From assembly GCA_020891255.1 (NCBI GenBank), contig BQFW01000008.1, forward strand, positions 2,108,001-2,172,000: a stretch of 64,000 nucleotides of DNA, read 5' to 3'. Position numbers and translations under genes: made by a program. Numbering within the stretch: the stretch's first letter is position 1; each line of letters opens with the position of its first letter. Positions 1 to 64,000 of this stretch are shown here, piece by piece. Origin of the DNA: Entomortierella parvispora E1425 (lineage: Eukaryota; Fungi; Mortierellomycota). The notes under the pieces were generated by a model. The model was not told the DNA's origin and made no database searches. It saw only the letters and a program-made list of their open reading frames with translations.

Positions 1-1122
1 TGAACTTCTCTTTCAGATTGGCATGAAAGTGGTCGTTGTGGACCAGGTACAGGAGGTATTTGTCTCCATGACTTCTTATGATTTGCTCACCCACATACGG
101 CGCGATTTCTCGTTCGAAGTGCGCCCACCAGTCGTATGCCGATAGGGATCCTGATGGTCCGAATCGAAGCCATGTGGATAGAGGCTTGACAGGAAATCCT
201 GCCTCAGATCGCGCTTGTGGAGCATGGTTGCTTGCGCTTCGATCCTGCTCTTGATAACGGTCTACGGTGGACTGATTTGGATATGCCCATTGTGCTGGTA
301 CAGGGCGGCGAGCTGCGTGAAGAGCATTGTATGTTTGCTCCATACTGCTGAGGAAGTCCTCGTTGCGCTTATGTTCTTCCTCCATCTTGTCTGTTTCCGG
401 TGTGAGGTCCATGGGAGCTGTACCGGCATGGGTGACTCTTTTGTTACGTGAGATATGTAAAAGGAGTCTTACATTGGTGAGCCGAGTAGCTTCCATCTGT
501 GCGTACGTTGCCGCAATGTCTGCCTCTATTTCCGCATCTGTTATGTCAGGCAGGGCAGTATAGGTACCGCCAAGGCTCTGGTGATTGATACGACCGATAT
601 AGGACTATCCTTTCTTGGAATAGATGGCAACTGTGACGGTGGTAGTCCTTCAAACGTCAGTCCACTTCTGGTGGGTTCTCCAGAGTTGGAGGCAGTGGCG
701 CGCGCGTTGGCGGCTTGTGCAACAGGTATAAAAACTGCAGCGACTCTGCTCCGAATTGGTTTGTTGTTGTTGAGATTCACTTTGCCCATGTCGCGAAAAA
801 TTTTTCCCAGCTGAATTGAGATGCCGGAATGAACTGAATGTCGAAAAGTTCACCAAAGTCCATGAGCGGTGGCTTGCGTGCAGTAAGTGGTGTTTTGGTA
901 ACTTTCAAGGGTCCTGAAAGCGATGCTGTGTTCCGTTTAGATGGATGGGTCAGATTGACGGGTGAATTGGCGTTCCAAAGTTGATCTCAGTTAAATCGAG
1001 TGGAATTAACTTGCGGAATGTGAGATGCAGGTCAATGCTGGTGAATGTCGTCGCAGACAGTGAAGAAATGCTGTTGATCGGTCGAGTGCTGACGAGTGCG
1101 GTTGAATGGAGGTGAATGCCGG
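1..1122 (-). mobile_element. Probable 5' part (short LTR remnant, leader, gag-like ORF) of an LTR retrotransposon ('element D'), truncated by the window edge
   Basis: A minus-strand frame is open from 604 off the left edge (…MEATRLTNVRLLLHIS…LSTWLRFGPSGSLSAYDWWAHFEREIAPYVGEQIIRSHGDKYLLYLVHNDHFHANLKEKF) and is not in the ORF track. Putative LTR is TGTCACG (7175) … TCTCACA (1019), split by element C. No RT motif lies in the window. Confidence 0.4.
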
Positions 1123-1207
1123 TGTGGCATATCGTGGGCCTTGAAGTGTATTAATTGGGATGTTTATTTTGATAGTCATATTGTAAGTGAGAGCCCAAAA
1201 TATCCCA
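1123..1207 (+). repeat. 5' LTR of element C (family L1) with an 87-bp internal deletion
   Basis: Matches both ends of the 172-bp 3' LTR with 1 mismatch in 85 bp. The central segment AGTAACC…GTCTC is missing. Confidence 0.93.
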
Positions 1208-1367
1208 TTTTTTTTATCGAATACAAGATCGGATCCAATCCGCAAAAAGGTTACATCCATCGGCATTGGGATACATCCTTGTGAACAATAATCGATCGTG
1301 CATCGGTCATTGTGATTGTCTCAACGACAATATCATTGACAAATATTACCTGCCCTAGCGCAAGGAA

Positions 1368-3300
1368 ATGGCAAAGACTTCGAAGACTCCTCAAGTGGAG
1401 GAAGAGGGCAACCTTGGAACGAGCAGTGGTGAAGTGGTCGTACCAACCGAAGTGGTTGAGGACGTACCTGAAGAAGACTCCCACATGGAGGTAGATGATG
1501 AGACCTTCGATGAGCCTTTGACCTTGGAGTCGGCACAGAATTGCTTGAAAAAACAGGGACAGCTGTTGAAAAGCAAGACAGACCAACGCGTAACACTTGG
1601 TCGCAAGAGCATGGGTCCAAGCAGTAAGACACCGGCCCATAAAGCCGCATTGGAAAAAGTGAAGGAAGAGATCCAGGGCATTAAAGAGAGCATCGTCGAA
1701 TGGTCCGCCATTGTTGAGGATCTGAACAAAAGCAGGGAAGCTGAGAGACTGTCAACGACGAGACCGACGATGATCAAGTCGACTACAGGTGCTTTGGTTG
1801 CCACAGGCGCCGCCAAGTCGTCTGATGAATCGGAGATTAAGTTGACGACTGACATTCCGCACCATCTGTCAATTGAAGTATGGACATCTGGCATTCCAGA
1901 AAATCTGCTTCCGATTATTGTCGTTGGCGAATCTGGATCGAAAAGCTGCAGACGCGTTCGTAGTGACACGAGAAGCGGATCGTGGAAGCGAATGGGACTG
2001 GGAGCGATGCGAACAGGAGTTTGTTGACGCCGCGCTCACGCCACTGGAGAAAGCGTTAGAAGTGGATGAGTTTGCCAAGGCTGGAAGGGAGAAGGGAGAG
2101 AGTTACAAGGAGCTCCAGTATCGATTGAAACGTCTAGTCGAAGTATACAGGGTTAAAGAATTGCCGAAACACGCCGACGTCACGCAAACGTTGCGCATGT
2201 CAATCCCCTCCTTGACACTCACCGTCATGTAGATAGCAGAAGTGCAGAAGCGTATGCTCGCACACATAGGAATGGCGATGCCTGAGACTGGAACGCTGGA
2301 TTTTTTGATGGATAGTATTCCTCATGCCTATGGTCCTGACGATTGCAGTGAATGGAAAACAGTAATTGACGAAGCGCGCAGACGACGAGTGCTCAAGGAA
2401 GGAGAAGATGCAAAGAAAAACAAGAAGCCGGTGACGAATGGCTCATCCGCAAACAGCAATGAAAGCAACACCCACAGCAACCACCAGGGGGCACCTGCTT
2501 CAGGCTACTCGTACCAAGCACCTTACAGAGGTTACAGAGGAGGACGCTCAGGTTACCGAGGTGGAAACTATAACACGAACAGAGGGTCGTACAGAGGTGC
2601 ACCGTACCACAGACATGAAGGTGAGTGTGAAGAATATGTTGACGAAGCTGAAGCGGGAAGTGACGATGTAATTAACAATAATACTGTGGCAATCACGAAG
2701 GAAGTCACCAGCCTCAAGGACAAAAGCCTCTTGGAGGAAACACACCCTGAAGTAGCGAAAGAGAGCGCTGAAGACGAGAGGGGAGTTGTTGTAGCGACAG
2801 CAGAAGAAGAGCAGTCTGAAGAAGAGTGCGAAGAGGTGATAGCAATAGAAGAGACGCACACGGAGCAGGGAAAGACAAAAGTAGAGGCGTCGTCTGAAGA
2901 AATAAAAATGGAGCAAAAGCCAGAAACGGCTACGAAAAAGAAAAAGAAAAGAAAAGCGAGAAAAAGAATGCCAGCGAATGGCGGCGTAAGAGTCATAACA
3001 AGGGAAGACATTGTTAAGACTATGATTGCAGTGCTAGAGGAGAGGGAAAGGAGAAGCGCCTCTGGCGACAGCGAAGGGAGCAGCAAGGAAGCAGAGGAAG
3101 CAGAGGAAGCAGAGGTGAAGTTTGCTGCAGCAACAATGGTTGAAGAAATCGCTGCCGATCCCGATGTGGAGGACGCGCAAGCAACAGAGCATGAAGGGTA
3201 TACGATTGAACATGATGTGGTGACGTCATCAAATCTTTTGCCATTCGAATCGCCAGGCTGCATCTTGCATTTCAATGCAAGCAAGAAGGCAGGAGAAAAA
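1368..3300 (+). pseudogene. gag of element C (frameshift near 1880-1910, TAG at 2230-2232)
   Basis: ORFs 1368-2027, 1873-2232 and the start of 2242-4620 join into one gag-like, Glu-rich protein upstream of the protease. The end coordinate is approximate. Confidence 0.75.
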
Positions 3301-6300
3301 GACAACCGCATCTTTGTCCCGATTATTATCAGACAGGAGCGACACTATGCATTGATTGACACTGGAGCAACACATTCATTCATAAGCAAGACAGTTGTCG
3401 ACCAATATCGCATACCGACTAGCCCCCAAAAAGGACTTATTCACTTAGCGGACAGGTCGACCATACCAAGGTTGGGAGAGACAGAAAGTGTAGAAGTCAC
3501 ATGCGGGGAGCATATGCTCAGTGCACCATATGAAGTAATTGATCAGGAGCATGCAATAACAATTGGCATGGATCTATTTCATAGGTATGGATTTAACCTC
3601 ATGGGCCTACCTGACCCAGAAATGGCGACGGAGAAGGAGACACCGCCAAAGGAGGATGACAAACCCACACTCATCCCATTACAAACACCTCTCGTGGAGG
3701 AGACAAGTGAGTTCATCAAGGAGAAGCAAGAATTCATGAGGAAGATCAAGGACGCCTTGAAAAAAAACGCACAGATATCGCCGCAAAGCCATTGCCCGAT
3801 ACCAGAAATGAAGGTATTTTTAGCAGTACCAGAAGGAGTAGAACTGTATAGAAGACCACGAGTATTTGCAGCGTCGCAGGTTCCAATTCTGGATGCAGCA
3901 GTGGAAGCATGGATAAAGGACGATGTGATCATGTTAGCACCAGCTGGAAACAGATACAACAATACTTTGACGCTCGCAGCAAAAAAGGATTTGGAAGGGA
4001 ACAAAACACTGTATCGTGTATGCTTGGATCCAAGGCCGTTAAACGCCTATTTACCGGATGACAATTTCCCTGTCCCACTGATATCAGATATTATGAACTT
4101 TGCGGGAGGCAACGAAGTTTTCACGACGATTGATCTCAGACAAGCATACCACAGGCTACCAATTCATGCAGCAGACAGAAATTTGACAGCATTCATGCAT
4201 GGAGGAGTTCAATACATGTTTAAGAAGGCGCCTTTCGGACTCAAACCGTTATCGTCATTGTTTCAAAGAGGAATGAGTAGAATTCTTGGAGATCTAAAAT
4301 TCGTTAGGAATTTCATTGATGATATCCTGATAGCTTCAAAGAACAAGGCGGAGCACGCTGAGCATGTCAGGATTGTCATCGAGAGACTGACAGAGGCGAA
4401 TCTTATCATCAACGGAGACAAGTGCAGGTTTTACAGCACTCAGGTGGCCTTATTGGGATTCATCATTGACGTCAATGGGAAGAGAGTTGACCCCAACAAA
4501 TTGGCGAACATCGATGAATGGAAGGCACCTACGACAGGCAAGCAGGTAATGTCGTATATGGGAACGTTTAATTTCTTTAGAGAATTCGTCCCATTAATCA
4601 ACACGGTAGCAGCACCATGATGCACTGAGAAATGAACCAGGAACGTTCACGCTGAACAAACTCCAGTTGAAGTGCTTCAACACTTTAAAAAACTTATTGG
4701 TGCAAGCGCCAATTTTACATTTCCCAGACTTCAGTCAGCCATTTTATGTGGCCATGGACGCATCGAACTATGGCATTGGAGCAGTACTGTACCAGCTACC
4801 AGGAGGAGAAGATGAACCGAAGAATATTCGGTACGTATCATTTGTTGCACGCTCATTGCAACCAAGTGAAAGGAATTATTCCGCCACGCAGCGTGAGCTT
4901 TTGGCCATTATTGTCTTTGCGTTAAAAAAGCTTCATTATTACCTGTGGGGTCGTTGTTTCACGCTCTTTACTGACCATCGTACTTTGACTTTTATGCACA
5001 CGCAAAAGGAGATGAACTCAATGTTGACGGCATGGCAGGAAACCATTCTGGATTATACATTCAAGGTCGTTTATCGCCCTGGAGTGTTGAACGTGCTGCC
5101 AGACGCGCTGTCGCGACAATTCCCTCAGGAGCTGTGGTTGAACAGGACTGGGGAAAGAAACGCAGCAAAGATCTACAGTTACATTCACTTAATTCAGGAC
5201 AAAGACACCCCTAAAGAGACGGTGAAGTTGGCCAATCGCAATAAGATAGTGAGCGATGCACATGCAATGGGCCATATTGGCACAAATGCGATGGTGAAGC
5301 AGATTCATTCGTTGGGCAAGACTTGGCCAAAGCTAGCCAAGGATTGTTTGGAGTTTGTTCAACGCTGCCAAGAATGCCAGCGAGTCAACATCGCTAGGAA
5401 AGGATACCACCCTATGGTTGCCATTCACGCCCAGCTTCCAGGAGAACATATGGCAGTGGACTTGGCCGGTCCGTTCCCTGTACAAAGCAATGGAAATCGA
5501 TTCCTACTCGTTTTAGTGGATGTCTGTACAAGATTCGTTTTTCTAGAGGCGATCCCAGACAAGAGCGCGCTCACTGTTGCCAGAGTCTTGTTCAAGATAT
5601 TTACTCTTATCGGTTTTCCTCGCATTCTACAATCGGACAATGGAAAAGAATTTGCTAATAACGTCCTTCTGCAATTGACCACCAGGTTTGATGTTCAACA
5701 TCGACTTGTCACCCCGTATCATCCCAGAGGCAACGGAGTAGCAGAAAATCATGTCAAGACAGCATGTAATATTATTCGCAAGGAGATCGAGGATCAGAAG
5801 GACAATTGGGCACTACATGTGCCAATGGCGCAATTGGCGATGAACACAAGAATTGTGGCTTTACACAACTCATCACCATTTTCTTTTATTTTTTGGGCGC
5901 CGATTCAATGGTCTCAGCAAATTCACCACAACCACAGAAAAATGGTCATCAGAGGAGGAACTTGTGAAGCGATTGGAGTACATGACGAAGGTCGTCTTCC
6001 CCGCAATCCAAACAGAAGCGCAGGATACTCAACGTCGAATGATTGAGCGTTTTAACCGGACGATACTGCACAATGAGTTTCCAGACGGAGCAAAAGTAAT
6101 GTCATTGGACCCTATACAAGGAGACAAGCTTTCGCCTCGGTATGAAGGTCCGTATACTGTTGTACGACGGACTGTGGGCGGTTCTTACGTATTAAAGGAC
6201 GGAACAGGTGAAGAGCTCGGCAGGAAATTCGCGCCTTCACAGTTAAAGCTTGTGCTCGACGACTTTGAAGAAACAAGTACTTATGAAGTAGAGAAAATCC

Positions 6301-6746
6301 TCGATCACAGGCAAGAACCTGGGGAGGGGGTGGAGTACCTCGTCAACTGGAAAGGGTATAAGGCCAAAGACAGAACTTGGGAACCTCAGGAGAACTTTAT
6401 TGAGCGGAAATGTATTAGCGACTATTGGAAGGCTTATGATCAGAGTCAACCAGCTAAACAGGACCCCACGCAGCCTTGTCGGCAGGCGAAGAGTCAAGCG
6501 CAGACAGTTGGAAAGCGACAAGAATCAACTCAGCAGTATATAAACCAGGATCAGACAATCATGGTGAAGAAGAACGATACTACCAGTAAGGTGTTGGATC
6601 GGAGGAGGTCAAAAAGAGGACAGCCTTTGGAGCAAGAGTTAATACCGCTTGCTTCGTCCAGGTCTGCAAGAAAGAGGCAGACAATTAGTGGCGACCAGGA
6701 CAGCCGCGACAGGACTGTTCGAGCGATCAAACACAGCCGCCGTTAA
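3300..6746 (+). pseudogene. pol of element C: aspartic protease, RT, RNase H, integrase, chromodomain
   Basis: Motifs ALIDTGATHSF (PR); CLDPRPLN, IDLRQAYHRL, FIDDILI (RT); DASNYGIGAVL, TDHRTL (RH); H..H..CQEC, DLAG, SDNGKEF, GVAEN, GPY (IN); YEVEKILDHR…YLVNWKGY…TWEP (chromodomain). Frameshifts near 4617 and 5885. Confidence 0.95.
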
Positions 6747-6974
6747 TCACCATACTCAACGAGAATTTGGGCGAAGTGTTGGAGCGATGCATTGATGGTT
6801 TTTTTATCCCAATGGGTTTTTACATCAATCAGGTTTGGTATATACCTGTAGGGCATCAAAGAAGAAAGTCATGGGAGGATGTTGACCTCAAAACAAGATG
6901 TCATCTTGTATGAATCAGGAGCAGATACGATATGCAAAGAAGCCTGGCTTTCAGCCTCTTCTATGGGAGAGAGC

Positions 6975-7146
6975 TGTGGCATATCGTGGGCCTTGAAGTG
7001 TATTAATAGGGATGTTTATTTTAGTAACCTAGTTTAGTAGCAAGCCACCCTCGCACTCCCTTATCAAAGGAGTGCGAGGGCAGAACATAAAGATCCTTCT
7101 TCTTGTCTCGATAGTCATATTGTAAGTGAGAGCCCAAAATATCCCA
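6975..7146 (+). repeat. 3' LTR of element C (family L1, 172 bp)
   Basis: TGTGGC…ATCCCA, preceded by the PPT, with 168/172 identity to the copy at 13032-13203. Confidence 0.95.
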
Positions 7147-7189
7147 CTGGATCCCCCTCCGCCACTGGCGTGACAAAGAGGTTCAGCTT

Positions 7190-7235
7190 CGGCAGCTAAG
7201 GTCCGGACCGACCTTAGTTGCCGGGGGCATTTCCC
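7190..7235 (-). promoter_or_regulatory. -1 ribosomal frameshift signal (G GGA AAT slippery site + 14-bp stem-loop)
   Basis: The heptamer at 7235-7229 is in the gag reading phase. The downstream stem pairs 13 of 14 positions around a GGTCCG loop. Confidence 0.8.
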
Positions 7236-8765
7236 GAAGGGGAGCCGCCCTCGTTAGAAGATGTCATGTTGTTAACAGATACAGGTCCAGGACAGGACGT
7301 GGCGTAGTGACCGGCATTGATCTTGCGGCAGCGGAAGCAACCGTTGTTCTTGATGAGATATTGTTTATCTTCAGGTGTCAGTCTTTTCAGAGAAGAGTCT
7401 TGGTGGTGGCCGGAGCGAGATCGGTTGTTATTTCTAGAGAGGTTATTGACCTGGATAGATAGGTGGTTGAAGTGCAGCAACGGTGATGTTATCAATATCC
7501 ATTGCCATGCTGGCGTCCTTAATAGCGTTAGCACTAGCAGCAGTGTAGTCGAGTCCTGCAGAGGAAGACGAAGAAGGGGGGCGAACTTTGTACTCGTAGA
7601 TCTGGTGGAACTGCTCGGCTACGCTGCACAGATCTTGGATAGTGCACTTGGGATTGTTGAGCTTGTAAGTCAGGAGAACCTGTCGGAGATCTTTGGGGGC
7701 ACCTTTCAAGAAGCACGAAGTGGCGGTGTGGTGTAGTAGATACGGATCACACATTTGTAGAAGTCAGTTTAGATACCCTTAAAAGATTGCGTTAATATAA
7801 TTTCGTGTTCAGAGCAGTAATTGCTCTGGGTCGCTTCCTTCCCTACTTTTTCGTTTGCTTTTGTTTGATCGTTACAGAACACATACACATCCCCCCCCCA
7901 CTTCCTGCCCGATATCCCCTTTGCAGCAGCAGCAAGATCGACGCCTTAATTCCGATTGCTGAGACTATTAGTAGCTAGTCTAACCTCCTCCCCCCCCTTT
8001 ACCTTTGGATATCACAGACCCTGTTCTGCCGATCAAGCTTGCCTTCGTACAAGTCTTGAGCTTCCACCCGACTGAGATCTTTATTGATACTTGGTTCACA
8101 CAGTTTAGACAGTGAGATCCTGCAACGTCTATCCTCCCCCTCGCAAGCAATCCCCTTTCCCTTGATCACTTGTGACCAGCCCCTCTCTCCTTGAGCTACG
8201 ACCGATCCCCAACCCATTGTAGCAACACCACAGCGGCCTGTTCAAGGGTGAGACGAGAGTCGGGGCTCATGTCGTGGGGACAAAGGAGTGACATGTACTT
8301 GCGGGTGCGTGCCACGTAGTCCGATACCGTAGAGGTCATCTTGATATCGAATAACATATTGCGCACTTGGTCAATAAAACCAGCCGGCTGGAATGCAGCG
8401 CGGAAAGCTTTGACAAAGTCGTCCCAAGGGGCCTCGTCGGAGAGGGCATTGCCCTCCCACCATAAGGTGGCGTCGTCGGTGAGGAAGATGGTTGCATGCA
8501 AGGTGCGTTCATGGTCGGGGATGCGGGCGCCTTTGAAGAAGCGAGTGATCGCAGTGAGCCAGATCTCGCATTTGAAGCCATCACGTTCGCCCTTGTAGTG
8601 TTCGGGCTGGGGGAAGCGGAATGTGGCCGCTGAAAAGAGGTTGGCAGCCGGGGTGGTGGTCGCAGGAGGGTTGTTTGGGACAGTCATTGAAAGGCCGTGG
8701 AAAAGGTCGGTGAGGTTGTCGATGGAATCGAGGGGTGTTGTTGGAGTCAGGGTGGCAAGGTTCAA
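7214..8765 (-). pseudogene. gag of element A, split by a solo LTR and one frameshift
   Basis: Removing 7727-8232 plus one TSD copy restores …LTLEQAA-TSCFLKGAPKDLRQ in frame. There is a frameshift near 7480, and the protein ends GCFRCRKINAGHYATSC…SGNAPGN*. Confidence 0.88.
7727..8232. repeat. Solo LTR (506 bp, family L2) with 4-bp TSD
   Basis: 8-bp terminal inverted repeats TGTGGTGT…ACACCACA, flanked by GCGG at 7723-7726 and 8233-8236. Confidence 0.93.
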
Positions 8766-8817
8766 GGGTCAAGGGTCAGGGGTCAGAGGTCGGGGGATCG
8801 AGGTTCCTTTGCTACCA

Positions 8818-8936
8818 TGCAATAGGAGTACTGGGGACAGAGTGGAGACAAGAAGTGATGTTTATTTGAGTGCTAGATACTAACTTATATAGGCGAGGAC
8901 CGCGTGATGTCACCGTATTAATGTCATACTGTTACA
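8818..8936 (-). repeat. 5' LTR of element A (family L3, 119 bp)
   Basis: TGTAAC…TATTGCA followed by the PBS, homologous to 12046-12156. Confidence 0.9.
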
Positions 8937-9819
8937 CCTTTGTTTGATCGTTACAGAACACATACACATCCCCCCCCCCACTTCCTGCCCGATATCCCCT
9001 TTGCAGCAGCAGCAAGATCGACGCCTTAATTCCGATTGCTGAGACTATTAGTAGCTAGTCTAAACCTCCTCCCCCCCCCCCCCTTACCTTTGGATATCAC
9101 AGACCTATTGCGTTCTGTTGATCGACCTTGTACACTCACAAGTTACGATCTTCCCCGTCCTCGACAAGTTCCGTCAAGAACCTCGGCCAACCAGTTCTCC
9201 GTGTCCTTGCTCACTTACGAGGTACCAACAATGTCTTGTCTCTTTTGAGTGGACTTGTACGATCTTGGCATCCCATCCTGAGGCCTTAATTGGCGCTTGG
9301 GCATCCTGAGGCCTTAACTGGTGCTTGGGAACCTCCCTTATCTTCTCGTCGCCTTCCCTCGAGTCCCTCCTGAACCCTCAGTTAGGCGGCCTTGTCCCCT
9401 TTCCCTGGATAGAATATTTCTGGCCGTGCTCTTACTGATTAGATCCCTTCAATCCTCCCTTGTTGTTGTTATTAGTTAGTATAGTACCTAGTGTTCGCCT
9501 CCGTAGTTGTTTATTCTCCTGTTTGGTTACCATTAGGACGTGCTTAGCTCATTGGTATGTCCTTATTAGTCTCCTTTCAGTTTCGTTCCTGCTTATATCG
9601 TGATCCTGTTGCTCATTCTCCTCCTCCTGTCTATCCAGTTCATTCTCTCGAGATTGTATCTGATCATATAGCAGTGCTGTGCTTGATCCTTGTGGCACAG
9701 AGAGCAAAGTCCCTATCATATGTAAGCAGCGAGCTTTGTTCGTTATTATTCTTTTCGTTATCATTTTCACCTCCAGCCTTTGCTGACGTTAGACTATACT
9801 TACTTTAGACAACATCACA
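8937..9819 (-). repeat. Long LTR fragment (family L4, copy 1) inserted into the RT of element B and itself interrupted by element A
   Basis: Starts TGTGATGTTG at 9819, right after RT codons CVDYR. 8939-9105 is near-identical to 7860-8020, and 9317-9819 is homologous to 12654-13314. Contains a 28-bp tandem duplication at 9274-9329. Confidence 0.8.
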
Positions 9820-11028
9820 ACGGTAGTCGACGCACATTCGGAGTGTGCCGTCCTTCTTCCGCACAAAGAGCACGGGGGCGCCATAGGGAGAGGTACTGGG
9901 TTTGATAAAACCTGCTGCTAGCAATTGGTCCAGTTGTTTGCGAAGTTCGTCAAGCTCGGCGATTGAAAGTCTAATGACAGGGCGGAAGGGTGGGTCGGCT
10001 GTCGGGTCGGTCTCGATCTTCATAGCATCACCACGGTCTGGGGGCAGGCCGTCCGGGAGTTTCTCCGGAAAGACATCAGCGAACTCTTGGATGACAATGG
10101 ACCGCACCTCTGGGGTCATATCGGGAATTGTACGCGGTTGGTCAGTTTCTTCAGAGGGCTCTGGGGTGTTGCGAATAAGGGCCAGGAACACCTCCGAGCC
10201 GGGCAGGGTTGCCATGGAATGAAAGTGCATGTGTGTGAGGAGGAGTCCTTTGGTGCGGCTTTGGATGTGATCGGCCTTGAAGCCGCGGCAGCTCCATTTG
10301 ACATCGATTCCATTGTGAGTGAAATGAAGATCATTGGTGCGCCAATTGATGCAAGGGTTAACTTTGGTGAGCCAGGGTTTGCCAAGGATGAGGTCGTATT
10401 TGTTGAGAGGATAGAGAATAGGGTTGAGCGAATCGGAGTAGTCGCTGCGGTTGAGGGTGATGGGGACGGTGTGTGATGTGAGGGAGGAGGAGCCATTGGG
10501 GAGGAGGATGGGGATGGGCAAGCATTCAGTGCGGGGGAGCTGGTGTCGCTTTTGAAAAGACGAACTGATAATATTACCTTCTGCACCACCATCAATCAGG
10601 ATTCTGGCAGCGTGGCCATTGACAGAACCGATGAAAGTGAGCAGTTGGCTCTCTGCCTTTTGGACAGTGAATTCGTGTAGGCGAATCGCACGACGCTTCA
10701 ACTTCTTCAACTGACTTTTGGACAGAGGTACGCTAGGTGCCGGCGGTACAGCGAGAGGGTCCGGTTCATCTGTATCGGAGGATCTAGGTAGAGGAGCGGA
10801 CAGGGCAACTGGAGCGGGCGAGGCAACAGGTTTTTTGGTTTGGTTTTGGTTTCGGTCCGATAGAACAACCAGAGCATCGTGGATGTGAGTTCGCTTGTCA
10901 TGATTGGAGTCATGTTTCTGAGGTGTAGAATCAAGTGAAGTTTTATTTGAGGTACTTAGCTCAGGGTTGTTGGCTACAGTTTCGACAACTGGGGTCCGGA
11001 CCGACCCTAGTTGCCGGAGGCTTTTCCC
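9820..11028 (-). pseudogene. Pol of element B (-1 frame), truncated in RT by an LTR insertion
   Basis: Translated by hand: the -1 frame is open from the slippery site (11028) into ORF 9805-10710 without a stop. Confidence 0.9.
10983..11028 (-). promoter_or_regulatory. -1 ribosomal frameshift signal (G GGA AAA + 14-bp stem-loop)
   Basis: The heptamer at 11028-11022 is in gag phase. The stem CGGCAACTAGGGTC/GACCCCAGTTGTCG encloses the gag stop codon. Confidence 0.88.
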
Positions 11029-11927
11029 GAATCAGGGGATTCACCCGCGGTTACTTGATTAATTCCTCGGCTGCCGTTGCCGTACTTAGGGCAATTGGGA
11101 CTGATGTGACCCAATTCGCGGCAGCGGAAGCAGCCACCGTTACGTACAAGGTACTCTCGGTCGGCGGCGGTCAGGGGTGCGGGGCGATCTCGAGAAGGGT
11201 TGTTAGTACCGTTGGTGGGGCGGCTCTGTAAGGAGCGGTGAAGGGTGCCGAGTTGCTTGTGGATATTGTTGAGTTGGATATGAATATTGTCCACTTCCAT
11301 TGCGTTGGGGTCGGTGATACCAGCAGAGGATCCCGAGGCAGCCAGTGCTTTGGCACCGAGTGATGGGTCTCCAGTGTGGAAGATACGACCGAACTCCTCC
11401 GCGGCCTTGAAGAGTCTGGGCAGATCTATGGTGTCGTTGCCTGCATTAACAATGGCCACTTCCAGCATCTGGCGAAGCTGAGTAGGTGCACCACTGAGAA
11501 AGGCAGTACGGATAGTATCGTTGAGAACTGCGTTGTCGGCGTAGTAAGACTGGAGGAGCAGGTGGTATTCACGGGCTTTGGTAATATAGGCCATGACGTT
11601 GGAGATGTTCAGTGGTAGTGTCATTTTCATTTGCATTGTGAGGGCGAGAATGTGCTCCTTAAACTTCGCAGGGCTGAACTCGGCGGCAAGGAGCTCGCTG
11701 AAATCCGGGAATGAGGTGTCGGATGGCTTGTTTAAGAGTTCCCACCAGCCGATAACCTCATCGCCGGCAAAGGCAAGGGTAACCCCGACCTTGCGAGATT
11801 CGGCAATTCCAGCGCCATCGAAGAAAAAGGTCATGCGTTTCAGAAAACCGAGAACAGAGAATCCGTCGCGCTTGCCGTTGAACGGTGTTGGATGAGGGAA
11901 TTTGAATGACGGTGTCGCGGAGTCCAT
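11007..11927 (-). CDS. Gag of element B (intact ORF)
   Basis: MDSATPSFKFPHPTPFNGKRDG…GGCFRCRELGHISPNC…SGKASGN*. The frame is open from 12050. Confidence 0.9.
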   Translation of the reverse strand: MDSATPSFKFPHPTPFNGKRDGFSVLGFLKRMTFFFDGAGIAESRKVGVTLAFAGDEVIGWWELLNKPSDTSFPDFSELLAAEFSPAKFKEHILALTMQMKMTLPLNISNVMAYITKAREYHLLLQSYYADNAVLNDTIRTAFLSGAPTQLRQMLEVAIVNAGNDTIDLPRLFKAAEEFGRIFHTGDPSLGAKALAASGSSAGITDPNAMEVDNIHIQLNNIHKQLGTLHRSLQSRPTNGTNNPSRDRPAPLTAADREYLVRNGGCFRCRELGHISPNCPKYGNGSRGINQVTAGESPDSGKASGN

Positions 11928-12045
11928 GTTGGGTGAATTGTCGAGGGAGAGTTGATCGAAGAGGGATACGAGGGGGTCCAGGGTGTGAGTGTGTCGGAGG
12001 GTCAGTGGGTCAGTGAGGTCAGTGGATCGAAAACCTTTGCTACCA

Positions 12046-12156
12046 TGCAATAGGAGTATCGAGGGTGGAGTGGAGACAAGAAGTGAGTTTTATTATATTG
12101 CAAGTTTCTAGCTTTTGTAGGTACACATCGCGTGATGTCACCGTATTCCTGTTACA
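12046..12156 (-). repeat. 5' LTR of element B (family L3, 111 bp)
   Basis: TG…CA ends, followed by the PBS, with 110/111 identity to the inverted copy at 12543-12653. Confidence 0.93.
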
Positions 12157-12653
12157 TGCTGCGTGCCACCAATATCACCATCCCAGCCGACAGTATCAGA
12201 CCAGCCGATAAGCTTCGACCTCAGTTCCTTGGCCCGTTCACACTTTTGGAGCAACACTCACCTGTCACCTTCCGCGTCGAGCTGCCACCATTCTACAAAA
12301 TCCATGATGTCTTCCACGTTGATACCTTTCCACTGTAATTGACGGCGAAGAGGAGTATGAAGTGGACAAAATTTTAAAGTACCGCTTCTACCGCAGACAA
12401 CACCAGTTCCTAGTGTCATTCAAAGGCTACGGCAGAGAAGCTGACGAATGGCTCCCAGTAAGCAACTTGGACAACTGCATGGACTTGGTCACAACCTTCA
12501 AAGAGCAGCACGGTATCATTTTTATTTTTTAAAAGGGGCAGGTGTAATAGGAATACGGTGACATCACGCGATGTGTACCTACAAAAGCTAGAAACTTGCA
12601 ATATAATAAAACTCACTTCTTGTCTCCACTCCACCCTCGATACTCCTATTGCA
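12157..12653 (+). mobile_element. 3' end of an L3-family chromovirus ('element E'): integrase C-terminus, chromodomain, PPT, 3' LTR
   Basis: KLRPQFLGPF…FRVELP…IHDVFHV (IN C-terminal domain) and EEYEVDKIL…FLVSFKGY…EWLP (chromodomain), with an internal deletion/frameshift. PPT AAAAGGGGCAGG at 12531-12542, LTR at 12543-12653. Confidence 0.9.
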
Positions 12654-13314
12654 CTGGTGCTTGGGAAACCTCCCTACTCTTCTTCTCGCCCTCCCTTGAG
12701 TCTCTTCTGAACCCTCAGTCATGCGGCCTTGTTCCCTTTCCCAGATAGAACTTCTCCTTTGCCTTGCTTTACTGAATAGATCCACCCCATCCCCCTCTAT
12801 TAGCAGTAAAGTAGAGAAGTCTCAGTACTTCTGCCTCCGTAGCTTTTGTTCTCCTGTTTAGATCCAATTAGGACTTGCCTGCTCCATGTAGGTTGTCGTT
12901 GTATCCATTCAGTTCGCTCCTGTTATCAATTGGTTCTGCTGCTTACTCTCTTCCCCTATTATTCAGTTCATTCTCTTTAGAGATTGTATCTGATCATACA
13001 ACAGTGTTGTGCCGATCCCTCGTGGCCCTGATGTGGCATATCGTGGGCCTTGAAGTGTATTAATAGGGATGTTTATTTTAGTAACCTAGTTTAGTAGCAA
13101 GCCACCCTCGCACTCCCTTATCAAAGGAGTGCGAGGGTAGAATATAAAGACCCTTCTTCTTGTCTCGATAGTTATATTGTAAGTGAGAGCCCAAAATATC
13201 CCACAAAGTCCCTATCCACTGTAAGGAGCGAGTTTGTTTGTTATTTTTGTTTGTTATCATATTCGTTTCTAGCTGCATCAGACCCTAGACTATACTTACA
13301 TTAGCAACATCATA
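12654..13314 (-). repeat. Long LTR fragment (family L4, copy 2), interrupted by an L1 solo LTR
   Basis: Colinear with 9317-9819. Its terminus TATGATGTTGCTA resembles TGTGATGTTGTCTA (9819) and TGTGGTGTTGCTA (8232). Confidence 0.8.
13032..13203 (+). repeat. Solo LTR of family L1 (172 bp)
   Basis: 168/172 identity to 6975-7146. No TSD is recognisable. Confidence 0.93.
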
Positions 13315-14556
13315 CCGTTACCACCCTAGATTTTAATAATAAAGCAATTTATTGGCCCTCAGTGATGTGAACTTGACCTGCGCGCAGGTCCAAAATCCTT
13401 TGTGGACATGTTTTTTTTGCTCAAAAATTGTTCAATTCTGATTTCACGCATGCCTTCTTGGGGCTATTTTTCCTATAAACCGATCTCGAGAACATACATC
13501 AATATGGAGATGATGGAGTGGTCCTATGTTTTCATTGACTTTGAAGTCTAAAAAAGAGACACAGCAGCCTTCAATGGTTTTGGATAAATGCGCAAAAAAA
13601 TAAAAAATAAATAAAAATTGTGAAAACGATGGGTTTTGGCATTGAATATCTCGTCCTTTACAGTGCATTGAGACCTCTAACTCCCTTCAACAATAGCATT
13701 GGTGCCCTCTACAGGTTTCGGGTTCGAAAAACACCATCGCCATAGAAAACCAAAGAAGTGTAGTGGAAGTGTCAAATTTTTTGTTGAATAAGGGTGCACT
13801 AGTGGAGGGCCGAAAGCTCCTATTACTAAATAAGGTTCTTTCCGTTCCTTGACATGCTTTGGGCGTGGCTGGTTTAAATGGTCGAGTCGAATGTTGGGTC
13901 CTGTGTAATGACCTCTCCTACCAATAGTAAGAAAACTCACATGGGAACTAAGACTCGGGTGATTATTCTTTGGAATTGACTGATTACACAAGAACAGGAG
14001 ATCCAGACGTTGTGCAGTGAGAGGAAGAGCGAGAGCGATAGCACAATGACAACTCCCATGGAAGGCAGGAAGGTCCCGTTGGACGTCTGATGACAGGTTT
14101 CACTGGGATGCGATGCAAACGGATGGCCACGTACGTACAGCAAACACCGATCACAACGTACACACGACGCGCGTGGTCTCTGGTCTGGGCCATGTTTCAC
14201 AGGACGATCCTTTGGGACGCGCGGGGGGAAAGACGCGTGTCTCAGCCGCGGGGGAGAACCTGCCCAGTAAGGCTGCTGCATGCATGCAGGCGTGAGCACA
14301 CATTGGCTTCCGGCGGACGCTAAGACAGGTCACTGCCGAGTTGTTGTTGCACGCCCGTCATTGTCTTTGATGCTTTTACTCTTGGCGCCGACGAATCTAT
14401 TCCCCCTCTTGTGCTTTCTCAGCCTTTGATTCATGCGCCATTGCCGATCTGTGTCATTTCTACTGTCCCACATTCACTCTACTGAATCGCTCCTGGCTTT
14501 TGGTCTCTACCACTCTTTGGTGCTGACGAATCCAGCCAATCCATTATCTCCTCAAT

Positions 14557-16575
14557 ATGCCTGCCCCAGTCGAAATACACTCTCCACGACTGCTCCGGCC
14601 TCAGTCTAGTTACGGCACTCCCTTGTTGCACCAACATCCATACCTGTCTGCAGCCTTCGAGTAAGGAGTATTTCAATATTATTAGTGACAGGCCCTCTCT
14701 GTTGCTTACTCATATACGTTTTATACGAAACCTAGGATCGATGGCGATTTCGAGCGTTTAAGGTCTCCATCTTTATCCTACGCTGCTTCCTCAATTGCAA
14801 CGCCACCAGCGGCGGCAATATCAGATAATTTACGGTGCCGTGAGTTCGAAACGGCGTTTTGCCGCGACTTCTTCTGCTGTGGCCTTACCCTTTTAGATTT
14901 GCATGATCTGCTACAGCACTATGAGGAATGCCATGTTCATTTTGAAGATGAGAAAGATGACGAAAGCATCCCCTCTAGTGCTCTCGGTGGCATGGATCTC
15001 TTGAAGGAAACGAGCGGTCAAGATGCCGAGTTCTTGGACGATGATAGCTGGAGCGACACAGAATCAAATTGTTCACAGCCATCATCCACTGAGTCTTTAA
15101 AGGGGAATCTGAGACGAAGGTTCTCCAGAAACAGTAGTGGTGATATTCAAGAAGTAACAGCAGCGGCCTTGCGACTAAAGCTCCTGGCTGCAGTTAAAGG
15201 TGCAGAGGCACTGACACCAAGCCACAGCGAGCATGCTCTGTCCCAAATGCATACATCGCTCTCTTCTTTCACGATGCCTCAGATGCACCGCGGTGACCCT
15301 GACTCCGTCAGCAAGAGCGATAACATCACAGCTCACGCTGTTGATGCCTTGGGTTTTGGGATGTCCAACAAACGAAAGACCATGGTGTCATTGGCTGATA
15401 TTTACACTGATTTGAACGAAAACGACAAAGATGATGTGCAGTCATCAGCATTCCCGAACACCATATTGAGATCGCTCACCAGCGCAGCAGCGTCAGAGCT
15501 ATTGGGACCCTTGGCCAAACGACAGGCCCTTGAATCCAATCAAAGGTCGATCGCAGCTGCTATTTTATCAGACAAGAACGGAGGGGTGCATCCATTCTTT
15601 CAATTCGGTCCTTCTTTAACAACCCCAATACATCCGTCTAACCTCTTCCCGGGTTCTACAAGGTCGATCAGTCCGTTGTCTACAAACCATGTCCATCGAC
15701 CCTCCCTGTTATACCATTCTTTGGCACCGTTGTCAGTGCCAGCAACTACGTCGGATGTCACACACAGAAACTCGCCTTCGCCCTATGTCACTGCGGCCGT
15801 CGATCTCATGCGCCAGAGAGAGGAGGTCTTCAGCATTCTTGAAGACATGACAAAGCCGCCGCCTAACAGCTCAAGCGAGAATAAGCCTTACAGATGTTCT
15901 GTCTTGGGCTGCGACAAGGCCTATAAAAATCCAAACGGACTCAAATATCACAATCTGCATGGCCATTGCTCCAATGGACTCAATGATCAGGAGGGGCCGG
16001 AGTCCAAGCCATATGTTTGTACTTTCTTGGAATGCGGCAAAAGGTACAAGAACCTCAACGGTCTCAAATACCATATTGAACATACACACCCCAATCTCAT
16101 TGCAGCTCTCCGTGCACATCAGTCGGGATTAATTCATCACCCTCTGCTCGTGAACGCAGCCGCATCAGGTGTACCAGAAGGCGACGTTTTTCTCAATAAT
16201 ACCACTCAAGCAACTGCAGCCATGACGATAGCAGCCGCACTACAAGCCGTTGATTCAAGTCCCATGATGGCGGCGGCAACTACTGCCATCATGACAGCCC
16301 AAGCAAACCACAACGGCAACAGCAGCAGCAACAGCAGCAACAATGGTGGCACTTCCTTGGCTTCCATCATGGGAAATGCAGACTCTAGTTCAGACACCTC
16401 AAAATGTAGTGGTCGAGTTGTTCAGAATGGCTCTCTGCAAGCCTCAAGCATACAGGGTGCGTTTTTGTCTACGCCAGTCCCTATTGCACCTCATGTTCCA
16501 TTAACTGTGGGCCCATCTGTACGAGCTATTCCTGACAACAACATCTCGAAGATCCCTACGACTCTTCTGCCATAA
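14557..16575 (+). CDS. SFP1: Sfp1-like C2H2 zinc-finger transcription factor (intron ~14661-14735)
   Basis: N-terminal FCRDFFCCGLTLLDLHDLLQHYEECHV motif and paired fingers KPYRCSVLGCDKAYKNPNGLKYH and KPYVCTFLECGKRYKNLNGLKYH. Confidence 0.85.
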
Positions 16576-16778
16576 GTAGATAGTCAGCCGACGACATTTA
16601 TTTATGTCTAGTTCATCGTTTGATGGTGTCGCTTTGATTCATCAACGTTTCCTCACAAAATGCCCAGAATTTGAGCAGTGTTGGCTTGATCGTATGCACT
16701 GTGAAGCGACTTCTGATCAAAAGAAAACATTGCAGTTAGTATATACTCTTGTTTATAGGCAATAAAAATAACAGCAAT

Positions 16779-19700
16779 CTAGTCGCACCTCGTATCTGGT
16801 AACATAGGGTATTGCAACCTAGGAATCGACTTGATCGTCTCACCAGAAAGCAGGCATTTAAGTACATGCAGCGTTAAATAGTGCGATGAGAGACGCTTCC
16901 ACAGAACCGAGTACTGGAAAAAGATCGCTGACGTTGGCAAGGGTGAGTTCTAAGGATGCAATATTAGCCGGGCTGAATTTGAAGAACAATAAACAAATGA
17001 ATAAAAAAAAACCGAGGAAACGCTAGCAGTAATCCTTACCGTCAAAAACAAATAGCTGACAGTCCTGGGTATGGTGTCGCGCGGTTCCGCTCCATTCGAA
17101 TCCGGCATCAAACCCTCTAGCCGTTCTTGTATCTCAGCGTTGCGAATATCGATAGGATTCGTTGAAACACGAGATCTAAAATTTCGATTGCCTGGGAAAT
17201 CGTGTTGGAGTGGTGGATGGCCCTGCTGGTGGAGAGCCGGCAGGATGTCTTGCTTGGCCAGCAATGTTTGTTGATGATCCATATTTTGGACCGACGAGTA
17301 ACTGTCTTTCGGTTGATGCTGTTGAGGGTAGTCAGCAGTGACTGACCGCAATGAGCTCACCACCCATCGCAACGGAGTTGCTCGATCAAAAAAGAACCGC
17401 TCGGGACAGACCTCAAGTCGCAGGCCTCCTGGTAACCGGTCAGGGTCCTTCAATCGCAGCATGATTGCAAAAAGAGGGAAATGGTTCAAGCATGCCAGGA
17501 GCGTTTCCATGGTCGCTTGCATACATATGACGGCGACTCGACTCTACAAAGATCCAATAATAACTTCTTAGTGGGAGAAAAGGCAACAGGACAGTGGAAA
17601 ACTACACAACCCATAAAAGGGGCCAAAAAAAAAAAAAGCTTACCAATGCAAATGTGAGATAGTAAACCATTATTGTGGGGAAGAGAAAGGTCAGCAGAGT
17701 GAATAAAATTGTCCCCAGTAGTAGCTGATCCAGGTCATAGTCGCAGGAGTCAATGCGATGGCGTAGGGTGTTCCTTTTTTTGCCTAGAATTCAATAGGGA
17801 GTTGCTTAAGTGCCTGTGTAATTATGTTACTGTGATAAGCGGTGGTTCACATGTTTAAGAAATACCTCGGAAGAGATTAAAGAGTGAGTAGAGGATAGTC
17901 AGCTGCCAGTGGAATATTCTTGCGGCCACCATATAGAACCAATATATATGTAGCGTCGTAAATGCCAATAGGTCGGATATTAAAGACAGGGTCATGGTAG
18001 CTCCAAAAATGCCCGAGAAGCCGATGAAGTTAATGACTATCGGCACAATGGGCTGCAAAGAGAAAATAAAGTCTTGAAAAAGTAGTGGCTACAGTCAGTA
18101 ATCACGAAGCAAAGCCTAGGTGATCAAACGATGATGACTTACCTCTCCAAAGCTCCATAAGCCATTTAAAGAGCTGGCCTAAAAAGGGATTGAGCTCCGG
18201 ATTAAGCTTAAGTCCCGCCGGGTACTCGTTCTTGGAAGTCAGCCACTCCAATACGGCAGAGATTGAATCAATCGTGTAGTCCTGTGGGAGTGAATGTCGA
18301 CCGTAAGAATGTAGCCCAGTGATACGATACGAGCGCAGATATAGTCAAGAAAACACTTGTAAATTGACTACCTTTACATATCGCTGAAGAACATCTGCCA
18401 TGTGGCAATTATTACTGATCAAGAAAGAGCCCAAGGCAACACCAATGATAATGTCGTTTGCCACAAGCCACATGCTATTGTAAAAGCTGATAGGAAAATA
18501 CGCACAGTCAGAGTCTATTGGTATTCAATAATATATTAGTCAGTAACGTATTGTATACCTGATATATTGCGCGCGGGTAATTGAGGTGTTTGTCCACGCC
18601 TTTTTTTTAGCCATATAGTATTGCCAGGGCCAAAAGCATGCCTGCTGCAGCCGAAGATCGATCTGTTGTCCTGTGGTTGTCACATCCTTGATGGCAATAC
18701 CGTTGAACGCCCAGGTCGGGAACTTCCAATTCAATATCCACAAACATATCTCCACCAATGCTCTTAATACAAAAAGTGTGATCATGAGAGGACGGATCGT
18801 AAATGGCTGAATAAGGGGCCACAATGTCGTTATGGTGACTGAAAGTTTAGAGCGAACTTTCAAGCTCAAATCGACAGCGGATTCTCGAACAGCTTCAGAC
18901 ATACTCCTGCTTCTTGCCCGTCGGCGTAACAAGTTTTTTGCTTTTGAGTGCACAGCCTGCTCCATTTCATACGAAGAATTGATCTAGTATTGCACATGTG
19001 AAGTTTGAGTATAAAAGACAACGTGATCATTCTTAAATACAGTCCAGACAAGAAGTTACCTGTTGTAATGTAACGTTCATATCATCAGTCACCGTTCTGC
19101 CAGAAGATGTTATGAACAGTCGCGAATGATTCAATGACGACCTCGTTTTCTTCTGAGCTACCTTTGGACTCAACGCTGCATCAAACAGTGCCCCAGAGGC
19201 ATTGATTTTTGATATATCAAGAATCAATGGGTCCAATGAAAGAAACTGGAAGCTCCTGGGGTCAGGCTGCCTGTAAAATATAATCTCTGAGCTTACATTG
19301 CTATATCTGAATCCACAGCAATGCAACGACTCCAGTGAGGGTATGTAGGTTGGCTTAATATTGATGGTAAGCCACAGATTTGCGGTTTGCTTATGTTCCA
19401 GTAAAGAGCGTGACTCTAACAGGCGTCGATTGCTTTCGGAAACTGAAGCCGCATCCATGCCATCTGCAAAGGGTACAATTGCCACTCCTAGCACCACGGG
19501 GTTGACACCACATGCCTTGTTGATAGCTGAAAAATGGGAGTCTGCTGCCACTAATCCCAGGGCGGATACAAGTGCATCTAGCTATCGTCATTTGGTCGTG
19601 ATGAAGTCGCGTCAAGTTCAATCATTCAAGATGTGCAGTGGTGAATGCAAATGTACTTACATCAATATCGGAGACAATGGTCGCTATGCATGCTGTGAAG

Positions 19701-19798
19701 CTTCTGACATTCCAGCCAATGATAAATCCAGTTCTGAGGTGTCGAGAACACAGGTGCGCTGGCCACAACGTTTTTGATATGGCTGCCGATGAGTTCAT
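16779..19798 (-). CDS. GPI1: GPI-GlcNAc transferase subunit Gpi1/PIG-Q (multi-exon)
   Basis: Exons encode [52 protein letters not shown] and [22 protein letters not shown], with canonical GT-AG junctions. Confidence 0.92.
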
Positions 19799-20604
19799 GA
19801 TCCCACTGGCGGTAAAAGGCCGAATAAGAGTCGTGGACAGAATACAGTTGGTGCTACAAGATCGTTTCAGAAACTTCCACGTCTCTGCAAATGCTCTCTG
19901 GCCGAGGTTCGGAACGGGTAGTCTTGTTTCTAATAGTAAAGTAGGAGTTGTCTAATAAGCATTTGTTCTGTAGAGGCATGTATTAGACGCACGGAATCTC
20001 TTACTCTTCTCGCTTCAAAATTGGCAATGCGCTCAAGAGGGATAAGGATCAGGAGAAAGAGTGTAATCAGAATAAGAAAGGCGTACAGGAGATGTCGCTA
20101 AAAAAATAGACGAATGTGGTTAGTAAGTGACAACTTTTGGATCTGGCAACAGATGAACTAATTCAATGTCACAGACCTTGTGGGTTGTTTCAGGAACGGA
20201 TGCTGCAAAGTCGTAGACGGTCGAAATTACGGCAAAATTGCAGGCGTGGTAGCCAATAGCAAATGAAAGGATGGCCGATATCAGGTAGGTCCGCATTCAG
20301 AGCAACGCCAGAAAGATTGATGTGGAGATGCCTGCATTAATTGTTGCGATCTGTTCACGCAAAACCCTCCAAGCTCACGTATCACGTGATGGTGTTTCAC
20401 ACCGCGTCCCAATTTGCCTGAGGTCGCACCCTGGCTGGCTGCGCTGCAACCCCCAATCCTCAATGCACGCGTACGAAAGCGCGCCCCTCCATTCGTCTTC
20501 ATGCTTTTCTTTTCATCGCGGTTTACTTATGTTGAATCGTAATGTCTATTAGCCTCTGAATGGCGCTAAAGTCCAAGAAAAGAGAAAAGTGACCTGCTTT
20601 CAAG

Positions 20605-23600
20605 ATGTCCGGCGCCGAAGCCCAACATTCTGATCAAACTGCGGTTGCCGTCTCCAGCTCAAAACAATAGGGCGAAGAACAAGGGCCAGCTCGCTGCAGC
20701 AACCGATACACTTTCAGCGACTGCTTAGACAAACTGAGGCACAGCGCTTCAATTGATGAGGCTGCCTGGGCACAGTACCAATCAGGAATATCCCCCGACA
20801 AGGAAGAAAAAGTGTTGTGGTTCCTTACACACCTGCCGTTGTGCAACAACCAAGACGCTGAAAAGGCATTGAGCGAAAAGGAACTCGAACAACGTCGTAT
20901 CAAATCCGCCAACTTCATGACGGAGCAGGTCTTGCTGCTCCAGAGTCCAAGTGTCATTGTTTTCTGCCACCAAGGTAGAATAGGAGGCCAGAGGGTAAGT
21001 TAGCAGTCTTTACAATTACTTGGTTGCTTGACAGGATATGTTTCGTGGGCTGCTTCCTAAAACCCAACCACCTTCCTATTTTCCAATCTAGGACCACTGT
21101 ATCAAGAGGTATGTTACTACAATTAGCTCCAAGAGGGGATACGATGGTGTTAATGATGATGGGCCAATGATGGCTTATGAAATCAAAAGTCGCCAAGAGA
21201 GAGAAGAGCTGGAAGAATGGGGCACGCCTCGTCACACCTGGGTCTCTGCAGGCGACGACTCTGCCTGCGCAATACATTCTCATCTCCCTGAAGAGCCGAT
21301 TGCCTACGGACAGAGGCAGCCCCAAAGCTGTGTCGAATCTTAATTCCCTCCGTTTTCGACGTTTTCGACCAAATGAGATGAATCAAGCCCGTACGCCAGC
21401 GCACATTGACTCTATTTCAGACAAGGCTAAAGGTAAGAATTAAATGGATTGATATATGGTATCATAGATTGTAGACTACTAACTAATCTTCAAACTACAG
21501 TCTTCGATGATGCAGAGACTGACAGTCATGGATGCAGGGTCATTTATGTTCTGAGGACACTGGCTACCGTACTCATCATCAAGAAAACCCTGGTTCACCT
21601 TTCGAAGCTGATGAGCAGACGACCGAATACCAGGTCTTAGTTGCAGATCAGGATAACTTAGGCCAGTTCGTAGAGAGCCTGAATCTTTTATCAAAAAGAT
21701 TCTTTATTCGGACTGCGCAGAGTTGGTTGTGGGGAGCCTTTTGTCTCATGTTCTCCGAGACTCAACAGACCTGCTGGGGCCAAAAGCTCGCAAGTCAAAG
21801 TCGCAAGACGCATTGAAGGAGGCTGTCACTTCGTTTCAAATGTTCAAACGGCTGCATCCAGGATTCAAAGCTGTGTCAACCCAACCAACATACCCCTCGG
21901 TGTTGTCATTGACGATCTGGCGCCCAAGATTTGCCTGCATCTGAAAATGCACTACAGAAAGCTCCCGCAGACCATCCGAGCCAAGGTAACATTCGCATTT
22001 TTGATGACATGGTTGACAACAATAATGCACTCGATTCTAATACCATATCGTGATTCTAGATGGAAAAAAGCTAGGCTTTGATCCTGCCAATGGTTCAACA
22101 GCCGAATATAACATTGAGAACATTGCAGAGAATAGCGGTGATGGTGACGCCACTCTTGATAAAGACACCGACGATGACGATCCTCGAAAGAAACCTAAAA
22201 ACATTGTCCTCGACATATCCTGGCTTGCTGGAATGATCTTCAAAAGCCCGCTACCGCAAAGCAACCTCAGTCCTGCATCCAGCCAAAGATGAGAGACTGC
22301 TTTATCGATATCAGGGAAGAGTGGCTGATGCGCATTTTATGAGGAGAAAATGCGGGAAACGTTAGAAAGATCTGGAGTGGCCGCTCGTGCGACAGCCAGT
22401 GGGCCCAAACTAAGTCAACTCGTCGACGGTTACCCTCATCAAAATGCTCTTCATCGGCGATAAGGAGTATATTCAACTTGCAAACAAGCAGCAAACAATA
22501 TATGGGAATTGTACAACAACCGTGGAAGAACGTTCTAAGAGCACTCTGGCATCTATGGGCAGGGAAGGCTGAGCCGGTACCTGGTCGACCGCATCGACTA
22601 TTACAGAGTCCGACACAATGAAGCTCTCTGGGCCAGGTCGTCATCCTCGTTATCGTCAACATCTGCAGTGCTGTCTCCTTCCAACCCTTCATAACTGCCA
22701 ACACCACCCCAAGGAGCAAGCAAGGTCCTTTCGGTATGCATTGAACAACTTCATCCGTACAGACGACCATCAACTACAGCTTTTAACGTATGACCTTACC
22801 AAGAAACGACAGGCGCCCGGGCGCAAAAACCATCTATGACATATTGGGAGCCGATACACTACCCGTCAATTGATAATCGACATCTTTGGTGAAGACTTGG
22901 AGTCTGTACTGGTAGTCGGCATTTGCCCGGGAGAAGTTGTCAGCGGCGCGTTCTGTTTGCGTCTGAATGAGGACACTGTGGTCAACTTGGTGGTGAAGCG
23001 CACGTCACTGTGCCTGCCCACACTGACTTTCAGAGCACGGCAAGAGGAATGGAAGTGACAATGCCCGCAAGAATGTCCCGCGGACAGTATCAATCGGCCT
23101 TTTTGCCAATCCTGGGACGACCTCGAGTCTGCCCACAAGCGGTACTTCAAGCTGGAGCCAGTAATACACGGATTTTACTCCTCCCCAGATTGGAAACGCG
23201 CAGCTCATCAACATAGGATGGCAGAGTTGTCTGAAATGGATCTGGCGGTCGCAGGGGTGTTGCGCATGGTCGACGGGGCGCTGGAGGGCACCCCAATCGC
23301 AGACCGGAAGGTCTTTTTCGCCCTCGGCGGCAAGTTCAGAACGGGGCTGAACCTCACATCGTTGCGTACTACGTTCCTCCGCCGCTTGGCGCAAAAGGTA
23401 ACAAAAAGGATGAAAGGTTGAAAGGGCGCTTCCAGAGCAATATGGAGATAGCGTGAATACTGACTATTTCATTTTAATGACTATAGAGCACGGCCCTGGG
23501 ATACCATACCGCATTTGTGGACGAGTACCTTACGTCCATAATGTGCCCAAGGTGCGTTGCCAGGGGCGTAAAGACCAGGCTCGCCAAACCTTCGATGCGT

Positions 23601-23749
23601 GTGTGCGCCTGCACCGAGTGCAACGGTGGATCCACCGCGACCTGGTGGGCGCACACAGTACTGCCCTGATTGGCGAGCAGTACGTCAAGACTCTCGGACG
23701 ACCAGAGCCCCTCGCAAGGCCCCTTCCACTCCAAAGCACACCACTATAG
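20605..23749 (+). pseudogene. Fanzor (eukaryotic TnpB/Cas12-like RuvC nuclease), intron-containing, degenerate
   Basis: In order: FIRTDD (TDG-like, 22759), VVGICPGE (RuvC-I, catalytic Asp position is Cys, 22924), VDEYLTSIMCPRC (RuvC-II Glu 23523 plus Zn finger), CACTEC, WIHRDLVGAHS (RuvC-III Asp 23639), RPEPLARP. Introns include 21986-22059 and 23398-23486. Several stops and frameshifts. Confidence 0.8.
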
Positions 23750-25167
23750 ACAGTCACTATAGTACTTTTATCCCATCTGCCTGCTACGGAGTAGGGATAA
23801 TAAAGCACCTAGCTTCCACCCATACCTATTGCAGGTGACCACCCACCGAGAGAGATGCGATATAACGAAAGGCGGTAGTAGTCATTCCCACTTCCCTCTC
23901 CCTCCTGCCTGCGCCATGACCATCTACTGAGCACAGGGCTTGACCTTGCCAAAGACTGGTGCAGCTCGATGAGATCTTTTGCGGCAGTCAAAGTGGCTCT
24001 ATCTTGTGTCTGCTGTTCGGAGCATCTTTTCATCTTTGGAAAAGTTTGTCCAGAGTGGCTTTGGGTGAAGTGACGCATATGTTCTGGTTTCTTTTTTCAT
24101 TACCTTTGCTCTTGCAGTTAGAGATACACATCTCTGTTATATATCTCCGTTACAGCAAAAGACACGTTGACCACCATTGTCTTGGAACAGCCCTCGGCAA
24201 ACCAGCCCCTATAACGTCATAGCCCCTGTCTCATGGCCCTCGCCTTATAACTCCTGTCTAGCTCTTTGTCTCGAGCAATCCCCCGATCATTCTATTCCTG
24301 TACAAAAGGGCTCAGGACCTTCTTCACTCCAACTTCAGCACCATCACAAAACACTCAGAATAAATTCCTGACCACAAAGAAATCCTCGCCCAGGTCCTTA
24401 CCCTCGTCCTGATTTTTGTCCTTGTCCTTGTCCTGGCCCTAGTACTGGCCTTATTCTTGTCCCATTCTTACCCCAGTCCCTTGCCTCTTCCTTTCTAATT
24501 GCGTCGTTGACTTGAAACTTGTTGCCCATAATCTTTACAGTTTGACTGAGAACGATGCGAATCGCCTTGATCTGTAATATCTCGATGAGGACAGGGCTCA
24601 CTAATCCGAGACTTAGTTAGCTGTGAGAGCTCGCTCAGGGTGCTTCCGAGCGGTACCACTGCAAGCCCCACAAAGATCCCGAAAAGGAAGAGAGGGAAAG
24701 CGCGGAACGAAATATCAAACGAAATTTGCCCAAAAATGTACTGTGGGGTATGCAATTACGAAGCATATTTCTATTCTTCTTCATGTGTGCACATAGATGG
24801 TTTTCGTTCCTTACCAGCATACACCCCACTACGACTCAGGGCATCGTCATACGCCCATGTAGAAGCACCGCGGTGCTCTCGTTTTCATGCGGCGGAGCAA
24901 ACTCTTGAGGCATGGAGCCGTTGGACCGCCTTCACGCATAGCTGCCATCGCTGTTGTTTCGATGGAAAAAGCTTCGCGTGTGCTGGTTTGGACTTTGGGG
25001 AGTAACTCGAGGTTGGTGGGGAGCGTCGTGCATGTAGACGATTTTCAGTGCAGGGTAGAGAGAAAAAGACTGTTGCAGGTTTGAGCAGTGCAGAGCGGAG
25101 AGAAAGGGCTAATGCCCATCCTTAATGGCCTCGATGGTGTGGCAGATTGTGTGACTATGGCAGGGTA

Positions 25168-25247
25168 GAGCTGTGTATCTGTGGTGAGAGCTGTGTGTCT
25201 CGATGAAGGTTGCGTGTCTGTGGCGTAGGCGGTGTATCTTTGGTGGT
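25168..25247. repeat. Degenerate tandem repeat, 4 x 20 bp
   Basis: GAGCTGTGTATCTGTGGTGA / GAGCTGTGTGTCTCGATGAA / GGTTGCGTGTCTGTGGCGTA / GGCGGTGTATCTTTGGTGGT. Confidence 0.6.
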
Positions 25248-25268
25248 GGCGATGTGATGCTCGCACGT

Positions 25269-26035
25269 CTATAGTGATGCAACTCGTTTAGAGCACTGCT
25301 GTTGAAAAGCGAAAAGAGGTGGACGTTGTGCCAATATAAATCCTTCTAGAGCATCAGAACCGGCACCTAGGATTAGTAAGGACTTAGCAAAGTCCTTCGG
25401 CTTTAATACCACACTATCCAGTCTCTGCCCCTGTGCTTTGTTAATTGTCATGGCGAAGGCAGGGCGGGCAGGGGGCGGAACTCGACGAAACATGAGAGGA
25501 GACACGCCATCCTCGTCGTGTGTAATGAGTGAGAACCTGCAAAGCCACCTCAGTTGGCCTTCGAAGTTGCCATGCATGGTTCAGCCCCGACTGAATACTG
25601 TCGAAGTTCGCGGATGATTGGTCGCGTGCCATTACACACTCCCTGCGTCGGGCTCATTTTTGAAGTAGGATTACAGAATGACCAATCTTCAGGGCAAACC
25701 TGTATGGAAGTGGCGAGCTAATGTTGAGAGAGTTCAAATATTCCGTAGGAAACTCTGCAACATTGGCACCATCTGCAGAATAGAGTCTATCGCAAAATAA
25801 GACTCTTCTTGAGACGAATACATCATTGCGTTCGCTATATCGTTGACTTCGTTGATGTCTTTGCTGCGAGTTGAGAGAGTGGCATGTTCAGAAAAATATC
25901 CAGGAGTCATTGCTGAAGTCTCGATGTTAGGGTAGATTGTCCGAATAAGCATGTGCCGTCCTTCTCGGTAGTTTGCGGTTGAACAATCTATCTGGTATCC
26001 TGATATAGCATTGGTAAGTGCAACCAAAATCCGAA
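25269..26035 (-). mobile_element. Helitron PIF1-like helicase relic (C-terminal part, frameshifted)
   Basis: IYPNI…YFSEHATLSTRSKDINEVN, LNSLNISSPLPYRFALKIG, QGVCNGTR and FRRVPPPARPAFAMTINKAQGQRLDSV match Helitron Hel motifs (LNSLxxSGLPPH, GLCNGTRL, FAMTINKSQGQ). Confidence 0.88.
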
Positions 26036-26135
26036 AACAAAAGTACAAACCTTTATATTTTCTCTCGCGTCTTTATTCATTTCGGAGAGTTTAGCTGTAT
26101 GGTGGGTTGAGAAGAACCATGTTTATGAAGATCGC

Positions 26136-27765
26136 CTAACTAGTAGCGCCAATCACGCCAGAGTGGATCGATGCTTTCTCCAGCTCGCGCATCTTTTCCA
26201 AAAATGTACGGATGTTGCTTTCATTCAGACGCTTCAGGATGGGGAGGGGTTCCTGCTGTGTCTGCCGTGGTGGCTGTCCTTGATGTGCCTGGAGGTGTAG
26301 GCCTTCATTTAGGCCTGCTTGATCTATGCTGACCTGGCAGGGTGGCTTATGTTCATCTCGCCACAGCTCAATACTAGTCTCAGCACCAACAGAGGCGGGC
26401 CTCGTTCCTTCAGCATGATTCGCCGATGTTGGAGGAGTGGTCAGGTTTCTTGTGGGTGCTGCAGAAGTAGGTTGCCCATGATCCAGATGTCCACTAGTCC
26501 TTTGATCTGATATTCGAGGGTGGCAAAGTCTCTTCACAATATCCACAGCCATAGCTGACATTTCCCGAAGTTGGCTCCTTCTGAACTGAATCTCATCTAA
26601 TGAGGTCTTTAGGTCTTGCCTGTTAGACTGCAGTTGATAATCCAATTGCTGTAGCTGAACAGAAGCAATGCTGTTGGATTTCCGCAGCTCTTCTAAACGT
26701 GAAGATGTATCTTGAACCATACTGTTTCTGAGCGCATGCTGATTCCTAAACTCTGAAGTAAATGGAGAATAGGGCCACTTGAACGCTTCCAGCGGGTGCT
26801 CTTCTCAGATGAGAAATGAAAACGCGTTAGACGGGGGCGAGTAGATCATCAATAAACGATGCATGTCTTACCCAAATCTAAAGGAACACTGTTAAGCCCA
26901 ATTGTTGTATGTCGAATTGAGGGTTGTAATGCAGATTCTGATACCATTTCTTGTACCTTCTTGCTCGTTTTCCCCCGTTTCGAGACCGTGTCCTGTCCTG
27001 ATACAGCCGCCCTCTTGCCCTTCCCTGCCACCTTTTCTCCAGCCGGGGTTCGCTTCTTGTATTTTGTGCCGGGCTTGGGGCCTTTTTTCTTTTTTACGAT
27101 CACGTCAGGAGCAGGAGCATTCTAAGTCAAGAAGAAGCAGTAAGCATTGAAATAGAGAACGCATTCAGCTCCAGATAGTGAATATCCTTCTTACATCGTC
27201 CACAGCGGCAGTTTGATCAGTCTTCGGGTCGCTAGACTCAATCGCCTTGATTGAGGCCGACGTTGCAATCAATTTTTTCTTTGGCGCCTTTGCTTTGGAT
27301 GGTGATGGTGATGGCCTGGCCTCCTTGACCGTCGCGTTGCTGACTTTTGCAGTTGTTGATGGTGTGTCGAGTACAGCTAGGGTCTTCTCCTTATTGGGCA
27401 AGGCAGAGTTAAGACTGCTGGAGTCTACGAGGTCAGCAGGCGATGGCTTTGCTCTGTTCTCCATGATTGATGCTGAGGCATGGATTTCCCTGGCCTCAAT
27501 GTTCTCATTGGGGTCCTCATTGCTTATGGTGTCATTTTGATCTCGAGCGTTGCTGGCCTGGTCGCTATCCGAATCTACTGGAAATATATTGTAAGTATGT
27601 TAGAAGGACTTCCTCTTGAACATAGGGCATTTCTGGACGGACGAGTACATGCGATCACGCGTTACCGGAGCCGGAAGAGTTAGAGTTACTGTTCGCAGGT
27701 TCAAAGTCAAGGTCATTGGCCGAATCCGAGTCTGAATCGTACTGCAGGTCCATGAAGGATGACAT
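26136..27765 (-). CDS. Hypothetical multi-exon protein (acidic N-terminus, basic KKKGPKPGTKYKKR motif, coiled coil)
   Basis: ORFs 27655-27765, 27165-27581, 26849-27103 and 26136-26720 join through GT-AG introns. The first junction was checked and is in frame. Confidence 0.6.
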
Positions 27766-28194
27766 TGCAGGGAAGGTGGAGGCTGAGGAGAAGGAGGGAG
27801 AGAGAGAGAGAGAAGACCCACGGGGCAAACAGACAGACAGAAGGCAGGCGGCCCTTTTTTGACTTTCTTTCTTCCAGGTCACTTTCTTTCGCTTGTGCTC
27901 CGCGCACTGTTCAACTGCATCCCCAACACTTTATCCTGTCGTGTTTCTTCTAGTCCCCCACTTTTCTTTCTTTTCTCTTGTCCTTGACTCTCCCTTTCTC
28001 TCCATTCAGCCGTTTGTTTGCCAATCGTCATCATTCTCTCTGCTCTTTAAGCGCCAATACCAGCCCGTGGACCGCCCTAATCACTTTGTCGGCCGTACGC
28101 CACGCCACCGTGTCCACTTCCGCCAGCTCCACTTGCCAAGAAAAAACAGCACACATTCCCTAACACAAAAGGGCCGAGCGTGTCTTCTGATTCC

Positions 28195-30233
28195 ATGACG
28201 CTATTTGACCTGGGAATGTACATGGCAAAGTCCATGTGGGCTTTTTCGTATGCCACTGCATCTTTTGTAACCTTGGTCCTGACTGGCGTGGCCATCTCAG
28301 GAGCAGCTACAAGGAATAGAAGCGTTAATATAGTCCTCTGCTTGCTGAGTAACCACCTCTCGGAGCTGCCGTTAACAATCATGTTCACGGACGCTTGCTT
28401 TTACACCTGGCTTAATGTCACAGGGGTCTTTCGTGAGTCCAAATCCAGCTGAGATAATAATGATACTCTGGATACAAGGCAGTTGCTAACAGACCTCCTT
28501 GCAACCTCTAGAGGAGTCCTTGCTTGTTCGTTTCTTTTACTACACCAATATCATCACTGCCATCGGTCTACTGTATTTGTTCAAGCGGTCCTTGGAAAGT
28601 CGGGAAGTGGGGCAAAAGTTCCTGGATCAGATCTCGAAGGACAGGAAAAAATGGATAGAATTACCAGGATTGTCCTCGTAAGAGAATTGTCTACGTAACC
28701 TTTCTAGTATAACGCAAGAGTCCTAACTGATCATTGGCTTTTCTTCTGGATGGACCTAGACCGAGGTTCTGGCAACAACTGCTCAACCCATTCCACTGGC
28801 CCAGGGACTGCACAGTTTACCAAAATAGTATGTGCCTAGCATCGGCATGTACCCTACCTCAGCCGTAGAACTCTAATCAGATAACATCCCTTCTATCTCT
28901 AGTTCCTTATTGGACCCAGTCAGAACAACTGAGTGCTCAAAAATCTGATGGCTGGGAATCTGTCGTGGATATGGCGCTTGATATTTACCGACCAAATACA
29001 GTACAGGGAGGCGACGACAGACCTGTTCTTGTAAGAGAATCCCTATAATTTGCCCGTGACTATATGCAGGACTTCGTGCTTCATGGAGCTGATGATCAAC
29101 TTTGGATTTTAGTTCTACATTCACGGGGGTGGTTGGACTCAAGGAAGCAAGAAACTGTTGTCGCCTTTAATTACAGAGATGATTTCACACGAGTGGGTTG
29201 TTGTCTCTATCGATTATAGACTAAGGACCAAGGCAGGATATCCGACGCAGCTTGTAGATTGCAAGAGAGCGCTTCGCTGGGTAAAAGACGAGATCAGGAC
29301 GTTCGGAGGAGATCCAAGTAGAATTATTGTTGCCGGCGACTCTGCTGGCGGCCAAATGGCTGCAATGATCTCACTAACTCCGAATATTGCAGAGTATCAA
29401 CCAGGCTTTGAGGTCGTGGACACGACTGTGCAAGGGTGTCTGGGTTTAAGTGCTGTTTTGAATATTGTGGATTTGGAGAACTATAGTCACCATGATGCCA
29501 GAGCACGCTTTATCAAGGATATTGCCAAGCGTGATGGGTCTCCAGAATCAGCCGAGAGTAAAGCAGTTGAGATGCAATGACTGGTGTCCAACTTTGGCTG
29601 TCCGAAACTAACCTGATACCGTCCATGGTTATCATGTTTTTTTTTGTCCGAGTAGATCTAAAGTTTCTGACGGAACATTCGCCCAGGTTCAGGATCAAAG
29701 AGGCCGGTGTTCCATTCATGATTGTCCAGTATGACCGAGACAGTTTTAGACTGCATTCCTTGCTACTTGTTAGTATCCAGGCTAAATGCTAAATGCTTGC
29801 TACATTTTATTGTGTCACTGTTTATTTCTAGTGGGGACATTGACACATTAACACCCGTCCAACATGCGCGCGACTTTGTAAGAGAATACCAGATAAGTAA
29901 GTTAGCGGACCTTCGTTGTGTTTTGATGCGTAAAAAAGAGTCCCCCAGTTTAATATTCAGCTATTTTCTTTTTCTTTATCAGGCTGCACGGCACCGATCT
30001 CCTACCTGGAGGTGCCTGGAGGTCATCATTGCTTCCATGTAATCTCTTCCCCTCGGTCGTGGTATGTCACTATTGCTGCAGCAGAGTGGCTGAATTATCA
30101 TTTTGATGCCAGTGGCAGGCAAAACACACAGAGCATCGATAATGACGGATCACAGAGCGGTAGCATAGGCGGATCTGCAACGAAACGCAAACTGCACGTG
30201 CATGATATCGTCGAGTGGGGTTGGAATACGTAG
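28195..30233 (+). CDS. Hormone-sensitive-lipase-family alpha/beta hydrolase with N-terminal membrane segments
   Basis: YIHGGGW, IDYRL, GGDPSRIIVAGDSAGG nucleophile motif and a C-terminal HHCF. Multi-exon. Confidence 0.9.
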
Positions 30234-30249
30234 AGACAATAAACCAGAT

Positions 30250-31650
30250 TTATTGAGACTCAGGAGATCCTAGAGTTGGCATCTGCTCAAGCCTGCCTAG
30301 ATCCCTAATATGCGTCACGGATTTTACATCGTTTTGTTGTCCAGCGTCTGCACCGACCTGTACATCAGTCTGTAAATTACTTGCAGCCTCATGGACTCTT
30401 CGAATCTTGGTAGTGTGTCCGATGCCAAGTTGGGGTAAACCCTTATTCAACCCTTCGAGAAGCAGACAGGCCTTACAGAGTTCATTAGACGAAATATAGC
30501 CGCATCGTGTACAGCTTGACAGCGTAGGCAGTTTTGTCGTTTCGTTAGCCTGAACAGACGCTGAGAGGGCCTCCCCTGAATGAATAATATCCACAATCGC
30601 CGTACGCCGCACTGCTTCCAAGTCCTTGAGAAAGACACGCGCGTATCCACGATACGCGTTGGGGGAATAGATACACTCGGTAGAGAAGTAATCCAGTTTT
30701 TTGAAGTAGGCGTACATGACGATTTCCTTTTCGTAAGTGTACTTGAAGGGCTTTGATCGAAGAATTTTGGAAGTCTCGATCCCCGAAGCGTCCTCTGAGG
30801 TGTCGTTGGTGATGATGGAGGTACATCTTTGAAGTCGAGGTAAATCACCACGGAGAACTATTGATAAGCGATGATTTGTTAGTACGAGAATTATGGGCCA
30901 TGGTTTAGAGTGGTCGGCGTCACAGAAATTCCTGTTACTTACTGTTCATTAGAACGGTCTCGGCAATGTCATCTGCGTTGTGCCCAGTCACAATATGGTC
31001 TACATTCAACATGATGGCTCCTCTATCTAGCGCTTGCCGGCGGAACACGCCGCAGAATGTACCTATTGAAAAGGGTGGTAAATATCTATCTCTTAATCAT
31101 CTATTACAAATCAACTCCATAGCACTTACAGTTATTCTTGCGTCCAATTTCCTTGACAATGTCATCCATGCTCCACCCATAAAGATCCTTGTAGCTCACT
31201 ATCAGCAGTGGAATCTGGTATTGGTCTCTGTTTCGCTTCACTGTCTCCAAGGAGTCATCTCTATATCCCGTAATTCCTTCGTCTATTGAAAGGAGAACTA
31301 AATCCAGTCCATACGAGTATCGATCATTCAGAAGTTTCAATACATATGCCAAAACAGTGGAATCTATGTAAGGGAACAAAAGCACCTTTAGTTTGTGAGC
31401 TTGATATATGTTGTTGATGCTGCCCTGCCGAGACACATATGTTACCTTTGCCGCCGCTTGCTCCAATAGCTACCCTGTCGCCTCTGCGGAATAGCTTGTT
31501 ATCCACAATGGTGTTGTGGATCTCTGTTTCAAAAACATGGTAGAAACAATCCTTGCAGAGTTGCTGTCCTGTCTTTGGGCGCTTGAGAATGGCTCGTGCA
31601 GACTGGCACAGGTTGCATGGATTCCTGATGGGCTTTGCTGTTGTGGTCAT
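30250..31650 (-). CDS. NCS6: Cytoplasmic tRNA 2-thiolation protein 1 (Ctu1/Ncs6)
   Basis: [16 protein letters not shown]-loop, [52 protein letters not shown] and C-terminal CxxC motifs. Confidence 0.97.
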
Positions 31651-31803
31651 GCTGTTGAATGATGGTTCATTTCAGTGTGCATTGTCGCCTTGTGAAAGGG
31701 CGAAGTTGTCAGTGGCTTGTGTTTGCCAGTCACGGGACATTTTTTTTTCTTGACATTCTCATAAAGTGGATTAAATAAGGCAAGCAGGACATTCATCAAT
31801 CCA

Positions 31804-34079
31804 ATGGCAATGATCAACAATCCCGAGACAGCTCTCGCCCTACTCCAGGCAAATGGGGCCCGCGACAATAACCAGCAGCAGCAAGGACATAGCAACAGCT
31901 TGCCTAATGCAAACAACATGCTCATTAATGGAAACACCAGCAACAGCGCCAACGGCTCCAATGCTGCTGCGGCCAGCAGTTTGTCGAGGACTGGCAGGAG
32001 TTCGCCTGCGTCAGGAGGAGGGTCGACATCTTCTCTTCAACAATTGCCTAGGCCATCGAGCAGCGCCCGAGGAAATGTTGCTGCTTTCCTGACAAAGTTG
32101 TACAAGTACGTGTCCTACAGCTGATTAGGATACTGACTGCGTCAGGATTGCTGCCCTGTGACTCACTCATACTTTCCTTTTTGTTTTATAGTATGGTTGG
32201 TGATGAGGCATCCAACAATCTCATCAAATGGTCGGACGATGGCCATTCATTCATTGGTGAGTCTCATGCGAGTGTTATATTGATATAGTTGTTTTAATGT
32301 CACTTTCTGTAATTCACCTAATGTTCTCTGTCTTTTTACCTAGTTATCAAGCACGTGGAGTTCGCAAAGGAGGTCTTGCCAAAATTCTTCAAGCACAACA
32401 ACTTTTCATCTTTTGTCCGACAGCTGAATATGTACGGATTTCACAAAGTGCCACATCTTCAGCAAGGAGTACTTCTCCCTGATTCGGATTCTGAACAATG
32501 GGAGTTTAGCAATCCTCATTTCCAAAAGAATCAGCCTGACTTGCTCTGCTTGGTGTCCCGCAAAAAGGCTTCGAATGGAAATGACGACAAAGACGCATTG
32601 ACAATGGATCTGGGTCATATCCTCTCAGAGGTTACCGCTATCAAGAAGCATCAAGTAGCCATTTCTTCGGACTTGAAGAATATTGAGCGGGATCACCAAG
32701 TTCTCTGGCAGGAATCAGTGGCGGCTCGAGAACGGCATCAGCGACAACAGGAGACTATCGACAAAATATTGCGGTTTTTGGCAAGTGTGTTTTCAGGAGA
32801 GAAGAAGCGAGCGATTGTTCCGAACAAAAAGCCCAGGCTTACCATTACAGAAGGCGATATCGACGAAGAGCCCGAGCATGAGTATGTTCTTGAGTCTGAT
32901 GACGAACATGAAGAAGAGGTGACCAAGCTTTTGGGAAGCAAGAGGAAACGTGCATCAATGGTGGAGGCCGATGGTAACTACGTACTGCCTGGAATGGAGT
33001 CGCGAGGATCATCCGGGAAGGCGGCCGCGACATCGTTCAACGCGGCTGATATGACACCGGCAACCTTGGCCTTACTCGCAAACCAATCCCCTCAAGCAAA
33101 AAAGTGGCCCTCGACTATCTCAACATCATCCACGTCATCCAGCTCTATCCCTACCTCCGCACCAACTCGCACTTTGTCATCATCCACTTCTGTACCGACT
33201 GTAGCTGCGACGCAGCAGACTCATACGTCTCTCCCAGACTACTTGACATCATTTCCGTCGATGAATTACGCAGACCAGACCTTCACATTGGATTCGTCTA
33301 GTCTTGGAATTCCTACAACAACGACGTTATTACCGAACGCCATCAGCCCTGTTCATCACGACATGCTCAGATCTATTTCAAAGGCGAATGCTCGGGATTC
33401 GGTTCAACCACCGCTGCCACCTTCCTTTGTGCAAACCCCTGCAGGTGCAAATGTCGTCAAAGGAGTGGACCAGATTACGGCAGAGATGGAGCAATTGCAA
33501 CGAAGCATCGAAGCGTTAGGACAGCATGGATTAAATGTCGATGATTTTAATTTCAATGACGACTATCTTAATTTATCAAATTCGTTTGGTAAGTTGTTTT
33601 AACGGGCTATTGAGTCGCATAATTTGCATCAACAAGGTGGAGAGCGCATTAGGATACTAAACTTTTCTTTTTCTTTCTCTTTTTCTTCGCTAGATTCCTC
33701 TGGATTCGATGGACTCACCCCAATTACAGATAGTGGCCTATCATACAGTGACCCCACAAGCAACGAGAGAGAGCTCATGGATGACATGATCCATGATGAT
33801 CAAGACGGGGACCTTCAACTTATAACTCCGGCCTTGGCAAGTCAACATATTGCTTCTGAACAGAGCACCCCTGGATCCGGTAGCACGGGAAGAGAAGCGT
33901 CGGCCTCAAGTACGCCTCTTTCTCCCAGCTCGACTGTATCGACCCCACTTGCCAAGAATCGTATACCTTTGTCCACTTCATCATCTTCCACTTCAACCAG
34001 TTCAACCCCAGTGAATCCAAGGACATCCACGGTAGGGGAAGAGTACTTGGAGGACTTGTTGGACATGGACCCAGTCTAA
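31804..34079 (+). CDS. HSF1: Heat shock transcription factor
   Basis: DNA-binding domain NVAAFLTKLY…FAKEVLPKFFKHNNFSSFVRQLNMYGFHKV…WEFSNPHF, and an HR-A/B segment with QQETIDKILRFLASVF. Confidence 0.93.
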
Positions 34080-34889
34080 ACCCATCCTCGCCTGTAACCT
34101 ACTTGTAGTTTTAGTCACAATAACAACCAGCCAATTTTTGAAGATTGTTTATGTTGTGCCTGATTTCCCCTGTGACTGAACTGACCTTTGTTGCGTGCCA
34201 CTATTGAGAGTGAACAAACGGTCAATCTAAATGGGATGGGTTCAAAATGTTCTGCAACATTTGGTGGCAGTTTTGTCGACTGTCTACGTTTCTTGAAAGC
34301 TTGATGAAAAGCAACAACACAGCGATGGCAGTTGAAGTCATAGGAAAATATTGTAAAGAAGTTCCAATAAGGTCAAACCACAAACTGATCCTACCCGCAG
34401 TTCGCGTGCATCCAGTATTATGGCGTTGGACATCAACGACTGTGTACAGACGGCAAAAGGTCTCTTCAAAGTACCATACTACTGGGGAGAAGTGGGATAC
34501 TAATTAATGGGGGTCGTGGCTCCACTGGAAGATAAAAGCCAGAGATGAGGATTGGAAAGAAGAAACGGGAGCATTGTAATTGGACTTACTCCTCAAAGTC
34601 TTATCGGCTATAAATGGAGCCAGGGGCCGTCCCCCGCATCTAGAGTATACTCAGTATTGTTACATATGGCTTGCATATCATTCCAAAGGAAAGTGTCTCT
34701 CTTTGCCCGATCTCAACCGTGATTTAAAAGGGTCCTCATCATGATAGTTTAGTACTATCCATGCGCAGTGCTTCTCAATAAACGACCAGTTAAACAAAAT
34801 AAAGCCTGCACCATCATCGTGAGAACTAGGACCGATTGGTTGATTGGGGTTTGGACATGGTATTATTTAATGCTAGAGATGCTTGACTC

Positions 34890-37062
34890 CTAGAACTTTT
34901 GCTCCAACGGCTGGATATGATGTTGAGGGAATCGGACGTTGAGTGCAAAGACATGAGTGCGTTCCAAAATAATCTCCCAGGTCTTTGGGTCAACACGCTT
35001 AGGAGTTTCGTGGATTCGTTCGTCCATGGTCACAGCATAACCGCGCTCAGACAGGATGCTGATCACAACTTCTGCAATCTTGGGGTCGGAAAGCATGGGG
35101 TTGTCACTGTATAAGGCGAAAAAAATACTCTTGGTCAATGCAAAATACAGGAGCGGGATATTCATACGGTGGTGTAAAGGCGTATAGAAACTTACGACCG
35201 AACCAGCGCTTGACCACTGATCGCGTGGCGAGCTACCATGGGCGACACTTCTTGGTCTATGAAGCGAACCGCCTTTGCAAAAATATCAGGCTCTGTTTCG
35301 CAGTAGTGTTCGAGTCTCCTGATCAGATCCTGGCGCCTAATGAACAAGTAGTGAGTATCAGGGCTTTCTTTTTGCTTCCGTTTCTTCATAGTGTATCACT
35401 CTTACGCATGAATGCCAATCTTGGTAGCAAGAGGAATGTGAGAGATGGCTTCATAGGTATCATGTTCAAGCTCCAAAGAGGATTGGTATTCGAATTCCTT
35501 GAGGATAATTCGCATCACACTGTCGATATCTCCAACAGCATTAATGAGATCTTTCGAGAGAGATGGGTTACAGGGACACACGATTAGTCAATGGGTGGGC
35601 AAAAGTATTCACATATTAATATAACCTAACCTCGTCATTCTTTGGACTTACGGAAGGGAAATATCTTGCTCAGTTTAAGAAGACAGGAGTAATGGTCCTT
35701 GAAAATCTGATATCTAGCACGGATAAGCTATTGGATTGTGCCAACAAATACGGGTACGAGTTAGGTACTGTTTTGCTTCAGATATGGTCAGATGCCGACA
35801 ACTTACCTTCTCGTCATAGTCCGTGACGCGCTCCTCTCTGACCTCGCCCTTGCCAGATCGAAGAACCTGGGCGTTGTGTTCCTTGATGAGCTTTCCTCTC
35901 ATCAACTGTCGTCCCAATGAGATTTCTTCGTCCACATAAAGCACACAAATTCGGAAAGTTGGTCGAGGGAAGTAGTCCTTGAACGGCGTCTGCTTGTACT
36001 CTCTTCGCAGCTCGTGCATCCTTTCGTGCAACAGTTTCAGACACTCGACTTGGACCTCACTCCTCGGAAAGCCATCGACCAGGACACCCACTTCTGGTTC
36101 GCAATCCAGAAGAGCAGAAAGCAAATTCTCGACCACCTTGCCATCACTGATCATGAGGCCCTTGTTAATCAAATCCTTACACTCTGGTGTGGAAAGGAGC
36201 GAGGACATTGAAATGGACGGGTTGGTTATGCCTCGAGCTCTCAAGATCGCAGGGGTGTGTGTCCCCTTGCCTGATCCAGGTGCTCCCATTAGCCAAATAA
36301 TCTCCTTGGGAAACCGCATATTATCTCTGCCATGAACATCCTGTACATTTTTGAACGCCTGATTAAAGATCAGTTTTGCATCCTTGATCTCCGAGATCCT
36401 ATTAAGGAGGTCGAGGGCACGGAGACAGTTAGAATGCGATAAATACAGTTGCAGTGGGTATATCAAAGAGGCCGATTGAGGTGGCCTGGTTGGGAAGATG
36501 AATGTGAAAGGGATCATCGAAGTGTCGTGTATAGTGTATCGTGTCGTGTAAAATCTGGGAGCGGAGCTCCCTTCTTTCTTTTTCTTTCTTTCTTTCTTTT
36601 TTTTCAATTGTGTATACCGCTTTTCTTGCTTTTCCTTCTGGGAGGAAGCATCATTCATGGTTTCCTCCTGTGCGGCAGCGGCAGCAAGAGCCGGGGCTAT
36701 ATAGTCAACGAAAACCAGGAACAAGGAAATCAGTCAGGAGCACGGGTAAACCTACTACCTCTTCCACAATTGGGGCTGCTTTCAATACCCTTATTGACGT
36801 TTGACTTCTCATTGTAGACAGGTAGCGACACGCTATAGTGACGAAGAGGTGGGAGGGAGGGGGTTGTTGGTGCTTTGGCGGACAGCAAGACTCGAGCGCC
36901 AGTGAATGGGATCCCAGAGGGCATTGCCCTGGGCAATTCAGAGCAGCACAGCCTCCGCGCAACAGCTTGCGGCTGGGTGATGGTTTGTTGTGCAGGTGGA
37001 CTCAAGAGCCGAGGCAGGATGGTAGCCTGCTTCGTTGCAAATCTAGCCGAGGATGGAGCCAT
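34890..37062 (-). CDS. Atypical long adenylate/NMP kinase with probable mitochondrial presequence
   Basis: P-loop LMGAPGSGKGT, VDGFPRS, and a long C-terminal extension (YQSSLEL, RHAISG). The first exon is Arg/Ser/Ala-rich and nearly devoid of acidic residues. Confidence 0.85.
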
Positions 37063-37166
37063 TGCAGGGAGGGGAGAGAGGAGAGAGGGGAGGTGGATGA
37101 ATGTGAAGAAGGGGCGATCATGACGAATGGATGACCATTTTTTAGTTTATTGCAAAGAACATGCGT

Positions 37167-37168
<2 letters not shown>

Positions 37169-37205
<37 letters not shown>
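37169..37205 (+). repeat. Poly(T) tract, 37 nt
   Basis: Direct count. It lies between the MDR 3' end and the NMP kinase promoter. Confidence 0.95.
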
Positions 37206-37206
<1 letters not shown>

Positions 37207-37261
37207 GGCCGACTTCAACTCTCTTCCCTCCTCTTTCCCTCTCAGTGAGCATCCTCCTCAA

Positions 37262-38503
37262 TCACAATTTGGAGCTGCTCTTGATCTGCAGCACCAGCTT
37301 GCCGAATTGGCGCCCTTGCCTCATCACCTCAAAGGCCTCCTCTGCCGACTCCAGACCCTGCCACACCTGGCTAACAACTGGGCGCAGCTTGTGCTTGGTC
37401 ACGAATTGCAGCATCTCCTCGAACTCGAGACGAGACCCCTAAATTGCAACATCGAAAAACAAAATTGAATAAGCATGCACTGGCTGGTTTCTATTAATAC
37501 CACCATTTCACGTACCATTGTCGATCCTTTGAGCTCAATGTTGCGCAGAACTGCAGCCATCGTGTAGTCCACCTTGGGTTTCACTGTCATTCCGTAGGAC
37601 ACAATGATACCCCCCAATCGCAAGATCTGTGTAAAAGTCTTCAGGCCATCGCCGCCAGCACCATCAATCACAACATCAAATGGCTCTCCGCCAGCTGCTC
37701 TTTGCAGGTTTGCTCCCCATTTATCTTCCTTGTAATTCACGCCGCCACGGGCGCCGAGGCGCACAGCATTGATGATCTTGTTATCGTCTGATGATGTAAC
37801 ATATACATTGGCGCCTGAGGCGACACAGAATGACAAGGCCATCAGCGCGACACCACCACCTTTAGTTCAAATAAGAAAAAGCAAAGATGATAAATGAGCG
37901 TGTTAGCTGTCAAAGCGAAGAGTATTTAGATTCCCAAATTCTCTCCAGATATCCTCTCCAGATATCCTCAACGTCTTTACCAATGCCTGTGATCAACACG
38001 TTCTGGCCTTTGGAAACAAGCCCTTTCGTGAAAACGGCGCGATACGCGGTCAAACCAGCCAAAGGCAGGGCTGCGGCTTCGGCATCTGTCAGATGCTCTG
38101 GGGCCTTGAAGAGGTCCTCCTGCTGTGAGACATAGTATTCTGTAAAAACACCACTTGCGTGTCCACCTCCAAGAATGTAATAGGCATCTTCTGGCCCGCG
38201 GGGATCCTTGGACCAACCGATGGAAGGCATAACCACGACCCGGTCGCCAATTTCGAGCTTTGATCCAGTGGCTGGCTTCATGTCGACAATTTTACCGACT
38301 CCATCGGCGCCCAAGATCGAGCCAAAGATGATACCGGGGTATTGGCCCTTACGGATCCAGAGTTCGCGATGGTTAAACGAGACTGCTTGGACCTCGATCA
38401 AAGCCTGGTCCGCTTCTAGGTCCGTGGGCTTTGGAACCTGGACGAGTGCTGCGTTGTGGTAGGTTGGCTGGGCCGAGGTCTTCTCAATAATAACGGCCTT
38501 CAT
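37262..38503 (-). CDS. Medium-chain dehydrogenase/reductase (quinone oxidoreductase-like)
   Basis: FNHRELW, ILGADGVG, AAALPLAGLTAYRA, VLITGIGGGVA, DVVIDGAGG and QFGKLVL. Two introns. Confidence 0.92.
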
Positions 38504-38794
38504 GGCAGAGATGTGTAGTTCTGAATGAGATGAATTGAGAAGAAATGAAATGAAATGAAAGAGGAGATAAAAGAGTGGGAAGAGTGGAATGAGCAAAGAA
38601 GGAATGACCGAGGCGAAAGGACACAAAAGACGGAACGAGTGGAGCCGACGCGAACCTTTTTCTTTAATGGTGTTGTTGGTGTTAAACATTTTGATACTGT
38701 ACGTATATATGGTGAATGTAGGCAGATATGTGGGAGTGAACTTGGACTATGTACGTGGCGGTGTGGTGGGTGGGTTCGTTATTGTGCAAAACCT

Positions 38795-39937
38795 TTATCC
38801 GCGGCTGAGAAACGCTGTCTTCTCCTCGTCGTCAGCAGCCGTCTTCTCATCAATGACGGCAACAACAAACGAAGCCTCCTCCTCCTGCTCCTGCTGTCCA
38901 ACCTTGGCATATGCCTGCTGACGACGGAGCTCGCGACGCTTCTGGACAACGGCTCGGAGAGACGTGGCCGAGAAGACAAACATGCAGGCGGCAACCAGAC
39001 CGGCGCCGGCGAAAGCTGGCCAGTTCAGCGAACGGAACCACTCATCAATCGACTTCATGGCATCCTCAAACTCCTGTTGAGCCTGGTCACCACAGCTCTT
39101 CGAGTTGCCAAAAGGCAGGGGGGTGTACGAGCCAAGGGATCCATCGGCCATGATTTCAATCACCTGCTGAGCAGCGTCAGTCTGCTGAATCTCCTGGCCA
39201 TTGACCTCGACCACGGTCTCCTGGAGGGTGACCCGGCGAACAACAGTGCCGTCTTCGGCAGTGACAAATTCAGTCGAGGCGGTGACCTGGACAGTGACCA
39301 GGCCCTTGTCAAAGGCCTCCATGAGGTCCTCGGCTGGCGTCTCGGGATCAAGGGCTGGGCCTACAATAACGCCAGCTTCGACGGTGACAGTGACGGTGAT
39401 AGGCTCGTCAGTGGCCTCGGACTCAAGAGGAAGGCGGACCTTGTTCATCAAGACCTGAAACAAGAAAGCGAATAATAAATCAATTATTACATGAACGACA
39501 GAGCACAGCGGCGTCATTTTGCACAGCCAAATCAGCCAGGGAGGACTGGCCTGGGCGCTGCGTTACCTCGTGGTTCTGGACATCAAAGTCAAAGGCGACA
39601 GACATGATACGCTCGGCTAAGAAAGTGCCATCGTCTGCAAGAAGGTCATCTGTCCGCTGGACTGTGACCACGAATGTATCAACGTTGGGCTTGGTGTGGA
39701 CCTCCTTGACCTCCAACTCTGTGTCAGAGACATCGACCAGGCGCTTTTCCACATCTTGGGCAGAGGTGAAGGCTACAAAGAAACAGATGGACAGAAACGG
39801 GGGAAAAGGAGGGTGGGCGGGGGAGGAGGATTAGTGTCGGTTGGGGCGGCCGTGTGCGAGTGCAGGCGTTGTTACGCAGCAAGCGAGGACGTACCAGCGA
39901 GGGCCAAAAGGGCCGTTGCGAGAGAGAACAGCTTCAT
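38795..39937 (-). CDS. Hypothetical type I membrane protein
   Basis: Signal peptide MKLFSLATALLALA, a Val/Glu/Thr-rich ectodomain, TM segment PAFAGAGLVAACMFVF and a cytosolic tail. Two introns. Confidence 0.75.
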
Positions 39938-40282
39938 GAGCAAATAGGGTTGAGTGGAGTAAAGGAAAGGGAATAGGTGCGGACAGGGACAGAGGGAAGA
40001 GACGAGGGTTACAAGAGAGAAAGAGCAGAGAAACGGTCAATGAGGGAATGGGAAGAGAAGAAAGACAAAGCGGCATTGCCAAGGCGCAGACTCAATGGGC
40101 CTTTTTTTTTCCTGCTCCTTTTCCCCTTTGGGCCTCTCTCCCTCTCTCCCTCTCTCCGCAAAGGGGGTCATGCGGTGTGCTTCGACAGCCTACAGCCACG
40201 AAGTGGTCACGTGCACTTTATTTTTGAGTTCCAAATCCAACCAATCGGTCACTCTGTCCTCTCCTGCGTGTGCCCTGTGCAC

Positions 40283-41109
40283 TCACGACGATGTGGGGCG
40301 CCCTAGGGCTGCTGAACTGTGCTGAGGGACGCCGACGACAACGTCCTCGAGGTCAACCTCGCGTCCCTCTTCGTCCATCTTCTTGGTCTGCTGTGCAACC
40401 TCCTCTGCGTATTCGTCTGCCTCTTCGCGCTCCATAAAGACTTCCTTGACCATGTCAAGATACGATTTGGAGGGCGGCTGTGACCATTTTTTGTCCAGCG
40501 CCTTAGCCATTTCCCCCAGATTCACACCGTTTTTTGCATACATCCTGTAGAGAGCATCCACCTCAGCATCGTACTTGGGTTGCTCTGGTCGGATCTCCAG
40601 ACGATAGCGCTCCAATGTGGGGTCTGAGCGATAGAACGATTGGTAGTATTGGGTCCATGTCAAGTCGGGGTTTGGATAAGGCAAAAGGTCAAATACAAGA
40701 TCAACCTTGGGAGACAGTGGATCGCCTGTAGGGCGATCATAAAAGAGAACCGCGTGGACAGTCTTGGAGGGTCCTACAGTTCGGAACCACTCGAGAATCT
40801 CGGCCTTTGTGCCGATAAAGACAAAGGTTGAAGTGTGACCAAGTGATAGTGAAATCTTGTCACCAAGCATGGGGGGGGTAACGATTCTCTTGTCCCCTGG
40901 GATGTCGCCTGAATGAACGCAAAAATAAAAATGTTAGCATAAAAGGTATAATGGTAGAGTTCATTCCATGAGAGGGAGACGAGTTCCCACGATGTGCGGT
41001 TTATTTCAGACAAACGGAATAGAAAAGGGGAAGGCTGACTTCGCAGGGTGATAGCACAGGTGGAGAACGGCGACATACTCAGGGCATAGCCGTATTTGAA
41101 GGAGGTCAT
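40283..41109 (-). CDS. Hypothetical protein (2 exons)
   Basis: A 195-aa ORF with normal composition plus an upstream ATG exon. No family recognised. Confidence 0.6.
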
Positions 41110-41441
41110 TTGACGTGTTTTTCTGATTGTACGCGAAAGGTGATGTCAAGTTGAAGGAAAGAAGGTGAATGGCAAGTGAGGGTGTGAGGGTGAAGAATGA
41201 TGCCCGCGTGGGGTGGTCCTGGTGCATCGCGGCTGCATGTCAGTAACCACGTGACACATTCGTGGCACGTGATCTTCGACGCGGCGGGGAAGCCTTTGAC
41301 GATGGGCATCATCTTGCTCTTCATCCTCATCTCCCTGTCTTCCTCGCCGCTCCTACCGTCGGCAACTACCGCAAAGCCCTTCTCCCTCCTTTCTCCGCCA
41401 ACAGAAGCACCCGTAGCTGCAAGGCACCCTCAAGCCTTCCC

Positions 41442-44400
41442 ATGGACGTGTTTTCCAAACCAAAGTTCTTTACCACCAGCACTAAGGGTAATTACATCAC
41501 CTGTCTATAATGTTTGTCAAGACATCTGCCAATTCTCAAGACAGGGACAAATCCGTCTAGGAACGCCCTGTTATTATCTCAATATGTGTGCGCCACTTGC
41601 ATTATTGACCCGATTAATCCTTCATTTACTACCTTTCCCCTTAAATAGGTGAGAATGCCGAGCTGCTGGTCGAGCTCAATAGCGAGTACCGTGAGCGACG
41701 CAAGGATGCTGTCAAGAGGGTGATTGCCAACATGACTGTCGGCAAGGACGTCTCCTCTTTGTTCCCACAGGTCGTTAAAAACATGCAGACCGAGGATCTG
41801 GAAATGGTATGTGGGGACAACAGTACTATTGCACCGAGCTTCCCAGGAACAGACTGCTAACGTGTTACTATCCTTTTTAGAAAAAACTTGTGTACTTGTA
41901 CCTTATGAACTATGCTAAATCCAACCCGGATCTAGTTATCTTGGCTGTCAACACATTTGTCAGGGTAGGTTAGATGTTTGCTTAACGGCAGCATTGCGCC
42001 TTGGCGAGGTTTTATGTGGACAGGCATTGTTGTCATCCTAAATTTTACGCAGCTTGTAACTCATTTCTTTCTTATACCCTCACATCAGGATACGGATCAT
42101 TTGAATCCCTTGATTCGAGCATTGGCGATTCGAACAATGGGCTGCATCCGTGTCGACAAGATTCTAGATCATGTCTGTGAACCTCTCAAGAAATGTCTCC
42201 AGGACGATAACCCTTATGTCCGCAAGACAGCAGCGTTGGCTGTGGCTAAACTCTGGGATCTGGATCAGGAGAGGGCTCGCGAGAATGGATTCGTGGAAAT
42301 ACTACAGGAGCTCTTGTCGGATTCGACTCCGATGGTTGTTGCCAACGCGGTGACAGCTTTAGCAGAGATGCAAGAATCTGCAACTATCGACAACGGCGGA
42401 GATGTTTTCGTTGTTAACGTCGTAACCATGAACAAAATGCTGGCTGCGTTGAATGAGTGTACAGAGTGGGGCCAAATCGCAATCTTGACTTCGCTGGCAG
42501 ATTACCGACCAGTGGATTCCAAAGAAGCCGAGAATATTTGTGAGAGGGTTGTGCCGCGTTTGTCACATGCGAACGGATCCGTCGTTTTGTCTTCTATTCG
42601 AGTGATCATGATGTATATGCGATATCTCAAGAACGATGACTTCGTCAAAGCCCTAATCAAGAAGATGTCTCCGCCTCTTGGTAAGGACTCATTGATTGTC
42701 AACAGTTTGAACAGATCTTTGGAGAGTTATTAATTTTTAATTTTTTGCCTTTTACTAGTCTCTCTCCTTGCCTCCCCTCCAGAAGTGCAATATGTTGCGT
42801 TGAGAAACATCAACCTGATCTTGCAGAAGAGACCCGATATTCTTCAAAACGATGTCAGAGTCTTCTTCTGCAAATACAATGATCCACCATACGTCAAGCG
42901 CGAAAAACTCGAGATCATCATCAAGCTGTCCAACGGCAGAAATATCGATCAAGTCCTCTCCGAATTGAAAGAGTATGAAACCTGTCTTATTTTTAACCGC
43001 CTCTCTCTTTGACACCATATGGCTACTCCCTATCTAACTGTACTTTTGCAACGTAGGTATGCGTCGGAAGTGGATGTCGACTTTGTTCGCAAGGCAGTCC
43101 GAGCCATCGGACGATGCGCTATCATGATTGACGAAGCTTCAGAGAGATGCGTCAATGTGCTCCTGGACCTTATCAACACAAAGGTCAATTACGTTGTTCA
43201 GGAAGCAATCATTGTCATCAAAGTAAGTGGCTATTTCTTAAAAAACTGAGAAAGTAATCGAGAGCTTCAGATTACATATCATGATATTGAAACTAACCCT
43301 TCACTCTCAGGACATATTCCGCAAATATCCCCAAAGATATGAGGCCATCATTCCAACACTCTGCCAGAACCTGGATTCCTTGGACGAGCCTGAGGCTAAG
43401 GGCTCGTTGATCTGGATCTTGGGCGAGTATGCCGAGAGGATCGAGAACGCAGTCGAATTGATTGAGTCATTTTTGGAGACATTTTTGGAGGAGAACTCAC
43501 AGGTTCAACTGCAATTGCTGACAGCTACTGTCAAGCTTTTTTTGAAAAAGCCATCACAATCCCAAGAGTTGGTGCACAGAGTCCTTCAAACTGCCACACA
43601 GGAAATTGACAACCCAGACACGCGTGACCGAGCATATGTGTACTGGAGGTTGCTCTCTACCGACCCCCAGGCTGCCAAGGCTGTAGTCCTTTCGGAGAAG
43701 CCACCAATTTCAGTCGAGTCTGGCGGCGGAACTGGTGCGACAGGATCTGGTCGTGGACCCAGCAATGGACTGGCCGGCGTAAGCCGCATTGCTCCAGGTT
43801 TGATGGATGAGTTGATTTGTAACATCTCAACCCTGGCGTCTGTCTACCATAAGCCCCCTAGGGCTTTCTTGGGCAACAAGGCCTTTAGTGCAGACGCTGT
43901 TCGTAAGGCAGCCGTGGAAGAGTAAGTCCTCTCCCTTCCTGCTAAATGACTACCTGATGTACCCTCTCGTTGCTCACCTTTATTTTTCCTTCTTTGCCCT
44001 TTTTTTGTGCGTATAGTGCAAAGGACGAAGAGCAGATAGCAGGCGAGGATGCCCCAGTCCCAGGATCTGCAGCAGCAGCAGCGCCCAAGAATGCCATGGC
44101 CGATCTTTTAGATTTGGACTTCGGGTCAGCAGAGCCTCAAGTGCCCGCGTACAGTTCCCCTCCTGTCTCTGGAACCCGAGCTCCTGCAAACTACAATGCG
44201 GATCTATTTGGCCTGTCCTCAGACATGGGTAACATGTCTGGAGCGTTTGGCGGGTCAAATGGACTCCAGAATAACATGAATGGTGGCAACAGTGCAAGTG
44301 GCAGTAACGGCAATTTGTTTGGTGATTTGGGTGGATTTGGAGGATTTGGCCAATCTCCACCCTTGTCGCAGAACCAGCAGCACCAACAGCCTCAGTCCAC

Positions 44401-44452
44401 GCCTCAAAACACACAATCCTCTGCTGTGAATGATCTTTTGGACTTGCTGTAG
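41442..44452 (+). CDS. AP-1/AP-2 adaptor complex beta subunit (beta-adaptin)
   Basis: [68 protein letters not shown] and clathrin-box-like LLDLDF. AP-1 versus AP-2 is not resolved. Confidence 0.95.
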
Positions 44453-44563
44453 TGAAAAGAATGCCTACTGAAAGAAAATATAGATATATTCCACAATTGC
44501 TGGGTACTCGTAGCGATGATGCTTTGGAATGTTACCCCTCCCCCCTTTTTTATATATAACTTG

Positions 44564-44594
<31 letters not shown>

Positions 44595-44658
44595 GTTGTA
44601 ACAATCACCTTTTCGCCATCCCGAGCTCTATCAATCCCCACTTCAGCAAACAGCAGGC

Positions 44659-46982
44659 ATGGTACATCATCACCGGAATCAATTTGGGTGGCGCACTACA
44701 AATAATGTGGCAGGCAGTACTGTGCTCCTTACGGCAATTGCAGTTTTGGTGGGTACTATTAGCGGGTCATTTGCACTCAGTACAGGTCAATATGAAGGTA
44801 GTTTCAAGATTGAGGACTCTGCGTTGTGATTAAAGAGATCGAGAGTCCATATTTACACCTTACACCGTATTTTATTTTCGCAGGGACTCCTGAGGCTGCT
44901 GATAAAGAATTACTCTCAGCTCGAGTTCATGAGGATCAACAGACGTTGCTGACTGTCCCTATCATTAATGGGATCGCCACACCCTTTCCTCCATGGTTTG
45001 AGCTCGACCATCAGGTCCCAGCGGTGGATCCATTGAAGCTTAGCCCACAAGAAGGGCACGGAGTTACCTTGATCGAGGATCATATGAGGACGACCAGGGA
45101 CAACAAAGAGTCGGCTTTGAAAACACCACTGCCCTCGTCTGCGTCAGCAACTGTGGACTCGAATCCCACGTTACAGATGGAGAATAACCTAGGTGATGAC
45201 ACGCGTACAATTCAACCTCAACCTTTGACTGATGAGTTTCCCCCATCGCATAATGCGGCAGTAAGAGCACCATCCCAAGATGCCGATAGTCAGCATATCC
45301 CGGGACACAAAGATGACAACAAAGATGACAAGAGCAAGGGTGGGTTGCTTGTTCTCTCGGAAGGTTCAACCACATCAAATGGGATGGGTGGTCAAGGCGA
45401 AGCGCAAGGATCGATCAATGAGGAAAATGAAGTGGATCTTGTAAATGCGCTGGCAAACGCGTTGTTGAACCAGTACGAGTCGGATGCTATTGTTGAGCTG
45501 CAGTCTTACAAGATTGAACAAAACAAGAAGCAGCCATCAATACAGGAGCAGTCGCAGCCTCAGCCGCAGCTCCAACACTCACCAATCAGTGATGAAGAAA
45601 AAACAAGCGACCAACAAAAGACCTTGCAAACAGTGGTCAACTTGGACAGCGTAAAGAATGATCTGCCTATTCTTCCAGAAGTGAGGAAGAACAAACTGAA
45701 CAGGAATTACGCGTTGCTGGAAGAGGAAGAGGACGAAGAGCAGTCGCCATTCAATGTTGACACCGGCAGTAGAGGAGACCGTTCCCGAAACCGCGTTGTT
45801 GCCTCGGGTCACCATCATCATATCACCTCTTCCTCTTCCTCTTCGCAGGATGACAAGGATGTTGAAGATGATGCCGAGGTTGACAGCAATATAGAACTGC
45901 TGGAAGACACCAAGGACGATCAAAATCAACAGCAGGCTAGTTCCAAAACACTCCAATCTCAATCCTCAATTATTCTTGCAGAACAAGAATCAAAATCCGG
46001 CACCACTGTTCCCGACTCTATCAAGAATCGAGGATTAATCCCTGAAGTTCTTGGAGCCCATCATTGTACCCCTCAGTTTTGTGTCAATGTCACTGTTTCT
46101 GATGACGGCCAATTTGCAACTTTTCATATCGAACGGCCTATGGCAGCAACGGGATGGATATCGCTCGGGATCGGATATGCCATGACGATGGCAGACTTGA
46201 TCATTATGTGGCCTACAGCCACAAGTCAGGATGAGAAAGTTATTCTAGAGCGCGGCGCGGTTCTGTCAAGAAGGACAAGTCATGCTTATGTGGAACCTAC
46301 GGTGGTGGGACATGAGAGTACGAATCCACTGGGTGACCGCATATCAGAGGCGAGTCTTTACCCTCCCAACGAGTATATTTTGCACAACGCGAACAGTGGG
46401 CCTAATGCTCTCGCAACAACAAAGGGGGGTAGCAAGCCCTTCTCGGATCCAAAGGTGTTTGTTGTTCAGTTTACACGCCCGATCAGAACAAAAAACCTCG
46501 CTCATAAGCTGACCCCCGGAACTGAGCAGGACTTTTGTTGGGCATACTCACCCAGGCCTGTCTCTCCAGACTCGATTCTTGATCCCGCCGCACACATCAC
46601 ACAACATATGAGCGTCGGATCCTTTGCCATGGATGTTGCTGCCAACCAACCGCACCTCAAGGAAGTCTTGCTGAAGCAAAAGGAGCAGGATGTGAAGGAA
46701 GAAGCTATGGAGAAGGAAAGGAAGCAAAAGGCCCTGGAAATCGAGAACGCTAAACTGGCAGCAGAGGAAGAGGAAAGATTGAAGAATGGCGAAGGTGGAG
46801 GTGATATCAATGGCGATAGCAAGACCGGATCTTCGAAGCATAGCGACGGCGTTACGGGAGAATCCCTCGCTCGGCCTTCCTCCGCCTCAGAGACGAAATG
46901 GTGGTGGGCAGGTGGTCGAGGAAGCGCCATGCAAGGATTCACAGGCTTGATACCCTTGGCTTTGATATATTTTTTTCGCTAA
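44659..46982 (+). CDS. Secreted/membrane-anchored DOMON (cytochrome/CBD9-like) domain protein with long disordered N-terminal region
   Basis: Signal-like exon 1, CTPQFCVNVT…GWISLGIGYAMTMADLIIMW…SRRTSHAYVEP…WAYS…HITQH, and a hydrophobic C-terminus GLIPLALIYFFR. Confidence 0.8.
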
Positions 46983-47069
46983 GAAGCATAGACATGTCGC
47001 ACAGCGCGACAACTTTTCAGCGGAGCTAATTGACCAGACCAATAATAAAGTCAGCCAGTTGGGCCAAGT

Positions 47070-49454
47070 TTATTGCAAAGAGGGGGTTTTGCCTTTTGCC
47101 TCTAGAATTCTGCCCACACGGAATACCATCTCTTCATCACCATACTGCGCCATCACCTGCAGCCCTACTGGATGTCCATCCTCAGCGCAGATACCAAATG
47201 GAACACTCATAGCCGGGATGCCAGCAAGACTTGCTGGAATTGTCAGAATATCGTCCATGTATGCATTAATAGGATCAATGTGGTCTCCAACACAATCCTG
47301 TAGACGGGGTGCTGTGGTAACTGAGCAGGGACTGAGAAGGGCGTGGACCTTCGCATCTGTTTCTTCGATATCCGCGGATTGCACCACAGATCCTATCGAG
47401 CCAGTGATGGCATTGGGACGTGCAAAGATTGCGTCGAAGTCATCGCGGATCATCTGTCGAATCTTCTGTGCTCGCAAGAAAAAGTTGTCGAATGATCTAT
47501 TATCAAAATCGAAACCCGAGTATTAGTTTCGTATTCATAATGCCAAATAATATTTTGTCAAAATGAAGAATAACTGTACCCAGACGTTAGAACATAAGTT
47601 CCGAGTAAAATTCTTCGCTTCACTTCCTTGCCAAAACCCTCGCTCCTTGTGTGTGAATACAAGTCTTCTTTTTCATCGACTTCATTGCTCTGATGGCCTA
47701 ATAAATAGACATCAAGGTATAAGCTCGGGTTGTAAGCCAATCTATCCTACGCGATTGCCATTTCCATCAACTAACAAGATACGTACCATAGCGAGTACCA
47801 TCGTAGCGCTGCAAGTTACTAGAGGCCTCGGCGGTCGCCAAAGTAAAGTACGCGCCTACTGCCAGTTTGGTGGTTGGTATGCTCACGGGAACCACGGTCG
47901 CACCGGCATCTTTGAGAACCTGAATACCTTTTCTCCACCGAGATCTCGTAGCGGGTGATAATTCTGCAATGTTGAATTCTTGAGGAATTCCGATTCGCAC
48001 GCCAGAAAGGGGGTGTTGTGGGTTCTGTTCTGCGGAAACGGGCGAAACTTTAATCGCCTCTGCAATGGCTTGGCGTTGTTTGCTCGTCAAACAGGTACTG
48101 TCTTTTGGGTCCTCCTTTGCCATGGTATCTAGGGCCAAGCGAAATAAATTAGATCCAGATGTTGAAAAATCAAGTAATACCCCTGAATAGAGCTGCAGTG
48201 ATTCTTACCATAGATTAACTTTGTGTTATCAACACTCTTTGCAAGAATCCCCACTGTGTCGAGAGAGCTGGCATAGGCCACCAGTCCCCACCGCGATATC
48301 CGGCCATATGAGGGCTTAAAGCCAACTACGCCACAGTACGACGCCGGCAATCGAACGGATCCACCAGTGTCTGAACCGAGTGCCCTATTATATTACACAG
48401 GATAACAGGCAACTCAGTGGGAAATAATTCACACGAGCGTCTGATAATCGATACAACATTTTCTATACTTACGCAAAACACATATTGCTCGCAACAGCTG
48501 CAGCGCTTCCTCCTGAGCTTCCGCCAGGTGAACGGTCTTCTCCTTGATCCAGTGCTGCAGTGTCTTTACCAAGCACATTATGAGGGTTCTTGGCGGGTCC
48601 TACATTTGTAAATGTATTGTACGATCTGTTTGGTCCACAATAAAGCGTATATTAGAGCGGTTGTTCGTGGATCTGAACCAAGAGTTCGTCAAGCACGTAC
48701 CCCATTCCAAATTCGTCCATGTTGACCTTTCCGCCCATTATTACGCCTGCGTCTTCCAATAGTTGAATTGCCGTCGCGGTGTATGGTGCCTGAAAGTCTA
48801 GAATGCAGAAAGCGGGGTATATTAGACCCAAGAAGTAGTTCTACATGCTCCAACAAGCACATATTTCGAGCGTACTGTCAAGCATAGGGGAACAGCATGT
48901 TGTCCGAAGCTCCTTTGTGCACAAATTCATCTTGTAGCCCATGACGGTTCCGTCAAGTGGACTCTTTGATTGATCTAAAAACACCAGTACGAGCCAGATG
49001 GTGGTGTCAGTAACATTGGATTATCTAAACGAGATGATATTCAGTCGTGACATAGTATATCTGCCTACTTGATTTCCATCGCTGCGATGCAGATTCTGCT
49101 TGTTCCTGGATCTGTTTCGGATCAGCTAGATCGATAAAGGTGTTCAGGTATGCATTGTATTTGGCGATGTTTTCCTGGTGTTCAGCGGCTGCTTTCACGG
49201 GTGTAAAGGACTAGGCAGGATACCAAGGAGTAAGGTCAGCACGGTGATATATTGTGGGGTCCTATCGCTGGCATTTTAAGCGTCTGTTGTCGCTGAGTTG
49301 ATCGCGCCAGTACCTCATTGAAGATGTGTGTATGATCAGCAAAACTGGAGGGGGCAGTCTCAGTGACCGATGGTGTACTCGTAAACCTTCTAATGGCACG
49401 TCCCCCTAGGACTGGCATGGCTCTGGAGCCAGCCGTGAAGAGCATTGGGAGCAT
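47070..49454 (-). CDS. HER2: Mitochondrial glutamyl-tRNA(Gln) amidotransferase subunit A (GatA)
   Basis: Amidase signature GGSSGG…[44 protein letters not shown] and a presequence-like N-terminus. Confidence 0.95.
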
Positions 49455-49739
49455 TGTCGTCTTTGGATGCAACGAATACAGGCAAGCAATGCATCGGCAC
49501 ATGCATGCATGCGCGACTTACACCGACGGGACTCCGTTCCAAGCCACACTCGCCAGACTCGGCATTCTCACCATCACGTGATCCTTTTTGCGTTAATGGG
49601 CTTAGTACGCGCTTTTTCAAATCTTTTCGCACCCTCTTATTCGTCGTCATTGTCGCCTTCTTCGCCCTTCTCTTCTTCTTCTTCCCCACCCACCCACCTC
49701 TCCACTCCTTCCCCAACAACAACACCCAGCACCTTCACA

Positions 49740-51445
49740 ATGTCCTTCATCGAGACCAAGCCTGAGTCGGACTTCTCCATCCACAACATTCCTTTCGGAA
49801 TCATCTCGACCGAGCACAACGTAAGTCTTCTGCCTTGGTCTTGCCTCTCTTTCCGTCTCGGACATGGTGCCGTGTTAGTCGGCGTTCTCTTTTTTGTCCT
49901 TCATTTTATTCCGTTTCCTTTTCTTTAGTAATGCTATCGCTTTCTCTATACTTACATTCTGTCACATTGTGTTATCTTCTCTTTCATAGCCCGCCCCCCG
50001 TGTCGCGACCCGCATTGGTGACTTCGCTGTCGATCTCTCTGTCCTTGCCCAGGCCGGCCTCTTTGTCTCGATCTTCAACGATGCACAGGGTGTTTTCTCC
50101 CAGGTATTTACTGAATTCAATGCTTAAGAGCTCCATGTCGATGCCTCTGCCGATCCACGCCTCTTTGGATCCGCACATTGGCGTGAGTCTTGATCTATGC
50201 TGTGCGCTATTGGACGTCTTTCTCACACCTCTTTTTTTATTTCATTTCAACCGATCATCCGGATACATTAGCCCACTTTGAACTTGTTCATGACTTTGGG
50301 TAAGCCCGTTTGGACTGCCACCCGTCGTCACATCCAGAAGCTCCTTTCTGCTGGCGAGCCCACTCTCCGCGACAACAAGGAACTTCTTCAGCGTGCTATT
50401 TTCCCCGTCTCTGCTGTCAAGACCCACTTGCCTGCCAACATTGGAGACTACACTGATTTCTACGCCTCCAAGGAGCATGCCACCAACGTCGGCATTATGT
50501 TCCGCGGCAAGGAAAATGCCCTCATGCCCAACTGGACTCATCTCCCCGTCGGATACCACGGCCGTGCCTCCTCCGTTGTTGTTTCCGGAACCGAATTGAA
50601 GCGTCCTAAGGGCCAACGTGTTGTTGTCAAGGGTGAGGCCCCCCAGTTTGGACCCTCCCTCCGCATGGATTGCGAGTTGGAGATGGTAAGAATTGAATCG
50701 ACATAAGGCAAAAAAAGGTCCAAGGTGGCCGTGGGAACATCAAAAGGATCCGCGACTAACCCCTACAAATGTTCTGTTCTGTCTGATCTGCAATTAGGCC
50801 TTCTTGGTTGGAACTGGTAACGATTTGGGCGAACCCATCTCCATTGATAACGCCAAGGACCATATGTTTGGTGTTGTCTTGATGAACGATTGGAGTGCCC
50901 GTGATATCCAGGCCTGGGAGTACGTCCCCCTTGGACCTTTCCTCGGAAAGAACTTTGGTACCACTGTCTCAGCCTGGGTTGTGACCATGGATGCCCTTGA
51001 GCCCTTCTTGGTTCCCGGCCCTGTCCAGGACCCCAAGCCCATGGCCTACTTGGCCGAGAACGGAGCCACTGCCTACGACATCAACTTGGAGGTCAAGCTT
51101 AAGCCTGCTGAGGGAACCAAGTACAGTGTCATCTCCCGCTCCAACTTGAAGTACATGTACTGGTCTTTTGCCCAGCAGTTGGCCCATCACACTGTCAATG
51201 GATGCAACATGCGTGCTGGTGATCTTTGCGGTTCCGGTACCATCTCTGGCCCTACCGAGGACTCCTTCGGCTCTTTGCTCGAGTTGTCCTGGAGTGGTGC
51301 CAAGGACATTCAGTTGGAGGAGGGCATCACCCGCAAGTTCTTGCATGACAACGATGAGATGATCTTGGCCGGTTGGTGCGAGAAGGATGGTGTCCGTGTC
51401 GGATTCGGAGAGTGCCATGGCAAGATCCTCCCTGCTCGCCAGTAA
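49740..51445 (+). CDS. FAH: Fumarylacetoacetase
   Basis: [66 protein letters not shown] and GSGTISG. Confidence 0.97.
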
Positions 51446-51537
51446 ATTGTTTATATCCCCACAAACACTTGTACCACCATTTCATCCCTTCTCCAAAAAA
51501 ACAAAAAACAACAACAACAACAATAAATGCATTTATT

Positions 51538-52757
51538 CTACACATTATTGTATCCCTTTGGGTTCTGACTTTGCCAACGCCACAAGTCCTCACACATTTG
51601 ATCCAATGTCTTTTCCGCCTTCCAGCTGAGCTCTGTGTTTGCCAAAGTACAATCGGCCTCCAAGATGGGTACGTCGCCAGCACGCCGGTCAGCAATCTCA
51701 TAGGGCAAATCACGACCCACTGCCTTGCTGAAAGCTTTGATCATGTCCAAGACAGAGAATCCTGTACCACCGCCCAAGTTGTAGGCCTTGCATTCATAGG
51801 TTCCTGCAGCTTCGTTGCGTTCAATCTTTGTCAGGGCCGAAACATGACCGTCAGCGCAATCAAGAACGTGAAGATAATCTCTACGTAATAGCAAGAACGA
51901 TTGTTTAGTTGTGGTTTCAAGGCGTGAGAAAAAAAAAAAGAAAAAGGAAAAAAGATTGTTTACCGGATGCAAGTTCCGTCCTTTGTAGGATAGTCGTTTC
52001 CAAAGAGCACCAACTTGTCGCGTTGACCGACGGCGACCTGAGCCAGGAAGGGCATCAAGTTATTAGGAACGCCCTGAGGATCCTCACCCATCAAGCCACT
52101 TGGGTGTGCACCTACGGGATTGAAGTAGCGCAACAGGATGGCATTCCAACGGAAGTCTTTGGTGGCCTCTTCTCCTTTGGCCAATTGAGCCTTGAGATAA
52201 TCTGCATGCTTGACCTCAGAGGCCACACAGAGATCTTGGACCACATGCTCTAAAAAGCTCTTTGTTCGACCATAGGGTGACATGGCCTCATGGGTGGCCG
52301 AGGTCTCCGGGATGGGAACCTTGACGGGCTCGCCATAGACGGTCGCTGAGGAAGAGAAGACCAGGCGACGAATATCAAATTCCTCCATGATCTGCAGCAG
52401 ATTCACAGTGCCTCCAATGTTGACCTGGTAGTAATCCAGAGGTCGACGACCCGATTCACCCACGGCTTTCAAACCTGCACAGTGGATAACGGCCGAGATC
52501 TCGTGTGTGTGCTTTGAAAAAATCTCGTAAAGGCCCTCGCGGTCGGTAATGTCAATGTTGTAGAAGGGGATCGTCACGTTCTTCCGTCCGAGGATCCTTT
52601 GGACTCGAACAAGAGCCTCAGGCGTGGGTGCATTCGAGAGGTTGTCGAGGACAATGACCTTGTAGCCTGACTGGAGAAGGCTCAGGACTGTGTGTGAGCC
52701 AACATAGCCACAGCCGCCGGTAACGACAATTGTGTTCTTGGATGAGGTGGAGGACAT
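51538..52757 (-). CDS. GALE: UDP-glucose 4-epimerase
   Basis: VTGGCGYVGSH, AGLKAVGES, FSSSATVYG, YGRTK, LRYFNPVGAH and NNLMP. One intron. Confidence 0.97.
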
Positions 52758-53102
52758 TGTTAGAGTAGAGATGGAACTGAAGGGAAGATGTGAAGGAAAG
52801 AAAGAATTAGCTACGGAATCGAGAATTTGAAAGAAAAATAATCCAGAATGGGCGTAATGCCTGGGCTCTAGCGTTCAGTGTTGGACTTTTGGGGCATGGG
52901 CGAATTGTGAATTGCGACCCTGAGGTCTGTCTATTTTGAGCACGTTTTGTGGAACCAACTCTGCATGTTTTTTAAAGCAACCCATAGCTGGCAGTTAAGA
53001 GTAGACAGTCCTTGCTGTTTATTTTTAAGCTGCAGTGCTCTCACAATAGCACAACGTTCGGCTGCGGAGACGGTGGGTCCCCGAGTCGGTCTCTAGGTTC
53101 CA

Positions 53103-56100
53103 TTAGATTGAGTTTCTACGGATGCGCTTGGCTCGTCGCGTTTTGGCCGAGTCGTTCTCAGACAACAGATCTCCAAGGCGGCCCTCCTTGCTCCACTGCT
53201 GCAACATCTCCTTGCCATACTCGTATCCAACTTCGCAAATTTCTAAAAACCGACCAAACTCCAGCGTCCCAAAGTCTTGGACGGGGGGCTTGAAGTAAAA
53301 CATTCCTGGAGTTGCCTTGGCCGCCTCCAATTGCTTCACACTCGACACATATGCCAATCTTGATTGTAAATCCGCCAAATTGGGGATCTGTCGATACACG
53401 TTCGAGAAGGGGTTCCATCGATTCAAAAGAACAAGCCAGCCTGAAAGAGAATCTCCGTAGTACTGCAATGTTGTGTCGTCGTCCGATCCAACGTCCACAG
53501 CAAAGATGGTGTTTGCCCCGAGTGACTTCATGAACTCAACCGGCAAGTTATCCATGTACCCTCCATCCACCAGCATGTGCCCGTTGTCACACAGCGGAGG
53601 AAGGAATCCGGAAAGAGACATGGAAGCTCGGATATAACGCCAGGCGTAACCTGCCTGATGCATCTCCATCCTGGAGAAAGTAATGTTGGTGGTGTTGCAG
53701 TAGTAAGACAGCCACATGTCCTGGATCTGGGTGTCGCTGAAACATTTCCAAATGCCACGGTTAAAGGCATGTCCCGTTGTCCAAGACGTGACAGGATAAG
53801 TAAAGTCCGCCACCATTCTCCATTTTGCCGCCATTCGTCCTGCAAACATTTTGGCTCGCCCAAAAATGGCCACATTGTCGGACTCGCGGGCGTACAGCCC
53901 TCCAATGAAGGCGCCCATGCTAGTTCCGCCAACGATATCAATCGGGATACCTGCCTCCTCCAAAGCCCTGATCACTCCGATGTGAGCAATGCCTCGAGCA
54001 CCACCACCTCCCAGGACCAATCCGACAGTGCGTCCAGTCAAACGTCTCGCCAATCTTGCAAAATCGCTCCGGTTCCCATTGAAAGCAGGCGACTTTTGCA
54101 CATTGTTGTGGCGAATATGCGTATAGAACTTTTCCAGGTGGTCCTTCAAATTCATAATCGTCTTTTTTCTGGCTTGGTCACTTAGCATAGTGGGTCCTTT
54201 AAAGGACATCTGGATATGGTGGTGAGCATGGACCCACATCCTCGACTTCAGCCATGCGGCGGTACTTCCTGGTGCGCAGTGTCGGTTGGAGTGCAATAGC
54301 ACCAATTCCTTGCGTGCAGTTGTCTTCATGCTCACCAAGAGTCGCTCATAGTCGCCAATGGCTGGATCTTCATCACCGTGACCGATCAAGAGGATACAAT
54401 CTGCTTGGCGGATGCAGGTTTGGGTCCAGGGTGATGTTAACCCTCCATCGGCAAGATACAGGACAATCTGGGCTGTCTCCTCCTGTTCGTTAAGCCAGTT
54501 GTCCAACTTTAGTTTTCCGATCTTGGTAAAAGCATGCTTGCCCAAAAGACTCATCACCGTGCTGTGGTTGAGCAAGGTCGAGGTTGATCCTATTCCAATG
54601 AGAGCAGCTTTCAATCGATCTGCAAACTCTGCCACAGGCACACTCGAGGATACGGGGATAATGCCGATAGTCCTGAGATTGGAATTGTTGATAGCGGAAT
54701 CCGGTGTAACGCCTCCAGCCTTTGGATTTGACCCGCCATTTTTCATGGCATCACTGGCTCTCTGGGCAATAAGACGAGAAATGCGGATCGTAATCTCGGG
54801 ATGTCTCAAAGCCAGAGTGTTGAATAAAGATTTTGGCATTCTGGCCACCTCAGTGTCACGGATTGCGTGCAATGTTGATGGGAAGGGAGTGCCCATGAGC
54901 ACCTCCAGCTCTCCAACAGACTCGCCTTGACTGAATTCTCCAAGGATTTCAATCTTGCCCGGCTCATTTTCGATAATAGTACGAAGTCGACCATTCAATA
55001 CAATATAAATGGAATCGCAATCATCGCCTTGGCGATGAAGGACTTGACTCGCATTGACCTGCATCCACTCCATGGCGTAATCCAAATGCAGGACTATTTT
55101 GAGCGAGGGCATTTTCGTTAGTGCCACTGATAACATGGATCATTAAGATACCCAAAGCTGTCTAGAGCACACTTACCAATTGGAGATACTAACGTAATAA
55201 GGCGCTTTGCCAAAGTGAGCAAAACAGTCGGGTTTCGCTCCATTACTCGATCCAAGGCTGTCTTGGAGAGGTAGCCAACATAGGTGTTTGTATGAGCAGA
55301 TATCATCACAAATGATGGGTATCCTGAGAGGGCGGAAAGATATCCTGCCAGCCCTCCGGCCTGGATGGAGAACAGAGGGTGAGGTTTCTTCTTTTGCAAT
55401 GCGGCACTCGACATTTTCGATGATGTTGCCTTGGGTGCGACTGAAGATGACAGGTTGGCCTTCAGATCAAGTGACGACAGATGATGCCCAAGCGTATTCT
55501 TGGGACCATTGTTGGCAACATTGTGAGAATGGGCATCCCTCTTAGGTGTAATTGACACGTCTAGGACACCATCGATAACAAAGAAGAGTCCTGCGTTGCG
55601 CTCCCCTTCCTCGACCAAAGTGGCTCCAGCAGGAAAGTACATGATTTCGACATCGTTCTCCATCTCACTCATAACAGAAGGTACGGTTGAGGAGGCATTC
55701 GAAGTATTCAAATCATCTAGTCCAGCATCTGATGTCGTGTTTGAAGAGCCCGTCTTTCGCATCGGAGCGCCGCCAAATCCACCGCCGTTGAGGCTTGCCT
55801 GGAACATGGCTGAGAAGTAATCTGAGCTTCCAGTCGTCTTCAACTCTGGTCGCAGAGAGCTAGGTTTTGCAGTTGGGGTTGACTGTACCAATCCAATACT
55901 CCTGGAGAGACATTCCATGACCTGGTCCCTTAAGTAGCTATCTTCCTCCTCGCTGCCATCTCCAAGAAGTGCACTGAATCCTGATCCATGGCGCACGTGG
56001 TCGGTGCTCTCAACGACGGGTGACATTGGGTTGGGGCTATTGCACTCGGATTTGCCTTCGTCCATGCCCTTTGAGCCCTGTGAATTTGTGGATTTGTGAA

Positions 56101-57819
56101 TTAGAAAGTAGTGTCAGACGTCTGTAAGGTCAGAGGAATAGAATCACGTAGACACTGGTGAGATGATCTTACCAATCGACTGGCACGCTTGCGACTGTTT
56201 CTAATACGTATCGAGATCGGGTGATCATCATCATCACTCTCCTCGCGGACGGTGCTGAACTTGGCTTTGAGGTACTCCATTGTTCGAGGACGGAAGAAAT
56301 CTGATGGAAGACCATAGCTGCCAATTTCATTGATGCTTCGCTCCATTCTCAAAAGCTCTTTGGTCAGTCCGAGATATTTGTGTCCAGTCAACAGCGTCAC
56401 ACGTTGGAATCGAATCAGGATCACTTGAACAATATGGGCAGCTGCTTGAGGGAACTTTTGGGTGAGACGATGAAAGGCTTCGGCTGGGATCACTGCTAAC
56501 GTTGTATCCACCATCGCCTTGGCCACAATGACTCGTCGCTTCATTTTAGGAGGCTCATATGAAGGCTGTTGGCGCGAGTGCGGACGCCTTGGACTATGAT
56601 TGGAATCCTCATCCTCATGGATCGAGTCCTCAAAGCCATGAAAGTCGGACTGGCGAGGCGTCATGTCGGGACCGTCTGGCGAAGACTCGGACGTGTACGA
56701 ACAAGCACGATCCTCTTCGGCAAAGAGGGCCATGTGATCCGGGTTGGAGAGGGGGCTGGTCGGAGTGTGGATGGCTTTGGAGCCCCCCTTGGTTCGAAGT
56801 CCGTGTGAGCGAGCTGGCGAGTGCTTCCTCTTTGCAGAGCCAGCTGCAGAATGAGGCGACAGCGTTGGATTGGAGGTGATGCCATCGTCCCTGAGTCTAG
56901 AATCTGACCGTTTAAACTCCTTCAAGGGCTCATCTTCATGTCGCAATTTAACATTCTCGGTGAACAGGCTCAAGATCGTAAAGAGACTGCTGAGCGTGCC
57001 TCCGTTCTTAACCTCATTTAGCAGCTGGTAACCGTGCTCGGGGTCGTCCCACGTGTCGGACCCATCCTGAAATTCGTCTTCTGAATCACTTCCGTTCTCC
57101 CTGGTCGTTTGCTCGAACACTTGCACGCATCCATCCACTACAATGTAGAACGATCGTTCGAGTTCTGGGTTCTGAAGGATAGTATCTCCGGCAGGCAGGC
57201 GACGGGTCTGAAGATGACGGGCCAGCTCATGAAAGACAGGTTGCTCTAGGTACCCAAAGATCTTGATGCTGGAGAGGAAAGCGCTGAGGAACTCGTCTGG
57301 GTATCCCATGCTCTCTTTTTCCTCCTGCGGACTCTTGAAGGGGTTGTCCGGGTGCAGATCAAAGGAGGATCCGTGTTTGCCGAGTGCAGTCTTTGGGAGT
57401 CGTGAGTACTTTGTGAGGACGCGGTAGCGGATCACAGCCCAGGCAATGAAGCAAAGGATAGCGATGGCAATCAACAATGTGGTGAAGGTCAGGTGCAGGG
57501 TAAAGGACCAAGAAAGAAGGCGATAAAGCGCAGTAGGCAGGGTCATGGTCATGAAGGTGAGCACTGAGAACGAGAATGAGACGAGGGATCGAAGAAAAGG
57601 AAGGGTTCCGTTGGTGCTGGCGACCGTGTCAGTGGCCTGTTTGAACGGGTGAGGCTCATGGGTATGAGATGGATCATAGGGTCGTGGTTGGCCGTGAGGC
57701 GGTGATAACGAAGACGAGGACGCGGCCATGGTCGAGAGGGCGGCCACGGCAGTCTCGGTGGCTGCTACGAAAAAGGACTCGAGTGAGAGGTGTAATGGAG
57801 AAGGGGCATTGGATGCCAT
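53103..57819 (-). CDS. NTE1: Lysophospholipase Nte1 (PNPLA6/7 family)
   Basis: N-terminal TM segment, cNMP-binding domains, and a patatin domain with GGGGARG, GTSMG and DGG. One intron. Confidence 0.96.
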
Positions 57820-58177
57820 TGTGCAATGAATGAGGAACAACGGACGATGCAAACGAATTGATAAAAGGAAAAGTGAGAGGGGAGAAGGACGAAGGGGAAT
57901 GAAGTTGGATTGGGGGGAGTGAGTGAGAGAGTGAGTGAGTGAGTGAATGAAAGAATGAATGAAGGGACGAAGGAATGATTAGAAAGTAACGTTTTAGAAG
58001 AGAGCAACTGAAGAAAGGAAGGATGGAAGCAAAAAGGAACACTCGAGGAGAACAAGTGATACCTGTGCCACAATGACCTCATCAGACGCACACAGCCAAG
58101 GCAGCTTTCAAAAAACAGGATGTATTTTATTGTGTATCATCATATTATGCCATTGACCATAATTACGTTGACCCAGA

Positions 58178-61100
58178 TCAGTCGCGGACAAACGTAAGGT
58201 TGAAGGTGGACCCGTTGACCTCCTGGGCCTCCTCCACAAGAACAGCCTCCTCGGCCTTCTTGGCCGAGATGGGGTACAACGTCCTCTTCAAGCCCTTGAC
58301 AAGAGTCTCCTCCTGCTCCTTGATGACCTGCTCCAGAGCGTTGTTCATGTCCTGAGTAAACTCATAGTACATGTGGATCATATCCGTGGGCTCCAAGCCA
58401 GCCTTCTTGCGCAGACGTTGGACACGGTTGATGATCTCGCGGGCAAGACCCTCCTGCTCGAGCTCGGGGTAACGCTTGACATCCAAAAGAATCAACACGT
58501 CCTTGTCAGAGTTGGTCTCCAAACTGTTCTCAGTCGACTCAAAGAAGCGGATAACGGTCAAATCCTCCTCGCCCAAATCGTGACCCTCGAGAGTAATCTT
58601 CCTGGTCTTGATAAAGTCCTTGATCTCAGTCTCAGTCAACTTTGGCAAAGCGTTCTTGACCTTGACGGCATCCTTCTTCAGCTTGGCTCCCAAGGAACGG
58701 AAGTCAGCCTCAATCTTGTATTGGACACCATACTGGGCCTCATCCGAGGTAACAACCAAGTTGCGGATGTTGAGCTCGTCCACAATATACACCTCCAAAG
58801 ACTTGACATCGGCGTGGTACTGGGGATCGGGGTGGATCACAACCAACTCCTTCAAAGGAGTCTTCAAGCTGATAGTCTTGCGCTCGCGAACAGTACGTCC
58901 GAGCTCAATGACAGCCTGCATCCTCGACATGGCACGCTCAATATCATCGTCAAAGTACTCTTCCTTGGCCGTAGGGAAGTCCAAGAAGTGGACGGAGCGG
59001 TCATCAACAATCTTGGGGTCCTTGGGCATGAAGGTCTTGAGGGTCTGGTACATGTTCTCAGTCAAGAAGGGGGTGAAGGGAGACATGACGCGGACAAGGG
59101 TGTACAACACCTCAAAGAGAGTGTTCATAGCCTGGGTGGCGTCCTCCAGACCGTTCTCGCCCTTCAGGCGACGACGGTTGAATCGGACATACCAGTTGGT
59201 CAACTCCTCGATAAGACGAAGCAGACGGGGAACGACAGTGTACAGACGGTAGTTGGTCATTTCGTCGTGAACAAACTTGATCAAACTCTGGCAAGATGCG
59301 AGCATCCAGCGGTCCATAACATTGTCACTCTTCTTGAGCGAGACATTGTACATAAAGTCGTGGTTGAACTCCTTCTTCAAAAGGACGGTCTGGTTGACAA
59401 AGAACTTGTAAGCGTTGTACCAGGGCAAGAAAACCTTGGTGATAACATCCTTCACACCTTCCTCCTTGAACTTCAAGGTCTCGGCGCGAACGACAGGCGA
59501 GTTGATCAAATACAGGCGAAGGGCATCGGCACCATAAGCATCCAAGATCAGGTTGGCCTCGGGGTAGTTCTTCAGACGCTTCGACATCTTCTTTCCGTCC
59601 GAAGCGAGAACAAGACCGCTGACAATCTGGTTCTTGGCTGGAGGAGTGTCGAACAGATGGGTGGAGAGGACCAGGAGAGTGTAGAACCAACCGCGAGTCT
59701 GATCGAGACCCTCGGAAATGAAATCAGCGGGGAAGCCCTTGCTGAAAGACTCCTTGTTCTCGAAAGGATAGTGCTGCTGAGCATAGGGCATCGAGCCAGA
59801 CTCGAACCAGCAGTCAAAGACATCCTCCACGCGCTTCATGGTCTTGCCAGTCTTGGGCGACTTGAAGGTGATGTGATCAATGAAGTGACGATGGATATCG
59901 GTCAACTTTTCACATCCAGAGAGCTCTTCCAACTCCTTGAGAGAACCAATGCAGTGAACCTCGGAGAAATCATCGGTGGCCCAGATGGGGATGGGGGTTC
60001 CCCAGTAACGGGAGCGTGAGATGTTCCAGTCACGAGCATTGGCAATCCAGTTGGCGAAACGCTTCTCCTGGACAAAGCCAGGGACCCAACGAGACTGAGC
60101 GTTGTTCTTCAACATCTTGTCAACAACGGGCTGCACGCGGACGAACCACGAGGGGAAGGCCTTGTAGATCAAGGGAGTGTCGGAACGCCAGCAGAAGGGG
60201 TAACTATGGTTGATCTGGGTCTGAACAATCAAACGGCCAAGGCCCTTGAGGTGCTTCTGAATCAACTTGTCGGCCTCCTTAACGTGGATGCCCTTGAAAT
60301 CAACGACCTCGTCAAAGTACTTTCCAGACTCGTCGACGGGGCAAGGGATGTGACCATCAGGGGTGATAACTCCATGAGCAACGCACACGCGGTAATCGTC
60401 CTCACCAAAGGCGGGTGCCTGGTGAACAACACCGGTACCGGCGGAATCATCGACGTACTCGTCGTTCAAGACGCGGAATCCAGTGTTGACAAACTCCTTG
60501 TAGTAGTAGTCGAACAAGGGGACGTATTGAATACCCTTCAAATCGGATCCCTTCATTCTATCCAGGATCTTGAACTTTGCCTTTGAGGGGTCCTTGTAGA
60601 GCATGACCAAACGCTTCTCGAGCATAATGTAGGTGTTTCCAGAAGCCTCGTCATTGAACTTGATAAAGTCGTGAGTAGGGTTGACGCAAAGTGCCAAGTT
60701 GGATGGCAAGGTCCAGGGGGTGGTTGTCCAGGCCAAAAAAGAGACGGTAGGCTCGTTCAACAGGGGGAAAGAGACAACAACGGAGGGATCACTGACATCC
60801 TTGTAGTTCTGCTGAGCCTCAAAGTTAGAGACGGGGGTGCTGCAGGCAGTAGAGAAAGGCATGACGCGGACACCACGATAAACCTGACCCTTGTCGAAAA
60901 GAGTCTTGAAAACCCACCAAACAGACTCCATGAACTCGACATTCAAGGTCTTGTAGTCATTGTCGAAATCGATCCAGCGACCGGCACGCTCGACAGTCTG
61001 ACGCCACTCCTTGGCATATCTCATCACAATGCTTCGGCACTCCTCGTTGTACTTGTCAATACCCATGGTCATTACATCAGCCTTTCCAGTGATGCCCAGA

Positions 61101-61767
61101 GCCTTGTCAACCTCGTATTCGACGGGCAATCCATGGCAATCCCAACCGAAACGGCGCTCTACACTGTGACCAGTGCTGTGAGCGAAACGGGTGACGATAT
61201 CCTACGAAATTTTCATGAGATCCACGATTAATAAGAGGCTGGACTGGAATTAAATGTCAACAACCACCTGCCTCACACCGCAGATTTTGACATACCTTGA
61301 TGGTACCAGCGAGCAAATGTCCATAATGGGGAAGACCAGTGGCGAATGGAGGTCCATCGAAGAAAGCGAAAGGCTCCTTGTCCTTGTTGAGCTCCTGGGA
61401 GCGCTTGAACTGCGTGGTGGAAAGGTTAAATTTTAGAAAAAGCTCGAGTTCAGCAGGAGAGCATATGGATGTTCCATTGACAAAGAATGATATTGAGGAT
61501 ACATGAACCTACAGCATCAATCTCGCGCCAAAATGCGAGAATCTTTTCCTCCTCCTTGGGGAAGTTGAACTGAGCGGATCCTGTTGTTCAATAAATGAAA
61601 GATGACTACTGTCAGTGGTCGACAAAAAAGACATGCTGCGCGACATAGAAAGGACCAGTAGGCAGGATCGCACAGCACTGCATGAGGGAGAATGAGCCCG
61701 TTGAATGCACTGGACATGGGCCCAACGATTTTGCGACAGCGACGGGGCTCAACTTACCGTCAGCCAT
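58178..61767 (-). CDS. ILS1: Cytoplasmic isoleucyl-tRNA synthetase
   Basis: [40 protein letters not shown] and KMSKRL. Has a 10-nt first exon and short introns. Confidence 0.98.
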
Positions 61768-62017
61768 GGTATGTAGATGAGTGGGGTGAAGAAAGAGACG
61801 GGCATCCAACAGTGCTGGGCGGGCTTTGTGCCTCTCTCTGGAGCGGAGGTGTTTTGCGTGTGGCTTGGAGTGTGAGTATGAGTAATTTTAGACAGTCACA
61901 TTTTCTCGCGGCCCTGATGCACAGATGCTGAAAAGGCATCGCACTTTGGACCCAACTAAGACGACCGCAAACGCACCCAACAGCTCAGCACCCCGACACA
62001 CGCAGACGCATACGACC

Positions 62018-62830
62018 ATGAGACCACACAGAGGAGTCGTTGAGGAGGAGGATGCTGCTACTTTGAAGCTTGGTGCAGGTACATCCATCGACCTATCATT
62101 CATGCTTCTGGAAAAGACTGTTGCAATTGGAACGAAAGGGATGCAGACACTTGACTTAACATGACCCTTGCCATGCCGTTGGATGTCGACTTATAGATTT
62201 CCAGGATGCCCATTGTTTGTTTGTCTCAGAGGTCAAGATTTTGTTGGACGCGTCCCAAAGGCCCAATTCATCAGAGTATGCTCGCTTCACTACTCTGCGT
62301 TGTTATTCCGCCGACGACTGGACTCATCAGGAGTTTTAACATTTCTTTGTTCTTTGCATGGAACTAGGGTGTACCAAAAGTCCCTCAACTATGTCACCCA
62401 GTTCAACCGTTTCACAAACCCCGATGTTGTTCGTGAAGTCCGAGCGTAAGAGCCAACGGCGATCACAAGCCCTCTTTGCTTAGTGCCTAATGCTTGATAC
62501 TGAGGATTTCCATACGCCCTCGCTCTTTATAGTGGTATGAACGAAGAGCCGATTCACTCGACCCTCACTGGATTTGAATTGGCACAGTTGGCGAATCTGT
62601 GCTGTGAGGAGGCAGAAGAAGCCAAGGCTCTGATCCCAAGGTAACAAAAAAGAAAAAGGAGTCAGAAGAACATATTGTCGTTGATTTGTGAACTGACACT
62701 CTCAACTTTTCTTTTCGCCTGACTGCTGTCGATGCACTCTACTGTTCTCAGTCTTCAAAACAAGATTGATGACGAGTCATTGCAGAACTTTCTGAACCAG
62801 ACTCTTGATCTGAAGAAGTTTCAGTCTTGA
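62018..62830 (+). CDS. RPB4: RNA polymerase II subunit Rpb4
   Basis: EEEDAATLKLG, CLFVSEVKILL, VYQKSLNYVTQFNRF and FELAQLANLCCEEAEEAKALIPS. Multi-exon. Confidence 0.95.
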
Positions 62831-62876
62831 GCAAATAAATTGTATTATATTATTATTATTGATTTTCATAGATGAG

Positions 62877-64000
62877 CTATATCCTCGTTTTGGCATCTCC
62901 AAGGTGAAGCGCTACTGTCAGTGCATTAGACCCGCCAACAGCAGTGGCAACTTTGATACCAGTTGCTGCAGGTGTTTGTCCGTCGATGTGATCGGTCTCC
63001 AACTCTGCCGACGTGTTTGCGCCGTTTGAGGCACCCGTTTTGTGATTACCGTTGTTTGAAGTATGGGTGACAAAATTCGAAGTCTCGATCTCCGTGGTCG
63101 GAAACAAAACTGTCCCTTTCACAAAGCCTCCTTCTAATTTCACAGGCATTGGTGAGGAATGATGGGTGGTAGGAGGAGTGGAGATAGCAGACGAGATATC
63201 GCGATGATGATTATGGCCGCGCCTTGTTCCATCTTGATCTTCCGAAGTTGATGACAAAGACGAGGAAGATGAACTAGAGGGTGAAAAATGAAACGTCAAA
63301 GGGGCTGCAGTGCTGCTGCTGTGCTCCGGACCTCTCTGCTGAGACATTTGAGCTGAATTTGTGCTAGAAGGCATTGGCCCAGCCTGCAAGAAACCAGGAC
63401 TGTTGGCCTCACTCTCATCGGCACTGTTGGACATCTTGTACTTGTAGTCACTGATGCTGCTTTCGTCAGAGTTACTGTCTTTCCCGTCATTGGAAGTGGC
63501 TGTAAAGTATGATGTATGAGGAATATCGCTCAGGCTGATAAGTGACAGACGGTCTACGTCAGGATTGAATCGCTTCTGTCCGACTAGATCGCTTGGACTA
63601 TTGGGTCTGTAGATTTTGCCAGGGGCAGTGGTTCCATTCGGAGCTGCGGTGCCAGAGATGGAAGGCGTCCGCGCTAAAGCCGTAGAAGAAACGGACGGCA
63701 CATGAAAGTGATTTTCGATCCTTCCAAGACTGGTTCTGCTGGAGGATGATGGGACAGCCTTCATTAGGATACTCTCCAACGTAACGCTGCTTCGGTTCAG
63801 TTTCTGTGCCAAAATACCGGTCGGTCCATTATGCAACCCCTGAGATGCAGAGGCTGCAGCCAAGGCCGCGGCTGCTGTGTTTGTCGTTGTTGTGGCGGTG
63901 TTTGGCGACAAACTGGACTTTGATGAAGTAGCTGCTACTGAGCGAGCCAGACCACCGCTCTTTGACCCAGAGAGAGTTGATGAACCTCTCCGTGACATAG
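62877..64000 (-). CDS. C-terminal part of a Ser/Ala-rich hypothetical protein, truncated by the window edge
   Basis: An open frame of 373 or more codons runs off the right edge. It is low complexity with no recognisable domain. Confidence 0.7.
   Translation of the reverse strand, partial: MSRRGSSTLSGSKSGGLARSVAATSSKSSLSPNTATTTTNTAAAALAAASASQGLHNGPTGILAQKLNRSSVTLESILMKAVPSSSSRTSLGRIENHFHVPSVSSTALARTPSISGTAAPNGTTAPGKIYRPNSPSDLVGQKRFNPDVDRLSLISLSDIPHTSYFTATSNDGKDSNSDESSISDYKYKMSNSADESEANSPGFLQAGPMPSSTNSAQMSQQRGPEHSSSTAAPLTFHFSPSSSSSSSLSSTSEDQDGTRRGHNHHRDISSAISTPPTTHHSSPMPVKLEGGFVKGTVLFPTTEIETSNFVTHTSNNGNHKTGASNGANTSAELETDHIDGQTPAATGIKVATAVGGSNALTVALHLGDAKTRI

What the first reader, a model, noticed from the sequence alone, without database searches (positions are those of the whole stretch)
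20605..23749. Hidden intron-containing Fanzor (RNA-guided RuvC nuclease) gene
No ORF in the track reveals it. Joining frames across stops, frameshifts and GT-AG introns gives the TnpB/Fanzor C-terminal architecture in the correct order: TDG-like motif (FIRTDD), RuvC-I (VVGICPGE), a helical linker, RuvC-II plus zinc finger (VDEYLTSIMCPRC…CACTEC) and RuvC-III (HRDLVGAHS). Seen directly: 22870-23397 is one frame with a single TGA at 23056, and the 23398-23486 intron has a CTGAC branch site and joins in frame. About 2.2 kb of upstream decayed coding sequence implies a long Fanzor1-type protein. Established: Fanzors are eukaryotic TnpB descendants guided by an omega-RNA. Inference: this is a dead copy (RuvC-I Asp reads Cys, plus a 1-nt deletion near 23622) of a spliced Fanzor family that may have intact members elsewhere in this genome and may be poorly described in this lineage.
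Basis: partly seen in the sequence, partly recalled or inferred. Interest (0 to 1): 0.9.

Follow-up and report, generated by a model that had tools for sequence, protein, structure and literature searches.

The report
Truncated dead Fanzor gene relic
This is a broken, front-truncated leftover of a jumping-gene nuclease (a Fanzor, the eukaryotic cousin of CRISPR-Cas12) in a Mortierella-type soil fungus; the copy itself is dead and ordinary, but it belongs to a family whose intact members carry an extra flap-nuclease domain that I found in no paper.

Summary
The piece 23059-23397 finds 24 proteins in an exhaustive search (best E 8e-42, 78% identity), all from Mortierellaceae. Intact relatives keep D-E-D and pass Pfam's Cas12f1-like TNB threshold. 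Their profile hits only TnpB, Cas12f and Fanzor chains at the top of the PDB. An AlphaFold model of a relative matches solved Fanzor1 structures best (SpuFz, E 7e-9).

So it is a Fanzor pseudogene, but family homology starts at 21663, not 20605. The upstream kilobase scores no better than shuffled DNA.

Full-length relatives are about 1310-1360 aa, with an N-terminal FEN1/XPG-like nuclease followed by a Fanzor1 module, inside a roughly 5.3-kb unit with terminal inverted repeats. The window copy lacks the first ~680 residues and the left end. It keeps the right end (23799) and two introns at conserved positions. It carries 7 frameshifts, 3 TGA stops and a 27-residue deletion.

Codon-position divergence shows it died late. 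The scan has already reported intact FEN-Fanzor copies elsewhere in this genome. This window adds only a decayed, 5'-truncated member.

The parts
21663..23749 (+). Body of the pseudogene. It is the remnant of the C-terminal Fanzor1-like module (WED/REC/RuvC/TNB) and corresponds to residues about 683-1313 of the intact relative P0034.
   Evidence: Frameshift-aware alignments to P0034, P0001, P0036 and P0030. Family C-terminal HMM tiling. DNA identity of 67-70% to L001 12403-14546.
21986..22059 (+). Intron 1 of the relic (74 nt, GT...AG, phase 0, after ...TIRAK).
   Evidence: It sits at the same position as intron 4 of the P0034 gene model in L001.
23398..23486 (+). Intron 2 of the relic (89 nt, GT...AG, CTGAC branch site at 23460-23464, phase 0, after ...RRLAQK).
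   Evidence: It sits at the same position as intron 6 of P0034. Relatives read QK|S.ALGY across the join.
22750..22767 (+). FIRTDD, where the family reads FIRTDG. It forms a beta-hairpin just before RuvC-I.
   Evidence: The AF2 model of the relative has strands at the equivalent residues.
22912..22935 (+). RuvC-I motif VVGICPGE. The catalytic Asp is replaced by Cys (TGC at 22924-22926).
   Evidence: All 13 relatives read G(I/V/W/L)DPG at this column.
23517..23621 (+). The catalytic Glu (VDEY, GAG at 23523-23525) followed by the TNB zinc ribbon (CPRC ... CACTEC).
   Evidence: The window piece hits PF07282 at E 7e-4. The Glu aligns with the NEY Glu of mimivirus L79 in 9b0l. By my count that is residue 467, the residue mutated in the catalytically dead E467A mutant (PMC10530073).
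23633..23659 (+). RuvC-III motif HRDLVGAHS (Asp codon at 23639-23641). It can be reached only after a frameshift at 23622/23623.
   Evidence: Related copies in other strains carry an extra G after 23623.
22340..22342 (+). In-frame stop TGA, where the relative has Trp.
22837..22839 (+). In-frame stop TGA.
23056..23058 (+). In-frame stop TGA, where the relative has Arg.
21873..22692 (+). Six frameshifts, near 21873, 22066 (an A-run just after intron 1), 22206, 22421, 22540 and 22692.
   Evidence: Related copies in other strains carry an extra C after 22537.
23095..23107 (+). Site of a deletion of about 27 residues relative to P0001 and P0034, in the RuvC insertion/linker region.
23750..23799 (+). 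Conserved 3' tail and right terminus of the element. It has a CTATAG...CTATAG hairpin (23744-23762, overlapping the stop codon) and a TATCCC (23769-23774) ... GGGATA (23794-23799) pairing. The element ends at 23799. This is the expected position of the 3' part of an omega-RNA.
   Evidence: Alignment with five loci from relatives that all end ...AAGGGATA. The consensus fold has one compensatory change in each hairpin. The terminus occurs once in the window.
20605..21662 (+). NOT part of the element.
   Evidence: No similarity to the family above the shuffled level. No Pfam or Atlas family. Part of it (21144-21640) is repeated elsewhere in the genome.

Best explanation
Window 21663-23799 (+) is a 5'-truncated, multiply disabled relic of a transposon-borne gene family specific to Mortierellaceae fungi.

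Intact members are about 1310-1360 aa. They join an N-terminal FEN1/XPG-type 5' nuclease, through a basic linker, to a complete Fanzor1-type (TnpB-like) RuvC/TNB nuclease. They sit in a unit of about 5.3 kb bounded by roughly 37-bp imperfect terminal inverted repeats (TATCCC...GGGATA).

The window copy keeps only the Fanzor module, two introns at conserved positions, the short conserved 3' tail and the right terminus. It has lost the FEN module, the left end and its reading frame: 7 frameshifts, 3 TGA stops, a 27-residue deletion and a catalytic Asp changed to Cys. It cannot make a nuclease.

Shown: the homology, the lesions, the truncation, the retained right end, the conserved D-E-D and the Fanzor1-like fold in relatives.

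Inferred: intact family members act as omega-RNA-guided DNA nucleases that serve the element's maintenance or spread. The RNA would be encoded across the ORF's 3' end and the right terminus. This copy was inactivated fairly recently, after a long history under selection.
For: - Exhaustive phmmer with 23059-23397 returned 24 hits. The best was E 8e-42 at 78% identity, to a 1166-aa protein.
- Every hit whose source I looked up is from Mortierellaceae.
- A family HMM of the C-terminal module is tiled collinearly across 21657-23746.
- PF07282 passes its gathering threshold in relatives, and the window piece scores E 7e-4.
- The top 19 PDB matches of the family profile are all TnpB, Cas12f or Fanzor chains, with the Glu and the RuvC-III Asp aligned.
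- The AF2 model of P0034:680-1313 has pLDDT of roughly 77-91 over most of the RuvC part. Foldseek then ranks SpuFz (7e-9), PpFz and GtFz first, followed by Cas12j, Cas12f and TnpB, and all 50 listed hits are in this superfamily.
- D-E-D is conserved in 13/13, 12/12 and 9/9 members covering each column.
- Lesion map.
- The source-sample contigs reproduce the lesions exactly. Copies 90-95% identical in other strains lack three of them.
- The N-terminal HMM and tblastn find nothing upstream.
- Unit boundaries and TIRs come from two 97%-identical copies.
- The right terminus is conserved in six loci, including the window.
- Codon-position identities are 0.745/0.821/0.474, against 0.639/0.733/0.348 between two intact copies.
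Against: - No RNA data exist for this locus: no RNA run was listed. Splicing and any omega-RNA are therefore inferred only.
- RNA-guided activity has not been shown for any member of this family.
- The global TM-scores of the fold match are low (0.33-0.36), because the model has long disordered stretches and its domain packing is uncertain.
- The cause of the 5' truncation is unknown.
Confidence: 0.9

Rival explanations
1. One reading: a full-length but decayed Fanzor1 gene that starts at the ATG at 20605, with about 2.2 kb of degraded N-terminal coding sequence belonging to the same gene.
For: 20602-21000 is a frame of about 130 codons with only one stop, and it ends at a GTAAGT. Intron-like GT...AG intervals with CTAAC motifs occur in 21000-21500. 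The family's linker region is poorly conserved, so heavy decay there would be hard to see.
Against: - No similarity to any of 14 family N-terminal halves above the shuffled background: 23 bits against 19-26.
- The N-terminal HMM, which includes well-conserved blocks, is silent across the whole window.
- DNA homology to L001 stops at 21694.
- Relatives need about 2.4 kb of gene upstream of residue 683, but only 1.06 kb is on offer.
- There is no Pfam or Atlas family for the frame.
- Part of the stretch is a different repeat.
Confidence: 0.05
2. The copy descends from a FEN-less, Fanzor-only version of the family. Its 5' boundary near 21663 would then be close to a natural gene start rather than a truncation.
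For: Homology begins within a few tens of residues of where the Fanzor module starts in the fusion proteins. Several database models (P0008, P0022, P0042) also begin near this point.
Against: - Those short models come from short contigs, are partial, or may themselves be truncated.
- No start codon or left terminal repeat precedes 21663.
- Every long model has either the FEN module or another N-terminal extension.
Confidence: 0.07
3. The protein is dead, but the relic still does something as RNA. Its intact 3' tail and right terminus would be transcribed into an omega-RNA-like guide that intact paralogous FEN-Fanzor proteins use in trans.
For: The post-stop tail and terminus are conserved and can form the same two hairpins as in intact copies. 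The right end is intact at 23799.
Against: - No RNA evidence at all.
- The covariation support is one compensatory change per hairpin among six sequences, and the overall covariation term is about 0.
- The window tail is about 22 nt shorter than in L001.
- No omega-RNA has been defined for this family.
Confidence: 0.08
4. The motifs are chance matches, or the region is a fragment of an unrelated zinc-finger gene.
For: On the isolated pieces, Pfam and NCBIfam give nothing or only sub-threshold hits.
Against: E values of 1e-42 to 1e-131 to a coherent protein family over 2 kb, in collinear order and with shared intron positions.
Confidence: 0.01

Closest known systems
Fanzor1 nucleases with solved structures: Spizellomyces punctatus SpuFz1 (8GKH, 9CEU-9CEZ), Parasitella parasitica PpFz1 (9CF0/1) and Guillardia theta GtFz1 (9CER).
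   Same: - They are the best structural matches to the intact relative's C-terminal 634 residues, aligned over nearly the full length (E 7e-9 to 4e-5).
- The catalytic layout is the same: Asp on a beta-strand, Glu on the loop just before the TNB zinc ribbon, and Asp on the following helix (PMC11423790).
- They are eukaryotic, intron-bearing and transposon-associated (PMC10530073).
   Different: - Sequence identity is only 11-13%.
- By sequence profile only the RuvC-II/TNB/RuvC-III stretch is detectable (E about 1e-3).
- The Mortierellaceae proteins are twice as long because of an N-terminal FEN1/XPG-like module.
- The window copy is dead and lacks the RuvC-I Asp.
Prokaryotic TnpB (ISDra2, 8EXA/8BF8/8H1J) and Cas12f.
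   Same: They share the RuvC plus TNB core. PF07282 passes in relatives.
   Different: Those proteins have no introns, no TIR-type eukaryotic transposon context and a much shorter REC/WED part. TnpB sits in IS200/605 or IS607 elements that lack TIRs.
Mimivirus L79 / ApmFNuc (Fanzor2, 9B0L).
   Same: It is the second-best sequence-profile hit (E 3e-4). The family's VDEY Glu aligns with the Glu of its NEY motif, which by my count is residue 467. An E467A mutant is catalytically dead (PMC10530073).
   Different: It is a viral, intron-less Fanzor2 lineage of 520 aa, and it is a weaker fold match than the Fanzor1 structures.
FEN1/XPG-Fanzor fusion genes noted by this scan elsewhere in the same genome (for example s1-185060 and s1-173304), and their database homologues P0034, P0035, P0036 and P0040.
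   Same: The window copy belongs to the same protein family (66% amino-acid identity to P0034 over 588 aligned codons). It has the same two introns, the same 3' tail and the same right terminus.
   Different: The window copy lacks the FEN/XPG module, the left end and an open frame. It represents a diverged sublineage, only 67-70% identical in DNA to L001/L002.

Membership tests
Fanzor (eukaryotic TnpB-like RuvC nuclease, Fanzor1 type) | Split RuvC domain with a conserved catalytic Asp (RuvC-I), Glu (before the TNB) and Asp (RuvC-III), tested at the family level. | tested here: met
   Asp is present in 13/13 members, Glu in 12/12 and Asp in 9/9 of those that cover each column. The Glu and the RuvC-III Asp align to those of Cas12f and of mimivirus L79.
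Fanzor (eukaryotic TnpB-like RuvC nuclease, Fanzor1 type) | An intact catalytic triad and an open reading frame in the window copy itself. | tested here: not met
   The RuvC-I Asp is Cys (TGC at 22924-22926). There are 7 frameshifts, 3 in-frame TGA stops and a 27-residue deletion. The lesions are reproduced in the source-sample contigs. The copy is therefore a pseudogene member by descent, not a functional member.
Fanzor (eukaryotic TnpB-like RuvC nuclease, Fanzor1 type) | A TNB zinc ribbon (CxxC...CxxC, Pfam PF07282) inserted between the Glu and RuvC-III. | tested here: met
   Relatives score 36-42 bits against a gathering cutoff of 26.3. The window piece 23487-23624 scores 20.1 bits, E 7e-4, which is below the cutoff but the only hit. 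CPRC and CACTEC are both present.
Fanzor (eukaryotic TnpB-like RuvC nuclease, Fanzor1 type) | An overall WED/REC/RuvC/TNB fold like the solved Fanzor1 structures. | tested here: met
   The AF2 model of relative P0034:680-1313 gives SpuFz, PpFz and GtFz as top Foldseek PDB hits, with probability 1.00 and about 700 aligned columns. Caveats: mean pLDDT is 67 and TM-scores are 0.33-0.36. The test was on a relative, not on the broken window copy.
Fanzor (eukaryotic TnpB-like RuvC nuclease, Fanzor1 type) | A nuclear eukaryotic gene with spliceosomal introns. | tested here: met
   Two GT...AG introns lie at the same phase-0 positions as in the P0034 gene model. Splicing itself is not confirmed by RNA, because no RNA run was listed.
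Fanzor (eukaryotic TnpB-like RuvC nuclease, Fanzor1 type) | An omega-RNA encoded at the element's 3' end, and RNA-guided DNA cleavage. | not testable with these tools
   Only indirect evidence exists: a 3' tail and terminus conserved in six loci, and two small hairpins with one compensatory change each. Rfam is silent. There are no small-RNA data.
Fanzor (eukaryotic TnpB-like RuvC nuclease, Fanzor1 type) | Residence inside a eukaryotic transposon. | tested here: met
   Two 97.4%-identical 5.3-kb copies with different flanks carry imperfect TIRs of about 37 bp. The window retains only the right terminus at 23799 and has no left terminus. The transposase responsible was not identified here.
FEN1/XPG-Fanzor fusion family of Mortierellaceae | An N-terminal XPG-N/XPG-I/H3TH-like 5' nuclease module in the same protein. 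| tested here: not met
   The module is present in relatives. Five models start with MGIxGL, and the N-terminal profile hits XPG (E 3e-5), Rad2, Exo1 and FEN1 in the PDB. It is absent from the window: the N-terminal HMM's best E is 1.9, and tblastn reaches only the shuffled level. The window copy is a truncated descendant of this family, not a fusion gene.

The most novel reading that the evidence does not exclude
Although the protein is dead, the relic keeps the conserved ORF 3' end, tail and right terminus (about 23600-23799). It might still be transcribed into an omega-RNA whose guide is the flanking sequence from 23800 onward. Intact FEN-Fanzor paralogues in the same nucleus could then use that RNA in trans, making this a 'guide-only' relic that still directs cleavage.
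Probability: 0.07. Interest if true: 0.55.

Novelty: new member of a known kind. Interest (0 to 1): 0.3.

Why it matters
By itself this copy matters little. Fanzors with introns are already known to be widespread in fungi (PMC10530073), and a decayed transposon gene is ordinary.

Its value is as supporting material for the family it belongs to.
- It shows that the Mortierellaceae FEN1/XPG-Fanzor elements have diverged sublineages that were under purifying selection until recently.
- It helps define the conserved right terminus and the 3' tail, where a guide RNA would be encoded.
- It shows how copies die: 5' truncation plus point lesions.

The family-level architecture, a flap/5' nuclease fused to an RNA-guided RuvC nuclease, is absent from the papers I could search. 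It resembles engineered exonuclease-Cas fusions. However, it is not encoded in this window, and the scan has already reported it on intact copies.

Tried and rejected
- Pfam and NCBIfam on the separate pieces gave only one sub-threshold PF07282 hit.
- A search for paralogues inside the window found none.
- Rfam on 19000-26000 gave only a chance-level snoRNA hit inside the coding region.
- The N-terminal family HMM against six-frame fragments of the whole window found nothing.
- Sensitive tblastn of 14 N-terminal halves against 20300-21662, with shuffles, reached only background level.
- Pfam and Atlas on the upstream frames found no family. A Pfam call with a wrong frame failed, and one call exceeded the size limit.
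- A search for a left terminal repeat in the window found none.
- An RNA-run search listed none, so splicing and expression could not be tested.
- I tried to identify the genome through an exact host-gene product. It was not on record.
- The supplement of PMC10530073 is not held.
- Literature searches for Fanzor with Mortierella, Mucoromycota or XPG returned no papers. The 'flap endonuclease' hits are unrelated reviews and tools, judged from their titles and abstracts.
- I folded an intact relative instead.
- I considered TGA read-through or recoding, since all three stops are TGA. I rejected it because seven frameshifts and the catalytic substitution remain.
Full report
**1. The observation**

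- FIRTDD lies at 22750-22767 and VVGICPGE at 22912-22935.
- There is one frame from 22870 to 23397 with a single TGA at 23056.
- A GT...AG interval at 23398-23486 has CTGAC at 23460.
- VDEYLTSIMCPRC...CACTEC lies at 23517-23621.
- HRDLVGAHS lies at 23633-23659, in the neighbouring frame.

No listed ORF reveals the gene.

**2. Is it more than chance?**

On the isolated pieces, Pfam gave a single sub-threshold hit: PF07282, the Cas12f1-like TNB domain, E 7e-4 on 23487-23624. NCBIfam gave nothing useful.

The exhaustive HMMER search with the longest unbroken piece (23059-23397, 113 aa) returned 24 proteins. Fourteen were below E 1e-10. The best was E 8e-42 at 78% identity, matching residues 1020-1119 of a 1166-aa protein.

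Every hit whose source I looked up comes from Mortierellaceae: Entomortierella parvispora, Linnemannia elongata, L. gamsii, L. hyalina and L. zychae, several Mortierella species, Podila humilis and Dissophora ornata.

An HMM of the family's C-terminal 630 residues is tiled collinearly by 11 plus-strand fragments between 21657 and 23746. Ten of them have E values from 1e-9 to 6e-42.

**3. Is the family a Fanzor?**

- Intact relatives pass Pfam's gathering threshold for PF07282, at 36-42 bits against 26.3.
- A profile of 13 C-terminal modules (A1) was searched against all PDB sequences. TnpB, Cas12f and Fanzor chains took all of the first 19 places: CnCas12f1, mimivirus L79, AsCas12f, SpuFz1, GtFz1, ISDra2 TnpB and others. 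The family's VDEY and HRD..GAHNIA aligned to their Glu and RuvC-III Asp.
- By my count the aligned Glu in L79 is residue 467. That is the residue whose E467A mutant is catalytically dead (PMC10530073).
- An AlphaFold2 model of P0034:680-1313 has mean pLDDT 67, and roughly 77-91 over most of the RuvC/TNB part.
- Foldseek against the PDB ranked SpuFz first (E 7e-9, about 700 aligned columns). PpFz and GtFz follow, then Cas12j, Cas12f and TnpB. All 50 listed hits belong to this superfamily.
- The placement of the three acidic residues matches the canonical Fanzor/TnpB layout described in PMC11423790: on a strand, on the loop before the TNB, and on the following helix.
- D-E-D is conserved in 13/13, 12/12 and 9/9 family members that cover the respective columns.

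**4. What the window copy really is**

Full-length relatives are about 1310-1360 aa, and five models start with MGIxGL. Their N-terminal ~430 residues carry the motif series of FEN1/XPG nucleases (A2). As a profile, that region hits XPG (E 3e-5), Rad2, Exo1 and FEN1 in the PDB.

None of this module is in the window.
- The N-terminal HMM's best E over all six frames of 64 kb is 1.9.
- Sensitive tblastn of 14 N-terminal halves against 20300-21662 peaks at 23 bits, while shuffled versions reach 19-26 bits.
- Protein homology starts at 21663, which equals P0034 residue 683.
- DNA homology to the E. parvispora locus L001 starts at 21694.

So the copy is 5'-truncated.

The frame at 20602-21000 has no Pfam or Atlas family and remains unexplained. 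The source-sample contigs suggest that 21144-21640 is a different repeat.

**5. Lesions**

The lesions come from frameshift-aware alignments.
- Frameshifts near 21873, 22066, 22206, 22421, 22540, 22692 and 23622.
- In-frame TGA stops at 22340, 22837 and 23056.
- A deletion of about 27 residues at about 23095.
- RuvC-I Asp changed to Cys (22924-22926).

The two introns (21986-22059 and 23398-23486) are phase 0. They sit exactly where the P0034 gene model has its introns 4 and 6.

Logan contigs of the source sample reproduce the window with no differences over 21188-23533 and 23594-23692. Contigs from other samples with the same species label are 90-95% identical. They carry an extra C after 22537, an extra G after 23623 and an extra codon after 23327/8. 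Close relatives therefore lack these lesions.

Identity to L001 by codon position is 0.745/0.821/0.474. The shape is similar to that between two intact copies, 0.639/0.733/0.348. Most of the divergence therefore accumulated under purifying selection, and inactivation came late.

**6. The element**

Two E. parvispora copies, L001 and L002, share a 5.3-kb unit at 97.4% identity with unrelated flanks. The unit begins about 660 bp before the start codon and ends about 74 bp after the stop. Its ends form an imperfect inverted repeat of about 37 bp, TATCCCATTCTCCGTATACCGGGCAAATTTGCC / GGCTAAATTTGCCTGTGGTACAGACTAAGGGATA.

Loci from four further copies or species end in the same ...AAGGGATA (L003 reads AAGAGATA). 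They share a post-stop block, CTATAGA..ACTATAGTT..TTTATCC.

The window keeps this tail and the terminus (...TGCCTGCTACGGAGTAGGGATA, ending at 23799). It has no left terminus anywhere.

RNAalifold predicts two short hairpins in the tail, CTATAG/CTATAG and TATCCC/GGGATA. Each has one compensatory change, both in L003, but the overall covariation term is about zero. This is compatible with an omega-RNA 3' part or with transposase-binding repeats, and it is not decisive.

**7. Context**

The neighbours look like host genes: a Gpi1 C-terminal exon, an esterase, a zinc-ribbon protein and an HSF-type factor. The relic therefore lies among genes rather than in the LTR nest at the start of the window.

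**8. Earlier notes of the scan**

I had already derived the FEN-Fanzor architecture from database relatives when I found that the scan has reported FEN1/XPG-Fanzor fusion genes at several other places in this same genome. These include an intact 1363-residue gene. That length equals P0035 of E. parvispora, which suggests that L001-L003 are from the window's own genome.

They are AI notes. I verified the architecture independently only on the public homologues.

**9. Literature**

Fanzors are known to be widespread in fungi, to carry introns and nuclear localisation signals, and to ride in diverse transposons (PMC10530073). Structures of fungal Fanzor1s exist (PMC11423790).

No paper in the searchable library combines Fanzor with Mortierella, Mucoromycota or XPG. 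The 'flap endonuclease' hits are unrelated, judged from their titles and abstracts.

**10. Verdict**

The region is a genuine but dead and 5'-truncated Fanzor relic. As such it is a new member of a known kind and of modest interest. The unusual feature of its family, the FEN1/XPG fusion, is not present in this window.

Noticed in passing
P0034, P0035, P0036, P0040 and P0001 (relatives); loci L001-L004: Intact relatives carry an N-terminal FEN1/XPG-like nuclease module (MGIxGL..., DG..S..K...KRD, QSD.CIA, ITKDSDLMAF, NDY..GV..YGL) in the same protein as the Fanzor module. As a profile it hits XPG, Rad2, Exo1 and FEN1 in the PDB. I found no paper describing it.
   Followed up: partly
window 23894-23938 and 25429-25473: A 45-nt inverted repeat (78% complementary) bounds a unit of about 1.58 kb that starts 95 nt after the Fanzor right end. 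It may be a small non-autonomous TIR element.
   Followed up: no
window 20602-21000 (+): A frame of about 130 codons with a single stop (TAG at 20668) ends at a GTAAGT. It has no family, Pfam or Atlas match, so whether it is an exon of something is unknown.
   Followed up: partly
window 21144-21640: In the source sample's contigs this stretch has extra depth and several short, diverged contigs with loose ends. The DNA just upstream of the truncation point therefore seems to be a different repeat, which may have caused the truncation.
   Followed up: no
P0032 and P0033 (Linnemannia hyalina), locus L005 3001-9511: These gene models place a piggyBac-type DDE transposase domain (PF13843) upstream of the Fanzor module in one 1418-1479-aa product. 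This could be a real fusion, a nested insertion or a merged gene model.
   Followed up: no
L001 9344-9380 and 14600-14638; right ends of L003-L006; window 23794-23799: Every element end reads TA next to TCCC.../...GGGA (TATCCC...GGGATA). That is compatible with a TA target-site duplication of a Tc1/mariner-type vehicle, but it cannot be told apart from a TIR that itself ends in TA.
   Followed up: partly
window 22340, 22837, 23056: All three in-frame stops of the relic are TGA. With three events this is not significant.
   Followed up: no
L001 13215-13332 (P0034 gene model): The public gene model of P0034 skips 39 residues (YGKRTTT...RINFYR) as an 'intron'. The near-identical copy P0001 translates through them, and P0001's own C-terminus is mis-modelled. 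Public models of this family are unreliable at these points.
   Followed up: partly
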